DNA of 64,000 bases from Candidatus Hodarchaeota archaeon (GCA_048886685.1 JBHLKM010000006.1:64001-128000); one strand, 5' to 3'. Numbered from the stretch's first letter, positions 1 through 64,000 are shown. Notes: a model not told the origin generated them from the letters alone. A program made the numbers and translations.

Positions 1-155
1 TCGTCTGGGCTATGTGCATTACGTACAGTAAATTTTAAGTTGGTGGGCGTTTGCTTTTGCTCATGAAGTGGAGGTATAAAGCTTGAAATGTTTAGCAACA
101 CCAAAGAAAATAATAATACAAGTGTTATACTTACCTTTATTAATTTATGTTTCAT
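1..155 (-). CDS. N-terminus of an exported/membrane protein, truncated by the window edge
   Basis: Manual translation from ATG 155: MKHKLIKVSITLVLLFSLVLLNISSFIPP... with a basic n-region and hydrophobic h-region; frame is open to position 1. Confidence 0.7.
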   Translation of the reverse strand, partial: MKHKLIKVSITLVLLFSLVLLNISSFIPPLHEQKQTPTNLKFTVRNAHSPD

Positions 156-488
156 CAATCTAATCGCATTGAAATTTTTAATCAAAGAACCTCAATAATT
201 GTACCTCTTAAAAGGTTTTCTATTTTTTGGTTTCAAAATTTCTAAATCCTGTAAAAAATTAGTTCATAAGTGAAGTTCAACATACTATCCTTTTTCCTTA
301 TACTTTTAAAAGATTTTAAAATAGTAAATCCAAATAGAACTTCTAATCCTGTTCCACTACAACGAAGAACTATAATGATATTACTCTATTAATATATTTT
401 AATTCTCTGGTAAGATCATGAAGCTCTTATTAATTCTTGCTATACCTACTTTTACAATCTGAACTGTTCTTATTTTATAGTCTATAAC

Positions 489-710
489 GTGGAGGAACGA
501 GAATTCTTTTTTAAAATTATGTTCTTCAATTCAATTGGTTCAGGTTCACCATTTTCATCAGGTGTTTTAGAAGTCGATTGGAGACCTAATTTGACAAGAG
601 AACAGGGGATTAAGTTAATAAAAACAGCAATCTCAAGCTCTCGGGAAAGAGATGCTGGTTCAGGATTTGGCTTACAAATTTGCACAAATGATAAAGATGG
701 TTTCAGCTAG
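489..710 (+). pseudogene. Proteasome beta-subunit C-terminal remnant
   Basis: SIGSGSPFSSGVLE...TREQGIKLIKTAISSSRERDAGSG matches the beta-subunit GSG and RD-x-x-SG motifs; no upstream catalytic Thr region found. Confidence 0.8.
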
Positions 711-736
711 GTTCAATAGGTTAGTTAATCACTAAA

Positions 737-1234
737 CTACTTATTCTCAATTAGCAAATTGATTTGTAACAATTCTTTATTGTAATAAATAAAACCATTT
801 ATCTCTTCAGTGTTCATATCCATAATCGTCCAAATTTGATTTTTAAATGGATTTCTCTTTTTTCCTATATCTTCATCAAGATATATCATATTTTCTATAT
901 CAATTGAACTAGGGAAAGGAGGAACAGGATGTGAATGAAATATACTTATCATTCTTAACTTCCTATTATAAACAGCATCCTGATGTATTTCAAAATACTT
1001 ATCAGAATCTTGAATTAAAGCAAATGAGCCATAAGATTCAATGTTAGATTTAAGGCAATAGAAACGCTTTCCAATATAATGAATTTGAAAATCATCCTTA
1101 ACGGTCTCAATCTTTTTTATATCTCCAAAAATAAGTCCGCAAGCTTCAGTTGGAGCTGCATTTCTGTTACATTCTTTTAATTCTGCCTCAATTTTTTCAG
1201 TTAATACTAAAATTATATCTTTTTCAACTTTCAT
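737..1234 (-). CDS. JAB1/MPN+ (JAMM) metallo-isopeptidase
   Basis: EACGLIFG and FHSHP-x4-PSSID JAMM motif. Confidence 0.9.
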   Translation of the reverse strand: MKVEKDIILVLTEKIEAELKECNRNAAPTEACGLIFGDIKKIETVKDDFQIHYIGKRFYCLKSNIESYGSFALIQDSDKYFEIHQDAVYNRKLRMISIFHSHPVPPFPSSIDIENMIYLDEDIGKKRNPFKNQIWTIMDMNTEEINGFIYYNKELLQINLLIENK

Positions 1235-1250
1235 TATCTAATCTCATTAA

Positions 1251-1934
1251 TTATATTAATGTTAATGCTGCATTCAGCGTTGCTAACCTTGCTTTTTGAA
1301 GACTATCACCAGATCCGATTACGATAACATCGTTCTTTTCTAATTTAATATTTTCTTTAGATATATCTGTTTCAAAATAAGTCTGAAGGGATTTATTAAT
1401 AACCATATCATTATTAATCGGTTCTGAATGAGATTTTGAAGGAAAAATTAGATTCTCACCATTAAATACTAAACAAGTTGCTCCAGAACCACTTATTTTA
1501 ATAGCAGCATCTCTTTGAGAAACACCATTTGATATTTTACGAGATCCGTTTTTTACTAAACAAAAATAAGAATATGTTTTATCAGTTTCTATAATAATGT
1601 CTTTTAGTATGGAAGATTTACCTTCTTTAATAATGGGTATTATTTTTTTAATTTTGTTTAAATAATCTATGCCTTTTTCTGTTAAGAAATGTCCCCTGCG
1701 TTTCCTTTCATCTGTTACATTAACAAATTTGATGTTCTTATTCAGCTTCTTAATCATCGATTTAGCGGTTCCCTCACCTATTAATAATTCTTTTTGTAAA
1801 CGGTATCTTCCGATACCCTCGCGATTTTCATCAAATATGAATAAAGCCAATATGATATGAACTTTCTCAAATGTTGGTTTAATTGTGGAGCTTTGAAATA
1901 GACTATCTAATTCTTCAAACATCACTAGATTCAA
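1251..1934 (-). CDS. Winged-helix DUF4443/PH0730-like putative regulator
   Basis: GIGRYRLQKELLIGEGTAKSMIKKL wHTH; QRDAAIKISGSGATCL. Confidence 0.7.
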   Translation of the reverse strand: MNLVMFEELDSLFQSSTIKPTFEKVHIILALFIFDENREGIGRYRLQKELLIGEGTAKSMIKKLNKNIKFVNVTDERKRRGHFLTEKGIDYLNKIKKIIPIIKEGKSSILKDIIIETDKTYSYFCLVKNGSRKISNGVSQRDAAIKISGSGATCLVFNGENLIFPSKSHSEPINNDMVINKSLQTYFETDISKENIKLEKNDVIVIGSGDSLQKARLATLNAALTLI

Positions 1935-2052
1935 TATGAATAATATATTAAAGTAAAAAAATTAATATAAAAATGCAGTTGACAGATATTGGTACTCAAA
2001 TTAATTCTCATCTCTTTATTTAAATATTATTGCTAATATAACTTTAATAGAA

Positions 2053-3042
2053 ATGTCAAAAAAAAGTGGATCTGAAAAAGATATACAAAACCTCTTACTA
2101 TTTAAACAGAAAGAAGGTCCTAAGAAAAAAGAGGCTGACAATTTTTTAGTTGAAAAAACGAATAAAGAAGACAAGATTAAAATCACAAATAGCCTAATAA
2201 CACAAGGATCCCATTATAGATATACAATCTTATTAAATAATGAAAATTCAACAGCGATTTCAGATATTAATATTCTCGTTTTATATCCGGAATTCTTAAA
2301 ATTCTCAAGATTTTATCCTTCGACATTAAATGTGTCCTGTTCAATCGAAGAAGATCAAGGTAAAAAAACCAATTTAAATCTAAATATTAAAGGATTAAAA
2401 GGTGGAAGTTCAGAAAAAATATTTCTACATTTTACTCCTTCTACTCAATTAGCCATTGGAGAATTTAAAACTTCCTTAAAATATACAAACAATGAAGGGG
2501 AGGAAAGAGAGATCAATTCTGATTCTATTAAAATTCAAATTGATAAACTGAATATAACTCCTAAGATTATGTCCCATTCACGGATCAGAGAATTTTCCCA
2601 AATACCTGGTATGAAGAGAGCTTTAATAAGCTTAGGAATAGGAACAAAAAAAAAATTGAATTTAGAAAAACTATTCGATGTTTTCGAAAAATTAGTTCTA
2701 TCATATAATTTTCAATTTATCACTAAAGATAGAGAAAAGGGAATTGTATGGTTTTTTGGTTCTGAATTAAATTCCAACAATGACATATTAGCCCTTAGTA
2801 AAATAAATTCATACATTATCGAAATAATAGCATACGTTAAAAATCCCGTTATACTTGGTTTATTTCTTTCTTCATTCATAAATAACCTTAAGGAACAATT
2901 GTTAATGAATAAAATTATAAAATCAAATATGAAGATATTTGAATTAGAATGTGTTAATTGTGGTGAGAATTTGCCTTATTTTCCGAAAAAAGGTGAATTT
3001 ATCACCTGCATTAAATGTTCGTACGAACAACTCGTTTGGTAG
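2053..3042 (+). CDS. Hypothetical protein: beta-sandwich + alpha/beta platform + C-terminal Zn ribbon (paralog 1)
   Basis: Clear paralog of 3213-4202 (GSHY, LHFTP, ITPKI, EFSQIPGMKRA, PYFPKKGE); CxxC...CxxC tail. Confidence 0.8.
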   Translation: MSKKSGSEKDIQNLLLFKQKEGPKKKEADNFLVEKTNKEDKIKITNSLITQGSHYRYTILLNNENSTAISDINILVLYPEFLKFSRFYPSTLNVSCSIEEDQGKKTNLNLNIKGLKGGSSEKIFLHFTPSTQLAIGEFKTSLKYTNNEGEEREINSDSIKIQIDKLNITPKIMSHSRIREFSQIPGMKRALISLGIGTKKKLNLEKLFDVFEKLVLSYNFQFITKDREKGIVWFFGSELNSNNDILALSKINSYIIEIIAYVKNPVILGLFLSSFINNLKEQLLMNKIIKSNMKIFELECVNCGENLPYFPKKGEFITCIKCSYEQLVW

Positions 3043-3212
3043 GTTGTTTATATTTTTTTTTTGACCAAAAATTCAATTCTTCAAGAGAATCTTATATATA
3101 ATTAAAAAAAAGGAATATTAAAAAAAATATAAATCAAATTGTCATATTATTATTTATCAAAAATTAAGAAATTCAATATCTATCTTTTAAAGTTAAATTC
3201 TTTTAAACAAAA

Positions 3213-4202
3213 ATGTCTGGTAAAAAGGAAAAAAGCGGTGTAGATCTAGCACAAAACTTAGTTATTTTTAAAAGTAAAGAATCAACTAAGATTAAAAAGC
3301 CTGATAAACTCACATTTGAAAGAATTGACCAAGAAGATAAAATAAAGTTTATAAGTGATTTCAAAACTCACGGAAGTCATTATGTTCTTTCAATTCAACT
3401 ATTAAATGAAAGTTTAGCTCCTATTTCTGAAGTGAGAATTAAAATTAGCTTTCCCCCCTTTTTTATGCTTACCAGAAGCTATCCTCCCACAATATATATA
3501 CCTGCATCCTATGAAGAAGAGGGTTTAACAAAATTAAATCTTGAACTTGATGAATTAAATGAAAGAAGTTCAAAACAAATAAATCTGCATTTTACTCCTT
3601 TATCCTTAGGTAACGAAGGAGAAATAAGATCTATTGTCACTTATGTTAATAATAAAGATTTTGTTAGGGTCATAGCTTCAGACCCATTATCAATCACGCT
3701 AGATAATATAACCATTACTCCGAAAATAATTCCTAGTTCCTATATCGGAGAATTTTCTCAAATTCCCGGCATGAAGAGAGCAATTAAAAGCCTTGGAGTT
3801 GGAATAGTAGGTAAAGGAGACCCTGATCTATACTTCAATATTTTAGAACAAGTATTTCTAAGAAACAACCTTCAATTAATAACAAAAGATCCAGATAAGA
3901 GAATTCTTTGGTATTTTGGAGCTGAATTAGAATCGAGAGATGACGTTCTAGTAATTGGTCAGATAGTGTCTGATAAGGTAGAGATTATCGCAATTTCTAA
4001 GAATCATCATATACTTATTTCATTTTTAACATTATTCGCTAATGAGTTTAAAGAGCAGATTCTCATAAGAGAATTTGTATCCTCCCCAGATCAGATCTAC
4101 GATTTAGAATGCAAGTATTGTGGAGCTATTCTTCCATATTTTCCTAAAAAGGGAGAAGAAATTGCATGTAGTAAATGTAATTACGAACAAGTTGTCTGGT
4201 AA
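3213..4202 (+). CDS. Hypothetical protein: beta-sandwich + alpha/beta platform + C-terminal Zn ribbon (paralog 2)
   Basis: Tandem paralog, also 329 aa, ends CKYC...CSKCNYEQVVW. Confidence 0.8.
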   Translation: MSGKKEKSGVDLAQNLVIFKSKESTKIKKPDKLTFERIDQEDKIKFISDFKTHGSHYVLSIQLLNESLAPISEVRIKISFPPFFMLTRSYPPTIYIPASYEEEGLTKLNLELDELNERSSKQINLHFTPLSLGNEGEIRSIVTYVNNKDFVRVIASDPLSITLDNITITPKIIPSSYIGEFSQIPGMKRAIKSLGVGIVGKGDPDLYFNILEQVFLRNNLQLITKDPDKRILWYFGAELESRDDVLVIGQIVSDKVEIIAISKNHHILISFLTLFANEFKEQILIREFVSSPDQIYDLECKYCGAILPYFPKKGEEIACSKCNYEQVVW

Positions 4203-4725
4203 AAATGATCTTTATCTTTTATTAGATTTAATTTTAAGCAGTTCTTTTCTACCTTTTATATGATAATCAATAATAATTTCCATAAATTTAGCCTATTAAT
4301 CCTATTCTTTCAATAATTTTACTTATTTGGCATATTGGACATCATTTTCTTTAGTCTTATTATCTTTTACATGTAGTAAAAATTACAAATCTAGCATTTC
4401 AAATTTTGACCCAATTTTTCATTTCTTTAAAATTATCTTTTTAGTCCTCTAATTTAAAGAATTGAGAATCTTAATTAGGTGTAAAAATACTAAATTTTAA
4501 TGAAAAATGACTTTGTATGAAAAAAATCAAACTTGCACGAGATTGATCATCTTCATAATTCCGAATTTTGTCGTTAAACTTTTTTTATTTTTTTCTTAAT
4601 TAAATCAAGTTTGTATCAAAATCTTTAAATATCTGAAAGATTAATATCTATATAATAAACTCTGTAATAATAACAAAAATCAATAAAAATTATCATTAAA
4701 TTATAAAAAAGTGGAGGAATTTAAA

Positions 4726-4935
4726 ATGTCTGAATATATTAGTTGGAGTCCTATTCGAAGATTAATGAAACACAATGGGGCCATTATCGTTGCACGTGAT
4801 GCCGTCGATGAATTAGTCGATTGGATGGGTGAATCAGCCACCAAGATCACTAAAACTGCATTAAGCTTAACGAAACATGCCAAAAGGAAAAAAGTTACTC
4901 GGGACGACATCCTTTTAGCAATTAAATACTTCTAG
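4726..4935 (+). CDS. Archaeal histone (HMf-type fold)
   Basis: SPIRRLMK...VARDA...KHAKRKKVTRDDI; ATG 4726 is preceded by GGAGG. Confidence 0.93.
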   Translation: MSEYISWSPIRRLMKHNGAIIVARDAVDELVDWMGESATKITKTALSLTKHAKRKKVTRDDILLAIKYF

Positions 4936-5191
4936 ATTCTGCCTAGAGGGACGAGAAGCTTTATTTATTATTTATTTTTTTTTTTAATATTATCTGAAAA
5001 ATCTAAATTGTTAGCTAGTCATCTTAACATTAAAAATCTTCCCAATATGTAATATATATCGTTATTTGATGACTTTATTTATAGAGAATTTTAAAAAAAT
5101 TTAAAAACATCTATATTGTAATGAATATAGAAAAAATCATAAATTCCAATTGTTTTAAAAGTGAAAAATATCTTTTAAACCGATTTGGGGA

Positions 5192-5920
5192 ATGACTAAT
5201 ATGGAATATGCCATTGTAACAGAAAATTTAACGAAACGATATGGTCATATCTTGGCTGTTGATAATTTAAATTTGAAAGTGCAGCACGGAGATATTTGTG
5301 GTCTTCTTGGACCAAATGGAGCTGGAAAAACTACGCTTATTGAAATGTTAATCGGGGCATTGAAACCTAGTTCAGGAAGGGCGGAGATCTTAGGGTATGA
5401 TATCCATACAAACTCATTGAAAGTTCGAAAAATGATTGGATTTTTGCCTGAAAACTGTGGTTTCTATAAAAATATGACTGGTTTCCGCTTTTTACGGTAT
5501 ATGGCAAAACTTGGAGGGATTACAAAACAAGATGTATCAAAAAAAGCAAATGAGCTCCTAACAAAAGTAGGGTTGTTAGAACGGGGAGCCTCCAAGATAT
5601 CAACATATTCAGGTGGAATGAAGCAACGGCTGGCAATCGCCCAAGCATTTATTACAGAACCTGCAATCGTGTTTTTAGATGAGCCAACTTCTGATCTTGA
5701 TCCCCTAGTACGAGAAGAAATTCTGGAAATGATAGCTGAATATGCAAAAAAAGGCAAAACTGTAGTCATAGCCTCTCATATACTCTCAGAAATCAAAAAA
5801 ATAGGCGATGTTGTAACAATAATCGATAATGGAAAAATTAAAAAGATTGCGCGTTTGGAAACGATCCAAGGAAAATTGGTAGATTTCTACAAAAAAGCTA
5901 TTAAAGGTGAGATTGACTAA
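5192..5920 (+). CDS. ABC transporter ATP-binding protein
   Basis: GPNGAGKT, YSGGMKQR, FLDEP, SH. Confidence 0.95.
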   Translation: MTNMEYAIVTENLTKRYGHILAVDNLNLKVQHGDICGLLGPNGAGKTTLIEMLIGALKPSSGRAEILGYDIHTNSLKVRKMIGFLPENCGFYKNMTGFRFLRYMAKLGGITKQDVSKKANELLTKVGLLERGASKISTYSGGMKQRLAIAQAFITEPAIVFLDEPTSDLDPLVREEILEMIAEYAKKGKTVVIASHILSEIKKIGDVVTIIDNGKIKKIARLETIQGKLVDFYKKAIKGEID

Positions 5921-6770
5921 GATGGCGTTAAAAGAGATATTCATACGAGAAACAAGAGACACTATATTATCGAAGCGATTTCTGTTATACCTTACTTTAT
6001 TATTCTTACCATTGATAATGAATGTGTGGTTTTCATGGATGATGTACAAGGATCCCTCTATCATACAAGAAATGACGTCTTTTCTTCCTGATCCCATCCT
6101 TATTGTTAATCCAATGATTTGTATGATGTCATATCTAGATATGGCGACTTTCTCAATAGCTCTGATAGCGGTGCTCCATTCCAGTGATTTCATTGCAGGA
6201 GAACAATCAAGAGGTATGCTCACTCTGCTGGTTTCAAAACCACTTCACCGTTGGGAACTCATTGTAGGCAAATATTTTTCTTTTATGATTGTGTTCTTAC
6301 CACTTCTAACTCTTAATATCCTCTTGATGGCAGTTTCAATCAATATTATTGGGATTGGGACGGTTGAGGGGGATCTAGTAGGAGGTTATACCTTTGCTGT
6401 GCTTTTTTACGGCATTGTTTTTACTTCAATCGGAACACTTTTTTCTGTGTTAAGCAAACGACCTTCTGTTGCGAGCCTTGGGACAATGATCTTTTTAATC
6501 CTGTGGATGATCTTCGACTTTATGAATATTTATCTTCCTCAAACTACTGCAGATCTCCTAAATACATTCTCTTTGTCCCACTATATTAACAAAGTTCTCG
6601 GCTTCATTTCAAACGGAAAGGCAGGAATCTTCGTAACAGGCGGCATTTTAGAAGACCCCAGTATTGAAATATTCATAACTTCACTTTTCGCAATCCTAGT
6701 CATACTTACTCTCATACCCGTACTCCTCTCCGTTATTATACTCCAAAAGAAAGACATAAAAAATAGATAA
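5907..6770 (+). CDS. ABC-2 type permease
   Basis: Multiple TM helices, IAGEQSRGMLTLLVSKP...GKY; start may be the ATG at 5922. Confidence 0.9.
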   Translation: MRLTKMALKEIFIRETRDTILSKRFLLYLTLLFLPLIMNVWFSWMMYKDPSIIQEMTSFLPDPILIVNPMICMMSYLDMATFSIALIAVLHSSDFIAGEQSRGMLTLLVSKPLHRWELIVGKYFSFMIVFLPLLTLNILLMAVSINIIGIGTVEGDLVGGYTFAVLFYGIVFTSIGTLFSVLSKRPSVASLGTMIFLILWMIFDFMNIYLPQTTADLLNTFSLSHYINKVLGFISNGKAGIFVTGGILEDPSIEIFITSLFAILVILTLIPVLLSVIILQKKDIKNR

Positions 6771-6805
6771 CCTTATAGGCACTATACGTTAAGATTCTTC
6801 AACTT

Positions 6806-7993
6806 TCAAATTAGAAAATAGAGCCAATAAAAACCAATTAATAATATAAAAGAAATTAATATCGGTTTTCCTAAGATCTTTACAACTTTTTTGAAATCAG
6901 TTTCAAAATAATCTGTGCTATATGCAACACATGGATGAATTGGTGTGATAAGATATCCTAAAGAAATTGAAACATAAATAAAAATGAAATCTAAGAGGGG
7001 CATGATAAGAACAGCGTGTTGTACAAGGTATATGGGAATTAAGATCGAAATTGGCAATTGAATCCTGCCTGTTGCAAACCCAAGAAAAAATCCAATTAAT
7101 ATTAAAAAAAAGACAGATAAATTTAAGTTAGCTATTTCGTTAGGAGCTCCAGAAATAATAAATACCTCTAAAAATATAAACATGGCAAAAATTATCAATG
7201 GAAAACGCCAAATCTTCATTCTTTTCGATATTCTTTTAATACTAGAGAACTTCATATTTCCAAACCTTAAAGCTAACCAAATACTAAAACTCAGGGCAAC
7301 AAGAAGAAATATTTCAGGAACACGCAAATCGAAAATAGTTCTCCCAATAAAATCGATTATGGGGGCAATAATAATTGGAAGCATGTTATGAAATGCTCTG
7401 TTAAGATCTCTCTCTCCCTGTTCTGAAAAAGGTGTAATATCTTTAATCAACGTGAAATATCCAACTAACCACATTATTATCAAACAAGGCAATAATCCAA
7501 GTACTATTATATAAAGATTAAGATCAGTAAGAATGCTTGCTAAAATTAATGATGAAGATAAAGGATAAATCAGGATGAGCATATGCCGATACCAAACATT
7601 AATTGATACTTTTTTACTTGATTCTTCTTCAGAATCAATCTGTTCTACAATAGGAGCTGACATCAATGCTCCTCCTGGTACAGGTAATAACCCAAATAAT
7701 GCAGGGATGACCATAAGAGAAGCTTTCCTTGAAACTCGCATTTTTTGAATCATCTCCATCATTAAACCAGATTCTTCCATGATTCCTCCTAAAATTGGTA
7801 TAAGAGTTACGATAATTATCAATAAAAGAATAGTTGGATCTGTAACTACATTGATCAAAGATTGCATGATATTTGCACCTGCCAAAATAGCAAAACCAAC
7901 AGCTCCTAAGGAAAGTGTAACACCTAACTCATACTTAGAAAGAACCATAACTAAGCTTATAATGATGATAAAACTTAGCCACGCAGGTAACAT
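6806..7993 (-). CDS. DUF401-family membrane transporter
   Basis: PALFGLLPVPGGALMSAP, NVWYRH, PIHPC; polytopic membrane protein. Confidence 0.8.
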   Translation of the reverse strand: MLPAWLSFIIIISLVMVLSKYELGVTLSLGAVGFAILAGANIMQSLINVVTDPTILLLIIIVTLIPILGGIMEESGLMMEMIQKMRVSRKASLMVIPALFGLLPVPGGALMSAPIVEQIDSEEESSKKVSINVWYRHMLILIYPLSSSLILASILTDLNLYIIVLGLLPCLIIMWLVGYFTLIKDITPFSEQGERDLNRAFHNMLPIIIAPIIDFIGRTIFDLRVPEIFLLVALSFSIWLALRFGNMKFSSIKRISKRMKIWRFPLIIFAMFIFLEVFIISGAPNEIANLNLSVFFLILIGFFLGFATGRIQLPISILIPIYLVQHAVLIMPLLDFIFIYVSISLGYLITPIHPCVAYSTDYFETDFKKVVKILGKPILISFILLIGFYWLYFLI

Positions 7994-8091
7994 ATCTTTA
8001 AAAATAAATGGTTTTTAGATAATGTTTCGAATTTCTTTCTTGATTTGAATTATCACAAAATTTTTTTTATTCGTAATTTTATCAAAGTTGA

Positions 8092-9096
8092 ATGAAAGAA
8101 ATTTATCCTGGAATATTTTTAATTGAGGAAAAAGGGAGATTTCGACCAAAAGATAACATATTTGTGTTAGCTGGCACTGATGGTTTGATTTTTGATGCTG
8201 GTTATGGCAATAAAGGTTCAGTTAAACAATTCTTAAAAAAATATAAAGAGATTGAGGAATATTATAAAGAGCACAAGAGAGAATTTAGAATTACACGGAT
8301 TATTGTATCACATGCCCATTCTGATCATTTCAGTGGTCTTAATGAAATTAGTAATGCTTTAGGATTAAAAATTATTCTAACAAAAAATATTGCGGCAAAA
8401 ATAAAAGATAGAGTTAGCTTCAACAGAAGCTATCAAGTTGATGACTATGAAGATAATTTGAGAATCAGGAAAAATATCGTGCGCAAAATATGGGGATATC
8501 TCAGAAACTTGGGTGAAAATACTGTCTATAAAAGGATATTCGGACTTTCTTATTTAAATAGACCAGATGGAATAATAGAAGAAAATTCAGAAATTGTCAT
8601 TAATGGGGAGAATTGGAATATTTTTAATTCTCCGGGACATTCTCCTGATCATATCTCACTTTATAATGAAGCAAAAGGAATTTTGTTTTCTGGGGACAAT
8701 GTTTTAAAACAAAGATCAACTTGGCTTGGACCTCCAGAGTCCATTATTACAGATTACATTAAAACTATAAAAAAATATCAGAATTTACCTAATATAAAAC
8801 TAATCCTTCCAGCACATGGTGAAATCATCGAAAACCCAAAAGAAACTCTTAACGCAATTTTAACACGTATGAAAGAAAGGGAAGAACAATTATTAGCAGC
8901 TATTAAAAAACATTCAGAGAATGGTCTTTCACCAGAAAAACTCACTAAAATAATATATAATAGAAATAGAAAGTTTATTCAAATAATTGCACGAGATTGG
9001 ATTGTGTTGACATTAAAAAAGTTGGAAAAAGAGAGTCTTATAAAGCGCAGAATTATAAAAAGGAAGATATTATTTTTTCCCGTTGATAAGGGGTAA
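8092..9096 (+). CDS. Metallo-beta-lactamase-fold hydrolase (LACTB2-like)
   Basis: SHAHSDH, PGHSPDH, FSGD, PAHG. Confidence 0.9.
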   Translation: MKEIYPGIFLIEEKGRFRPKDNIFVLAGTDGLIFDAGYGNKGSVKQFLKKYKEIEEYYKEHKREFRITRIIVSHAHSDHFSGLNEISNALGLKIILTKNIAAKIKDRVSFNRSYQVDDYEDNLRIRKNIVRKIWGYLRNLGENTVYKRIFGLSYLNRPDGIIEENSEIVINGENWNIFNSPGHSPDHISLYNEAKGILFSGDNVLKQRSTWLGPPESIITDYIKTIKKYQNLPNIKLILPAHGEIIENPKETLNAILTRMKEREEQLLAAIKKHSENGLSPEKLTKIIYNRNRKFIQIIARDWIVLTLKKLEKESLIKRRIIKRKILFFPVDKG

Positions 9097-9158
9097 ATGA
9101 AAAAAATTTCTACAATTAAACTTGCCCAATATTTTTGAGATAATAATTTCCTATAAAT

Positions 9159-9647
9159 TTATGCAACATCAACTTTAGAAAGGTTTTTTTTCCATTTAAG
9201 AGATTTAACTTTAATCATTCTAATATAGACTATCAAATAACCCGCAGGAACTGCAATAACAAACCCCCATAATGGAGATTTAAAAATGAATATGATACTT
9301 CCAATTGGATAAAGCAATCGAATAAAAAATTTTATCATTCGATTCTTAAATGGTTTTTTTCTAATTATTTGAATTGAATATTGGAGAATTGAGGGAATCC
9401 AGCATATAAAAAAAATCGTGAGAATTATGGGTAGACTGAGGAAATTTGTGATATAATAATAAAATAGGTTACCCATTATTAATGCAATAGTAACGCCCAA
9501 AGCAAAAGCAAAACATCCTATACAAACAGCATAGTTAAAAATATAAAATACATGATCATCGAAATCATTACGTTCTGGATTATGATGTGCTAACCAAGAA
9601 ATTATTATTTTATTATCCTTATGAAGATCTTCCTTTTGACTTTGCAT
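9159..9647 (-). CDS. Membrane protein, DUF2085-like
   Basis: HH-x-PER...VCIGC followed by TM helices. Confidence 0.5.
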   Translation of the reverse strand: MQSQKEDLHKDNKIIISWLAHHNPERNDFDDHVFYIFNYAVCIGCFAFALGVTIALIMGNLFYYYITNFLSLPIILTIFFICWIPSILQYSIQIIRKKPFKNRMIKFFIRLLYPIGSIIFIFKSPLWGFVIAVPAGYLIVYIRMIKVKSLKWKKNLSKVDVA

Positions 9648-9719
9648 ACTTCTGTTTTATCTAATTCATTTAATATTCTAAGTCTAATTATTTCTTAAAC
9701 TCAATATATTCGATTTCTA

Positions 9720-10493
9720 TCAATCACAATCACAGTCACAATCATCACAAGCGCACGCAAAGGGTAGAATACAGCATTGTCCTTTAGTTCCTATAGTAAT
9801 TAATATGAAACCTATAACTATCACTGTTATTCCTGCATTAAATGGCATTCCTCCCCTAAAAAATGAGGTTATACCCCAAATCATTAAGATTATTCCTACT
9901 AAAGCTATGACAATAAGCACGGCTAATGCTTGATTTACTGCTACTGGTGGTTTTGATCTGGGTGTTGGGATTGTAGAGTATTCAGCGGTTGTTATTGGTA
10001 CTTTTGATTCTTTATCAGGTGTTTCTAGTAATTTTAAGTCTTTAGCAGTCTTAACTCTAATTTCAACGGGGAATGCAAATGAATGGCCAAGATTAGATTC
10101 TAATTCAGCAGTTAACGTAAAAGAACCTAGATATTTAGGTAAAATAATTACTGGAGCGCTTACTTTTTGTCCACTTAGAATTGTGCCGTAATAATTGTAT
10201 CCCGATATTACTTCAACTAGGTCTGTACCAAAAAGCTGAACTTTTACACCCTGTATCGAATATGGAGTAGTGTTATGAACGGTTATATTAAACTCATTTG
10301 ACACTTTTGTAATTACATACACAACATTAGCATCCCCTTCAAGGGAAACTTTAAAATCTGATTCTGCAATTGAAATATCACTTGCACTGGGGCTCTCCTT
10401 GAGAATATCAATCACTTCTGTTAAATCTTCGCCGCAATTAGGACAGAATTTCGCATCATCAGATATGTTTGCACCACAATTAGTACAAAACAT
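9720..10493 (-). CDS. Zinc-ribbon + Ig-like + 2-TM protein with Cys/Asp-rich tail
   Basis: MFCTNCG...FCPNCG; two TM helices; ends CCILPFACACDDCDCDCD. Confidence 0.8.
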   Translation of the reverse strand: MFCTNCGANISDDAKFCPNCGEDLTEVIDILKESPSASDISIAESDFKVSLEGDANVVYVITKVSNEFNITVHNTTPYSIQGVKVQLFGTDLVEVISGYNYYGTILSGQKVSAPVIILPKYLGSFTLTAELESNLGHSFAFPVEIRVKTAKDLKLLETPDKESKVPITTAEYSTIPTPRSKPPVAVNQALAVLIVIALVGIILMIWGITSFFRGGMPFNAGITVIVIGFILITIGTKGQCCILPFACACDDCDCDCD

Positions 10494-10710
10494 TTTAATT
10501 CATACCTTATCTAGTTGGTTTCTTTTTTTATTAGTGATAAAAAATATGAAGTAACTTTACAATTTAAACGTGAGTTTTTAATTATTGAATGAAATATATT
10601 AACTTTTTTCTAAATTAATAAATACATTCAATTAAGTACTCAATCTGATTTTACAAAAATCCCACACCGATATTGTTTTTAAAAGGAAAAAATATCTTTC
10701 TCTCTTTAAT

Positions 10711-12858
10711 ATGCAAATTGAATCAAAGAAGTATTTTAATAGACCATATCTTAAAAACAATATCATTCATTATCGACATTATCAAAATAATATAATAAAT
10801 AGTTGTAAAAATAAAAATTCTTTAGTAGTTTTACCAACTGGGTTAGGAAAAACAATAATTGGGATTTTACTTGTTGCTTATTCTCTAAAAAAATATCCAA
10901 AGGCAAAAATAATAATCCTTGCCCCAACTAGACCCTTAGTTTCTCAGCATAGGGCTTCTTGTGAGAAATTTCTTAACATTAAATCTGAAAGAATAATATC
11001 ATTTACAGGTAAGATTTCTCCAGAAAAGAGAATCCTTTTATATAAAAAAGCAAAGATTATTATCTCTACACCTCAAGTAATAAATAATGACCTAGTAAGA
11101 GGGCGTTATGATTTAAGACATGTTTCATTAATTATCTTCGATGAAGCTCATAAAACGAAGGGAAATTACTCTTATAATTTAATCTCAAAAGAATATATTA
11201 ACACTTGTAATGATCCATTGATTCTAGCACTAACAGCATCCCCAGGAAAAGATTATGACCGTATTCAATTAATATGTAATAACTTGCATATCGAAAATAT
11301 TGTTTTTAGAAATTACGAGGATGAGGATGTTAAAGATTATATCTATAACATTGACACTTACATAAATTTGGTAGCCCTACCGATAAAAGCGTTAGAATTA
11401 AGCCATGTATGGCAAAACTTGTTTAGCAAATTCTTAAAATTCTTTATAGATAGAGAGTTGATTAACCCATACAAGAAATATTACTCAAAATTAGATTTTC
11501 TGAGAATTACCCATGATTTATCTCTTTCATTCAGATATGAAAGGGATAATATCACGGAGGAAAAGTATTTAGCTTACCTATTTTATACTGATCCAAAAAT
11601 AATCGATATAATTAAAGAAAATGATATTGATGTGAATTCAGTATATTCCTACTGCTCAAGTTGTATTTCATTACTACATGCTAAAGACCTAATTGAAACT
11701 CAAAATATTACACTTTTTATTTCTTTTTTAGAGAAAATTAAACGTAGAGCTGAACAAGGGATATCATCTGCCAAGAGAATAGTGAATTCGAAACAATTTA
11801 AGTATATTAACTCTGCGATAGAAGAAGAAAGTTTGTTGGATTTAACTCATCCAAAAATAAACAAGATTATTTCGATCATACATGAAGAAATAGAGGAATT
11901 TGATAATAAAAAAATCATAATTTTTGCACAATTTAGAGAGATGGCAGAATTCTTAAAGAACAAACTAAGTGAGGAATTTCAAAATCAATTGATAATTGAG
12001 AAGTTTATTGGCCAATCTTCAAAAATTAATGATATTGGATTTTCTCAAAAAATACAAATAGAGACTTTAGAAAAATTTAAAGAAAATAAAATCAATGTGT
12101 TAATCGCCACTAGTGTCGCTGAAGAAGGAATAGATATACCAAATGTAGACGCTATAATTTTTTATGAACCAATTCCTTCTGAAATCAGATTAATTCAAAG
12201 ACGGGGAAGAACTGGTAGATATGCCCCTGGAAGATGCTATATACTTGTAACTGAAGATACCGTTGATATTCCATTCTACATTGTTGCTAGAAGAAAAGAA
12301 GGTACTATGAAATCAGTTCTAGCAGATTATGAGGGAATTAAGTTATGTGAGAATTTCGAACGCAAATCAATGATATTCCCAATACCTGGAATAAAAAAAT
12401 GTTCTGATTTAGAAGTTGTTCAAAATTTCAAAGAAAGAAAGGAGAGAGAAAGAGAAATTTTAGCGAACCATTCCATTGAGGATATTCTTAATCAATTAGA
12501 TGAATTCTGTAATAGTAAGGAATATGAAAAATTAAAGGAATGTGGTGTGACTTTTTATTCAGATTTAATAAAAATGGATCTTCCCGCTATGAAAAAAAAG
12601 GTATTAAGATTGAAGGGAAAAACAACTACTCCTCAAAATAAGAAAAAGAAGTATCTGAATAAAAATGTAAAATTGTTAATAAATATGGTAAAAATTTATG
12701 GGGATAATGATAAAATCGATATTAAGAAATTACTGGAGCTTGCTCAGGAGGAAGAAATTGTAAATCGAAAGTTCTATGTATGTTTTAATCAAGCTTGTTT
12801 TCAAGGTTATCTTAGAAAGCAAGAGAATTGTGTTCAATTTATTAAGGATTATGAATAA
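10711..12858 (+). CDS. hef: Hef/FANCM-like SF2 helicase (no recognisable ERCC4 nuclease domain)
   Basis: PTGLGKT, DEAH, LTASPG, ATSVAEEGIDIP, QRRGRTGR. Confidence 0.88.
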   Translation: MQIESKKYFNRPYLKNNIIHYRHYQNNIINSCKNKNSLVVLPTGLGKTIIGILLVAYSLKKYPKAKIIILAPTRPLVSQHRASCEKFLNIKSERIISFTGKISPEKRILLYKKAKIIISTPQVINNDLVRGRYDLRHVSLIIFDEAHKTKGNYSYNLISKEYINTCNDPLILALTASPGKDYDRIQLICNNLHIENIVFRNYEDEDVKDYIYNIDTYINLVALPIKALELSHVWQNLFSKFLKFFIDRELINPYKKYYSKLDFLRITHDLSLSFRYERDNITEEKYLAYLFYTDPKIIDIIKENDIDVNSVYSYCSSCISLLHAKDLIETQNITLFISFLEKIKRRAEQGISSAKRIVNSKQFKYINSAIEEESLLDLTHPKINKIISIIHEEIEEFDNKKIIIFAQFREMAEFLKNKLSEEFQNQLIIEKFIGQSSKINDIGFSQKIQIETLEKFKENKINVLIATSVAEEGIDIPNVDAIIFYEPIPSEIRLIQRRGRTGRYAPGRCYILVTEDTVDIPFYIVARRKEGTMKSVLADYEGIKLCENFERKSMIFPIPGIKKCSDLEVVQNFKERKEREREILANHSIEDILNQLDEFCNSKEYEKLKECGVTFYSDLIKMDLPAMKKKVLRLKGKTTTPQNKKKKYLNKNVKLLINMVKIYGDNDKIDIKKLLELAQEEEIVNRKFYVCFNQACFQGYLRKQENCVQFIKDYE

Positions 12859-12921
12859 CCTAATTCTGACTCTAACTCATTTTATAGTTTCATAAGAGTA
12901 AAACAGGAATAAATTCAATTA

Positions 12922-15900
12922 TCAACTAATTTTTTCCTCCTTTTTCCTTATTGAATAATAAACTATTAATAATATTGTGATGATTATGGGGAGAGCAATA
13001 GCAGCAGGATTATTTCCACTAAATAGGAATAGATACCATGAAATAGTTATAATTGAACCAAAAAATGCAATTATGGGACCATATTGGACAGCAAAATTTC
13101 TAATATTATGTCTTAGCATCTGAAATTTATAATTTGTGCTTTTTATTACTTCTAATTCAGATTCATCAATTTCATCTAATATTTCTGGATTTTCAAAATA
13201 TATTAAAAATCGGGGATCATACTTCCCTTGTAGTTCTCCTGTGCTTATTAGATAGAGTAAATGATCTTGTATGTTCTTTTTCCTAATTTTCAATTCATTA
13301 TTTAAAAAACTTATTGTTAAATATTCATTAGCAACAGCCTTAATTGTCATTTCAATATAGGATTTCAATATTAATCTTTCAAGCGATTTTACTTTTTCAT
13401 CTAAGATCTCATTATATTCACTGATAAATTTATTAAAATCTTCTAAAACAAATCTAGATATTTGGTTAAAGTTTTTTGACTGTCTATTGTATTCTCTAAT
13501 TTGTGTAGTAGCTGTTTTACTAATCTCTTTAATCTCTGTTTCAATACTTTTCGCTCTCTTTTGAATTATCACATTTACCTTTTTAAATTCTTTAATTTCT
13601 ATGTTATCCTCTACCTTTCTTTCAAGATTTCCAAGCAACTGGCTCAATTTAATTTTACTGTTATTTATAAAATCTATTAGTTTCCCACGGAAAGTTTCAT
13701 TTTTCATAATCTCTAATTGGTCGTTAACTTTTTCTATCCTAGTACTGAATTCCTCTAAAAATTCGTTCTTCTCCCCTACAAACATTTCTCTTATCTCTGG
13801 TATGAATTTATTCGTACCTTCTGTTTTATTTGCAATATTCCTAAATTCATTTTCTATATTATCTTCTACTTGCCTCGATTTTTCTCTAAAATCCTGTTTC
13901 TTATTTTCAAAATCTTCTTGAATATTAATATAGGAATCTTTATTTTCAGACTCTTTCAAAAATCTATTATAATATTCTTTTAACTCTATTTTAAGTGAAT
14001 TATATTGTTGTACAATGAATTTTTGCATGGAATTAAAGAGACCTAAATTAAAACTTATTTTACTCATAGCATTTTTATCATTTTCTATTATTGATTCGAA
14101 ATATTCTTTAGTTTTAAGGAATTCTTCCCTTTCTTGATTTATTTGAAGCTCCTCTACTTTATTATAAAAATTCTTTGGGATCACTTCCTCAAAAACTCTT
14201 AGATCACTTATTCTATTTTGAAGTTCTAACATATTTGTGCTTAAGGTCAAGTTTCTAATACTTGAGTCATAAAGAGCTAATATCTTACCAACCCTTTCTC
14301 TGTTTGATTTTAATAATTGATTTTCAACGTAATTTCTTAATTCTTTGTTTAAATAATAAAAATCTGTATATAATAGAATAGTTTTATCGTTCTCATTCAA
14401 TTCAGCATTTATTTTTGATATATCTATCATATCTTTTAATCTATTTATTAAAACCTTGCATGAGAGTTTTACTTCATCTTTTAAGTCTATGAGTTTAATA
14501 TTATTGGTTTTTTTCTCTATTGCCATTACATTTATTTTATTAGATATTATGTCATTAATATATTCATTTCTTAAATCAGAAATTTCATTATGAAAGAAAC
14601 CCGTGAATTTTTCCCACTGAAGAATTGTTAATTTGGATTTCTCATTAAAATCTTCAATATTTTTGTTACAATTAGTAAATTTTTTAGAGAATAGTTTATT
14701 TGTCTTGTCGAAACTAGAACCAAGAAGGTCAAATTCGTTCTTTATAACTGCAATTGTTAAATTACTTGATTGATTAAATTTATTCTTGATATTCGTTAAC
14801 TCTGTTTTTAATTTAATAACCTCTTGTGAAACAAATTCATCAAAATCTTTTATTTCAGTTTTATTCCTTTCTTCTATGACCTTATCTTTTAAAGATTGTG
14901 AATGTTTAGCTACGGAATCAATAATAGTCGATTCTAAATTTTCAAGATTATTCAGTAAATGCTTATAAAGCAAATAGAGTTTTTGCTTTTCTTTAATTTT
15001 ATCCTTAACAATAGATTGAATATTTTTAATTTCAGTAAGTTTTTCACTCAATATTACATCAGATTCTTTCTTAATGAATTCGAAAGCCTCCTGAAATTGA
15101 TTTTCTCTTATTTTATTTCTAATAATTTCACCGATTTTTGAAATATCATTATTTAATTTTTCATTTATAGCATTTATCTTTTTTAAATTCGTCTTAAAAA
15201 ATTGAAAACCCTCATGATAATATTTATATTCATTTTCGTATTTTTCTTTTATTTCTACCCATTTTTTAATTGTTTCTCTATGGTTTTCGACAATTTCATT
15301 TTCTTTTGTAGTAATTTGTTGAGATATCTTAAATATTGCTTTATCATACTTGTTAATATCCTCGAAAATTTGATTCAATTGAGGAATTACTAGATTAAAT
15401 TTGTTTTCAATATATTCTCTCTCGAGCGTTTCACTAAAAAGCTTCTTAAAAGCATCTAGTTTCTTCTTCAGATCTTCTTCTACTACAATAAGTTTTTCAT
15501 TCAGGTTTTCCAGTAATTTGTTTAAATTTCTTATCGTTTCCTTTTCTTGAATCTTACTTTTAAGATAAGAGTCAACTTCTACTAGCTTTTTTTGTAGAGT
15601 GGAATATACTTTATTCCATTGAGCTATTTCAGTCTCTAATATAGTCCGGATATTACAATAATATAAAATTTCATTAAATGAATTTTCAATGTTCTCATTT
15701 AGAAAGTCAGCTTCCATTACGACATCTCTTATTATAAATTTCAATCTTTCCTTAGCATAATCAATTTCATCAATTAGAAGATAACTATCTATTTCTTCTT
15801 TAATTTGATTTCCTATATTTTTAAGTTTTAAAGTCATATTATATATATCATTCTTAATATCCTCTACTTTCTCCTTTTCTTCCGTAATTCTTTCTGTATT

Positions 15901-17328
15901 TATTTCTGTGTCCGATACAAGTATTTTTTCTAAGAAATTATTTAAATAAAAGTTATATTTAGTCTTTGCTAAGAAAACTTTTTTAGGTCTAATATTTCCC
16001 TTAAAGAAATTTTTTGAGATCATATCTTTTATAATGGGAAAGATATCCTCTTTTAGCTTGAGATGTTCTAAATTTGAAGTCTTAAATTTCTTAAACATAT
16101 CTGAAAGAGAAACAATACTTTTAGCACTAATTTGTGAATAAAAATTTTGAATGAAATCTTGTTTCCCTTTACTAAGATTTCGGATATAATTCTTAAATTC
16201 AATATTATTATTTAAAACTCTAATATTGAAATTATAATTGAGATTAACATATGAGATAAGGTCTTCTATATCATTGGATAATCCAAACGTCGTTTTTAAC
16301 TGGTTTATATCAATATAACCTTGCTTTTCTAATTCTTTAAACAAGACTCTTTCTATTTCGTCAATAAATTTCTTCCAAATTAAGGATAAAAGAATAATAA
16401 GTTTTGAAGTTTCAATCAATTGAATTTTAGTCCAATTAATTTCACTATTTAATACTTCATTTAATTTAGTGTTTATATAAAAATATACACCTGAAGGATT
16501 GTAATCTAATATCCATGAATATACATTAAGCGTATAAACTATCCAAAAGGTTTCATTGAGATTTTCTGTTTGATTGAATCCAAATCCACCAGTCTCTTTT
16601 TGAAATTGAAGAAGATATTGGAGTTCCTTATCCTTAACTTCTGATTCTAAATCCAAATATTTTAAACATAAAAATTTATAAATTAAGGCTCGAGTCTTTT
16701 TTTTACTATCCCCAATATATGAGCGGAATTGTTCCCTACTATTTCGAATGTCTATTCCTAAAAGTGTGAATATTTCTAATACATAAAATAGAATTCTTGC
16801 AGGGGAGATTTCTTTACAGATATCACATTCTTTATCATGACAATGTAAAAATGAATTTCCCTTTCTCAATGACAAAATAAAGCTTTTAATCTCTTCTTTA
16901 TTATGACTCTGGCCCTCTGAGGAAAAATACTCTTTTAAAAGACCTAGACTTTTCAAGCTTCCTAATGCTAAATAAGTAGAATAAATATCGGGCTGTTTTT
17001 GAGGATCATGTGAAATTTTGAAACCTATTTGTTCATATTGCCTAATTTCACAGCTTTTTATATATTTGAAGATTTTATCTATGCCGTCTTTCTTTTCTAC
17101 TTTGATATATTTCCTAAGTAAGCTAAACCAGAAGATAACTTCTAGCGTTAAGTCTTTTTCTTTTAATAAATTTTTTTTGAAATGTTTATAAAAAGAAACT
17201 AATTTATTAAAATCCTTTACATAATAATTCCCTATCCTTCTTTTTTCAGCATTCACAAATGATTTAAATGGTTCTTTTTTAAATTTGGTAATATAAGGAT
17301 AAGCCGACTTCTGTTCCACGTTAAACAA
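12922..17328 (-). CDS. Giant coiled-coil protein with prenyltransferase-like repeats, PCI-like domains and a C-terminal membrane anchor
   Basis: QFQKETGGFG and PDIYSTYLALGSL repeats; PCI-like winged-helix segments; K/E-rich coiled coils; 2 TM helices at the C-terminus. Confidence 0.75.
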   Translation of the reverse strand: MFNVEQKSAYPYITKFKKEPFKSFVNAEKRRIGNYYVKDFNKLVSFYKHFKKNLLKEKDLTLEVIFWFSLLRKYIKVEKKDGIDKIFKYIKSCEIRQYEQIGFKISHDPQKQPDIYSTYLALGSLKSLGLLKEYFSSEGQSHNKEEIKSFILSLRKGNSFLHCHDKECDICKEISPARILFYVLEIFTLLGIDIRNSREQFRSYIGDSKKKTRALIYKFLCLKYLDLESEVKDKELQYLLQFQKETGGFGFNQTENLNETFWIVYTLNVYSWILDYNPSGVYFYINTKLNEVLNSEINWTKIQLIETSKLIILLSLIWKKFIDEIERVLFKELEKQGYIDINQLKTTFGLSNDIEDLISYVNLNYNFNIRVLNNNIEFKNYIRNLSKGKQDFIQNFYSQISAKSIVSLSDMFKKFKTSNLEHLKLKEDIFPIIKDMISKNFFKGNIRPKKVFLAKTKYNFYLNNFLEKILVSDTEINTERITEEKEKVEDIKNDIYNMTLKLKNIGNQIKEEIDSYLLIDEIDYAKERLKFIIRDVVMEADFLNENIENSFNEILYYCNIRTILETEIAQWNKVYSTLQKKLVEVDSYLKSKIQEKETIRNLNKLLENLNEKLIVVEEDLKKKLDAFKKLFSETLEREYIENKFNLVIPQLNQIFEDINKYDKAIFKISQQITTKENEIVENHRETIKKWVEIKEKYENEYKYYHEGFQFFKTNLKKINAINEKLNNDISKIGEIIRNKIRENQFQEAFEFIKKESDVILSEKLTEIKNIQSIVKDKIKEKQKLYLLYKHLLNNLENLESTIIDSVAKHSQSLKDKVIEERNKTEIKDFDEFVSQEVIKLKTELTNIKNKFNQSSNLTIAVIKNEFDLLGSSFDKTNKLFSKKFTNCNKNIEDFNEKSKLTILQWEKFTGFFHNEISDLRNEYINDIISNKINVMAIEKKTNNIKLIDLKDEVKLSCKVLINRLKDMIDISKINAELNENDKTILLYTDFYYLNKELRNYVENQLLKSNRERVGKILALYDSSIRNLTLSTNMLELQNRISDLRVFEEVIPKNFYNKVEELQINQEREEFLKTKEYFESIIENDKNAMSKISFNLGLFNSMQKFIVQQYNSLKIELKEYYNRFLKESENKDSYINIQEDFENKKQDFREKSRQVEDNIENEFRNIANKTEGTNKFIPEIREMFVGEKNEFLEEFSTRIEKVNDQLEIMKNETFRGKLIDFINNSKIKLSQLLGNLERKVEDNIEIKEFKKVNVIIQKRAKSIETEIKEISKTATTQIREYNRQSKNFNQISRFVLEDFNKFISEYNEILDEKVKSLERLILKSYIEMTIKAVANEYLTISFLNNELKIRKKNIQDHLLYLISTGELQGKYDPRFLIYFENPEILDEIDESELEVIKSTNYKFQMLRHNIRNFAVQYGPIIAFFGSIITISWYLFLFSGNNPAAIALPIIITILLIVYYSIRKKEEKIS

Positions 17329-17518
17329 ATTAAAATAAACCCGAAAAACTAAATATTATTATTTTGTAATTAATGAAAATCTTGACATATATTTTTTTTG
17401 AAATTAAAAATTAATTTTCTTTTTATTAATTCTAATGCCATGAGAGTGCTTACAACAACCAAAACTAATCGGAAGATTATTATTAAAAATTTTCAGGGCA
17501 TCATAGAGGGAGAAAATA

Positions 17519-18139
17519 TTATTTACTGTTATCTTCACGAGATATTAGGTGTCTATGTTTCTTATTAATGTAAACTGAGATACCTGCAATTAACAAAGAA
17601 GCTGCAACAATATAAAATATGATACTTAGTATTCCTGGAGACTTTGATATTTCCACATAAACATTTATTACTGGAGAAATACCTATATTTTCATTTACAG
17701 AAGAATCTTTTGCTTTAACCTTGAAGGAATATACTTCTCTGTTGGGATATGATGATATGTTATCCCATGTGAAAAACCATTCATCTTCACCAAATAAAGT
17801 CATTGAACTATTAAAAAGTGAAGTGGATGCATTTGAAATTTCTAATGAAACATTACCGGGTAAGGGAGGATTTGAATCTGTAATATTAACGATAATATCA
17901 TAAGATTTACTCTTAATAGTTAGATTGTTTGTCTCAGGTTGAATAAAAATGATAACTGGGGGAGTAGTATCATTATTAGCAGATTTAATCATATTAGGGA
18001 ACTCAAATTCATCCATTATACCGTTATTATCAATAGAATTTAGAGAGATCTGTTGAATAAAAAGAACAGTAAGATTGATAAAAAAAATAACACCCAGAAG
18101 CAAAATCTTGATAGTTCTCTTTGAAAACTTAGTATTCAT
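17519..18139 (-). CDS. Exported Ig-like (DTTPP...) protein with C-terminal TM anchor
   Basis: N-terminal hydrophobic helix, DTTPPVI...WD...VKAKD, C-terminal TM + basic tail. Confidence 0.75.
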   Translation of the reverse strand: MNTKFSKRTIKILLLGVIFFINLTVLFIQQISLNSIDNNGIMDEFEFPNMIKSANNDTTPPVIIFIQPETNNLTIKSKSYDIIVNITDSNPPLPGNVSLEISNASTSLFNSSMTLFGEDEWFFTWDNISSYPNREVYSFKVKAKDSSVNENIGISPVINVYVEISKSPGILSIIFYIVAASLLIAGISVYINKKHRHLISREDNSK

Positions 18140-18298
18140 ATGTGGTACTATTCAAATTTCATACAAATATTATATTAAGTAAGAATAAATTCTAAGTTTC
18201 ATATAAAGTTAAGTTAGAAAAATATCAGATGTTAGAATTTAAAAGAATATATCATAACTATGTTCTTTATTTAAATAGATGTAAAAAAAAGAATTGAG

Positions 18299-19831
18299 TT
18301 ATAATTGAGGAGTATTATTAAAACTCCAAGTGTTTTTTATTCCTAAGTTGTCTTGCATTAAAGGTGATTGAATATCGTTTACTGTTAACACTTTTCCTGA
18401 AGGTATCTTATCTTTGGCGAAATTAAAGGCGATTTCTATAGTCTGATTTTGATTTAGTTGATCCCAAAAATGATGGAAGAACCAAGATCCTGCAAAACCA
18501 TCGGCATTATTGTTATCTCGCCAATACCATGAAAAAACATCTGATGATGAACTGATTAAAATAGCTTTAGGTAAGTCGTACCAACTGTATAGGTTTTGAT
18601 GAAGAAAATTACCACTAAAACACGCATCGATATTTATCAAGATTCTCTTGCAATTTATCTGTTTTATAAGATTAAAAAATTCCAATTCAGTAATATAACT
18701 ATCATCTGCTTCAAAATGAAATGTTGCATTACCATCACCGAGTATTTTATTTGAACCATGATCTACCATATAAATGATTAATTGATCGTTTTGCGTTATA
18801 TTAGAGCCAAAAGAATTAGGAACAGAAACATTTAATTCGTTTTTAAATCTACTTGCATTCACAGAATCATTTGCTACATCAATAACAGCACCATCTAGAA
18901 CATTGGTAGGACCATCAATAAATATTTTTCCGTCAAAATCATCCTTATAATAGAGCATTAGAAAAATATTATCATCAGTGTATCCATGATTCCTTAAAAT
19001 CCAGTAAACTTGGAGTGCTTGAGCAGAAAAACCATCTGAATTTAATTTACTTGGTGGTGGAATCGGATTTATTGGGTTTGTTACATTAACTGAAATCCAA
19101 CGTTCTATTCTCACATCGTCAAAAAGCACCATTTCCCCTCCAGTCATATTACCCTCAACTGCTAAAACTAAATGTAACTGAGTTATCTCATTTGGAGTCA
19201 AACTATGGGCAATTCCTGTTACATTTAGAAATTTCCATCCTGCAAAAGGTCCATGTATACCATTAGACCAATCCGTTCTTACTACATCATTGCTAGAATT
19301 TAACCATCGTAAACCTATTCTTGCTCCAGCCCCTGGAGGTATTATCATAGTAGGATTAACAGGTGGATTGTATATATTCGTTGTGATATTAACCCATGCA
19401 GATAGATTATATTCCGCATATTTAATTAATTCATAATAATTTGTCCAATTATATACTAATTCCATATTAACATATTTAGGAACTGCTGGAGTTTTAACAT
19501 TAAATTGTATAAATCCTGGAGTGTCATGACCAGGTAAATTACTCTCTTGAGATACATATCCATTGGGAAAATCTACATATGAGGGCCAGTTGTTGGTTTC
19601 AGTACTAAAGTTCGCATCTCCTCCATCATTAAATTCATCCTCTCCTTCACTCTTATGAAAATCATTCGCGCTACTTAGAATAATGGCTTTTTTATCTCCT
19701 GGAATAGGTTCTTTTCGCGTTGTAGGGAGATAAAACGGCAACAAAGAAAAAATTAAGACCATTATTAAAATAAATACAACCAGAGGATAATATTTCTTTA
19801 TTTTTAACTTCAAATGTATAAAACACCACAC
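18299..19831 (-). CDS. Exported peptidase C13 (legumain/GPI8, caspase-hemoglobinase fold) with inserted beta-sandwich domain
   Basis: IYMVDHG and IDACFSG His-Cys dyad; N-terminal TM; exact start uncertain. Confidence 0.8.
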   Translation of the reverse strand: MWCFIHLKLKIKKYYPLVVFILIMVLIFSLLPFYLPTTRKEPIPGDKKAIILSSANDFHKSEGEDEFNDGGDANFSTETNNWPSYVDFPNGYVSQESNLPGHDTPGFIQFNVKTPAVPKYVNMELVYNWTNYYELIKYAEYNLSAWVNITTNIYNPPVNPTMIIPPGAGARIGLRWLNSSNDVVRTDWSNGIHGPFAGWKFLNVTGIAHSLTPNEITQLHLVLAVEGNMTGGEMVLFDDVRIERWISVNVTNPINPIPPPSKLNSDGFSAQALQVYWILRNHGYTDDNIFLMLYYKDDFDGKIFIDGPTNVLDGAVIDVANDSVNASRFKNELNVSVPNSFGSNITQNDQLIIYMVDHGSNKILGDGNATFHFEADDSYITELEFFNLIKQINCKRILINIDACFSGNFLHQNLYSWYDLPKAILISSSSDVFSWYWRDNNNADGFAGSWFFHHFWDQLNQNQTIEIAFNFAKDKIPSGKVLTVNDIQSPLMQDNLGIKNTWSFNNTPQL

Positions 19832-20000
19832 AACTTTATTTTGATTTCAGTAATAAAATAATAATAAAACAATTTGTATCTAAAATAGAATTATATGAAA
19901 TGTTAATTTAAATCTTCCTTCTTTCTTTAATACAAATCAATTAACTATGATAAATAAACTCAAAATAATAGAAATTAAAAAAACAAAATGAGTTATTTAC

Positions 20001-21422
20001 TCATTTTTTAGGTTTTCCTTGCATTTCTTCTCTAATAGATGGGATCAGAAAATCTTTTTCATCTGGCTTTTCTAAAATATCTAAAAGATTATATTCTGTA
20101 ATCATTTGAAGTATTCCCAAAACTTGCATGCCATGATTGAACATCTCATTAGCATCGCTTAAATTTCTCCAACAGAAAGGGCATTCTGTGGTTAAAATAT
20201 CAGCTCCAACAGCATTCGCTTCATCACATCTAAGACTTGCAGTTCTGAGAGAAAATTCAGGATATCCCGCCCGTACTCCCCCACCTGCACCACAACACAT
20301 ACTATCAAGCTTTATACGATACATCTCTTTAAACTCTATACCCACATCTTCTTCAAGTTTCCTAAGAATAATACGTGGAACTTCATACCATTCTGCAATT
20401 GCTTCTTTGATTTTTCGACTGTCCATCATAAGATTTTTTGAATTCTCAATCATCTCTTGTTCCATATCAACTGCGAAATGTCTTCCTGTATGACAGGGAT
20501 CATGATAAGTAACAACTTTCCCTTTTAATTCTTTATTTGGTTTGAATTTGATTTTTTCTTGCTGAATCAATCTTGCCACAAGCTCAAATGCATGTTCTGT
20601 TTTGAAAGGAAGTTTTTCCCCTTCAGTCATCCATTTTGGGTAATCAATAGTGAATGTTCGATAACATCCAGCGCAACTGAAATACACCATTTCTACATTC
20701 TTAAATGCTTCAAGGTTTTTCTTCATCAATTCTTGTGCTGTACCAACAGCTCCAATCCTGAAGAATGGGCTTCCACAACATACTTCGTCATCAACTAATG
20801 TGAAATTCATACCTAGTTGCTCAAATAGTTTTGCAGTTGCTATTGCAACCTCTACTTGACGATAACTCGCGGTACATCCTACATAATAAGCAATTTTAGC
20901 ATCTTTATTATTGATAAACTTTTCTAAGCCAGCATCCTTAGCCCATTTTAATCTTTCGTCAGCAGCTCCGCCATATGGATTATTTCGCTCTTTTACTAAT
21001 TTATCTACTAATTCATGTTTATCGATCATAGGTACTCCAGATTCCATACATGCAGCTCTTAAAGACTCAATAATATCAACTGTTCGGACCTTGTTTTCAC
21101 ATTGAGCGGAACATTGACCGCAAGTAATACATGGTAAAATTACATCTCGAACTTCTTCAGTAAATTCCAAATCTCCACTTAATATAGATCGTGCAATCCA
21201 AATTTTGCCTGCATTCCAGAAAGCTTCCCATCCATATTCAATGCCTGCTGGACAAGCATCAACCATCCCTTCATAAAGTACAGTGCCTTGTTTTCCAGTA
21301 AATTCCCCTATCCCTTCTCGATCAGGTTCCCCAGAATAGGCAAATCTGCATGCTTTACAATGTATACATTTAAAAATATCTTTTCTTAATTCTTCTAATC
21401 TTTCCATTCCTGTTTTAGCCAT
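20001..21422 (-). CDS. HdrD/GlcF-like Fe-S oxidoreductase (two CCG domains)
   Basis: CIHCKAC, CITCGQCSAQC, VCCG, YHDPCH, MCCGAGGG. Confidence 0.9.
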   Translation of the reverse strand: MAKTGMERLEELRKDIFKCIHCKACRFAYSGEPDREGIGEFTGKQGTVLYEGMVDACPAGIEYGWEAFWNAGKIWIARSILSGDLEFTEEVRDVILPCITCGQCSAQCENKVRTVDIIESLRAACMESGVPMIDKHELVDKLVKERNNPYGGAADERLKWAKDAGLEKFINNKDAKIAYYVGCTASYRQVEVAIATAKLFEQLGMNFTLVDDEVCCGSPFFRIGAVGTAQELMKKNLEAFKNVEMVYFSCAGCYRTFTIDYPKWMTEGEKLPFKTEHAFELVARLIQQEKIKFKPNKELKGKVVTYHDPCHTGRHFAVDMEQEMIENSKNLMMDSRKIKEAIAEWYEVPRIILRKLEEDVGIEFKEMYRIKLDSMCCGAGGGVRAGYPEFSLRTASLRCDEANAVGADILTTECPFCWRNLSDANEMFNHGMQVLGILQMITEYNLLDILEKPDEKDFLIPSIREEMQGKPKK

Positions 21423-21443
21423 TTTTTTATCAACCTCCTTGAT

Positions 21444-22934
21444 TTATGGAAGAGCAAGTCTTCCAGGATGCATTATAAAATTAGGATCTACAAGCTTCTT
21501 AAAAGCCCGTAAATATTTCCAGTACATTCCTGCTTGATAATAAGCTTGAATATGAATATACGGATCAGGCCTATAATTCAACCATCCTTGTTTCAAAGCA
21601 TATTCTGTTGTGTCTCTATTGAGTTCTTGAACCTTTTCAAAGTCAGACTGTTTTGTACTGTCGAAACAAACAATAGGCATACAAATTGCTTGTCTGCATC
21701 GTTCAATGCTCGCAATCCACATTACTGGAGGAAATCCATATTCTTCCATTTTTTTAGTGTACATCTCAGCAAAATGAGCACATTCTGGCCAAGGTGTATA
21801 CCACGTGATAAATAGAAATCCTGCTTCCCAGAAACTATATGGGATAGCAATTTTATTAGGTTTTTTCATTCTACTAGCGATTTGTTTTGGATGAAGTTGT
21901 TGTTTTATAATTGCGTCAGGGCTTTTTGCTCTTTTCTTAAAATCCTCTGCCATTTTATCAATTCTATTAGTAGCATAATCTAATTCTTCTTGAGTTTGCG
22001 CCCATGTTTCCCAATTCATCCACCATTGAGAGATTCCTATTTCTTTATAGAAATCATAATCATGTGGAACTTTATCCTTAGGCCACCTTGCCATAACGAG
22101 AGGATAATTACCTCCTTGGACCATTACAGTATTATGAGAGATACCAAATTCTTGTTTTGCAACTTCGAGAGTTAAATCTTGCATATCATAAGGATTATCC
22201 ATGCCCCAGACAACAACCGTTTTAAATTTAGGGTGTGGGTATATCTTAACAGCTGCTTTTGTAATAACTCCAAAAGAACCTTGACTTCCCATCAGGAAAC
22301 TCCACATATCTGGACCTAATCCATATTTATAGAAAGGTTTCGCAAATGGTAGCGCCCAAGAACCGGTACGTACGACATCACCATTAGGAAATACTATTTC
22401 CCCACACATAAAGTTATCTCCCTGTGGACCGACACTAGAAGTATAAAGTGAGAAACCTCTATCTATTGCATCACCCATAACAGTTGCTGCCGGAGGTGCA
22501 CCATCAGGTATAGGAGGAGCCCAATCTGGATGGTATTTGTGCATATAAGCCCAAAGTTCACCATTGGTAACCCCTGGTTCTATGATGCAAAAGCGATTCT
22601 CTTCATCAATTTCAATGATACGGTTCATTCTACCTAAATCGAGCAGAACTCCTCCAGGTTTAATTGTCGGACATGCAAATCCACCCGATAATCCGCCAGA
22701 AACGGGGCTAACCGCAATTTTTTCTTGAGTGCAATATACTAATATTTTACGTATCTCTTCTACATACTTTGGACGGATTACAATATCAGGAATTTGTGAT
22801 TCTAATCCCATAACCGATTTTGATAAGTAAGATGCAGTAATCGCTTTATTGTTTGTAGCATATTCCTTGCCGACAATACCAACCATAGCTTCTAAATCTT
22901 TTTCATCTGGTAATTTATAGCTCATAATTTCCAA
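21444..22934 (-). CDS. FAD-binding oxidoreductase (GlcD/VAO family)
   Basis: PDIVIRP, LDLGRMNRI, GSQGSFGVIT, DPNFIMHPG. Confidence 0.9.
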   Translation of the reverse strand: MEIMSYKLPDEKDLEAMVGIVGKEYATNNKAITASYLSKSVMGLESQIPDIVIRPKYVEEIRKILVYCTQEKIAVSPVSGGLSGGFACPTIKPGGVLLDLGRMNRIIEIDEENRFCIIEPGVTNGELWAYMHKYHPDWAPPIPDGAPPAATVMGDAIDRGFSLYTSSVGPQGDNFMCGEIVFPNGDVVRTGSWALPFAKPFYKYGLGPDMWSFLMGSQGSFGVITKAAVKIYPHPKFKTVVVWGMDNPYDMQDLTLEVAKQEFGISHNTVMVQGGNYPLVMARWPKDKVPHDYDFYKEIGISQWWMNWETWAQTQEELDYATNRIDKMAEDFKKRAKSPDAIIKQQLHPKQIASRMKKPNKIAIPYSFWEAGFLFITWYTPWPECAHFAEMYTKKMEEYGFPPVMWIASIERCRQAICMPIVCFDSTKQSDFEKVQELNRDTTEYALKQGWLNYRPDPYIHIQAYYQAGMYWKYLRAFKKLVDPNFIMHPGRLALP

Positions 22935-23123
22935 CCTTTTAATATTTCTTCAGTTTATTGTTTTTTTATATATAAATTTAATATTTTGGAAAATTAAGTA
23001 CTGAATTTTAAATTTTCTTATATCTTTTTCATACTAAAGATGATTTCTTTTTATAAAGAATACATATAACTTTTTTAAATGAATATATCAACTAAAATAA
23101 GGATATTTTATTGAAAATCTCAA

Positions 23124-23695
23124 TCAAATTTCTTGATCTAATACGATTTGATTATATATTTCACTTACATTTGAATTGGTTGAAGAACTTTTACGTCTTT
23201 TATCATAGATGATAAATTCGCGAAAAGCTTCATTATTTCCATCGATAAATTTCCAGAATTCTTCATAAATATCTTTTAAAGACATCTTTTTATTTGTTTC
23301 TACAATTTCTTTTATTAAATTCTTATTTTCTTTAGTTTTGCCATAAGTTTTAGATTGATATTCGAAAGATTTATCCTCATTCCTGACGATAAATTTTAAA
23401 TTTCAAAAGCCTCTTTACACTCCTTTTAGCTTTGATTAAAAACTCTAACGCCATTCCTTAATTTTTTTGAATTTTCTTGGTTTAATTCAAAATCTACCTT
23501 CTGATATCCTCGAATTTGTGAATTCTTATCTACAAAAACCTGAAAATGATGGGCACATATTAACCCCTTATGGATTGAAATTGTGGTCAAATGCGAGCCA
23601 TTTTTTATTTTTTTTTCAGAGATATCAATAAGATCCCTAGTTTTACAACTTGGGCCTACAACCTCAACTTTTTTGGTGGTTAGTGGAACCAACAT
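23124..23695 (-). pseudogene. Interrupted hypothetical gene, paralog of 58790-59632 N-domain (pseudogene or intron-containing)
   Basis: HFQVFVDKN...IRGYQKVD matches the paralog; TAA at 23426-23428 plus a frame change, then a coding-like frame ending MSLKDIYEEFWKFID...DKRR...QEI* (stop 23124-23126). Confidence 0.65.
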
Positions 23696-23996
23696 TATTA
23701 AAATAGATTGAATAAATTTTTCAAGGTTTTGAAATAATTCTTAATCTAATTATTTAAACACCTGCTTTTGTTGTTTCTTTAAATCGTGGTTTTTCTCATT
23801 TGTTTCAAATATAACTCAGAATTGAAATTTAAAATACCATCAAATTAACCAAGAAATAGAAAATACTACTTAATAATTACGTCGAAGATAATAAGGTATA
23901 AATACTCACTCTTCATAAATTTTAACCATTAGCAAATAAAATGTTATCCATTCATGAATAATAACAGGAAAATAACATAGAAGAGTGTTATGAAAA

Positions 23997-25004
23997 ATGA
24001 CTACTAATTTTGCTGAAACGCTTTCAAAAGTTCCCTTAACTGTTGATCCAGCAAAGATGTTAAAATGGTTTAATGAAGAAGCAGGTCCAGTATATTATTT
24101 GATGTTTGGTATAACTTATGAATGTCAGTGTAACTGCAGACATTGTTGTACCGGTAATTATATCAAAGAAAAACACAGAGATCTTACAACAGAAGAGATA
24201 AAAAGTGTGCTAGATCAAGCTGCTAAACCTATGGTTGTAAACTTTTTTGGAGGTGAACCAACATTAAGACCAGATTTAATTGAATTAATAAAGTATGCTG
24301 CAGAGAGATCGATGTTTGTCTTTACAGATACCAATGGTATAGTTGTTACGAAGGAATATGCTCAACAATTGAAAGACAATGGTCTGGAGTTGCTCTATGT
24401 TAGTATCGATAGTCCAGTTCCAAAATTACATGATCAATACCGTGGATATAAAGGCTGTTATGAAAAAGCTGTTGGAGCAATAAAAAATGCATTAGAGGTA
24501 GGATTAAAATGTGTAATTTCTACTTATATGACTAAAGATAGTTTAGCAAATGGTGATTTTGAAAGGGTAATTCAATTATCAAAAGATTTGGGCACTCATG
24601 GTGTAAGATATTTATTACCGACACCTGCAGGTAAATGGTTACGTGAAACCGATGTATTGTTAACTCCTGAAGAAAAAGAAAAAGTTTGGGCGCTAACAGA
24701 TTTTCCTTATGTCTGTAGAGATTTTTATTTTCAAACCCAATTTTCAAGTCAATGTGCAGGAGTAGCAGGTAAGGCTTATATCTATATTTCACCTTATGGT
24801 GACGTCCAACCTTGCTGTTTCATGCCCCTCTCTTTTGGAAATATCAGAGAAGAACCTTTAAAAACAGTTCTTAAGAGAATGTTTAATCATCCAATGTATA
24901 GTCATGAATGCATGCAGAATCAATGTCCAATGATAGATCCAGGCTTTAGAAAGAAGTATATTGATACTGTCCCAGACGACGCGAAACTGCCCTTTAGAAT
25001 GTAA
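23997..25004 (+). CDS. Radical SAM protein with SPASM/Twitch domain
   Basis: CQCNCRHC, GGEP, C...YISPYGDVQPC. Confidence 0.9.
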   Translation: MTTNFAETLSKVPLTVDPAKMLKWFNEEAGPVYYLMFGITYECQCNCRHCCTGNYIKEKHRDLTTEEIKSVLDQAAKPMVVNFFGGEPTLRPDLIELIKYAAERSMFVFTDTNGIVVTKEYAQQLKDNGLELLYVSIDSPVPKLHDQYRGYKGCYEKAVGAIKNALEVGLKCVISTYMTKDSLANGDFERVIQLSKDLGTHGVRYLLPTPAGKWLRETDVLLTPEEKEKVWALTDFPYVCRDFYFQTQFSSQCAGVAGKAYIYISPYGDVQPCCFMPLSFGNIREEPLKTVLKRMFNHPMYSHECMQNQCPMIDPGFRKKYIDTVPDDAKLPFRM

Positions 25005-25052
25005 TGTTTAAATCCAATTCAATTTTTTAATTTAAACAATTAAATTATTTAC

Positions 25053-25084
25053 TTTGAAAGCTAAAACGCTCTCCTGCTTTCAAA
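25053..25084 (+). other. Intergenic stem-loop
   Basis: TTTGAAAGC...GCTTTCAAA perfect 9-bp stem; function unknown. Confidence 0.4.
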
Positions 25085-25167
25085 AGGTAATCTGACCCTA
25101 AGCCAATCTTTAAGTGAAAATAATAATTTTTTCTATCATTGTGATTAAATTTTTTTGATTTTAAGAA

Positions 25168-26583
25168 ATGTTGAAAAACACCTCAGAAATGGATATTTTT
25201 TTTAACCCTAAGACAGTAGCAATAATAGGAGCATCAGAAAAACCAAAGTTTGGTGTAGGAACAACAACCTATCTTCTAAATTCTAAGTTTAAGACTTATC
25301 CAGTTAATATAACCAGCGATACTATTTTTGGTCATAAAGCTTATAAAAGTGTTAAGGATATACCAGATCACATTGATTTAGCTATAATAATCGTTAGTAA
25401 TGAATTCGTACTTCAATCCGTAAAAGACTGTGTTGAAAAAAGAGTAAAAGGAATAATTATAGAATCAGCTGGATTTGCGGAAACAGGTACAGCAAAATAT
25501 GCAAAAATACAAAATGAAATCGAATCGATAGCAAAAGTATCAAAAATCCGTATTATCGGACCAAATTGTATAGGGCTAACAAATTTTCATAATGAATTTA
25601 CAACATCAGACATGGATTTTGAACAAGCAATAAAAGGTGATATTGCTGTTATAGCCCAATCGGGTGTATTAGGAAATGTATTTATTGATTGGGCTAACAG
25701 TCAAGGGATTGGTTTTTCAAAAGCAATAACGATTGGGAATAAAGTTGATGTTGACGAAGTTGATCTTTTAGAATATTTAAATGAAGATCCTGAAACAAAA
25801 GTAATAGCTCTTTACTTGGAAGGAACAAAAAGAGGTAAACTACTAAAACAAGCACTAGGAAAGATGACAAAACCAGTATTAATTCTTAAAAACGGGAGAA
25901 GTGATATTGGGTCTAGAGCGGTTAATAGTCATACAGGTTCAATAGCGGGGAATGACCGGATTTACGATGCTCTATTCAACCAATACTCAAATGTATTTAG
26001 AGTTGATAACTTTTATGAATTGTTTAATATTGCCCAAGTTTTTGCCACACAGCCTTTATTGAAAGGAAAAAACGTAGCAATTGTTACTGGTTCAGGAAGT
26101 TTAGGCGCTTTAGCCTGCGATGAAATCGAAAAGCAAGAGTTGAAGCTTGCTAATTTAGAAAAAACTACTATTGAAAAAATAAAATCTGTTATCCCAAATT
26201 GGGTATCAATCGGAGGAACCATTGATTTAGGACCCTCGATGTTTCAGACATTTATACCTTCTATTAAGGCAATTTTTCAAGATAATAATGCGGACTGTAT
26301 ATTATATATTTTTTCTGTACCAAGAGTACCCCTCCAAAGAATGGCTACATTTGCATTAGAGGGAATCAGAGAACAATTTACTGTTTTGAAACAAACTGCT
26401 GAGAAATTTAAAAAACCTTGTATTATTGTTTGTTTTGGTTCAAGATGGGTATTTGACTTTGTACGTGAAGCAGCAGCTCATTCTGGATCAAAACTAATTA
26501 TTCCCATCATGACTAGAATAAATCAAGCAATAAAAGCTTTCAAAATGATGTATAACTACAACTTTTCGCTCCAAAGTGAATAA
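25168..26583 (+). CDS. ADP-forming acyl-CoA synthetase alpha subunit (AcdA-like)
   Basis: IIGAS, GPNC, QSG, SHTGSIAG. Confidence 0.9.
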   Translation: MLKNTSEMDIFFNPKTVAIIGASEKPKFGVGTTTYLLNSKFKTYPVNITSDTIFGHKAYKSVKDIPDHIDLAIIIVSNEFVLQSVKDCVEKRVKGIIIESAGFAETGTAKYAKIQNEIESIAKVSKIRIIGPNCIGLTNFHNEFTTSDMDFEQAIKGDIAVIAQSGVLGNVFIDWANSQGIGFSKAITIGNKVDVDEVDLLEYLNEDPETKVIALYLEGTKRGKLLKQALGKMTKPVLILKNGRSDIGSRAVNSHTGSIAGNDRIYDALFNQYSNVFRVDNFYELFNIAQVFATQPLLKGKNVAIVTGSGSLGALACDEIEKQELKLANLEKTTIEKIKSVIPNWVSIGGTIDLGPSMFQTFIPSIKAIFQDNNADCILYIFSVPRVPLQRMATFALEGIREQFTVLKQTAEKFKKPCIIVCFGSRWVFDFVREAAAHSGSKLIIPIMTRINQAIKAFKMMYNYNFSLQSE

Positions 26584-26722
26584 AGTAATTATTTTAAGGA
26601 ATTTCACTTAAAATTTTTCCTTTTTTTTCTTTAAATCCTTAAACTACAAGTTTTAAAAATTGGACTCCAAATTTTTTTAATTTGAGTAAGATCACATTTT
26701 AATTAAAAAAAAATAATAAAAA

Positions 26723-27244
26723 TTGAGTGATAGAGAAATGAATGAAGTAAGTATTTTTGGTGTACCATGGGAAGAAATTGTGAATTGGTATATAGCTCAA
26801 CCTTTATATGGACAAATCCTGGTATTAATAGGTGTATTCGCAGTATTAGCATTAGCAGTTGTTATTGTTTATTATGTCCTAAAGGGAGTAGCTTATTTAG
26901 TATATTACGTTATTAAGGGAATTTATTACCTTTTGAAAGGAATTGGATTGCTATTCTACAAGATATTTGAAGGTTTATATTATGCCATTTCAGGGAAACC
27001 AAAACCTCAACCAGCACCAACCCAAGATCAACAGTCGCTGCCTCAAATTGAAAAGGAACCAGAACCAATAGTTCCTGTTCAGAGAACATATCAAACAGTA
27101 CTCTCTGATGTGGCCTTTTGTAGTGAATGTGGTAGTAAATTCTCAGATTCAATGGTTCAAACCTTATCTAGTAAAGGATTTGTTTATTGTATCCATTGTG
27201 GGAAAGGTTTTCAAGCCAATTCAATGAAAATTGAATCCCAATAA
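26723..27244 (+). CDS. Membrane protein with C-terminal double Zn ribbon
   Basis: Hydrophobic N-half; CSECG...CIHCG. Confidence 0.75.
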   Translation: MSDREMNEVSIFGVPWEEIVNWYIAQPLYGQILVLIGVFAVLALAVVIVYYVLKGVAYLVYYVIKGIYYLLKGIGLLFYKIFEGLYYAISGKPKPQPAPTQDQQSLPQIEKEPEPIVPVQRTYQTVLSDVAFCSECGSKFSDSMVQTLSSKGFVYCIHCGKGFQANSMKIESQ

Positions 27245-27363
27245 TTTCTTAATTTTCTTTTTTTTGATTTTTTTATAATTAGGAACAAAAATAAATAATA
27301 AACTTATAGTTGAATTTCTTCTTTTCTTGATTAAATCTTTTCTTTAAAAAATTTATGATTTAA

Positions 27364-28695
27364 ATGAACCCCAACATAAGAATTGTTTTAATTGGAGCAG
27401 GGAGTGCAGCTTTTGGTCCTCCAACTTTAATGGATTTAACTTCGAGTAAAGTGTTATCTGGATCTACAATAGTGCTCCATGATATCGACAAAGTAAAATT
27501 AGAAAGAGTCTATGATATTGTTTTCAAAGAAAATGAAATAATGGGGAATAGATTTTTTATTGAAAAGACGATACACAGAAAAACAGCAATAAAAGATGCT
27601 GATTTCGTTATAGTGGCAATAGAAAATGGTGATAGATTTCCATTACGAAGACAAGATAACGCAATTCCACGGAAACATGGCTCAACTGAAATGATGGCTG
27701 AAAATGGGGGTCCAGGGGGTTTTTTTCATTCAGCTCGTCAAATACCTGAACATGTAAGAATTGGACAAGATATGATGAAATATTGTCCTGATGCTTTTCT
27801 GATAGTCTATTCTAACCCTATATCAAGAATTTGCTTAGCTCTTAAAAGAACTGTTCCAGATTTAAAATTAGTGGGATTATGCCATCAAATTGAACTTTTA
27901 ACAAAACATCATTTATCAGATATGTTAGATAAAAGGAAAAGTGAAATAAAAGTAATCACAGGTGGTTTAAATCATTTTGGATTTTTATTAGGACTAGAAG
28001 ATTTATCAACTGGAAGAGATCTATTACCTGAATTTAACATGAAATGCATGGAATATTTTAAAGATAAATGGCATAGATTTCATTTTGCTGACCTTACATT
28101 TGAATTATATAAAAGGACTGGATACTTCTGCTATGCCGGAGATAATCATGTTTGTGAATATTTACAAATTGGTTCTCAGCATACTAAAATTGAAGATATA
28201 CTTGATTGGTTGGATTTAATGGAATCAGGCAAAATTGCTGTAAATAAATGGTTAAAGGGATATTTTAACCGACTAAAGAAAGGAAGATATCCTGAAAAAG
28301 GGATATTGTTATCTGCTCATTCTGAGGAACGAGGTATTCCTATCATTGAGGCAATTCTTACAAATCGTAATCCATATGAGATGGCAATAAATATTCCAAA
28401 TGACGGAATAATTGATAATCTTCCTCAGGATCTTATTGTAGAATGTTCTGCATATGTTAATAAAGATGGTTTTCAAGGAGTGAAACTTGGAACAATTCCA
28501 AAAACTATTGCTGCTTTATTACAGATTGAAGCATCCATACAAGATGTCTGTGTAGAAGCTATTTTAAAGGAATCAAAGGAACTTGCTATAGCGTGCCTTG
28601 CTATGGATGTTAATTGCGGGAGTTTTGAGATGGCTGAAGCGATATTCAATGAGATGAATAGGATTCAAAAAAAGCTTCTGCCCAAATTTAAGTAA
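27364..28695 (+). CDS. Glycoside hydrolase family 4 (alpha-galactosidase/glucosidase-like)
   Basis: IGAGS, ENGGPGG, YSNP, GLCH, GLNH. Confidence 0.9.
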   Translation: MNPNIRIVLIGAGSAAFGPPTLMDLTSSKVLSGSTIVLHDIDKVKLERVYDIVFKENEIMGNRFFIEKTIHRKTAIKDADFVIVAIENGDRFPLRRQDNAIPRKHGSTEMMAENGGPGGFFHSARQIPEHVRIGQDMMKYCPDAFLIVYSNPISRICLALKRTVPDLKLVGLCHQIELLTKHHLSDMLDKRKSEIKVITGGLNHFGFLLGLEDLSTGRDLLPEFNMKCMEYFKDKWHRFHFADLTFELYKRTGYFCYAGDNHVCEYLQIGSQHTKIEDILDWLDLMESGKIAVNKWLKGYFNRLKKGRYPEKGILLSAHSEERGIPIIEAILTNRNPYEMAINIPNDGIIDNLPQDLIVECSAYVNKDGFQGVKLGTIPKTIAALLQIEASIQDVCVEAILKESKELAIACLAMDVNCGSFEMAEAIFNEMNRIQKKLLPKFK

Positions 28696-28762
28696 AACCT
28701 TCATAAATTTTTACCTCTGGTTATTTTCAAAGTATTTTATCCAAAAAGATTAAAATATAAAA

Positions 28763-30145
28763 GTGATAATTTTTATCTCATTACTATTTACAAAAAAGGT
28801 TAAGGATATGAGAAGTAAAAATTTGAAATCAATATTAGTGTTTTCAGTCATTATTAATCTTGCTCTTTTAGGAATATTTTTAATTCCAAGAAGCTTTGGC
28901 GCTCCTTTGCCAAAAACTTCAAGTATTGGAATTGATGGGATTATAACTGAAGAGGAATGGTCGAATGCGGATTGGAATATATCTTTTTATCTAGATGTTA
29001 ATAATACAGCAGATTGGAACGGAAAAATTAATGTTGATGGGAATAACACTATGTACCTTGGACAAGATAGAAGTAATCTTTATATTGCACTTGATCTTTG
29101 GTGTGATAGATCTGATAACTCAACTGAAGAATGGGTTGGTGTATGGTTAAATACGATAAATAGAACTTTCAGTGACCCTATAGAATGGATGGGTTATCTA
29201 AATGACGGTGCAGAATCATTAATCCACAATGTAGAAACAGACCAACCTTGGGATCCGTTTAAAGATTATGATACAGGTTATACTCAGTATTTGGAAGATG
29301 ATAATGCATATACATCCATATATGGAGAAACTGAAGGAACTTGGAGTAACTTCCAATATTTTTTCCAACCTGACTTCAATATTACTTCCGAATTAGTAAA
29401 TTCAGATCACTTATATAGATTAGATTTTTCAATTGATATAGATGACTGGTTTCCCTATTTTGAAGTGTATGATGTGATTCAAGGAATGGAAGTTGATATA
29501 CGTACTAAATCAAATATTACTATAGATAATCATGACATTATTTTTTGGTATAATGATGGATCAATGCCCCCAATGACAGATAGTGATCAAGTTAAGCCTT
29601 TAAATAAAGGAACTTCTTACCAAACGGAAGGGATTTCCTATGGTATGGGAAATTTGACGGCTGATCACATATTCAAGTTTAGTCTGTTCGGAAATCATTC
29701 AAATCCTTTCACGATTAACTTGGATATTTTGACCTTTGCATTCTTCTTAAATGCGAGTAATTGGCCAGGCCTCGTTGGGTGGCCACTTTCCTCAATAAAA
29801 AATTATCAAATAGAGTGGGGATTCGGACCAAGTCCCGGGAATACAACAGACCATCGCATGTTTGAAATATCAATACCTAAAAGCGAACTTGAGCGTTATA
29901 AATCTAACACAGAATTGGGTATTGTTGTTGGGGGGTATGGTACTATGGCAATTGTGGGAACAAACTGGTGGGTTTTTTCAAAAGTAAACCATTACGTTCC
30001 ATATATGGATAGCTCTCAATATAATTATTACAAAATGGTAGGCATCCCTTCCAAAGCGATTCCAGGATTCAATATTCTCTTAATATTAGCAACTATGGGC
30101 TTAATTTCGATAGTTATCTTTAAAAAAGAGTCAAAAAAGTTTTAA
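28763..30145 (+). CDS. Exported DOMON/CBM9-like protein with Loki-CTERM-type sorting tail
   Basis: Signal peptide; IDGIITEEEW, LYIAL, FEISIP; tail AIPGFN-TM-KKESKKF. Confidence 0.7.
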   Translation: MIIFISLLFTKKVKDMRSKNLKSILVFSVIINLALLGIFLIPRSFGAPLPKTSSIGIDGIITEEEWSNADWNISFYLDVNNTADWNGKINVDGNNTMYLGQDRSNLYIALDLWCDRSDNSTEEWVGVWLNTINRTFSDPIEWMGYLNDGAESLIHNVETDQPWDPFKDYDTGYTQYLEDDNAYTSIYGETEGTWSNFQYFFQPDFNITSELVNSDHLYRLDFSIDIDDWFPYFEVYDVIQGMEVDIRTKSNITIDNHDIIFWYNDGSMPPMTDSDQVKPLNKGTSYQTEGISYGMGNLTADHIFKFSLFGNHSNPFTINLDILTFAFFLNASNWPGLVGWPLSSIKNYQIEWGFGPSPGNTTDHRMFEISIPKSELERYKSNTELGIVVGGYGTMAIVGTNWWVFSKVNHYVPYMDSSQYNYYKMVGIPSKAIPGFNILLILATMGLISIVIFKKESKKF

Positions 30146-30482
30146 TTTTTAATTCTCCATTTTTTTGCAATTTAAGAATTCAATTTGATGATATTGGGAA
30201 TTATATTTTAAATGAAATTGATTTAAATACCAATTTTGTGTTTTAATAAAATATAGAATAAGGTTAGGAAAATTCCTTCTTACCTGAAAACAATCTCCTT
30301 ACATCAACCACATTTTTGGGATTTTCTACCTTTTCTTTCTTATTTCTTACCTTTCTACTCATACAAAATTATAGAACTCTCTCTAAATTTAAAAATAATT
30401 ACTATTAAATATCCTAGTATCTTACATTATAATTATCGAATTTTTTAAACTAGAAAAATATTCTTAACGAAAATGATCAAAA

Positions 30483-32216
30483 ATGACTCAAGAAATTACT
30501 GAAAAAAGCCCATATGCTTCAAAAATATGGCTAAAATCATATGATGATCATGTTAAGCCCGAGTTTGACTTTGAATTAATCTCTTTAGCTGAGATGATGA
30601 AAAACTCCGTTAAAGAATTCCCAGATAGTCTGTGTTATGATTTTCAAACGGAAAAAGTTACATTTCAAGAAGCAGAAAGGCAAGTTATTAGTTTTGCTAA
30701 CTTTCTTGTAGAGAATGATTTGAAAAAGGGAGATAGAGTAGCTATTATGTTACCTAATCTTCCCCAATATTTCATTGGGTTGTGGGGGACCTTCTATGCT
30801 GGATGCACTTCAACAGGTATGAATTTTCTTTTACAAGTACCTGAAATTATATATCAATTAAAAGATAGTGGTGCCGTAGCATTATTAACACTTGATTCTT
30901 TTTATGAGGAAAAAGTGAGAACAGCTCTAGAAACGGGGAAAACTGATGTTAAAATTGTAATAACCACGAATGTAGCAGATGTTTTAAGTATTGATGAAAC
31001 TATGAAAGAGCAATTAATTAAAATAGGAAGAGTACCTTTCGGGGAAGTAATACCAATTGATAATATTAGATTTTTTAATTTTAAAGAAATATTGAATAAC
31101 TACCCAAATGATAAAGCTCCTTTAGTTGAAAGTGATCCCAAAAATGATATTGCTTTCTTACAATACACAGGTGGAACTACGGGTCCACCAAAAGGTGCTA
31201 TTCTCACCCACGAGAATATTTTATATAATATTAAACATACATTTAATTGGTTTGAACCAGGTGCACATATAGGTCAAGATATGTATATGTCTGGCTTTCC
31301 ATTTTTCCATTTAGCAGGGATGTCGCTAAATTATGCGGCAGTACACTCAGCCGCCGCACAAATATTTATACCTGATCCAAGAGATACTACTTATTTTATC
31401 AATAAATCAAAGCAATATCAAGATAAAATCAATTTGTTAGCTAATGTTCCTACTCTATATTTAATGCTCATGGCTGACCGTAAATTTAAAAGGGTAAAGT
31501 TTCGAGATGACGTAGGATTTATATCGGGTGCTGCTCCTTTCCCTTCAGAAAGCATAATGGAGTTCGAAGAGATTATGGGCAAAGAAAAGGTCATAGAATG
31601 CTACGGCATGACTGAGGCTTCTCCAATTGTCACTTTTAATCCTTATCTTGGGCCTAAGAAAATTGGAACCGTAGGGATACCTGTATCAAATACCGATGTT
31701 AAAATAGTTAGTATTGAGGATGGGATAACTGAGGTTCCCTTGGGTGAACCTGGTGAGATTGTTATTAAGGGACCTCAAATTTTTAAAGGGTATTGGAATA
31801 AACCAGAAGAAACAAAGCACGCTCTTAGAGATGGATGGTTTTATTCAGGAGATGTTGGTGTGATGGATGAGGATGGTTATATCACAATTATTGACCGTAC
31901 AAAAGACATGATAAATGTTAGTGGCTATAAAGTTTTTAGTGTAGAAGTTGATGATAAAATGAATAAACATCCGGCAATCGAATTATGCGCTAGTATAGGT
32001 GTTCCTGATCCTGATCGTCCAGGTTCAGAATTTGTTAAATTATATGTGCTTCTAAAAGAAGGATTTGAACCATCAGAGGAAACCAAAGCTGATATTTTGA
32101 AGTTTGCTCAAGACAATCTAGCAAAATATAAAATACCTAGAATTATTGAAATACTAAAAGAATTACCCTTAACAACTATAGGTAAAGTTGATAAGAAAGT
32201 TCTTAGAAAAATATAA
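30483..32216 (+). CDS. Long-chain fatty acid--CoA ligase
   Basis: YTGGTTGPPKG, YGMTE, SGD, DRTKD, GKVDK. Confidence 0.92.
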   Translation: MTQEITEKSPYASKIWLKSYDDHVKPEFDFELISLAEMMKNSVKEFPDSLCYDFQTEKVTFQEAERQVISFANFLVENDLKKGDRVAIMLPNLPQYFIGLWGTFYAGCTSTGMNFLLQVPEIIYQLKDSGAVALLTLDSFYEEKVRTALETGKTDVKIVITTNVADVLSIDETMKEQLIKIGRVPFGEVIPIDNIRFFNFKEILNNYPNDKAPLVESDPKNDIAFLQYTGGTTGPPKGAILTHENILYNIKHTFNWFEPGAHIGQDMYMSGFPFFHLAGMSLNYAAVHSAAAQIFIPDPRDTTYFINKSKQYQDKINLLANVPTLYLMLMADRKFKRVKFRDDVGFISGAAPFPSESIMEFEEIMGKEKVIECYGMTEASPIVTFNPYLGPKKIGTVGIPVSNTDVKIVSIEDGITEVPLGEPGEIVIKGPQIFKGYWNKPEETKHALRDGWFYSGDVGVMDEDGYITIIDRTKDMINVSGYKVFSVEVDDKMNKHPAIELCASIGVPDPDRPGSEFVKLYVLLKEGFEPSEETKADILKFAQDNLAKYKIPRIIEILKELPLTTIGKVDKKVLRKI

Positions 32217-32241
32217 TCAATTCTTTTTTTCTTTTTGTTTT

Positions 32242-32829
32242 TTAATTCTGGAAATACTGTCTATAAATACTATAATAGCCATAAAGAGCTAAAAAAAAAT
32301 GAACCAGAATACAGGGAATAATACCTACACGTAGAAAAATATAACCCGTATATAATCCAAGTAGGAATGGATATCCAAGATTTACTAAAAGAATAATTGA
32401 ATTTTTATAGCGAAACCATATGTGAATGTGATATATAGAAAAAAATAAACTTGATAAAAAAATAACTATAACTGGTTCTAATTCTAACGTGTAATCTAAA
32501 AATCCAATGGTATAATATCTAAAAATTAATTCTTCCGTTATGATAATTATTGGAAAGAAAAACCAAATGATTAATTTACTTCTACCATTGATTAAAGCAT
32601 TAATTACATCATTCTTTCTCAAAAATTCAACAATTTTTCGATTATAGCCAAAAATTTCTACAATTTTACCAATAAATAATAGTATGAATAATCCAATTAT
32701 GGTTATTAAAATTACAACCCAATTTAATTCTTTTATAGTAAAATATTCAAGATAAAGCCCAAAGATCATTGGAATGGTTAAAATAACAAATATCGTCGTG
32801 ATAAAAATGTATTTTCTTACCTTAATCAA
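32242..32829 (-). CDS. CPBP (Rce1/Abi CAAX-protease-like) intramembrane protease
   Basis: EELIFR, FSIYH, H motif. Confidence 0.85.
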   Translation of the reverse strand: MIKVRKYIFITTIFVILTIPMIFGLYLEYFTIKELNWVVILITIIGLFILLFIGKIVEIFGYNRKIVEFLRKNDVINALINGRSKLIIWFFFPIIIITEELIFRYYTIGFLDYTLELEPVIVIFLSSLFFSIYHIHIWFRYKNSIILLVNLGYPFLLGLYTGYIFLRVGIIPCILVHFFLALYGYYSIYRQYFQN

Positions 32830-32873
32830 TTTTTCACAGCACTAATTATTTTTTTTATATAAAAAATTAGAAT

Positions 32874-33158
32874 TTAACCAGGATAATCGTTTTTTGATCC
32901 CATCAATGTGGTTGTTTCTTCAATCCACAATGCTAAATCCTTATCAATCCTACAAAAAGTTACTATTTTATCTAAATCCCTCAGCTTACTAAATGTACAT
33001 TCAACCATTACATCCCATCCACCATATATAGGAGTAGCATAAGTTATTTTCCAATCTTCGTCTGGCTCAACTGATTTTAAACCAGTTAACTTATCAACCA
33101 CCTTCCATTCAGTACCAATTACTTTTAATCTTATTAATATATATCCTCTATAATACAT
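32874..33158 (-). CDS. Lrp/AsnC ligand-binding (RAM)-like small protein
   Basis: GYILI...IYGGWDVMV...TTTL. Confidence 0.65.
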   Translation of the reverse strand: MYYRGYILIRLKVIGTEWKVVDKLTGLKSVEPDEDWKITYATPIYGGWDVMVECTFSKLRDLDKIVTFCRIDKDLALWIEETTTLMGSKNDYPG

Positions 33159-33288
33159 TGTAAATTTCCATTTTTCTAATATATCATTTAGTTAGCTTCT
33201 AGCGATATTTTCATATTGAGTAACTTTAAGTAGTTCATTATCTCTATTATAAATTGTTTTTAAAATTATTAGTTTAGGAATTAAGAAA

Positions 33289-34806
33289 ATGTCAAATATA
33301 TTTCAGAAGTTAGAAAATATCGTTTCAAAAAGGAACATTTCAAATAGTTTAATTGTTCGACATGCATATTCTAGAAATGTTGACCCTGTATTACAGGGTG
33401 TTCCAGATATTGTAATTAGACCTAAAGATGCTCAAGAAATTTCCGAAATTCTTAAGATCGCTAATGAACAGAATATTCCAGTTACCCCTCGCGGAGGTGG
33501 AGATTGTGAATTTGGAGGAAGTAAACCAATCGGGGACGGTGGAATAGTTCTTGATATAAAACGGATGAATAACATTATAAATTTAGATCAGGAAAATCTC
33601 ATAGTTACAGTAGAAGCAGGGATATCATGGGGAAAGTTAAATGAATATTTATGCCATTATGGGCTTTATACTGGTTGTATGGGACCTGGATCTGGAATGA
33701 CGGCTTCTGTCGGTGGTGGTATTTCGCATCATTCCGTTGGTGGTGGTGGATGTGCTAAATATGGAGCATGTACAAACCAGTTAGTATCACTAGAAGTAGT
33801 TTTGCCCACCGGGAAAATTATTGAGACCGGTTCTCAAGCAAATAAATTCTCAAAGTATCCTTTTAACCGATTCGGGAATGGACCTGATTTAGCAGGTCTG
33901 TTTTGTGGGGATAACGGAATTATGGGAATAAAAACTACAATTTCATTGCAAGTATTTCCAAAACCTCCTTTTGCGAATTACAAAACTTTTCAATTACCTC
34001 GAAAAGAAATGGAAGCCGCAACCCAAATCTTTACAGAAATAAGGAAAAAAGGCATTGATGTTTACGATGCTATGCATATTCTCAATTCTCTTATTATTCC
34101 TTACTCTCTATTGGAAATGTATCCACTGTGGGAAAGTTTAAAAAGCAAAAGAGGGATTTTTTTCTACACAGTTGAAGCAAATTCAGAAACAGAATTAGAT
34201 GAAAAAGTAAAACAATTAGATAATATAATATTAAATAAGAAATGTGAAGAGTTAGGTCCTGAAATCTCAGATGGAAATTATGCTAAATGGCATTATGCTG
34301 AACAAGGACATTGGCAATTATATCATAATTTATGGAGTCCCCTTCCTTCCCTAACTCCATTGACAGCTGAATGTTTTACTCCTATTAACTCTTACCCTAG
34401 GATTTTACAAGAAATTGAACAATGGGATTTGGAACACAATGAAGATATGCAAAAAATTACAGACATAACAGGTCAGCGACCAGGGTCAGGAAGTGGACCG
34501 ATTTTATTAATAGATGGATGTAATGTTGAATTAACATGTGGGTTAATTAGTTTCGGAAATTATTACGATGGTGAAATACATGAAGAATTTGAAGAAATTA
34601 ATCTGAGACTATGGAGAACTCTTTTAGAGACAATAATAAAACAAGGGGCACAATATTATATGATGGGCGATTTTAATTCACGCGTTATGGTTGAGATGGG
34701 TGCCTATCCCGTTGAATTCTATAATCTTATGAAGTCAATTAAAAAAATTCTTGATCCAAAGTGTATTTTAAGTCGAGGAAAATATAATCTCTGGGGAGGT
34801 GACTAA
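33289..34806 (+). CDS. FAD-binding oxidoreductase (GlcD/VAO family)
   Basis: PDIVIRP, PRGGG, LEVVLPTG, DPKCILSRGK. Confidence 0.9.
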   Translation: MSNIFQKLENIVSKRNISNSLIVRHAYSRNVDPVLQGVPDIVIRPKDAQEISEILKIANEQNIPVTPRGGGDCEFGGSKPIGDGGIVLDIKRMNNIINLDQENLIVTVEAGISWGKLNEYLCHYGLYTGCMGPGSGMTASVGGGISHHSVGGGGCAKYGACTNQLVSLEVVLPTGKIIETGSQANKFSKYPFNRFGNGPDLAGLFCGDNGIMGIKTTISLQVFPKPPFANYKTFQLPRKEMEAATQIFTEIRKKGIDVYDAMHILNSLIIPYSLLEMYPLWESLKSKRGIFFYTVEANSETELDEKVKQLDNIILNKKCEELGPEISDGNYAKWHYAEQGHWQLYHNLWSPLPSLTPLTAECFTPINSYPRILQEIEQWDLEHNEDMQKITDITGQRPGSGSGPILLIDGCNVELTCGLISFGNYYDGEIHEEFEEINLRLWRTLLETIIKQGAQYYMMGDFNSRVMVEMGAYPVEFYNLMKSIKKILDPKCILSRGKYNLWGGD

Positions 34807-36073
34807 TATTAACAAATTAGAAAATTTAAGGAAAGAATGGCAAGCCATATTCTCTTGTATAATTCTCTAGATCTACTAGAAAATGCAAAAGGGGTGTGGC
34901 GATTGTGGGTATGCTATTAGACCTGCTGTTGGACGATATTTAACATGTCCTATAAAGGAAGCTAAAGAGGAGGAAGGTTTTGAGATATATTTCTCACGTG
35001 GTAGAATGAACGTTCTTAAGAGCGTTTTAGAGGGGAAACTGCCATTAAGCAGAGAATTAGCAGAATTTGCATATCAATGCATGGAATGTGCTAATTGTAC
35101 TGAAGTATGTCATGAAACTCATAATGAGAATATTGTTCTTAACACTTCAAAATGGATTGACCATGTTAAAGTGTGGGAAGCCTTAAGGAAAGATTTGGTA
35201 GAAGCCGGATTCGCACCTTTAGATAAGCATAGAAATATAGTTAATTCTATGGTTAGTGATTCGATGAGAAATCCTTATGGTGAGGATAAAGAAGATAAAT
35301 TTAGTTGGGCAAATGAATTTCCAGAGATTCGGGAGAAAGGAGATCTTGCCTTTTTTGGAGGATGTACAATTCCACTAAGACAAAAAAATACTCTTAAGAG
35401 CATGATGAAAATTTTCAAAACCACTGGAATCAATTTTGCCATATCTAAGGATGAATGGTGCTGTGGATCCATAGGATTACGTATTGGTGATGAAATGGCT
35501 TTAACTGATATAATCAAACATAATGTTGAAGTTTTTAAGAATATAGGAGCAAAAGCATTATTTACAAGTTGTGCTGGATGCTATAGAACATTGAAAAAGG
35601 ATTATCCTGAATTCTTGGAGGAAGAGTTGCCATTTGAAGTAAAACACATAACAGAAATATTAATTGAGCTTCTTAATAGTAATCAAATTCCATTTAAACC
35701 AGAGGAGGGTAAGAAATTAAAAGTAACTTACCATGATCCTTGCCATCTGGGGCGTCATATGGATTTATATGAAATCCCAAGAGATGTTGTAGCGAAAATC
35801 CCTGGAATAGAATTAATAGAAATGAAAAGAAATCGAAAGCATGCTTGGTGTTGTGGAGCCGGAGGTGGTGTAAAAAGTCAATATCCTGAATTAGCTCTTG
35901 AAATCTCAAAGGAGAGAATTAAAGAAGCAATTGAAGCGGGAGCAAATATACTAACTACTAGCTGTCCTTTCTGTCTTGGTAATCTAAATGATGCGTATAA
36001 TGAAATGGGCGCAGAAATCCAAGAAAAAATAAAATTAGTTGACATTATTAACTTAATTGCATCAAAAATATAA
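34799..36073 (+). CDS. HdrD/GlcF-like Fe-S oxidoreductase, join(34799..34860,34891..36073)
   Basis: Upstream exon MTNINKLENLRKEWQAIFSC aligns with the N-terminus of paralog 20001-21422; splicing gives CMGCGDC; CMECANCTEVC, WCCG, YHDPCH. Exact start codon uncertain. Confidence 0.85.
34861..34890 (+). other. Putative BHB (tRNA-endonuclease type) mRNA intron, 30 nt
   Basis: UUGU/GCAA 4-bp helix, bulges AUA and AAG, inner stem AUUCUCUAG/CUAGAAAAU, outer exon helix; two in-frame TAG; removal restores CxxCxxC. Confidence 0.8.
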
Positions 36074-36304
36074 AATTTTGATAAATATGAGTCCTGCGTA
36101 AAGAATTTTCCAACAATTAAATTAGTGAAAGGAAATTTTAAGGTTCATATGAAACAAAATTCTACTTGTTGGATAAAATAATCATTTAAGAAATTAGATT
36201 TACCGATTTGCCCAATTTTAAATATAATTACTTTTATTTGATAATAAAAAATCTCCTTATTTTTATCCTAAAATATCAATTGTATTGCAATGTGAGGTTA
36301 AAAT

Positions 36305-37210
36305 ATGACAACAAACAAAATTTCTTTAATTGGTAAACCAGCGGTTGGTAAAACTACTATTAAAAAAGTTATTTTTGAAGGAGAAGATCCAAATGATTTA
36401 ATTCTATTTCCACTTGAGGCAACGTTAAAAGTTCAGTACTCCATACATGATTTTATGGATTCTAAAGTTAGTCTAGTTGATGCACCTGGTCAATCATTGC
36501 AAGTAATTTTTGAAGATGAACAAAAACAATTAATGGTGTTTGGAGATACTAAGGCAATTATTTATATTTTGGACTATCCAACTTGGATATCAAACTCTCA
36601 AGATATTCTTGATGATGTCAGAAAACTTTATGAAATTAGCAAAAAAAATGATTTTGATGCCAAAATAATACTGTTTCTTCATAAAATTGATGTATTAATT
36701 AATAAAAAAATCGGTAGTATGCTAGCCTTAATAAGAAGACAGATAAATAACCAATTAAATCTGCCTGTGGAGATTCCAATTTATTTTACAAGTTTACATC
36801 CGAATTTAATATATACTACATATAATGCGATTTCTGAAACTTTGAGTAATTTTTCAGCAGAGGCTTCTAACTTAAAGAATATTGTCAAGAAAAAAATTAA
36901 GGGTTTATCTAAAACAAGTTGCTTTGTTTCTAATAAAGACGATAATTTAATTATTCAAGAAATGTCAAATGATTTTGATACTAGTATTCTGTATTATTTA
37001 TTTGAAAAGATTTATCATTTAAGCAAATCAACTGAATTTTCAACCACAAAAACCAGAATAATAAGTCCTGGTTCAAAAATTTTAAATATGGTAATAGAAG
37101 ATATAAGCAACTATAACTCTAATTTTAAATATCTGATTTTATTATCTGAAACCATAGAACAAGAAGATATGATGAAGATATTAGACGATTTAAAGAATGA
37201 ATTGAATTAA
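36305..37210 (+). CDS. Rag/Gtr1-like small GTPase with C-terminal roadblock-like region
   Basis: GKPAVGKT, DAPGQ, FLHKID, YFTS. Confidence 0.8.
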   Translation: MTTNKISLIGKPAVGKTTIKKVIFEGEDPNDLILFPLEATLKVQYSIHDFMDSKVSLVDAPGQSLQVIFEDEQKQLMVFGDTKAIIYILDYPTWISNSQDILDDVRKLYEISKKNDFDAKIILFLHKIDVLINKKIGSMLALIRRQINNQLNLPVEIPIYFTSLHPNLIYTTYNAISETLSNFSAEASNLKNIVKKKIKGLSKTSCFVSNKDDNLIIQEMSNDFDTSILYYLFEKIYHLSKSTEFSTTKTRIISPGSKILNMVIEDISNYNSNFKYLILLSETIEQEDMMKILDDLKNELN

Positions 37211-37245
37211 TATTTTTAACTAAAATTAAGTGCAATATTTTCAAT

Positions 37246-38298
37246 ATGCTACGACAAGTCTTTATAGTTTTAAACGATAAAATTTGTTATCAGAGGAGTT
37301 ATGCTAAAGGTTTAGATATTTCACTTTTTACAAAGGTTTTTCAAAAAATCAAGAAAGTAGCCTTTTCGAAATTTGGAAGTGAAACAGGAATATATGAGTT
37401 TTTTGAGTATAAGCTTTCATATATAGTTGATGAAGATCTAAACTTTGTTTTACTTTTTGTATCAGGATTAGGTGATAACTTTGAAGATATCGAACCACAA
37501 CTAAAAAATTTCAAAAACGAATTTATTAATTTCTATGGTGATGACCTAAGTAATGAGAACTTTGAAATCGTAAGTGAAGTTTTAGATCCAATCGTTGATA
37601 ATATTCATAGAAATTTAAAACCGAAAATTTCAATTGTAGGATTTTCTGGAGTGGGCAAAACCACAACAACCAAATTGATAAAATCAGAAGAAATTCCTAT
37701 GCAGCATATCCCAACAATTACTGGTGAGGTTGCTACTATTAAGATAGGCAAACTCCACTTCTTTTTATGGGATTTCGCTGGACAAGACCAATTTGACTTT
37801 CTATGGGAGAAATTTATAAGAGGAAGTGATGCTGTTCTTTTGATGACCGATTCAACATTAGAAAATCTTGATAAGAGTAGATATTTCTTTGATTTGGTTA
37901 ATAAAATAGTTCCTTATGCACGTCTCGCTGTAATCGCAAATAAGCAAGACTTACCCGACGCAATGAAAGTTGAAGATATAGAGAGATTATTGGGAAATAA
38001 AACATACTCAATGGTAGCAATAGATCCAAATAATCGATCTAAAATGATACGGATCATTGCAGATCTGTTAGATATGGATGCAGGAGTATCTCCTTTATTA
38101 CAACCTATATTTGAAAGAGATATGTTAATGGATAAAGCACAAAAAGCATTAGAAGAAGGACGATTCGAGGAAGCTGTTTCTCTTTTTGAGAAGATCAGTA
38201 GTTTTTGTCTTGAATTAGGAGATGATTCTCTTGCTATTGACTTTCAAAATAAAAGCGACAAAATTAATAGTTTATTAAAATCTCTTACTAACCAATAA
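37246..38298 (+). CDS. Longin-like + Arf-family-like small GTPase + helical tail (copy 1)
   Basis: GFSGVGKT, PTI, WDFAGQ, ANKQDL. Confidence 0.88.
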   Translation: MLRQVFIVLNDKICYQRSYAKGLDISLFTKVFQKIKKVAFSKFGSETGIYEFFEYKLSYIVDEDLNFVLLFVSGLGDNFEDIEPQLKNFKNEFINFYGDDLSNENFEIVSEVLDPIVDNIHRNLKPKISIVGFSGVGKTTTTKLIKSEEIPMQHIPTITGEVATIKIGKLHFFLWDFAGQDQFDFLWEKFIRGSDAVLLMTDSTLENLDKSRYFFDLVNKIVPYARLAVIANKQDLPDAMKVEDIERLLGNKTYSMVAIDPNNRSKMIRIIADLLDMDAGVSPLLQPIFERDMLMDKAQKALEEGRFEEAVSLFEKISSFCLELGDDSLAIDFQNKSDKINSLLKSLTNQ

Positions 38299-38322
38299 AA
38301 TCTATTTTCAATATACCTTAAT

Positions 38323-38362
38323 TTACCACGTCCTTGTTATATTCTGCAAAAAACTAATACTT
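38323..38362 (-). pseudogene. Duplicated 3' end of the PAS/GAF gene (VLVFLQNITRTW*)
   Basis: Near-identical DNA to 39554-39593, same encoded peptide. Confidence 0.85.
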
Positions 38363-38373
38363 AAATTGGCTAT

Positions 38374-38433
38374 AATTTAGCCAAGGAGGATATGAATAAG
38401 ATATTAGATGAAGTAAAGGATGATTTAAATTGA
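38374..38433 (+). pseudogene. Duplicated 3' end of the Rag-like gene
   Basis: KEDMNKILDEVKDDLN* versus QEDMMKILDDLKNELN*. Confidence 0.8.
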
Positions 38434-38473
38434 TGAATTTATACGTAAATAATAGATTGATAAGATTCTTAAG

Positions 38474-39523
38474 ATGTTGCGCCAAATATTTATAATTTTA
38501 AATGATCAATTAATATATCAAAGGGATTATGCTAAAGGATTAGATAAATCACTTTTTACAAATGTATGTCAAATAGTTAAAAACACTGAGCATTCAAAGT
38601 TTGGAACAGAGCCAAGTATATACGAGTTTTTTAAGTATAAAGTCTCATATATTGTTGATGAGAATTCTGGTTTAATTATACTTTTTGTATCTGGATTAAT
38701 TGACGATCCTAAACGGATTAAACCCCAACTGATAAAATTTAAAGAAGAATTTTTAGAATACTATGGTGATAGCCTTAAAAACGAAGATTTTAAAATAATT
38801 AATGAAGTTTTAGACCCGATTGTTGATAAGATTCACAGTAACCTTAAACCTAAAATTTCTATCGTTGGGTTTTCTGGGGTCGGGAAAACTACTGCTACAA
38901 GATTAATAAAATCAGAGGAAATCCCAATGCAACACATCCCTACAATAACAGGTGAGGTTGCTACTATTAAGATAGGCAAACTCCACTTCTTTTTATGGGA
39001 TTTCGCTGGACAAGATGAGTTCGATTTTTTATGGGAAAAGTTCATAATGGGAAGTGATTCGGTGCTCTTAATGACCGATTCCACCTTGGAAAACCTAGAA
39101 AAAAGCAAATTTTTTATCGAATTAGTTTATAAAGCAGTTCCTAATGCTCGATTCGCAGTGATCGCTAACAAGCAAGATTTACCAGGCGCGATGAAAGTTG
39201 AGGACATAGAAAAATTAATGGGCAAAAAAACATATGGTTTTGTTGCAATAGATCCTGATAATCGTCCAAAAATGATACGTATTATAGCAGATTTATTAGA
39301 GATGGATGCAAACGTATCACCACTATTAAAACCCTTACTTGAAAGAGAAAATTTAATGGATAAAGCACAGAAGGCTTTAGAAAAGGGAAATTTTGAAGAA
39401 GCTGTTATACTTTTTGAAAAGATTAGTAATATATGTCTTGAATTAGGAGATGACTCACTCGCTATTGATTTCCAAAGCAAAAGTGAAAAAATAAGTACTA
39501 TGTTAAATTCCATTATTAGCTAA
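38474..39523 (+). CDS. Longin-like + Arf-family-like small GTPase + helical tail (copy 2)
   Basis: Close tandem paralog of 37246-38298. Confidence 0.88.
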   Translation: MLRQIFIILNDQLIYQRDYAKGLDKSLFTNVCQIVKNTEHSKFGTEPSIYEFFKYKVSYIVDENSGLIILFVSGLIDDPKRIKPQLIKFKEEFLEYYGDSLKNEDFKIINEVLDPIVDKIHSNLKPKISIVGFSGVGKTTATRLIKSEEIPMQHIPTITGEVATIKIGKLHFFLWDFAGQDEFDFLWEKFIMGSDSVLLMTDSTLENLEKSKFFIELVYKAVPNARFAVIANKQDLPGAMKVEDIEKLMGKKTYGFVAIDPDNRPKMIRIIADLLEMDANVSPLLKPLLERENLMDKAQKALEKGNFEEAVILFEKISNICLELGDDSLAIDFQSKSEKISTMLNSIIS

Positions 39524-39553
39524 TGAAACTCAATTAATTTTATAATAGCAATT

Positions 39554-41215
39554 TTACCAGGTCCTTGTTATATTTTGTAAAAATACTAATACTTCTTTAT
39601 CTCCAAGGGGGACTATATTTGATTGAAAGATTATTCGATTATTGTCTATTGGCAAAATGAATTTCATTTCTTTAGATTCATTGTCATTAAGAGCTTGTTT
39701 TATTTTTTCTTGCGCCTCTTCTGCAGTTTCGCGTGGTAGGAGCTTATTTATATTTTTTCCTATAAAATTTTCTGAACTAAATATTTGTTCTACTATTGCT
39801 TCAATTTTTTTATCTAATTTAATATCTAGCAATATACCTTGTTTTGAGATCTTAAAAATTGAGAATGGAATATGTTCAAAGAGAATATTATTCTGGATTT
39901 CACTTTGTCGCAATTCTTCTTTATTTTGCATTCTTTCTATTGCAGTGCCTAATTCCAATCCAATCGTGATAATTAATTCCATCTCTTCAGGCATTAGTGT
40001 TCTATTATCCTTAAAAATCATATGTAATGAGCCAATAATTTCAAACTTTGAGAATAAAGGAATTACTGCAGTAGAAGTAACCTCAATTCCTTCAAAAAAT
40101 CTTTTAATAACTTCCGGAAAATTGTCATTAATAAGTGCTACTCCTTTTGTAAACACAATATCATAAGGATCTCTGTAAATATCTAATTCACTATTTTCTA
40201 GAATAAAATAAGAAGGAAAACCTTTATGCACTTTAATTAATGCTATATTCTGAGACTTATCTATTAAATAAATACTACATCCTTTAAGATCAAATAAATC
40301 AATAAAACTATCTCGTATCTTCGTTAATAATCCTGATAGACTATTCGCTTGATTAGCAACACTTATAATTTTATTTAAAATTTCGGTCTTTTTAACCTGT
40401 TCCTTTAATTTATTTTCAATTAAATGTATATCCGTTATATCATGAAACAAATATTGAATAAAATATTGATCAGCTAGTTGTATTTCGTTTACGCTAATTT
40501 CCAAATACATTTGTGTACCTGTAGATTTTTTTATTCTTGAAATAATTGGAGGTGGTTGATCAATTAAATGTTTTACCATATTCGGATCAACCAAACCTTC
40601 ATCAAACAACTCAAGGTGTAATGCTTCAATACCAATAAGTTCTTCTCTTGCCATTTCTACTAATTTTTCACCCTCTAAATTTACATCCACTATTACTCCT
40701 GTTTCCCGATTTATTATAAAGATAGCATCCCTTGCTGCTTTAAATAGGGCTTGATATCGGTGTTCGGCCATTACTAAGGTCTTAATGGCAGGTTTAATTG
40801 ATTCAAAATAAGAATAAAAGAAATTTTTAATTTCGTGCAATTTATTAGGATCAGCCTTAAAATCTTTAGGCTCATGATCGAAGGCCTTATACGCATCATC
40901 AAGTTTTATGATATATTGAGCACATCCAGTTAAAAGTTCATTAGCAAGCATTAAAGTCAAATTTGTACTTGATTCAGTTATTAACGATAATAGAAAGCTC
41001 TCATAACCCCCTCTAGCAAAAGGACTGAGTAATTTAAAAAATAAATTTGCCGTTTTTAATTTACCAAATATATGAATAAATACTCCTTTTGTTGGAAGCT
41101 CCATTAATGAGGGAATTTTAATCACATTTTCATCCTCCAATGATTGAGGTGCTTTTAAAACAATTTTAGGTCCGTATAAAGGATCAAAACGACTTAAAAT
41201 TAATGCAGCTTCCAA
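39554..41215 (-). CDS. Longin/uDENN-like + PAS + GAF + PAS sensor without kinase domain
   Basis: LILSRFDPLYGPKI N-terminus; RYQALF...DVN...HDIT PAS; AVIPL...IGSL GAF; terminal PAS. Confidence 0.78.
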   Translation of the reverse strand: MEAALILSRFDPLYGPKIVLKAPQSLEDENVIKIPSLMELPTKGVFIHIFGKLKTANLFFKLLSPFARGGYESFLLSLITESSTNLTLMLANELLTGCAQYIIKLDDAYKAFDHEPKDFKADPNKLHEIKNFFYSYFESIKPAIKTLVMAEHRYQALFKAARDAIFIINRETGVIVDVNLEGEKLVEMAREELIGIEALHLELFDEGLVDPNMVKHLIDQPPPIISRIKKSTGTQMYLEISVNEIQLADQYFIQYLFHDITDIHLIENKLKEQVKKTEILNKIISVANQANSLSGLLTKIRDSFIDLFDLKGCSIYLIDKSQNIALIKVHKGFPSYFILENSELDIYRDPYDIVFTKGVALINDNFPEVIKRFFEGIEVTSTAVIPLFSKFEIIGSLHMIFKDNRTLMPEEMELIITIGLELGTAIERMQNKEELRQSEIQNNILFEHIPFSIFKISKQGILLDIKLDKKIEAIVEQIFSSENFIGKNINKLLPRETAEEAQEKIKQALNDNESKEMKFILPIDNNRIIFQSNIVPLGDKEVLVFLQNITRTW

Positions 41216-41403
41216 GATCTTTCACAACTTTTAAGTAAATAATCTCGAATTTTAAGTAAAAATTGGATTATTTAAATTTATTTTTAAGCAATTATTTTTA
41301 AATTATTCTAAAGCAGAAAATTATAGTTAATATTGAATCTGAGATCATTTCATAATTTAGGCAACAACTAAATCTTCTAATAAGATCAATTTTTTTCCTT
41401 ATT

Positions 41404-42081
41404 ATGACTATGGATGAATATCTGCAACCAACAGAATTTTTTGATTTCAATAAATCCTCTGTAAATAAAAAAGCAAAAGAAATCACAGAAAACTTAAAAA
41501 CAGAAAAAGAAAAAGCAATAGCTCTTTTTTATTGGGTTCGAGATGAAATTAAGTATAATATGTTAACATATATCCCTCAAATTAAAGAAAATTTTAAGGC
41601 TAGCGTGACGTTAAGACGACGTAATGGATTCTGCGTTTCAAAATCCATTTTATTATCCTCTTTTGCTCGAGCTGTAGGAATTCCTGCTCGGATTCATTTA
41701 GTTGACTTAATTAATCACAAGATTTCCCCAAGAATTGCTGATTTTATGGGAACCTGGACGATGCATTATCATGGATATAGTGAGCTCTATATTAATGGGA
41801 AATGGGTGAAACTTACTCCTTCATTTGATCAAGGAACTGCCATTAAAGGTGGTTTTCTTCCTATGTGTGAATTTGATGGTGAATGTAATGCTGTCTTCCC
41901 TGAATATGATGACAATGGAAATCGTTTTGGAGAATATGTCTTAGACAGAGGAACACATGTTGATTTACCACTTGATGAAATAGCACAAGTTTTTGAGGAT
42001 AAATATCCTAGATTCAAGAGTTTTACTAATAGTTCTCTTCCAAGACAAATAAAGGACAAAACAATGACATATAAAAAATAA
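41404..42081 (+). CDS. Transglutaminase-like protein
   Basis: FYWVRDEIKY, GFCVSKS, HGYSELYINGKWVK. Confidence 0.88.
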   Translation: MTMDEYLQPTEFFDFNKSSVNKKAKEITENLKTEKEKAIALFYWVRDEIKYNMLTYIPQIKENFKASVTLRRRNGFCVSKSILLSSFARAVGIPARIHLVDLINHKISPRIADFMGTWTMHYHGYSELYINGKWVKLTPSFDQGTAIKGGFLPMCEFDGECNAVFPEYDDNGNRFGEYVLDRGTHVDLPLDEIAQVFEDKYPRFKSFTNSSLPRQIKDKTMTYKK

Positions 42082-42089
42082 AGTAAGAC

Positions 42090-43016
42090 TTAACTAAAGT
42101 AACTCTCTTTTAATCCTAATTCTCTTAAAAATATTTTGTATTTACCTAATTGTCCCCCATAATTGCCAGCAGAAATTTTTATTAATCCATCCATTTCTAC
42201 AATCCCTTGAATTGTTTTTAACATTGTTTCTTTTAAAGTATCAAGATCTAAAGCATTAAATACAATTTCAGGTATTGATTTTACTCCCTCTGGAACCTTA
42301 AATTCTTGGGGTGAGAGCTTAGATTTTAAAGTTGGACAATATGGGTGATTCGTTGATGGGCCAATTTCAGGGAAGCTTGTTTCAGGTTTGGAACCAGCGG
42401 AACATACATCAAAGGTAGTGCAGACATTATCAATTTCAGCAATTATTTTTACAGCTTCTCTTCCCACCTTTATACCTGATTCAATAGAATCGCAAAACAA
42501 CCATAAATTGCCCCCCATAATTCCTGGAGCATAGGAGAGCTCTTCATCTATTAAAAAATCATATCCCATCATAATAGGGATTGAAATTAATTTTCGACTG
42601 TATTTTTCAATTATCCATTCATAACCATCCCCACAGTGTCCTACATTATTCATCACATTGAATTTAGATTCGGTCTCTTTTGGGTACCAATCGAATACAG
42701 CAGTTGTAGGCACTACAAGGATACCTTGTCTTAATCTTCTTCCTAATTGGTCATAAAATTTTGCTGTAGCTTTTTTCCCAGTGCCAGTAACCCATAATTG
42801 AACAATAGCACCTAATCTACCATCAATAGTTTCATTCTCGCTAAGCCACCTTACAATACCTCCTTCGACATCCCCAAATACAGTTGAAGGAAGTGCTGTA
42901 AATGCATTTGCAGCCCTAATTAAAAATTGAGCATCTTGAGCAGTTACTATTAATTGAATACATAGTCCTTCAAAAGCTTCACAGTATGTATCTTCAATTA
43001 TTGCCATTATTAACAA
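42090..43016 (-). CDS. ftr: Formylmethanofuran--H4MPT N-formyltransferase
   Basis: IEDTYCEAF, PTTAVF, GDGYE, STNHPYCPTL, ISAGNYGG. Confidence 0.88.
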   Translation of the reverse strand: MLIMAIIEDTYCEAFEGLCIQLIVTAQDAQFLIRAANAFTALPSTVFGDVEGGIVRWLSENETIDGRLGAIVQLWVTGTGKKATAKFYDQLGRRLRQGILVVPTTAVFDWYPKETESKFNVMNNVGHCGDGYEWIIEKYSRKLISIPIMMGYDFLIDEELSYAPGIMGGNLWLFCDSIESGIKVGREAVKIIAEIDNVCTTFDVCSAGSKPETSFPEIGPSTNHPYCPTLKSKLSPQEFKVPEGVKSIPEIVFNALDLDTLKETMLKTIQGIVEMDGLIKISAGNYGGQLGKYKIFLRELGLKESYFS

Positions 43017-43080
43017 CCTAAAGTTTATTTCTTCTAATATTATTTAGATCTTAAAAGAACCAATAAAGATTTAAAATCTA

Positions 43081-43108
43081 TTATTAACTCTAAATTATTA
43101 ACTCTAAA
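43081..43108. repeat. 14-bp direct repeat x2 in a divergent promoter region
   Basis: TTATTAACTCTAAA repeated exactly twice. Confidence 0.8.
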
Positions 43109-43125
43109 TACAGACTTTTAAAAAA

Positions 43126-44049
43126 ATGCCGAAAGCCATTATTTTTTACGAAATAGATCAGTCGTTTGGACCAAATATATTAGCAGAATATTATTTAAAA
43201 CGAGATGATAAAATACCGCCATCTATATTAAAAGAATTTTCTGAAAAACATGTAAAAAAAGGTTACTCAGATGTAACTATTCGAGATGAGAACAATCGCT
43301 ATTATTCGAATATTGTGAATGCTGAAGCTATTGAAAAAGATAATCTTTATTTAGGATTTATATTACAAGAAGGAGAGGATTTACTCTCAATAAAAAGCAT
43401 TTTTGATAGTATTGAAGAAAAGGTCATTCAGGATTATTCTCCCGATAAGAACAAGATGACTGAACTTTTAAAAGAAGGTTTAAATTCAATATTAAGTTTG
43501 ACTCAAAAATTGCAAGAACCCATAATTATCAAAGAAATTTTGAATGAGAGAACGAAAAAAATGCTAGATGATGGTCTTCTTCAAGAAGCAAGAAAATTGA
43601 TTGAAATTGGTGAAGAAATTCCTGAAAAACTTGCACAAGAAGTAAAAGTCGCTGAAGAATTATTACTCGCGAAAGAATATCGAAAAGCAAAGAAAAGTTT
43701 TCTCAAAGCCTCAGAGTTAGCGACGTTAGTAGAGGAAGAGAAGATTGCTTCCTTTTTAATAAATAAAGGTGAACAGGTTGGTACGTTCCCTGATTTGCTA
43801 AGAGAACGTGTGAATCTTCAGAAAGAAGTTATAAAAATCACTAGTGAATTTGAGTCTAATAAATTAGATCTAGATAATTTACTCGCCGATCCAATAGATA
43901 GATTAATCGAAATTTCAAATTACTTTGAAGAAAGTGATAGACTAATTGAATTAAAAAGACTAAAAAACAATATCCAAAGAGTTTCTAGATTAGCAAAAGA
44001 ATTGGATGGATTAAAAAATAAGATAAAAGAAAATTTAACAAAAATTTGA
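43126..44049 (+). CDS. Longin-like N-domain + helical (TPR/MIT-like) protein
   Basis: IIFYEIDQSFGPNILAEY resembles the N-terminus of 39554-41215; helical C-half. Confidence 0.6.
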   Translation: MPKAIIFYEIDQSFGPNILAEYYLKRDDKIPPSILKEFSEKHVKKGYSDVTIRDENNRYYSNIVNAEAIEKDNLYLGFILQEGEDLLSIKSIFDSIEEKVIQDYSPDKNKMTELLKEGLNSILSLTQKLQEPIIIKEILNERTKKMLDDGLLQEARKLIEIGEEIPEKLAQEVKVAEELLLAKEYRKAKKSFLKASELATLVEEEKIASFLINKGEQVGTFPDLLRERVNLQKEVIKITSEFESNKLDLDNLLADPIDRLIEISNYFEESDRLIELKRLKNNIQRVSRLAKELDGLKNKIKENLTKI

Positions 44050-44050
44050 T

Positions 44051-45868
44051 TTATTCTGATGATTCTTCATCTAAGGTAGGTTCTTCTGCTATAGGTGGTT
44101 TATATTCACCAATATCTTTAAAAATGATTCTTGCTATATCCCAACCTTTTTCTGTTGGATATTTTAGAGCATTTTTTATCAATTCCTCCCCCATTTCATT
44201 ATCTAATTCAACTTTATGAATATCGGGATTATCTTTTAGAATCATTTCATATTTGGCACCACCTGTACCTGTTGGAACAATTAGAATCCCATAATCGATT
44301 ACTTTTTCCGTGATTGCATCTTTCAAGCGTTTTGCAGCATAATAGCCTGCTACTCCCGCACTCCTATCAAAAGTTTTAATAGAAGGAATTTCTAAACCCC
44401 ATTTTCTGCCTTCTGTCTCGATTAAAGCCGCCAAAGTTTGTGCTCTTTTCCCCATCTTAAACTTAAATTCCATTTGAGTTTTATGTTTCTTTCGTTTTTC
44501 ATCACCCACCATATTAATACACTTCAAGGTAGCACCAGCAACAGATTGAGGATTAACGTCTATAGAATATTCCTCTTCCGCTAATATGTCTTCAATTGTT
44601 TTCTTAATAACTTCTCTAGGTTTTGAAAAGTCTATAGCTTCTTCTTCAATCTCTGAGGGAGGTTTTGCAGTAGCAACGATATCCGCTCCTACTTCTAAAA
44701 GCTCCTCAACAGTCATCTCTTCCATAACCACCTTGTCAATAAACCTTCTACATAGTTTAATAGAATTCCGTGGATTTCCCTTGGTCTTTTCATAAATCAT
44801 TTCAATTAATTTTTCATTCAAGGGAAATAGAGGATAAAGGGGAGGATTTAAATTATTATCTTCCCAAAAACTCTCCATAGATTTAGAGAAAAATATTTTT
44901 AAGTCATTTAAACTGAAAGGCTTTAAATCTTGTTCAGGCTCCATTCTTGAGCGTAATGGGGCATCTGCTATTTCAATAATTCTTGGCCATATTTCTTTTA
45001 GAACCGCTATAGTAATAACTAATCCCTTCACCTCATTATATAATCTCTTTAAGATTTCTAAAAACTTTCTTTCAGCAGCTTCACCTAACATACGATATGG
45101 AGACTCAAGTTCATCAAAATAAAGAATTAAGACTTTATCTAGATTCTCCGTTATGATTTTAATAAGAGCTAAGCACACATCATCTTCCTCAACAACTGAA
45201 TTTATTCCTAATTCATTTAATTCCTCATCCTCTAAATCTTCTCCGAGGAGCCATCTTTCTGCTAAAGCTTTTTTATTTTTATCCAATTGATATGTAACTA
45301 ATGCTTTCACGCAATCTGCAAAAACCCCAGGAAATTCTCTTATTCCAACTTGTATTACTTCATCAATTTTAGGCTTTTGAAATAACCCTTTTTTCTCACC
45401 GCCCCACTTTTTTAATAATTTCTCAGAAACAATATCTAGCAATCCTGCGCCTAACTCTTCAATAATACAAGTATAAACATGAAGTAATACTCGGATACTC
45501 GCAGGAGGGCTTGGAACATAAACAATTGTCCAATCTACAGGCAAAACACCTACTTCGATTTCTTGTACATCTTTTGATTGTTCTAATTTCTTTTTATTCT
45601 CTCTTTCTTTATCCTTAAATGAGTGGTATGCGTGTGTTTTGCCTGAGCCTGCACTTCCCAACAAGGGAATTAATCGACTACTTCGATCTCTAGAAGTTTG
45701 TTGTACAAGCCTATAAACTTCTCGATCTATATAACTCCTTGGCCTAGCAATATCAACTTTATCTGGGATATCGCCACGGCTCACAAAGTTCGAAAAGGGC
45801 ATAATAGGAGCCTCTCGTAAAACATCCAAATACATTGCTTTGTCATCGTCACTTAATTCACTATACAT
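44051..45868 (-). CDS. P-loop AAA+-type ATPase
   Basis: GSAGSGKT, LYFDELE, RSR, GNPR. Confidence 0.8.
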   Translation of the reverse strand: MYSELSDDDKAMYLDVLREAPIMPFSNFVSRGDIPDKVDIARPRSYIDREVYRLVQQTSRDRSSRLIPLLGSAGSGKTHAYHSFKDKERENKKKLEQSKDVQEIEVGVLPVDWTIVYVPSPPASIRVLLHVYTCIIEELGAGLLDIVSEKLLKKWGGEKKGLFQKPKIDEVIQVGIREFPGVFADCVKALVTYQLDKNKKALAERWLLGEDLEDEELNELGINSVVEEDDVCLALIKIITENLDKVLILYFDELESPYRMLGEAAERKFLEILKRLYNEVKGLVITIAVLKEIWPRIIEIADAPLRSRMEPEQDLKPFSLNDLKIFFSKSMESFWEDNNLNPPLYPLFPLNEKLIEMIYEKTKGNPRNSIKLCRRFIDKVVMEEMTVEELLEVGADIVATAKPPSEIEEEAIDFSKPREVIKKTIEDILAEEEYSIDVNPQSVAGATLKCINMVGDEKRKKHKTQMEFKFKMGKRAQTLAALIETEGRKWGLEIPSIKTFDRSAGVAGYYAAKRLKDAITEKVIDYGILIVPTGTGGAKYEMILKDNPDIHKVELDNEMGEELIKNALKYPTEKGWDIARIIFKDIGEYKPPIAEEPTLDEESSE

Positions 45869-45929
45869 AAGTTCTCATTCCATTAATTTTAATAATCGAT
45901 AAAAAAAATCTTTCCTAACTTTTAAGCTA

Positions 45930-45959
45930 TTATGTATTTATATCTAAATAGATACATAA
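45930..45959. promoter_or_regulatory. Inverted repeat upstream of hsp20 (putative operator)
   Basis: TTATGTATTTAT-N6-ATAGATACATAA, one mismatch. Confidence 0.4.
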
Positions 45960-46037
45960 AAATTTAAGGTGAAATTTATATCCATGTATATATATCTTAC
46001 AATCGCTGTAAAAATATTAATGTTGAGATGATTTTTA

Positions 46038-46706
46038 ATGCCTAAAAAAGATGAATATGATGATGAGGAGGATGAGGATAAGGAACAAGATCCTTTTAAC
46101 TTTTATAAATATTTTGGAGATCCAAGTAATTTCTTTTCAGATCCTAACAAGTTTCTCATAGATCCTAATAAACTCTTTAGCTCAAAACAATTTAGACAGC
46201 TTTTTAATGATATCTTTGAAAAAATTTCTAAAAATTTGCCCCCTGAGTTTCAAAATCTATCTCCGGAAGATATTATGAGAGAGTTCAGAAAGAACAAGGC
46301 TAAATTCGGTTTAAACTCTCCTATAATGTATGGCTTTAATATTAATATCGGTCCTGATGGTAGACCTACAATAGATTCATTTGGTAATATTAAACCTAAA
46401 CCAACTTCTGGAGAACCTGTCGTTAAATCAAAGAGAGAGCCATTAATCGAAGTAAGTGAAGAAATAGATCAAATACTTGTGATAGCAGAAATGCCTGGAG
46501 TGGATCGCGATGATATTGAACTTGAAGCAACTAGTGATAGCTTAATAATATCCACAAAAGAAAATGCAAAAAGACATTATTATAAAATAGTTAAATTGCC
46601 CTCGACTATAAATTCGGATGTAGCAAAAGCTCGTTATACCAATGGAATTCTTGAAGTCCGATTGAAAAAAATTGATGAAAGACGTACAAACATCCAGATT
46701 GATTAA
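46038..46706 (+). CDS. hsp20: Archaeal small heat-shock protein Hsp20
   Basis: YGFNINIGPDGRP, REPL, AEMPGV, ARYTNGILEV. Confidence 0.92.
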   Translation: MPKKDEYDDEEDEDKEQDPFNFYKYFGDPSNFFSDPNKFLIDPNKLFSSKQFRQLFNDIFEKISKNLPPEFQNLSPEDIMREFRKNKAKFGLNSPIMYGFNINIGPDGRPTIDSFGNIKPKPTSGEPVVKSKREPLIEVSEEIDQILVIAEMPGVDRDDIELEATSDSLIISTKENAKRHYYKIVKLPSTINSDVAKARYTNGILEVRLKKIDERRTNIQID

Positions 46707-46830
46707 ACCTTTACATAAATTTATAGATACATATCTATATTTTATCTAAAGTTATTTTAAATCTTCTTCTTCCTAAAACAAAAAGATTTATTAATAAATT
46801 TAACACATAGACTTTTTAATCATCATTATT

Positions 46831-47850
46831 TTGGTTAAAAAAATGTCCGAAAGAAAGGAATATTTATCTAATCGTGGACTAATAGTAATTGGGATTGTTG
46901 CTTTAATTATATTAGTTGTGGGGATAATACTATGCTATTTAGGGTTAAACGAGGAGTTTTATAGCGAATCAGGTCAAACAGTCTTTAAAATCATAACATA
47001 TCTTGGCGAACCAGTTGTCTTTATAATAATCGCGACAATCATATATTTAGCTTATAGTAAAAGTTTGGCAAAAAATACAGTTCTATGTTTGTTATTCTCT
47101 CATTATTTAAACCAAATTATCAAATCAACATATCAAGATCCACGACCAAACACTAATGTTGGCGATGAATATGGTTTTGCTGAACCTTCATATGGATTTC
47201 CCTCAGGTCACACTCAGAATTCATTGAGTTTCTGGGGATATATAAGCTATGACTTCAAAGATAGATATAAATATAAACAAGTTCCAATTGTTCCAGTTTT
47301 TCTTTCTTGTGTAGTCTTTCTTGTTGGTATTTCAAGAATGGTTATTGGAGTTCACGATTTACAAGATGTGATTGGCGGACTTTTAATAGGTATTGGAGTC
47401 TTATTGTTATTTATATATCTGGAACAGATTATTTCACCACAGTTCAACAAATTAAGCTTTATTCTCAAAATAATAATAACATTGGTACTTTCTATATTGA
47501 TATTTCTAATTGGTACCTTTTTATTTCCAAATGCCGGCTTAGGGTTAGTCTCTCCTCCTGTTAATTATGCAGATGATGGTGCTTTTGCACAAGTTGGTGG
47601 TGTACTTCTAGGATTTGGAATCGGATATCTTTTGGAAGAAGAATATATTAAATATGAGCCCTTGCAACTAAAAACTACGAAAAGAATAATAAATATTGCA
47701 ATAGGAATATTTTTTTTACTCTTAGCTTTTGTACCATTTGAATACTTAATTAAAATAGATAGTGTATTTTTTCGGTTCTTCAGATATGCTCTTGTCGCAT
47801 TTATTTTAGCCTATGTAGTCCCATTAATTTGCGCAAAAATAAATAAATAG
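46831..47850 (+). CDS. PAP2-family membrane phosphatase
   Basis: K...RP, PSGH, SRMVIGVH...D. Confidence 0.9.
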   Translation: MVKKMSERKEYLSNRGLIVIGIVALIILVVGIILCYLGLNEEFYSESGQTVFKIITYLGEPVVFIIIATIIYLAYSKSLAKNTVLCLLFSHYLNQIIKSTYQDPRPNTNVGDEYGFAEPSYGFPSGHTQNSLSFWGYISYDFKDRYKYKQVPIVPVFLSCVVFLVGISRMVIGVHDLQDVIGGLLIGIGVLLLFIYLEQIISPQFNKLSFILKIIITLVLSILIFLIGTFLFPNAGLGLVSPPVNYADDGAFAQVGGVLLGFGIGYLLEEEYIKYEPLQLKTTKRIINIAIGIFFLLLAFVPFEYLIKIDSVFFRFFRYALVAFILAYVVPLICAKINK

Positions 47851-47896
47851 GATCTCTATATTTTTTTTATTATTTTTTAAATGGAGGAACTACTAT

Positions 47897-48178
47897 TTAA
47901 TTAGGCATCTCAATACTCTCTCTCGCGACTTCTCTTAAAAGAATACGGTTAATTATAATTTTGTCGCTTTCTTTAACTTCAGTATTAGGGGTAACTATTT
48001 GATTTATGAAAATATCATCCCTTGTAGGATGTGGAAGAACTTCTTCAAGTATCATCTTAACTAGAGAAAGCGGATAATGATTTAAAAAATTTCCTATTTA
48101 ACATTTAACAAAAAGGAAATTATTTTCTAATAAAATATTAGTAGTCTTTCCTAAATTTGGTTTAATATTTATAAACAT
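47897..48178 (-). CDS. Putative ubiquitin-like (beta-grasp) protein, 80 aa after removal of a 39-nt insert; missed by the ORF track
   Basis: Spliced MFINIKPNLGKTTNILLENNHYPLSLVKMILEE... resembles ubiquitin [32 protein letters not shown]; no C-terminal GG; ATG 7 nt after the upstream stop. Confidence 0.6.
48083..48121 (-). other. Putative relaxed-BHB mRNA intron, 39 nt
   Basis: GAAA/UUUU helix, bulges AUA and UAA, stem AUUUCCU/AGGAAAU; contains in-frame TAA (48098-48100); outer helix weak. Confidence 0.55.
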
Positions 48179-48185
48179 TTTTTTC

Positions 48186-48641
48186 TTAAAATAGATCTAA
48201 ATAGGTTTTAACTTTTTCTTTTCCTTCCAGTCTTTTAACACTTTCTAAAATTCTTTTAGACAATTCCTTTTTCTTTTGAAAATATAGTTTCATTATCTCT
48301 TCAATAGGCATCCCTGGATATCGTTCAACTAAAGCAATATCTCTCCGAGGACACCCTCCAGTTCTCATACAACAATAACTCATTGAACCAAAACATACTA
48401 TATCTGAATCCCATTTGTTTTCTTTTGAAAATTTTTCTTTTATTTTGATGAATTCCTCAGGATTCAGCCCAATCTCCTTTAATTTTTCATCTCTTCTACA
48501 TTTAAATGCAAAAGTTAATGAAAATCCAGGTTTACAACAGAAAGTAAAAGCTCTATAATCTCCCCCCATACAAATCGGAACAGGTGCATTTTTTTCCCAT
48601 CCTGGAAGATCTCTGAGTTTATCTGGGGGAATATTTATCAA
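48186..48641 (-). CDS. Methanogenesis marker 9-like Cys-rich domain protein
   Basis: W-x-x-NAP...IC-x-GGD-x-R...FCC, CFGSMSYCC, C-x-x-RD. Confidence 0.75.
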   Translation of the reverse strand: MINIPPDKLRDLPGWEKNAPVPICMGGDYRAFTFCCKPGFSLTFAFKCRRDEKLKEIGLNPEEFIKIKEKFSKENKWDSDIVCFGSMSYCCMRTGGCPRRDIALVERYPGMPIEEIMKLYFQKKKELSKRILESVKRLEGKEKVKTYLDLF

Positions 48642-48679
48642 TTTCTTACCCTGTCTAGTTTTTTATTAATATAAGGGAG

Positions 48680-48781
48680 GGCTCGGAGGGGGTTTATCGC
48701 ATTGCAGGACTTCTGCAATCAAAATCGATCCCCCGTCTAGGGATTCACAGTCCCCAATTCTACCATTAAACTACCCGAGCC
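48680..48781 (-). tRNA. tRNA-His(GTG) with encoded G-1 and a 30-nt T-loop intron (48694-48723)
   Basis: GGCTCGGG/TCCGAGCC acceptor stem; GGGGA-CTGTGAA-TCCCT anticodon arm; GGGGG/CCCCC T-stem; BHB ATCG/CGAT with bulges ATT and AAA. Confidence 0.9.
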
Positions 48782-48820
48782 ATTTGCGTAGTATCAATAA
48801 TATTTGCTATTAAAAAAATT

Positions 48821-49396
48821 TTAAGTTTTTTTCTTGTCAACTGTGTTTATTAGATAGAGTAAGAATTTGTTAATTGCATCATCTAAATTTCCTGAATTAT
48901 CTAGTGTAAAATCTGCTTCAGCAAACGTTTGGTTTTTTCTGGCTCTTTCGATTCTTTCTATTAATAACTCCTTACTTTCTCTTTTTCTATCTTTTATGCG
49001 TTGTAAAGTTATTTCAAAAGGAACTTCTATGAAAATAACCTTTATATTTTTATATCTTTCTCTGGCTTCTCCTATTATGGTGCGGCTAACATTAATAATA
49101 ACCGGGTGACCCTTTTCTAGCCATTTTTCTATTTCTATTGATATACCATAGTCTAATTCGTAGATATGCCATTTTAAAGCAAATTCTCCCTTTTTTTCCA
49201 TTTTTTTAAATTCTTCTGGAGTAATCGATATATTCTCTTCAAACTTTGATGGAGGTCTAGTAATGTATCTTTTAGGTGCATATATTTGTTTTAAATTTGA
49301 AGGATATTTATTAACTACTCCAGAAATTATTGAGTCTTTACCAGAACCGGAGTTACCTGTTATAAGAAACAATGTCCCTAAGAATTCTTTCACCAA
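48821..49396 (-). CDS. phnN: Ribose 1,5-bisphosphate phosphokinase PhnN-like (guanylate kinase fold)
   Basis: GNSGSGKDS, RYITRP, FALKW...YGI, NVSR. Confidence 0.75.
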   Translation of the reverse strand: MVKEFLGTLFLITGNSGSGKDSIISGVVNKYPSNLKQIYAPKRYITRPPSKFEENISITPEEFKKMEKKGEFALKWHIYELDYGISIEIEKWLEKGHPVIINVSRTIIGEARERYKNIKVIFIEVPFEITLQRIKDRKRESKELLIERIERARKNQTFAEADFTLDNSGNLDDAINKFLLYLINTVDKKKT

Positions 49397-49566
49397 TTAT
49401 CCTCTCAATAATTAGAAATAACTTATTATTAATAAGTTAGATTTGAATATATAGTCTCAAATAATAACTTTTCATTCATAAAACAAAAAAAATTAAAGTT
49501 TAATTGATGTTATCAATCTTACTAGAAAAGTATATTTTTGTTAATTATCTAAAATTTTATTGAAAA

Positions 49567-49989
49567 ATGGCGAAAAAAAGTAGTCAGGAAAAATCAGAAA
49601 TATCAGAAATACCCGAGAGTTATCAGAGATATTTAGATGAAATTTATAATATCTCGAGAAGAAAGAAAGGTGGATGGGTAACTAACAAGGAAATTGCAGA
49701 AAACTTAAATATAGAACCTCCTTCTGTAAGTGGAATGTTGGAAAAATTAAAGAAGAAGGGACTGATTAAATGGGAACCAAGGAAATCCATAAGATTGACA
49801 GAGAAAGGGAAAAAAATTGCTAAACAATTAGATGAAACTCATAGTTTACTTTACCAATTTTTTGCGAAAGTATTGAAAATTGAAGATAAAGAAGTTATAG
49901 AAAATATCTCTTGCGAGATTGAGCACCATATTACTCACGATGTTAAAAATTCATTAGAAGAATTTCTCTCAAAATACTTAGATGGATAA
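49567..49989 (+). CDS. DtxR/MntR metal-dependent regulator
   Basis: YLDEIY, IAENLNIEPPSVSGMLEKL, CEIEH. Confidence 0.9.
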   Translation: MAKKSSQEKSEISEIPESYQRYLDEIYNISRRKKGGWVTNKEIAENLNIEPPSVSGMLEKLKKKGLIKWEPRKSIRLTEKGKKIAKQLDETHSLLYQFFAKVLKIEDKEVIENISCEIEHHITHDVKNSLEEFLSKYLDG

Positions 49990-50051
49990 GTTTAATTAAT
50001 ATCCATAATTCATTGAAACAACTAACTTAACAAATTCTTTCATAAATTAAG

Positions 50052-50810
50052 ATGTCAGAAGAATTAAAACAAAAAGTTGATTTAGTATATAAACACTTCG
50101 AGAATTTTTCTAATTTTATAGAATTGCCCGATTTTAGATCCTTTCTCCTGTTTACTCTAACTAGTCAAGTCCCTACAAATATTTTAGCGCAAATGGGATT
50201 AGGTGGAAGCAAGGAGGTAATTAATATACCATATAATCCTATTTTAAAGATATATTACCAGAAGATTAATCTAATTTCTGCTGGTTCATTAATCATTTAT
50301 GTTAAAAGTGAACCTATTTCTGAGAAATTTATATTACAAAAAGACGATCCAAAAATCAAAGATTTTTTAAATCCTAATGAGATGAGCCTTGCTTTTCGGG
50401 GAAAAGAAAAATTTTTATTACCTATGATTAGTGATTGCAGTACTTGCAATGGAGAGAACAATTCTAAATTAACGATAAAAATTGATGATCTATTTCACTC
50501 TTTAGAAAGTTTTTTGGCTGTTGCTGAACCTAATTTGCTTTTTGTAATTGGAGCTAACAATCCACAAGAACCAGATTTATTATTTACATTTAACCTGATG
50601 CCAGAGATGCCAAGTAGATTGGATCAGAAAGTTTTAAAAATCGATGTATTTATGGATAATGAACATAAATCAAAAGATATCACATATATAAAACGAGAAG
50701 AGAATTTTATCATCAAATATCTTAAGGATATTAAAGATGTTAGTCATGCTGACATCTACAAATCAGCATATTCTTTGTTACTACACGTTAAATCTTTTAA
50801 TAAGCCATAA
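50052..50810 (+). CDS. Hypothetical protein
   Basis: 252-aa ORF, no motif recognised. Confidence 0.7.
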   Translation: MSEELKQKVDLVYKHFENFSNFIELPDFRSFLLFTLTSQVPTNILAQMGLGGSKEVINIPYNPILKIYYQKINLISAGSLIIYVKSEPISEKFILQKDDPKIKDFLNPNEMSLAFRGKEKFLLPMISDCSTCNGENNSKLTIKIDDLFHSLESFLAVAEPNLLFVIGANNPQEPDLLFTFNLMPEMPSRLDQKVLKIDVFMDNEHKSKDITYIKREENFIIKYLKDIKDVSHADIYKSAYSLLLHVKSFNKP

Positions 50811-51051
50811 TTTATTTTTTTCTACTTTTCATTTATCTGTTTTTTATCCAAAGTAATTAACCAAAACTGTGTCCTATTATTGCATTAATATTGAGTACAT
50901 TTATGAGAAAGATGAGATTTAATTATTCGTTAGAACTTAAACGGTTAATACCATTAAAGGATTAATATTGTGAATTTATAAACCATCCAACAGAATATTT
51001 AAAATATAAAATTCATTCAAAATAATCTATTATACTTTCCAGTCTAAAGGG

Positions 51052-51267
51052 TTGAACAATATGAAGATTATTACTATAAATTTACCAGAGAAGTATTTAC
51101 AGGCAATTCAAATTTTAAATGATATGGGAATTTATCCGTCTAGGAGTGAAGCAATAAGGATTGCTTTACATGATTTCCTTTCAAAAGAGTTAAAAATGTT
51201 TGAAGATCTTGAGGACGAGAGCTTTAAAATCCTAATTCGAAGCAAAATAAATAAACTCAACCAATAA
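51052..51267 (+). CDS. Ribbon-helix-helix (CopG) regulator
   Basis: KIITINLP...YPSRSEAIR. Confidence 0.88.
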   Translation: MNNMKIITINLPEKYLQAIQILNDMGIYPSRSEAIRIALHDFLSKELKMFEDLEDESFKILIRSKINKLNQ

Positions 51268-51433
51268 ACTTTTTTTTCTTTATTTTTAGGACTTTTAGAA
51301 TTACTGATTTAAATATATAGAATTATTTTTTGTATAAATTATAGAATTAAATAGAAAAAAAACAGAAATTAAGTAATGAAATTTATTTAGGGAACTTAAT
51401 AGTATAAATTAATTTCAAACCGGTAAAGATAAT

Positions 51434-52135
51434 ATGGAAATAAAAACTGATGTTTGCAATGGTTGCGGACAATGTGTCATTGTTTGTCCTGTTCTAGCAA
51501 TAGAAATGATTGATAATAAAGCGGTTGTAGATGAAGAAAAATGTGTTGAATGCTCAGTTTGTTATAGGAATGCTAATTGTCCTGTTAATGGAATTAGGAT
51601 GAAAAAGTTAAAGTGGCCTAGAGAAATTCGAATTCCTTTCAGTAATGTCATTACTACTCACAAAATAACAGGTGTAGCAGGTAGAGGAACTGAAGAGATG
51701 AAAACCAATGATGTGACCAATCGCTATAATTTTGGCGAATTTGGTGTCTCAATTGAACTAGGCCGTCCAGGGTTAGGAACAAGACTTCGAAATATCGAAT
51801 TATTCACAACCAAATTTGCTGAAATTGGTGTAATATATGAAGAGAAAAGTCCAGTTACAACATTAATTATCGATGATAAAGGGCATATAAACGAAGAAAT
51901 AAAGAATGAACGGGTTTTGTCTGCGATAATAGAATTAAAAATTCCTTCTGAGAAATTACCTCGTATTTTGAAAGTAATCAGGGAGGTAGAGAATGAAATT
52001 GATACTGTTTTTTCTGTTGGGATCGTTTCAAGAATAGAAGAAAATAATACAGATGAGATTATAAATCGGTTGTCTCAATTAGGGTTCGAAGTTAGACCTA
52101 ATGCTAAAATAAATATTGGATTAGGTAGACCATGA
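51434..52135 (+). CDS. 2x[4Fe-4S] ferredoxin-domain protein
   Basis: CNGCGQCVIVCP, CVECSVC...CP, GRGTEEMKTNDVT. Confidence 0.85.
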   Translation: MEIKTDVCNGCGQCVIVCPVLAIEMIDNKAVVDEEKCVECSVCYRNANCPVNGIRMKKLKWPREIRIPFSNVITTHKITGVAGRGTEEMKTNDVTNRYNFGEFGVSIELGRPGLGTRLRNIELFTTKFAEIGVIYEEKSPVTTLIIDDKGHINEEIKNERVLSAIIELKIPSEKLPRILKVIREVENEIDTVFSVGIVSRIEENNTDEIINRLSQLGFEVRPNAKINIGLGRP

Positions 52136-52155
52136 ATTTAGGAGGTGTAAAAATT

Positions 52156-52746
52156 ATGACTCACACTTTACACAGAAAAGGAACCAAAAACGATTTAAAA
52201 GAAGACTATGTTCTACTAGCTATGTTTGCGTCCGGGATCAATGACAATTATGATGACTCACGCCAAAAATTAATAAAAATAGCAGAAATTATGAATATTA
52301 AACACCCAGTAAACATTATGGCTGAGTTTGGGTGGAGAACATCTTCTACTGTTACTTCTACTTTTGACAATATTGAAACTGTGAAAGAGGTAATTCGAGA
52401 GCTTAAAAAAGAAGATTTTGGAATTTCAATCGTAATTAGTGGGCTAATCTCTGAGATCAAAAATATTCTTAAAGATCTCAAACTAGACATTCATACAGTT
52501 CATTTTTCTTTAGGTGGAAATTTTGGCAGAAAAGAATTATTACCCTCTGAAGAAATTTTAGAAATAACTACTATGTGTGGACATCACACAATTTCACCCC
52601 AATCAATTTCACATTATGTGGATTTAATAAAACGTGGAAAAACCACTCCTGAAAAAGCTGCAGAAAAACTAGCAAGACCTTGTGTATGTGGGATTGTCAA
52701 TACCTCTCGAGTAATTAAAATTCTTAATACTTTAATTAAAGAATAA
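52156..52746 (+). CDS. Conserved Cys/His protein, partner of the upstream ferredoxin-domain protein
   Basis: GGAGGTG precedes ATG 52156; MTHTLHR, TMCGH, CVCGI. Confidence 0.75.
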   Translation: MTHTLHRKGTKNDLKEDYVLLAMFASGINDNYDDSRQKLIKIAEIMNIKHPVNIMAEFGWRTSSTVTSTFDNIETVKEVIRELKKEDFGISIVISGLISEIKNILKDLKLDIHTVHFSLGGNFGRKELLPSEEILEITTMCGHHTISPQSISHYVDLIKRGKTTPEKAAEKLARPCVCGIVNTSRVIKILNTLIKE

Positions 52747-52846
52747 AAAAACTCCAGTATTTGTATCATAACTCAAGATATAAATACCTAACTGGTTTAT
52801 TTTCAATTAAACCTCTACAATCCAGAATTTATAAATTATATTCTAT

Positions 52847-53500
52847 TTGGGGGAACGTGTATTGAAAATAGCTATTATCGGAACAGGAACTTTGGGGAGT
52901 GCTTTAGGAAAAATTTGGGCAGGAAAGGGTCATACCATCATGTTTGGCTCTCGGGATCCTCAGAAAGCAAAAAAATTGGCCGAATCAATTGGATCTAATG
53001 CAAGTGGTGGGACATATGAAGAAGCTGCAAAATCTGGGGACTTTGTCATTCTTGCAGTTCCTTGGTCAGGAGCAAAAGAATCAATCAAAGCAGCGGGAGA
53101 TTTAAGCGGCAAGATAATTGTGGATTCCACTACTACTGCTGCACCTCATTTGGGAGGAACCTTAATAAAAGTTATCCCCTCTGCAGCAGAAAAAGTCGCA
53201 AAATGGGCTGTAGGTGCTGATGTAATAAAGGCAGTTCATACTATAGGAGTAGAAAGTTTAGATAAGGTACAATTTGGTTCCCAACAAGCAAGTCTATTTA
53301 TCTGTGGAGATAATTTGGACGCAAAATCAAAATTGAAGAAACTAGGAATCGATCTCGGTTTTGATGTTATCGATGCTGGGCCACTCACGAATGCTAGACT
53401 CATAGAGCCCCTGGCAATGCTTTGGATCGAACTAGCGTATAAACAAGGTATGGGTACAGATATCGCTTTTAAGTTGCTACGACGTAGAAAAGCAAGATAA
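52847..53500 (+). CDS. NADPH-dependent F420 reductase-like (Fno/NpdG family)
   Basis: IIGTGTLG, GSRDP, LAVPW, DAGPL. Confidence 0.8.
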   Translation: MGERVLKIAIIGTGTLGSALGKIWAGKGHTIMFGSRDPQKAKKLAESIGSNASGGTYEEAAKSGDFVILAVPWSGAKESIKAAGDLSGKIIVDSTTTAAPHLGGTLIKVIPSAAEKVAKWAVGADVIKAVHTIGVESLDKVQFGSQQASLFICGDNLDAKSKLKKLGIDLGFDVIDAGPLTNARLIEPLAMLWIELAYKQGMGTDIAFKLLRRRKAR

Positions 53501-53613
53501 ATGAAATGTTACTAATAATTATTTTATTTTAGTCTTTAATTTTAGTTTTCTTTATTAATTTAGGAGAAATTTATCATAAATAAAACATATTTAAATAATT
53601 AATTCTTAAAAGA

Positions 53614-54561
53614 GTGAAGTTAATTGATATGAAAAGATATAAGAATTCCTTTTTTGCTCATACATATTCCATAGTAGCAAGAGACTCAAAAACGGGAGAG
53701 ATGGGTGTAGGAGTGCAAAGTCATTATTTTTCAGTGGGATCAGTTGTTGATTGGGGGCGTTCTGGAATAGGTGTAGTAGCTACACAATCGTTTGTGAACA
53801 AATCTTTTGGATTAAGAGGGCTTAAATTAATGGAACTGGGAAAATCTCCCGAAGAAGCATTAAATATACTACTTTCAGATGATGAGGGAAAAGAAGTTAG
53901 GCAAGTTGCTTTGTTAGATACTAATGGTAGGGTTGCGGTTCACACAGGATCAAATTGTATAAAATATGCTGGGCATGTAAAAGGAGATAATTTTTCAGTT
54001 CAAGCGAATATGATGTTAACAGATAAAGTTTGGCCAGCTATGGCTAAGGCTTTTGAAAGAAATAAAAACCTACCTTTACCTGAGAGAATAATAAAAACAT
54101 TGGAAGCAGCAGAAGCAGAAGGAGGAGATATAAGAGGAAAACAATCAGCAGCTATATTAATTGTAAAAGGTGAAAAGGTCGAAAATAGATGGGATGATCC
54201 GTTTATTGACATTAGAGTTGAAGATCATCATGAACCTTTGAAGGAACTTAATAGACTACTAATACTCTGGAGAGCTTATGAAAACATGGATAAAGGAGAT
54301 ATTGCTATTGAAAAAGGAGATATGAATAAAGCTCTAGAAGTATACAACACTGCAAGAGAAATGGTTCCTGATAATCTTGAAATGAAATATTGGACTGCTA
54401 TATCTCTAGCTAATAATAAAAAAATTGAGGAAGCAATATCATTATTTAAAGAAATTTTTGCTGAAGATGACAATTGGCGTATCCTTACCGAAAGACTCCC
54501 TGAAGTGGAAGTTTTAAATATACCAAAAGAAGATTTAAGAAAAATATTAGCATTAAAGTGA
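53614..54561 (+). CDS. DUF1028 Ntn-hydrolase-like protein with TPR tail
   Basis: TYSIVARD, ATQS, GGDIRGKQSAA, RVEDH. Confidence 0.88.
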   Translation: MKLIDMKRYKNSFFAHTYSIVARDSKTGEMGVGVQSHYFSVGSVVDWGRSGIGVVATQSFVNKSFGLRGLKLMELGKSPEEALNILLSDDEGKEVRQVALLDTNGRVAVHTGSNCIKYAGHVKGDNFSVQANMMLTDKVWPAMAKAFERNKNLPLPERIIKTLEAAEAEGGDIRGKQSAAILIVKGEKVENRWDDPFIDIRVEDHHEPLKELNRLLILWRAYENMDKGDIAIEKGDMNKALEVYNTAREMVPDNLEMKYWTAISLANNKKIEEAISLFKEIFAEDDNWRILTERLPEVEVLNIPKEDLRKILALK

Positions 54562-55613
54562 AAATTATGAAGATCTCACGATATTATAATAATAATAATA
54601 TAAGAGAAGATGAAATCCCTAAACCTGAAATTGGTCTAGAAGAAATTCTAGTAAAAGTAAAAGAATCGGGAATCTGTGGTTCAGATATACTAGAGTATTA
54701 TCGACTTGCGAAAATGAAGAAATTAGGTGTCGATTCTTTAATTTTAGGACATGAAATAGCTGGCGACATTGTTGAGAAAGGTGAAGCAGTTAAACATCTG
54801 AAAGTTGGGGATCGTGTATTTGTTTCTCATCATGTGCCTTGTTTTGAATGTCATTATTGTAAACAAGGGCACCATACCGCTTGTAATTTACTCCATAATA
54901 CTAATTATGATCCTGGTGGTTTTGCAGAATACGTCAGGATACCTAAGATCAACATTGAAAAAAAAGGGGTATATGTTTTAGATTCAAGTGTTTCATACGA
55001 TGAAGCTGTGTTTATAGAACCTTTAGGCTGTGTCTGTCGAGCACAACGATTAGCAGATATAAAGAAAGGATTGACAGTCTTAGTATTAGGATGTGGTACT
55101 TCAGGTATTTTACATATTCAATTAGCAAAGCTTAGAGGTGCAAAAAAAGTGATTGCTACCGATATTAACGAGTATCGACTACAAAAAGCAAAGGAAAATG
55201 GAGCTGATGCTATTTTTCATGCAGATGCAGATCTCTCAACTGAAATTAAAGAGATTAATAAATTTAGGTTAGCAGATATTGTAATTGTTTGTACTGGTGC
55301 TACTTCAGCAGCAAAACAAGCATTAGAATGTGCTGCATCAGGTAGTAAAATTATTTTTTTTGCAGTTCCAGAACCTGGAGTGAATCTCGAAGTACCTATA
55401 AATAAGTATTGGAGAAACGAAATAACAATTATGACCTCTTACGGAGCAGCACCCGAAGATCTTGATGAGGCGTATAATTGGATCCTCTCAAAAAGGATCC
55501 ACGTAGAGGAATTAATAACTCATCGTTTTCCGCTTAACGAAGCTAGGAAAGCATTTAAAGTAGTATGTGAAGCAGGTAATTCCCTCAAAGTCATACTTGA
55601 ACCCAATAGATAA
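54558..55613 (+). CDS. Zn-dependent alcohol/polyol dehydrogenase
   Basis: GICGSD, GHE, CxxCxxC, GCGTSG. Confidence 0.9.
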   Translation: MKIMKISRYYNNNNIREDEIPKPEIGLEEILVKVKESGICGSDILEYYRLAKMKKLGVDSLILGHEIAGDIVEKGEAVKHLKVGDRVFVSHHVPCFECHYCKQGHHTACNLLHNTNYDPGGFAEYVRIPKINIEKKGVYVLDSSVSYDEAVFIEPLGCVCRAQRLADIKKGLTVLVLGCGTSGILHIQLAKLRGAKKVIATDINEYRLQKAKENGADAIFHADADLSTEIKEINKFRLADIVIVCTGATSAAKQALECAASGSKIIFFAVPEPGVNLEVPINKYWRNEITIMTSYGAAPEDLDEAYNWILSKRIHVEELITHRFPLNEARKAFKVVCEAGNSLKVILEPNR

Positions 55614-55614
55614 A

Positions 55615-55782
55615 TTAACCCGAACCTAATGATTTTTCAGTGTCACCTCCCAAAATTGAATCAATTTCTTTGTTGGTAAATTAAATTCCTTTAAAGGCTC
55701 GATATGGGAGATTTTTTATCATATCTAATACACCTTTAAATGGCAATATAGGATCATATATTGGATTATCAGAATATCTAAA
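55615..55782 (-). pseudogene. Amidohydrolase-like C-terminal remnant
   Basis: YSDNP...DMIKNLP...*FTNKEIDSILGG with internal TAA (55681-55683). Confidence 0.5.
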
Positions 55783-55794
55783 TACTAAGAAGAA

Positions 55795-56127
55795 TTATCC
55801 AATAAATCGCGTTTGAACCTGTTCATAAAGATTGGTTTTGTAAACAGTTCTTAAACTGATAAATGATCCTAAAAATATAAGAATTAATGGAGGTACAACA
55901 ATATATATAATAGCATTTTGACCAATTACTATTTTAAATGGTCCATCTCCTTGAAAAATAGCAGCTAGTGGAAGACTTAAAGGATATGTAAATATCAATG
56001 CCATTATTATTGCGACGAGACCTTGTATCATATTTTCTCCTAAGATTAAACTAAAATTTTTACTTCTTCCAAATCCTAAAGACCTTAATATACCATATTT
56101 ATAATTTTTATCATAGATTATTTTAGG
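55795..56127 (-). pseudogene. FtsX/MacB-type permease C-terminal remnant
   Basis: Frame extends upstream of the ATG to YGILRSLGF...LILGE; a TAG precedes it and there is no N-terminal part. Confidence 0.7.
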
Positions 56128-56149
56128 CTACAGAAATAAAAATTCAATA

Positions 56150-57118
56150 TTAATTGCTTCTGAAATACTTGCTTCTCCTAATATGTTTTCGGATTATCCA
56201 AGATTCCCAAAATCTGTAAATTTCAAGCACAACTCCTTTTAATTTCTTTTTGGGGAAAAATAAATCCATTTTAAGTAATTCATTAGTAACCTCATTCTCA
56301 GACTTTTCTTTTAAATTAGGTAAATTTAGAGCATTATCTACTTTATCTTGATTAATTTTTATCTTTCCTCTCATATACTCAAATGGGTGCACATCTGGAT
56401 TCTTAACGATATATGAATGACTTGAAGTTAGAAATTTTGCTTTTTGGATGAAGATATTTTCCGCTATTTTAATATCTTCTATATATTGTGAAATTGAAGC
56501 ATCTCTAAATCCATACCAAGGACCGAATCCTTCGATTTCTGGATTTGGTTTATCGAAACCTAAGCAACTAATATGAAATATTTTATCATCGGGTAATAAG
56601 AAACCGATATGCGCTTCAGAATGCCCTTTCAAAGAAATGGTTTCAACCTTATAATTGTCAAATCGAAGAGTTTCCCCTGGAATAAAGATATTAACTTGGT
56701 TGCATTGCTGGTATCCATTTAATTTAGCAAATTCTTCAACGGTTTTATAATCTAATTCTTCCTCAAAACCAAATCCTTTGTAAAAATTGTGAAGATTTAA
56801 TAAATGATTTGCTTCTGGACGAGGAGCATGTATAGTTGCTCCAATTTCTTCCCAAGCATGAACATGACAGGTATGATCTAAATGTCCGTGAGAACAAACA
56901 TGATCTGATATAGATCCATAGATATTATTAAGTGAATCAACATATTTTTGTTCTATGTTCAAATCGAGCGATATTGTATTATTATTGCGACCTTTTTTGG
57001 GCAAAACAAGAAGCCCATCACAACATGAAAAAAAGAAAGGGTGCTTAATTTGATGAACTAGTAAAATATTTTCAGTTACTCTTTTTATTTCAAGATTTTC
57101 TATTTTTGGCAAGGACAT
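56150..57118 (-). CDS. Metallo-beta-lactamase-fold protein
   Basis: SHGHLDH, GHS, FGPWYG, SSH. Confidence 0.85.
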   Translation of the reverse strand: MSLPKIENLEIKRVTENILLVHQIKHPFFFSCCDGLLVLPKKGRNNNTISLDLNIEQKYVDSLNNIYGSISDHVCSHGHLDHTCHVHAWEEIGATIHAPRPEANHLLNLHNFYKGFGFEEELDYKTVEEFAKLNGYQQCNQVNIFIPGETLRFDNYKVETISLKGHSEAHIGFLLPDDKIFHISCLGFDKPNPEIEGFGPWYGFRDASISQYIEDIKIAENIFIQKAKFLTSSHSYIVKNPDVHPFEYMRGKIKINQDKVDNALNLPNLKEKSENEVTNELLKMDLFFPKKKLKGVVLEIYRFWESWIIRKHIRRSKYFRSN

Positions 57119-57275
57119 TGAATAAAGAATTTTAGTAAAATATTAGAAATTTGCGATCAAAAATAAGTGAGAACTTAATAATTTAACCTTGATCAACGAT
57201 TAAATTAATTCAAATAACAATCAACTACAGATAAAATAAAAAAAAGTTAAAGGATGATTTTTCGAATTATCTTCT

Positions 57276-57683
57276 CTATTTCCATAATGATTTCAAGATA
57301 TCTTGCTGTTGTAGAAAGGTCAGTAAAAAGAGCAGCAATATAATTATCATAATTATAAGTGTTAGAACGGCCATACCTACCTCATAAATAGAGAAATTCA
57401 TAATATGGGTAACTATACCCGCTACAAGCCACATAATTTCAGCGATAACAACAATTTTAACTTCTTTCCATTCTTTTGCTAAGAATCCGAATAATGAACT
57501 AACCGTAAGCGCTGCAAAAACGGAACCTATTATCAAACTCATAGCCCCGGTTTCATCAGTATAGGCAATCCCATAAATATCTGCAGTCATTTCAGGCATC
57601 CAAAAAGCAATAGTAAAAATGACCCCTATAACAAAATGGATTATAAATGTTAATCTGGTGAATTTTAAAATTTCTTCAGTCAT
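57276..57683 (-). CDS. 4-TM membrane protein
   Basis: Hydrophobicity pattern. Confidence 0.75.
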   Translation of the reverse strand: MTEEILKFTRLTFIIHFVIGVIFTIAFWMPEMTADIYGIAYTDETGAMSLIIGSVFAALTVSSLFGFLAKEWKEVKIVVIAEIMWLVAGIVTHIMNFSIYEVGMAVLTLIIMIIILLLFLLTFLQQQDILKSLWK

Positions 57684-57900
57684 TTTTCAATCACTTTTTA
57701 TTGGAAATTTTTTTTACATTATTGTTAATAATTATTTTTCATTATTTTTAAAGCTAGATCCATTGATAATATTAATTAAGGTATGAATATCTACTAAAAA
57801 TTTAATTTTCTCTAACATATTATCCCCAAATAAACTTAAGTTCACGTGATAAACTCTTCATAATGACTTAATTTAAAATAAAAAAATGGGAAAAAAAAGA

Positions 57901-58683
57901 TTATAATCCTATAGGTCCCTGATTATAAATTTCATATGCCTCATCAACAGAAGCATTCTCATGAACAATTGCACGAACGGCCTGTATCATGCCGATTGGT
58001 TTGTCTGATTGGAAAATATTCCGTCCCATATCTACGCCTACGGCTCCTTTGTCAATTGCATTTTTTGCCATTTGTAGAGCTTCTTTTTCTGGAATTTTCT
58101 TACCACCGGCGATCACTATAGGTACAGGGCAAATACTTGTTACGTTTTCAAAATTATCGCAATAATAAGTCTTTACAAACGTAGCTCCCATTTCTGCTGC
58201 CATTCTACTAGCCATACCTAAGTACCTGTCGTCTCTAACCATTTCTCTGCCAACTGCAGTCACTGCTAGTGTTGGGATACCATATTCCTGACCCCAATTT
58301 ACAAGTTTAGATAAATTCATTAAGCTTTGTTTCTCAAATTCTCCACCTACAAAAATGGAGCATGTAATTGCTGAAACATTTAGTCTTATAGCATCTTCAA
58401 TCGTTACATTAATTTCTTCATTTGATAGTTCTTTAAGCATGCTCGCTCCAGCTGATACTCTTAATACAATAGGGATATCAATATTAGGATCAACACAGCT
58501 TCTTAACATCCCGCGGGTTAGCATTAATGCATCAGCATACTTAAATAGTGGATTTAAATCTCCAAAACATTTTAAACTTCCTGGTATATTCCCAAAATAA
58601 CCATGATCTACTGCTAACATTACACAATGTCCAGATTTTGGTTTTATTATGCGTGATAACCTATTTTGCATTCCGTAATCCAA
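57901..58683 (-). CDS. lsrF: LsrF-like thiolase / class I aldolase (DhnA family)
   Basis: GMQNRLSRI, MLAVDHGY, LTRG, FVKTYY, AGGKK, DMGRNIFQ. Confidence 0.85.
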   Translation of the reverse strand: MDYGMQNRLSRIIKPKSGHCVMLAVDHGYFGNIPGSLKCFGDLNPLFKYADALMLTRGMLRSCVDPNIDIPIVLRVSAGASMLKELSNEEINVTIEDAIRLNVSAITCSIFVGGEFEKQSLMNLSKLVNWGQEYGIPTLAVTAVGREMVRDDRYLGMASRMAAEMGATFVKTYYCDNFENVTSICPVPIVIAGGKKIPEKEALQMAKNAIDKGAVGVDMGRNIFQSDKPIGMIQAVRAIVHENASVDEAYEIYNQGPIGL

Positions 58684-58789
58684 CTTAATTCACTTTTTTA
58701 TGTTTAATTTTGATTTAATCTAACATTGTAAAATAATTTAAGATCTTTATTTTACTTTTACTAAAATTAAGAGATTAAAAAATTAGTAC

Positions 58790-59632
58790 CTAAATAATGC
58801 TTAAAAATTCTCCAACTCTACTTTTTATCTTTGAAGCAAGTGTTTTCGAGATATTTCTTCGAATAAACTCTTTAATTAAAGCCAAGCGATAATTACTAAT
58901 CGTTTTAATTTTTAAATCTTTAGACAATTGATCTATTAATTCATCTTCATAAATATCTTTAATACCTTGGAGGATGTATATAGCATGGTTAGCCTCATTT
59001 ATAAGTCGTCCAATATCTTGTTGGAGAAGTTTAAGTTGTTCTTGTTCATCAATGATCTCAAGAGCTCGTTTTACAATTCCTTCTTCAAATTTCATTTTCA
59101 CATTCCAAGGTGTTTGAAAAATATGTTGTTGTGTATCCATTATTAATACATCCTTTTCTTTGATATTTAATTTGTTTAAAGAAGGATCATCAAGTAAATA
59201 GATTGTTTTTCTCCCTTGGAATCTCTCTGGTAATATCATATCACCAACCATATTAAGAGTTCCTTCATTATATTCAAAATTTTTGTTTTTTATGATGTAG
59301 GAGGGATAATTAAATACTTTGGCATGAATTAGACTAAAAATGCCATAGATTCCAAATATTTGAATTAAATTTCTCAGATTGATTCTTCTTCCTACCTCAG
59401 TTTCAGGAGAAATAACTGCCATTTGTATATCTATTTTTTCATAACCCCTTACAACTCCTTTTGTATCAACAAAAACTATAAACTGGTGTTCACTACAAAC
59501 AGCATTAACTGGTACCTGAATCTTTATTGTACCAAACTTTTTTTGCGAAAAAATAGATTCTGGAATATTAATACTCTTCGTTTCCCCACACATTGGGCAA
59601 ATTACTTCAAGTATTTTAAAGGTTTCACTCAT
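58790..59632 (-). CDS. Hypothetical protein with Zn-binding N-domain
   Basis: CPMC...C-x-x-HQFIVFVD...RGYEKID. Confidence 0.75.
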   Translation of the reverse strand: MSETFKILEVICPMCGETKSINIPESIFSQKKFGTIKIQVPVNAVCSEHQFIVFVDTKGVVRGYEKIDIQMAVISPETEVGRRINLRNLIQIFGIYGIFSLIHAKVFNYPSYIIKNKNFEYNEGTLNMVGDMILPERFQGRKTIYLLDDPSLNKLNIKEKDVLIMDTQQHIFQTPWNVKMKFEEGIVKRALEIIDEQEQLKLLQQDIGRLINEANHAIYILQGIKDIYEDELIDQLSKDLKIKTISNYRLALIKEFIRRNISKTLASKIKSRVGEFLSII

Positions 59633-59734
59633 TTTACTAAGAAATTAATATTTAATAGCACTAATAATAATACAAAAAAACAACATAAAAATTTTAATAC
59701 GAAAGTTATTTACTTTAAAACTTATAAACATAAT

Positions 59735-61375
59735 TTATGACCTTTTTATAGGTACTCCCGATAATGAACCTGTAAAGTTCCCCTTATTAACAGCTGGTTT
59801 TCCATTTACAAAAACATATTCAACACCTTCAGAGTATAACCTTGGATTCTCGTAAGTAGCCTTATCTATTATGCTATCAGAATCAAAGATTGTAACATCT
59901 GCATAAAATCCTTTTCTTAATAATCCACGATCTTTCAATCCTAACTTTTGAGCAGGATATGAAGTCATTCTTCTAATTGCGTCTTCTAATGTAATTAAAT
60001 TCTTTTCACGTACATATTTACCTAAAACTTGTGTGAAACAGCCATTTGCATATGGATTGGGAAAATAACTCGGATCATTTTCTGGAATAATTCTCCCATC
60101 TGAAGCAAACATAGTAAGTGGATGAGTAATTGTTATTATATTATCTTCCTCTGTCATTGAGAGATAAGTTCCATTAACAGAACCTTCTTGTTCAATTAAG
60201 ACATCGATTACAACTTGTCTTGGATCGCAATCTTTCTCAATTGCATTTTGATATACTGTCTTGCCATTGTATTCTTTGCTTCCAGGTGCGTTTATATAAA
60301 CCTTTTTCCAATCCTCATGTTGGTTAATTTTTAGAAAACTTTTTCCAATAAGGTCCATTTCCTTATATATCTTATTCCTTAGAGTTTCATCATTTTTAGA
60401 TTGTTTTAAAGTTGCAACAGCACTAGGAATATCTATTTTATTATTTGCGATATATATCCAAGGGGGGACTAACACAAATAAAAATGTAGAGTTTGATGCG
60501 TGAGGAAAAACATCAAATGTAATATCTAAATTATTCGCGCGAGCTTTTTCTACTTGCTTATATGCCTTTCTTATATCTCCTGGCCAAAATCCAAACGGTT
60601 TGAAATGATTAATCTCAACGGGTATACCAGTTTTAGCAATTTCAATAGTCTCTTTTGTAGCTCTTACGAGTCCGTTGGGAAAACCTCTAAAGTGAGTGGT
60701 ATATATCCCATTATATTTTTTAACAACTTTACAAAGCTCAATAATCTCATCTGTTTTAGCGAAAGACCCAGGTGGATAATCCAAACCAGTAGACATACCA
60801 AAAGCACCAGCTTTCATTTCATCTTCAAGGACTTTTTTCATCTCATTCATTTCAGTTTCAGTTGGAGGTCTATTTTCTAATCCTATAGTATATATTCTTA
60901 ACATAGAATGGCCGATTAATGGGATTATATTTATAGGGATGCCTTTAATTTTTAAACCGTCTAAATAATCATTTAAGCTATAAAATTTAAATTCAGAATC
61001 CTTCATTGAAAGCGTTGATTTGAGTTGTTCAAATTCTACATCATCTCTTATTCTATTTGGGTCAATTGGAGTCATCGAAAATCCACAATTTCCTACAACA
61101 TGGGTAGTAACTCCCTGTGATAACACGTTTTCACCACGACTGCGTAGCACGGTAAAATCTGAATGAGTGTGAATATCAATAAAACCTGGTGAGATAAAAA
61201 GATTAGAAGCATCGATAACCACATCCACATCTTTATTTACTATGTCTTGAGAAATTTCCATTATATATCCCTTATCAATAAAGATATCTCCACTAAACCA
61301 AGGATTTCCAGTCCCATCGATGATCTTACCATGCTTGATTAAAAATGATTCGTTAGTTGATTTATTTTCCTTCAT
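59735..61375 (-). CDS. N-acyl-D-amino-acid deacylase
   Basis: IIDGTG, PGFIDIHTHSD, GNCG, STGL-x-YPPG. Confidence 0.92.
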   Translation of the reverse strand: MKENKSTNESFLIKHGKIIDGTGNPWFSGDIFIDKGYIMEISQDIVNKDVDVVIDASNLFISPGFIDIHTHSDFTVLRSRGENVLSQGVTTHVVGNCGFSMTPIDPNRIRDDVEFEQLKSTLSMKDSEFKFYSLNDYLDGLKIKGIPINIIPLIGHSMLRIYTIGLENRPPTETEMNEMKKVLEDEMKAGAFGMSTGLDYPPGSFAKTDEIIELCKVVKKYNGIYTTHFRGFPNGLVRATKETIEIAKTGIPVEINHFKPFGFWPGDIRKAYKQVEKARANNLDITFDVFPHASNSTFLFVLVPPWIYIANNKIDIPSAVATLKQSKNDETLRNKIYKEMDLIGKSFLKINQHEDWKKVYINAPGSKEYNGKTVYQNAIEKDCDPRQVVIDVLIEQEGSVNGTYLSMTEEDNIITITHPLTMFASDGRIIPENDPSYFPNPYANGCFTQVLGKYVREKNLITLEDAIRRMTSYPAQKLGLKDRGLLRKGFYADVTIFDSDSIIDKATYENPRLYSEGVEYVFVNGKPAVNKGNFTGSLSGVPIKRS

Positions 61376-61464
61376 AAAATCACAATCTGTATTTTAATAT
61401 CTATAGGTTTGTTTTTTGTTGTATATAAATATTGTATATAAAAAAAGGAAAAGATTGGGGAGGA

Positions 61465-64000
61465 TCATTCCATATTCGCTAATTCGTGATGCTTATTTGA
61501 AATTAACAACTTAGTTAGGATAATAATAAGTATCATAGGTACGATACCAATACCAAAAATGAAGTAAATTGTTAAACTGCCAATATTTGAAAATAAACCT
61601 CTTAAGAAAAGTTGTCCAACTGCATCTATTAAATAATGAGTAACCATACATGGGATTAGACTTTTAGTTTTGACATACATATATCCAAAAGCAATGCCTA
61701 AACAGCTAGCATATATTACCTGCATAGATATAAGATATAAATCTGGATTTCCCAGTAAGTTAATATAATGAAATAGGCCAAAAAGTATGCCATTAATTAT
61801 AACCGCATTTACTTGTGAATATTTCTTTAACTGCAGATTTAGAATAACTCCTCTGAATGAAATTTCTTCCCATATTCCAGGGATTAACATATAAATAAAA
61901 ACAAACCATCCTAAACCCGAATAAATGCTAGGATTGTTAAATACAGGTTCAGGATCAACTACCCAGGTTCCAAAAAGACTAGCAAATATCGCATTAGAAA
62001 AAATTAGTATTAATAAACTCCCACAAGCAAGTAATAGATTTCGCGTAAGAGGTTTAAATCTGCTTAAACCTATCGTTCGAGAGAAATCTTTAAAACTTTC
62101 CTTATTAGGGAGTTTCAATCCTAGTGGAACCGTTACTAGCCATAATAATGCAAAAAATCCAAAATCTAAAAAGAATATAAGGAAAAGTTGCACTAAAAAT
62201 GGAAAATTAGTAATAACTAGGGATATAAGAAATATAACGGGGATTGGTATAAAGAACCAAATAAAGTAAAGGGCTAATAAAGCGCTAGTGCCTGCATTTA
62301 CATGCTCCCTGAGAAATCCTCCAGTTTTGAATTCTGCAATTTTTTCAACTTTTGGAAACATTCGAGTAAATGCAAATATCAAAATTGATAACCCTGTTAA
62401 TCCCACGATCATGAAAGTTAACATTGTAACGTAAATATTAAAAATTAAAATTAATAAAACGCCCCCAGTTAGAATCGCAAAATATATTCCGAACTCAATC
62501 AAGATCATGAGTATCCATTTGCTAACTTTATGTTCTTTATGTAGCTCCTCAAGGATATATTTATATTTCATTTTCCCAAAGAAGTGAATTTTCAACTCAA
62601 ACATGACTAGCATCATACTCCAAGCGATCGGTAAAGTAACCACAAAAAGTACTACTACTAAAATTGAACTAGTTAACAATGTCAGAATAAGAGTTATAAA
62701 TGTGAGTGAAATTCCTTGGATTGAAAGCATCAAAACGATCTTTGCTTTTGCTTGATCTCGAGGGATTAAAGGTAATGATGCTTTTATAGAAGCGCCTGAC
62801 TCTTCAAGATTCAAAAATCCTACAATTAACATTGGTGGAATAAATAGATATATACCAACAACTGCAGACCACAATATAAGTATTCCCTCTATTGTGGTAA
62901 CCTCATTAATAATTGGCCCCTGTAAAGTAAAAACTAATACAAGAGGATAGAATATTGGGAAAAAGATAAACATAAAAGATTGCAGATCACGGGTAGTCGA
63001 AACTAAATCTTTCCGAATATATGCCTTTATTGTGGAAGTTGTTTTTATTTCAATAGGTATATCTTTTTTCTTTACCTTATTATCTATGATCTCAGTAGAA
63101 ATTGTGGTACGTAGAGCTCGTTGAGCAAATATGAATAAAACCCATACCACAAGCATGAATAAAGCAAATCCTATAAGTGTACTAATGAATAATTCTATAG
63201 GAATTTGGTTTGGTATAGTAGTCAATACGAGTAAATACGCAGGAGCAAGTGCAAATGGAATTATACTTAAAATAATGTTTAAGATAATAGGCGGTTCGCT
63301 TGTTTTGAACATTATGACAAATCTATCAACAGCCCTAAAGCCAAAACTGAAAATTAATCCAGATCCAAAAGCAATTGTGAAATAACCTAACATAGTTATT
63401 ATTCTAATTAAATTCACTCTTTTCGATTTACCTTTTGATTCTGAGAAGAGGAAACTTAATTTTTCCCCTATAATAACAAGTAAACTAAAATTGAAAACAA
63501 CATTAAGAATAGATACTAAGAGTGAAGTAATAAATATAAAGAAATTCTGAGTGCCAATAAACATTATAATTGGAAATGCAGCGATTGATATAATTAGCGG
63601 GATGTCAAGATTTCGAAATAAAGTCATTAAACCAATCTTTCTAATATCCTTTTTGGAGAATGGGAGCGTTTGTAGCCATTTAAAGGAGTTCCCTGACATG
63701 AATGAGCTAGTTGAAACCATCCCAAACATTATCATATATAAAAAAGTTATACCAAAATAAATTCCAAACATAAAACTAGATATAAAAGCGATTGAATTTG
63801 CTGCATAGGAACCAATAGAACGTTCAATTTCAAAGTAAGTAGCTAGTGGTAAAAAAGGAAAAAAAACAAAAAGGAACCCGAAAACTAATTTAAGAGCTAA
63901 AAACTGATTTCTTATATAATTCTTATTTCTCTTAAATTTTTCTAACAGCCTTGCTTGATGAGCACCAGCACTTGCTATCTGCCCTTCCATTAAGATTTCA
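61465..64000 (-). CDS. ABC-type membrane protein fused to a C-terminal CPBP (CAAX-protease-like) domain; 5' end may lie outside the window
   Basis: Polytopic N-part with LQTLP and KDL-x-x-x-x-RD; WEEISFRG, FGLFH, HYLID; frame is open to the window edge. Confidence 0.8.
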   Translation of the reverse strand, partial: EILMEGQIASAGAHQARLLEKFKRNKNYIRNQFLALKLVFGFLFVFFPFLPLATYFEIERSIGSYAANSIAFISSFMFGIYFGITFLYMIMFGMVSTSSFMSGNSFKWLQTLPFSKKDIRKIGLMTLFRNLDIPLIISIAAFPIIMFIGTQNFFIFITSLLVSILNVVFNFSLLVIIGEKLSFLFSESKGKSKRVNLIRIITMLGYFTIAFGSGLIFSFGFRAVDRFVIMFKTSEPPIILNIILSIIPFALAPAYLLVLTTIPNQIPIELFISTLIGFALFMLVVWVLFIFAQRALRTTISTEIIDNKVKKKDIPIEIKTTSTIKAYIRKDLVSTTRDLQSFMFIFFPIFYPLVLVFTLQGPIINEVTTIEGILILWSAVVGIYLFIPPMLIVGFLNLEESGASIKASLPLIPRDQAKAKIVLMLSIQGISLTFITLILTLLTSSILVVVLFVVTLPIAWSMMLVMFELKIHFFGKMKYKYILEELHKEHKVSKWILMILIEFGIYFAILTGGVLLILIFNIYVTMLTFMIVGLTGLSILIFAFTRMFPKVEKIAEFKTGGFLREHVNAGTSALLALYFIWFFIPIPVIFLISLVITNFPFLVQLFLIFFLDFGFFALLWLVTVPLGLKLPNKESFKDFSRTIGLSRFKPLTRNLLLACGSLLILIFSNAIFASLFGTWVVDPEPVFNNPSIYSGLGWFVFIYMLIPGIWEEISFRGVILNLQLKKYSQVNAVIINGILFGLFHYINLLGNPDLYLISMQVIYASCLGIAFGYMYVKTKSLIPCMVTHYLIDAVGQLFLRGLFSNIGSLTIYFIFGIGIVPMILIIILTKLLISNKHHELANME

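What the first reader, a model, noticed from the sequence alone, without database searches (positions are those of the whole stretch)
34799..34910. Canonical bulge-helix-bulge intron inside a protein-coding Fe-S oxidoreductase gene
Seen: the ORF called at 34883 lacks the first Cys of its CxxCxxC motif. The missing N-terminus lies in frame upstream (MTNINKLENLRKEWQAIFSC; compare paralog MERLEELRKDIFKCIHCKAC), separated by a 30-nt insert with two in-frame TAGs (34868, 34877). The RNA folds as outer helix (GCCAUA..CUC / GGG UGUGGC), 4-bp helix UUGU(34855-58)/GCAA(34885-88), 3-nt bulges AUA(34859-61) and AAG(34889-91), and inner stem AUUCUCUAG/CUAGAAAAU with one mismatch. Established: archaeal EndA cuts after the second nucleotide of each bulge. 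That removes exactly 34861-34890 and gives UGU AUG GGG UGU GGC GAU UGU = C-M-G-C-G-D-C. The well-known archaeal mRNA example is crenarchaeal cbf5. Inference: this is a functional intron in an Asgard metabolic gene, and splicing is required to build the Fe-S cluster motif.
Basis: partly seen in the sequence, partly recalled or inferred. Interest (0 to 1): 0.95.

Follow-up and report, generated by a model that had tools for sequence, protein, structure and literature searches.

The report
tRNA-type intron in Asgard enzyme gene
A 30-base intron of the kind archaea cut out of tRNAs breaks an iron-sulfur enzyme gene of an Asgard archaeon; about 130 related genes show that it very probably has to be spliced out of the messenger RNA (in the papers I could search shown for only one archaeal protein gene) and that it spreads between hosts together with a selfish DNA-cutting gene.

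Summary
Confirmed. Window 34861-34890 is a real 30-nt insert (identical in another sample's contig) with two in-frame stops; removing it at the bulge-helix-bulge (BHB) cut sites gives C-M-G-C-G-D-C, the commonest sequence of intron-free orthologs. Of 132 distinct Promethearchaeota junctions, 57 carry different hairpin inserts at exactly this site; all break the frame, the 4-bp central helix pairs in 187/188 cells with compensatory changes, and both exons stay under purifying selection. Ten are tandem doubles predicted to need ordered splicing. The genome has EndA (two subunits), RtcB, and similar inserts in single-copy uL11 and uvrB. The window looks like the end state after the nuclease cassette was lost. 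No RNA data: splicing and cutting are inferred; the BHB is not the lowest-energy fold. The scan noted this gene's introns and similar cassettes before on other DNA; in print I found only cbf5 and a Haloferax 5'-UTR case.

The parts
33289..34806 (+). Upstream operon partner: GlcD-like FAD-linked oxidoreductase (505 aa)
   Evidence: PF01565 E 3e-36; best NCBIfam hit glcD, below cut-off; directly upstream of the Fe-S gene in 64 of 72 intron-free orthologs
34799..34860 (+). Exon 1: start (GTG 34799, or ATT 34808), about 20 codons, first Cys of the CxxCxxC motif (TGT 34856-58) and the first two bases of the Met codon
   Evidence: W, A, S, C invariant in 54 intron-bearing orthologs, dN/dS 0.12
34861..34890 (+). 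30-nt BHB intron with two in-frame TAG; inner hairpin 34862-70 / 34876-84, 5-nt loop
34855..34858 (+). Central helix, exon strand (UUGU), pairs with intron 34885-88 (GCAA)
   Evidence: paired in 187 of 188 cells over 47 distinct single introns; 100% in 32 aligned variants
34859..34861 (+). 5' bulge AU|A, predicted cut after 34860
   Evidence: AUA in 46 of 47 single introns
34885..34888 (+). Central helix, intron strand (GCAA)
34889..34891 (+). 3' bulge AA|G, predicted cut after 34890; in 10 ortholog variants a second intron sits exactly here
34844..34900 (+). Outer exon-exon helix: 34852-54 with 34892-94 and 34844-49 with 34895-900
   Evidence: pair C17-G56 in 28 of 32; Ser codon before the Cys is TCT/TCC/TCG in all intron-bearing variants but AGY in 31 of 75 intron-free ones
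34891..36073 (+). Exon 2: rest of a GlcF/GlpC/HdrD-type protein (ferredoxin-type Cys motifs plus two CCG domains)
   Evidence: PF02754 twice, E 1.5e-39; NCBIfam TfrB/LdhH/GlpC/GlcF hits below cut-off for an intron-free ortholog; dN/dS 0.06

Best explanation
The insert is an mRNA intron removed by the tRNA-splicing machinery. The pre-mRNA folds into a BHB; the two-subunit EndA cuts after 34860 and 34890; RtcB joins AU and G into the Met codon, so that the 20-codon first exon with the first cluster cysteine is read into the Fe-S/CCG subunit of a GlcD/GlcF-type flavoprotein pair. Shown: the insert, its exact site, covariation of the BHB, selection on both exons, presence of the enzymes. Inferred: cleavage, ligation, the Fe-S role of the Cys. 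How it got there (less certain, about 0.7): a cassette [double-HNH nuclease gene, often with passengers + replacement exon 1 + intron] invades the intron-free allele near the C-M-G codons; the intron and altered silent bases would make the carrier immune, splicing makes the intron harmless; the old exon-1 start is left as a stub behind the FAD gene; the nuclease decays and recombination between old and new exon 1 can delete the cassette, leaving the state seen in the window (operon intact, intron only).
For: 57 distinct inserts at one AT|G site among 132 distinct ortholog junctions; lengths 29-34 (47) and 56-63 (10); none keeps the frame open. Central helix 187/188 paired vs 167.4 +- 2.7 in shuffles; first three inner pairs 132/141 vs 84.7; 31-nt introns only 56% alike; covariation score 0.383 vs 0.172 shuffled and at most 0.13 when slid. 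Silent exon positions co-vary with the intron strand (Ser third base with U-A, C-G, G-U, G-C pairs; all eight Cys TGC pair with G). In the ten doubles the second intron's own helix pairs with the first intron's 3' strand (3-4 of 4) and not with exon 1. 57 of 58 complete intron-bearing copies have an intact exon 2; dN/dS 0.12 and 0.06, like intron-free copies. Most inserts contain no in-frame start. The window copy is the only ortholog in G000 (next best 40%). EndA catalytic-type (Tyr/His/Lys) and structural-type paralogs and RtcB present. Single-copy uL11 and uvrB of G000 are broken by 35- and 29-nt BHB-like inserts. Spread: intron scattered on the tree (35 changes, shuffled mean 43); intron identity uncorrelated with exon-2 identity (rho -0.03); close pairs that differ in intron state differ at 39% of the 15 bases before the site vs 10% in same-state pairs; 13 intron-bearing and 0 intron-free loci have the same double-HNH gene directly upstream; of 15 loci with long flanks 9 have the HNH gene or a remnant and 5 have an exon-1 stub, one ending 3-4 bases past the intron site, three about 15 bases before it.
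Against: No spliced RNA, intron circle or cleavage assay. The BHB is not the predicted minimum-energy fold (about 6 kcal/mol above in the window, median 2.9 in 47 variants) and RNAalifold does not find it. Orthologs are related and partly redundant, so shuffle tests overstate. The window's start codon is unusual. G000 itself has no match to this HNH protein, the HNH family also occurs at unrelated sites, and its target has not been tested; the intron-free loci were read only 1.5 kb upstream.
Confidence: 0.92

Rival explanations
1. Pseudogene: a chance insertion inactivated the gene and the BHB shape is coincidental.
For: BHB-like shapes are at chance level genome-wide; weak folding z-score; G000 has about nine 30-40% paralogs that might substitute.
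Against: 57 different inserts at one site, all with a paired central helix; exon 2 intact in 57 of 58; dN/dS 0.06-0.12.
Confidence: 0.02
2. No splicing: translation restarts at ATG 34883 (or reads exon 2 alone) and yields a protein without the first Cys; exon 1 is vestigial.
For: ATG 34883 is in frame in the window.
Against: Most other inserts have no in-frame start before the second Cys; exon 1 is under purifying selection and its Cys invariant; this would not explain the covarying helix.
Confidence: 0.02
3. Ribosomal bypassing or recoding over a hairpin (T4 gene 60 type) rather than RNA splicing.
For: Short stop-containing hairpin insert; gene 60 also arose next to an HNH gene (PMC2988022).
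Against: No matching take-off and landing codons (AUA vs AAG/AUG/UUG/AGG); the junction falls inside a codon; lengths vary in all three frames; the conserved feature is a 4-bp exon-intron helix with two 3-nt bulges.
Confidence: 0.02
4. It is a spliced intron, but it spreads without the HNH nuclease (ancestral intron with repeated precise loss, or passive homologous recombination); the HNH gene is a passenger.
For: Many intron-bearing loci, the window included, have no HNH gene; the family also sits at unrelated sites; patchy distribution fits repeated loss too.
Against: 13:0 association with intron-bearing alleles; stubs of the intron-free exon 1 cut off at or just before the site; replacement exon 1 differs from the host's stub; near-identical introns in hosts only 67-74% alike.
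Confidence: 0.25

Closest known systems
cbf5 pre-mRNA intron of Desulfurococcales and Sulfolobales (Watanabe 2002; Yokobori 2009, PMC2738675)
   Same: Short ORF-less intron (16-44 nt there, 29-34 here) inside a codon of a conserved, functionally critical motif; BHB boundaries cut between bulge bases 2 and 3; hetero-oligomeric EndA; gained and lost among relatives.
   Different: Here an Asgard phylum and a metabolic Fe-S gene; one of several such genes in the same genome; mostly canonical central helix; tandem double introns; presence changes between strains 96-98% alike; linked to a free-standing HNH cassette. cbf5 splicing is shown by cDNA, this one is not.
Haloferax volcanii HVO_1309 5'-UTR BHB intron (Schwarz 2020, PMC7714728)
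   Same: mRNA substrate of EndA.
   Different: Lies in the untranslated leader; the reading frame does not depend on it.
Asgard tRNA introns (Valentin-Alvarado 2024, PMC11291895; bioRxiv 10.64898/2026.10.13.758758)
   Same: Same size class, BHB boundaries, repeated gains, same enzymes; G000 has many intron-bearing tRNAs.
   Different: Those are in tRNA genes; the preprint mentions no mRNA introns and leaves the route of arrival open. No sequence match between these mRNA introns and other places of G000.
Collaborative homing in phages: free-standing endonuclease beside an ORF-less group I intron (T3/T7-like phages, cyanophage psbA; PMC2988022, PMC10448857)
   Same: Free-standing HNH gene next to an intron-bearing conserved gene, found only with intron-bearing alleles; short tract of changed exon bases beside the intron.
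   Different: Intron is a protein-spliced 30-nt BHB intron, not a ribozyme; cellular archaeal chromosome; the cassette brings its own first exon and leaves a stub; nuclease has two HNH domains; cutting untested.

Membership tests
Archaeal BHB (EndA-type) intron | 4-bp central helix flanked by two 3-nt bulges on opposite strands | tested here: met
   UUGU/GCAA, AUA, AAG in the window; 187/188 cells paired in 47 variants
Archaeal BHB (EndA-type) intron | Flanking intron helix and exon helix | tested here: met
   Inner first three pairs 132/141; first outer pair C-G in 28 of 32; outer helix relaxed in the Asn variants
Archaeal BHB (EndA-type) intron | Cuts after the second base of each bulge restore the uninterrupted product | tested here: met
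   Gives CMGCGDC or CMNCGDC in all 57 variants, as in intron-free orthologs
Archaeal BHB (EndA-type) intron | BHB is the stable fold of the precursor | tested here: inconclusive
   About 6 kcal/mol above the predicted minimum; median 2.9 in variants; RNAalifold misses it
Archaeal BHB (EndA-type) intron | Host encodes EndA and an RNA ligase | tested here: met
   Two PF01974 genes over cut-off, one with the Tyr/His/Lys triad; RtcB
Archaeal BHB (EndA-type) intron | Spliced RNA or excised circle observed; cleavage by EndA | not testable with these tools
   No RNA holder listed
Group I / group II self-splicing intron | Ribozyme core of hundreds of bases | tested here: not met
   Insert is 30 nt, a single hairpin
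Collaborative homing unit | Free-standing homing-type nuclease gene beside the intron-bearing allele and not beside intron-free alleles | tested here: met
   In relatives 13 vs 0 within 1.5 kb; HNH_3 twice, E 3e-11. Not in the window's own genome
Collaborative homing unit | Changed exon bases next to the intron (co-conversion) | tested here: inconclusive
   39% vs 10% mismatches in the 15 bases before the site; selection for the BHB pairing explains part of it
Collaborative homing unit | Nuclease cuts the intron-free allele at or near the insertion site and spares the intron-bearing one | not testable with these tools
   Only indirect: stubs end at +3/+4 and at about -15 from the site

The most novel reading that the evidence does not exclude
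Lokiarchaeia splice many protein-coding mRNAs with the tRNA endonuclease and RtcB, including ordered two-step splicing of tandem introns, and these ORF-less 30-nt introns are spread into conserved motifs by free-standing nuclease cassettes that bring a replacement first exon and later vanish: an intron-invasion cycle in the closest prokaryotic relatives of eukaryotes.
Probability: 0.65. Interest if true: 0.93.

Novelty: new variant of a known kind. Interest (0 to 1): 0.86.

Why it matters
Archaeal mRNA splicing is documented for one protein-coding frame (cbf5). A metabolic gene whose cluster ligand depends on splicing, in a genome where single-copy uL11 and uvrB are broken the same way, means that obligatory mRNA splicing exists in Asgard archaea and that their gene calls are truncated or split at such sites. 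The stubs and the HNH link give a concrete, testable route for how ORF-less BHB introns arrive, a question that the 2026 preprint on Asgard tRNA introns calls the central open problem. The mechanism is not spliceosomal, so it bears on eukaryotic introns only by analogy (and on tRNA-ligase-dependent mRNA splicing such as IRE1/XBP1, from my own knowledge).

Tried and rejected
Sequencing runs: no RNA holder listed; no evidence either way. Two genome-wide de novo BHB scans: strict version with paralog support recovered only this locus convincingly; relaxed version is at decoy level, so no count of mRNA introns in G000 is given. RNAalifold on 32 variants gave a different, non-covarying hairpin. No copy of any of the introns elsewhere in G000, tRNA genes included: copying from tRNA introns not supported. 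No terminal inverted repeat or target duplication at the insert ends: not a MITE footprint. The L074 upstream ORF is a metallo-beta-lactamase-fold protein, not a nuclease of the cassette; the L057 upstream ORF has no family hit. HNH homologs in G016 and G017 are not next to this gene or an evident intron. Sigma-70 promoter scan is uninformative for an archaeon. The spliced protein has no reference, so an intron-free ortholog (L007) stood in for family and PDB searches; no structure was predicted. Searches failed on a strand slip; one search had an offset error corrected. Nine literature searches found no report of Asgard mRNA introns; the library lacks most subscription journals.

Full report
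Observation. The window reads, in frame from GTG 34799, twenty codons ending in Ser-Cys, then 33 bases with TAG at 34868 and 34877, then Gly-Cys-Gly-Asp-Cys and a 393-codon open frame to 36073. Cutting after the second base of each bulge removes 34861-34890 and rebuilds a Met codon from AT and G; the product is 414 aa without stops. The start codon is GTG, or ATT 34808, which aligns with the orthologs' Met. A contig of another sample matches 33823-35017 without a difference, and a strain about 90% alike from another study lacks exactly these 30 bases in its DNA. The shape alone proves little: z = -1.9, the BHB conformer is about 6 kcal/mol above the predicted minimum, and in this 31% G+C genome BHB-like shapes between open frames are as common in a decoy register as in the true one.

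The gene. The host is a Promethearchaeota (Lokiarchaeia) genome by its relatives' record titles. The gene encodes a GlcF/GlpC/HdrD-type protein with ferredoxin-type Cys motifs and two CCG domains, behind a GlcD-like FAD oxidoreductase; no family cut-off is met, so the substrate is open (a 2-hydroxy-acid dehydrogenase pair is the likeliest type, by family knowledge). It is the only ortholog-level copy in G000. That the first Cys ligates a [4Fe-4S] cluster follows from the CxxCxxC...CP pattern and its invariance in 126 orthologs; it was not tested.

Orthologs decide the matter. I collected 167 loci, which give 75 distinct junctions without and 57 with an insert. All inserts sit at the same AT|G position, all shift the frame or carry a stop, and all yield CMGCGDC or CMNCGDC when cut by the BHB rule. 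Their sequences are diverse (31-nt class 56% alike) but the central helix pairs in 187 of 188 cells (shuffled 167 +- 3) and the first three inner pairs in 132 of 141 (shuffled 85); on a 32-row alignment the covariation score is 0.383 against 0.172 shuffled and at most 0.13 for slid partners. Kin are not independent, so these are not probabilities, but silent exon bases change together with their intron partners in five pair types, and the Ser codon before the Cys is always TCT, TCC or TCG with an intron and AGY in 31 of 75 without. Exon 2 is intact in 57 of 58 complete intron-bearing copies and both exons are under purifying selection (dN/dS 0.12 and 0.06; intron-free 0.10 and 0.07). Most inserts hold no in-frame start. 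A short exon kept under selection in front of a frame-breaking insert needs the insert to be removed.

Tandem introns. Ten variants carry a second 26-32-nt intron exactly in the 3' bulge of the first. Its central helix uses the first intron's 3' strand (3-4 of 4 pairs) and cannot pair with exon 1, so the 3' intron should be removed first and recreate the first BHB. This is a prediction from pairing only.

Machinery and other genes. G000 has two EndA paralogs, one with the Tyr/His/Lys triad and one without, as in two-subunit enzymes, and RtcB. Following earlier scan notes I checked other genes: the only uL11 (35 nt), the only uvrB (29 nt), a PFK (31 and 30 nt), a gamma-carbonic anhydrase (31 nt) and a LURP-one-like gene (30 nt) are broken by inserts whose removal restores a long frame and whose ends form a full or relaxed BHB. 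I did not compare these with orthologs.

How it spreads. The intron is scattered over the exon-2 tree (35 changes; shuffled mean 43, minimum 36). Strains 96-98% alike have none, one or two introns; introns 93-97% alike occur in hosts 67-74% alike, and intron identity is uncorrelated with host identity (rho -0.03). Pairs that differ in state differ at 39% of the 15 bases before the site, against 10% in same-state pairs. 37 of 54 intron-bearing copies, but 8 of 72 intron-free ones, are separated from the FAD gene. Thirteen intron-bearing loci and no intron-free locus have the same large gene directly upstream; it holds two HNH_3 domains. With longer flanks for 15 loci, the FAD gene lay further upstream in 13, the HNH gene or a remnant was present in 9 (broken in four), and in five the FAD gene is followed by a stub of the old intron-free exon 1: one runs to Cys-Met-Gly and stops 3-4 bases past the intron site, three stop about 15 bases before it, one earlier. 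The simplest reading is a cassette of nuclease, replacement exon 1 and intron that entered at a break near the site, joined by homology in exon 2 and without homology upstream. Recombination between old and new exon 1 would delete the nuclease and leave the intron with a short tract of donor bases, which is the state of the window; G000 has no match to this HNH protein. This resembles collaborative homing of phages (PMC2988022, PMC10448857). Against exclusivity, the HNH family also occurs at unrelated sites, and no cutting has been shown. I noted the HNH idea before consulting the scan's notes; the search for stubs was prompted by them.

What is known. cbf5 is the one archaeal protein-coding frame with confirmed splicing; its authors note that other cases were only predicted (PMC2738675); a 2020 paper still calls it the only example and adds a 5'-UTR intron in Haloferax (PMC7714728). 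Asgard tRNAs are intron-rich (PMC11291895), and a 2026 preprint finds repeated gains, no general route of arrival, no RNA proof, and does not mention mRNA introns. My searches found no paper on Asgard mRNA introns. The scan itself has noted many such introns, this gene's tandem introns, and similar cassettes on other DNA; those notes are not independent support.

Verdict. [quoted passage not shown] New variant of a known kind; interest 0.86. The missing piece is RNA.

Noticed in passing
G000 C1:204867-204901 (+): The only uL11 gene is broken by a 35-nt frameshifting insert with a relaxed BHB (3 of 4 central pairs, 4-bp outer helix); removal restores the GPPIGPA motif.
   Followed up: partly
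G000 C3:215413-215441 (+): The only uvrB gene is broken by a 29-nt insert with a perfect central helix CCAG/CUGG; removal gives a 667-codon frame.
   Followed up: partly
G000 C16:51731-51761 and 51416-51445 (-); C5:244202-244231 (+): PFK gene with two BHB-like inserts at its GGG-D motifs; a partial, 90-94% alike PFK fragment on C5 carries a near-identical copy of the second insert.
   Followed up: partly
G000 C5:86550-86580 (+); C2:163694-163723 (-); C3:76491-76560 (+): Further BHB-like inserts in a gamma-carbonic anhydrase, a LURP-one-like gene and (two, around a micro-exon) a thiolase gene.
   Followed up: partly
window 34793-34810: The Fe-S gene has no ATG start; GGAGGTG (34795-34801) lies 6 nt before ATT 34808, which aligns with the orthologs' Met: possible AUU initiation.
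   Followed up: no
L196:7840-13490; L190:480-11060; L197:4830-11560; L185:120-6030: Blocks of 5-11 kb between the exon-1 stub and the replacement exon 1 carry varied passenger genes (membrane, leucine-rich-repeat-like, toxin-antitoxin-like, kinase-like) besides the HNH gene: the site acts as an insertion hotspot.
   Followed up: partly
L057:2-1285, L088 upstream: A second, unrelated ORF family (over 420 aa, repeated N-terminal units, possible PD-(D/E)XK end, no Pfam or PHROG hit) sits directly upstream of two intron-bearing copies; may be another nuclease using the same site.
   Followed up: no
L183 and L185 (G062): One genome bin holds both an intact intron-free operon and a cassette-invaded, intron-bearing copy; could be two strains in one bin or a true duplicate.
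   Followed up: no
window 37246-38298 and 38474-39523: Tandem, highly similar longin-domain/Arf-like small GTPase genes, preceded by a Rag/Gtr1-type GTPase (36305-37210).
   Followed up: no
L199, L200, L201: Double-HNH homologs (39-52% identity) at three unrelated sites in G016 and G017, tail to tail with or upstream of housekeeping genes, no intron seen nearby.
   Followed up: partly
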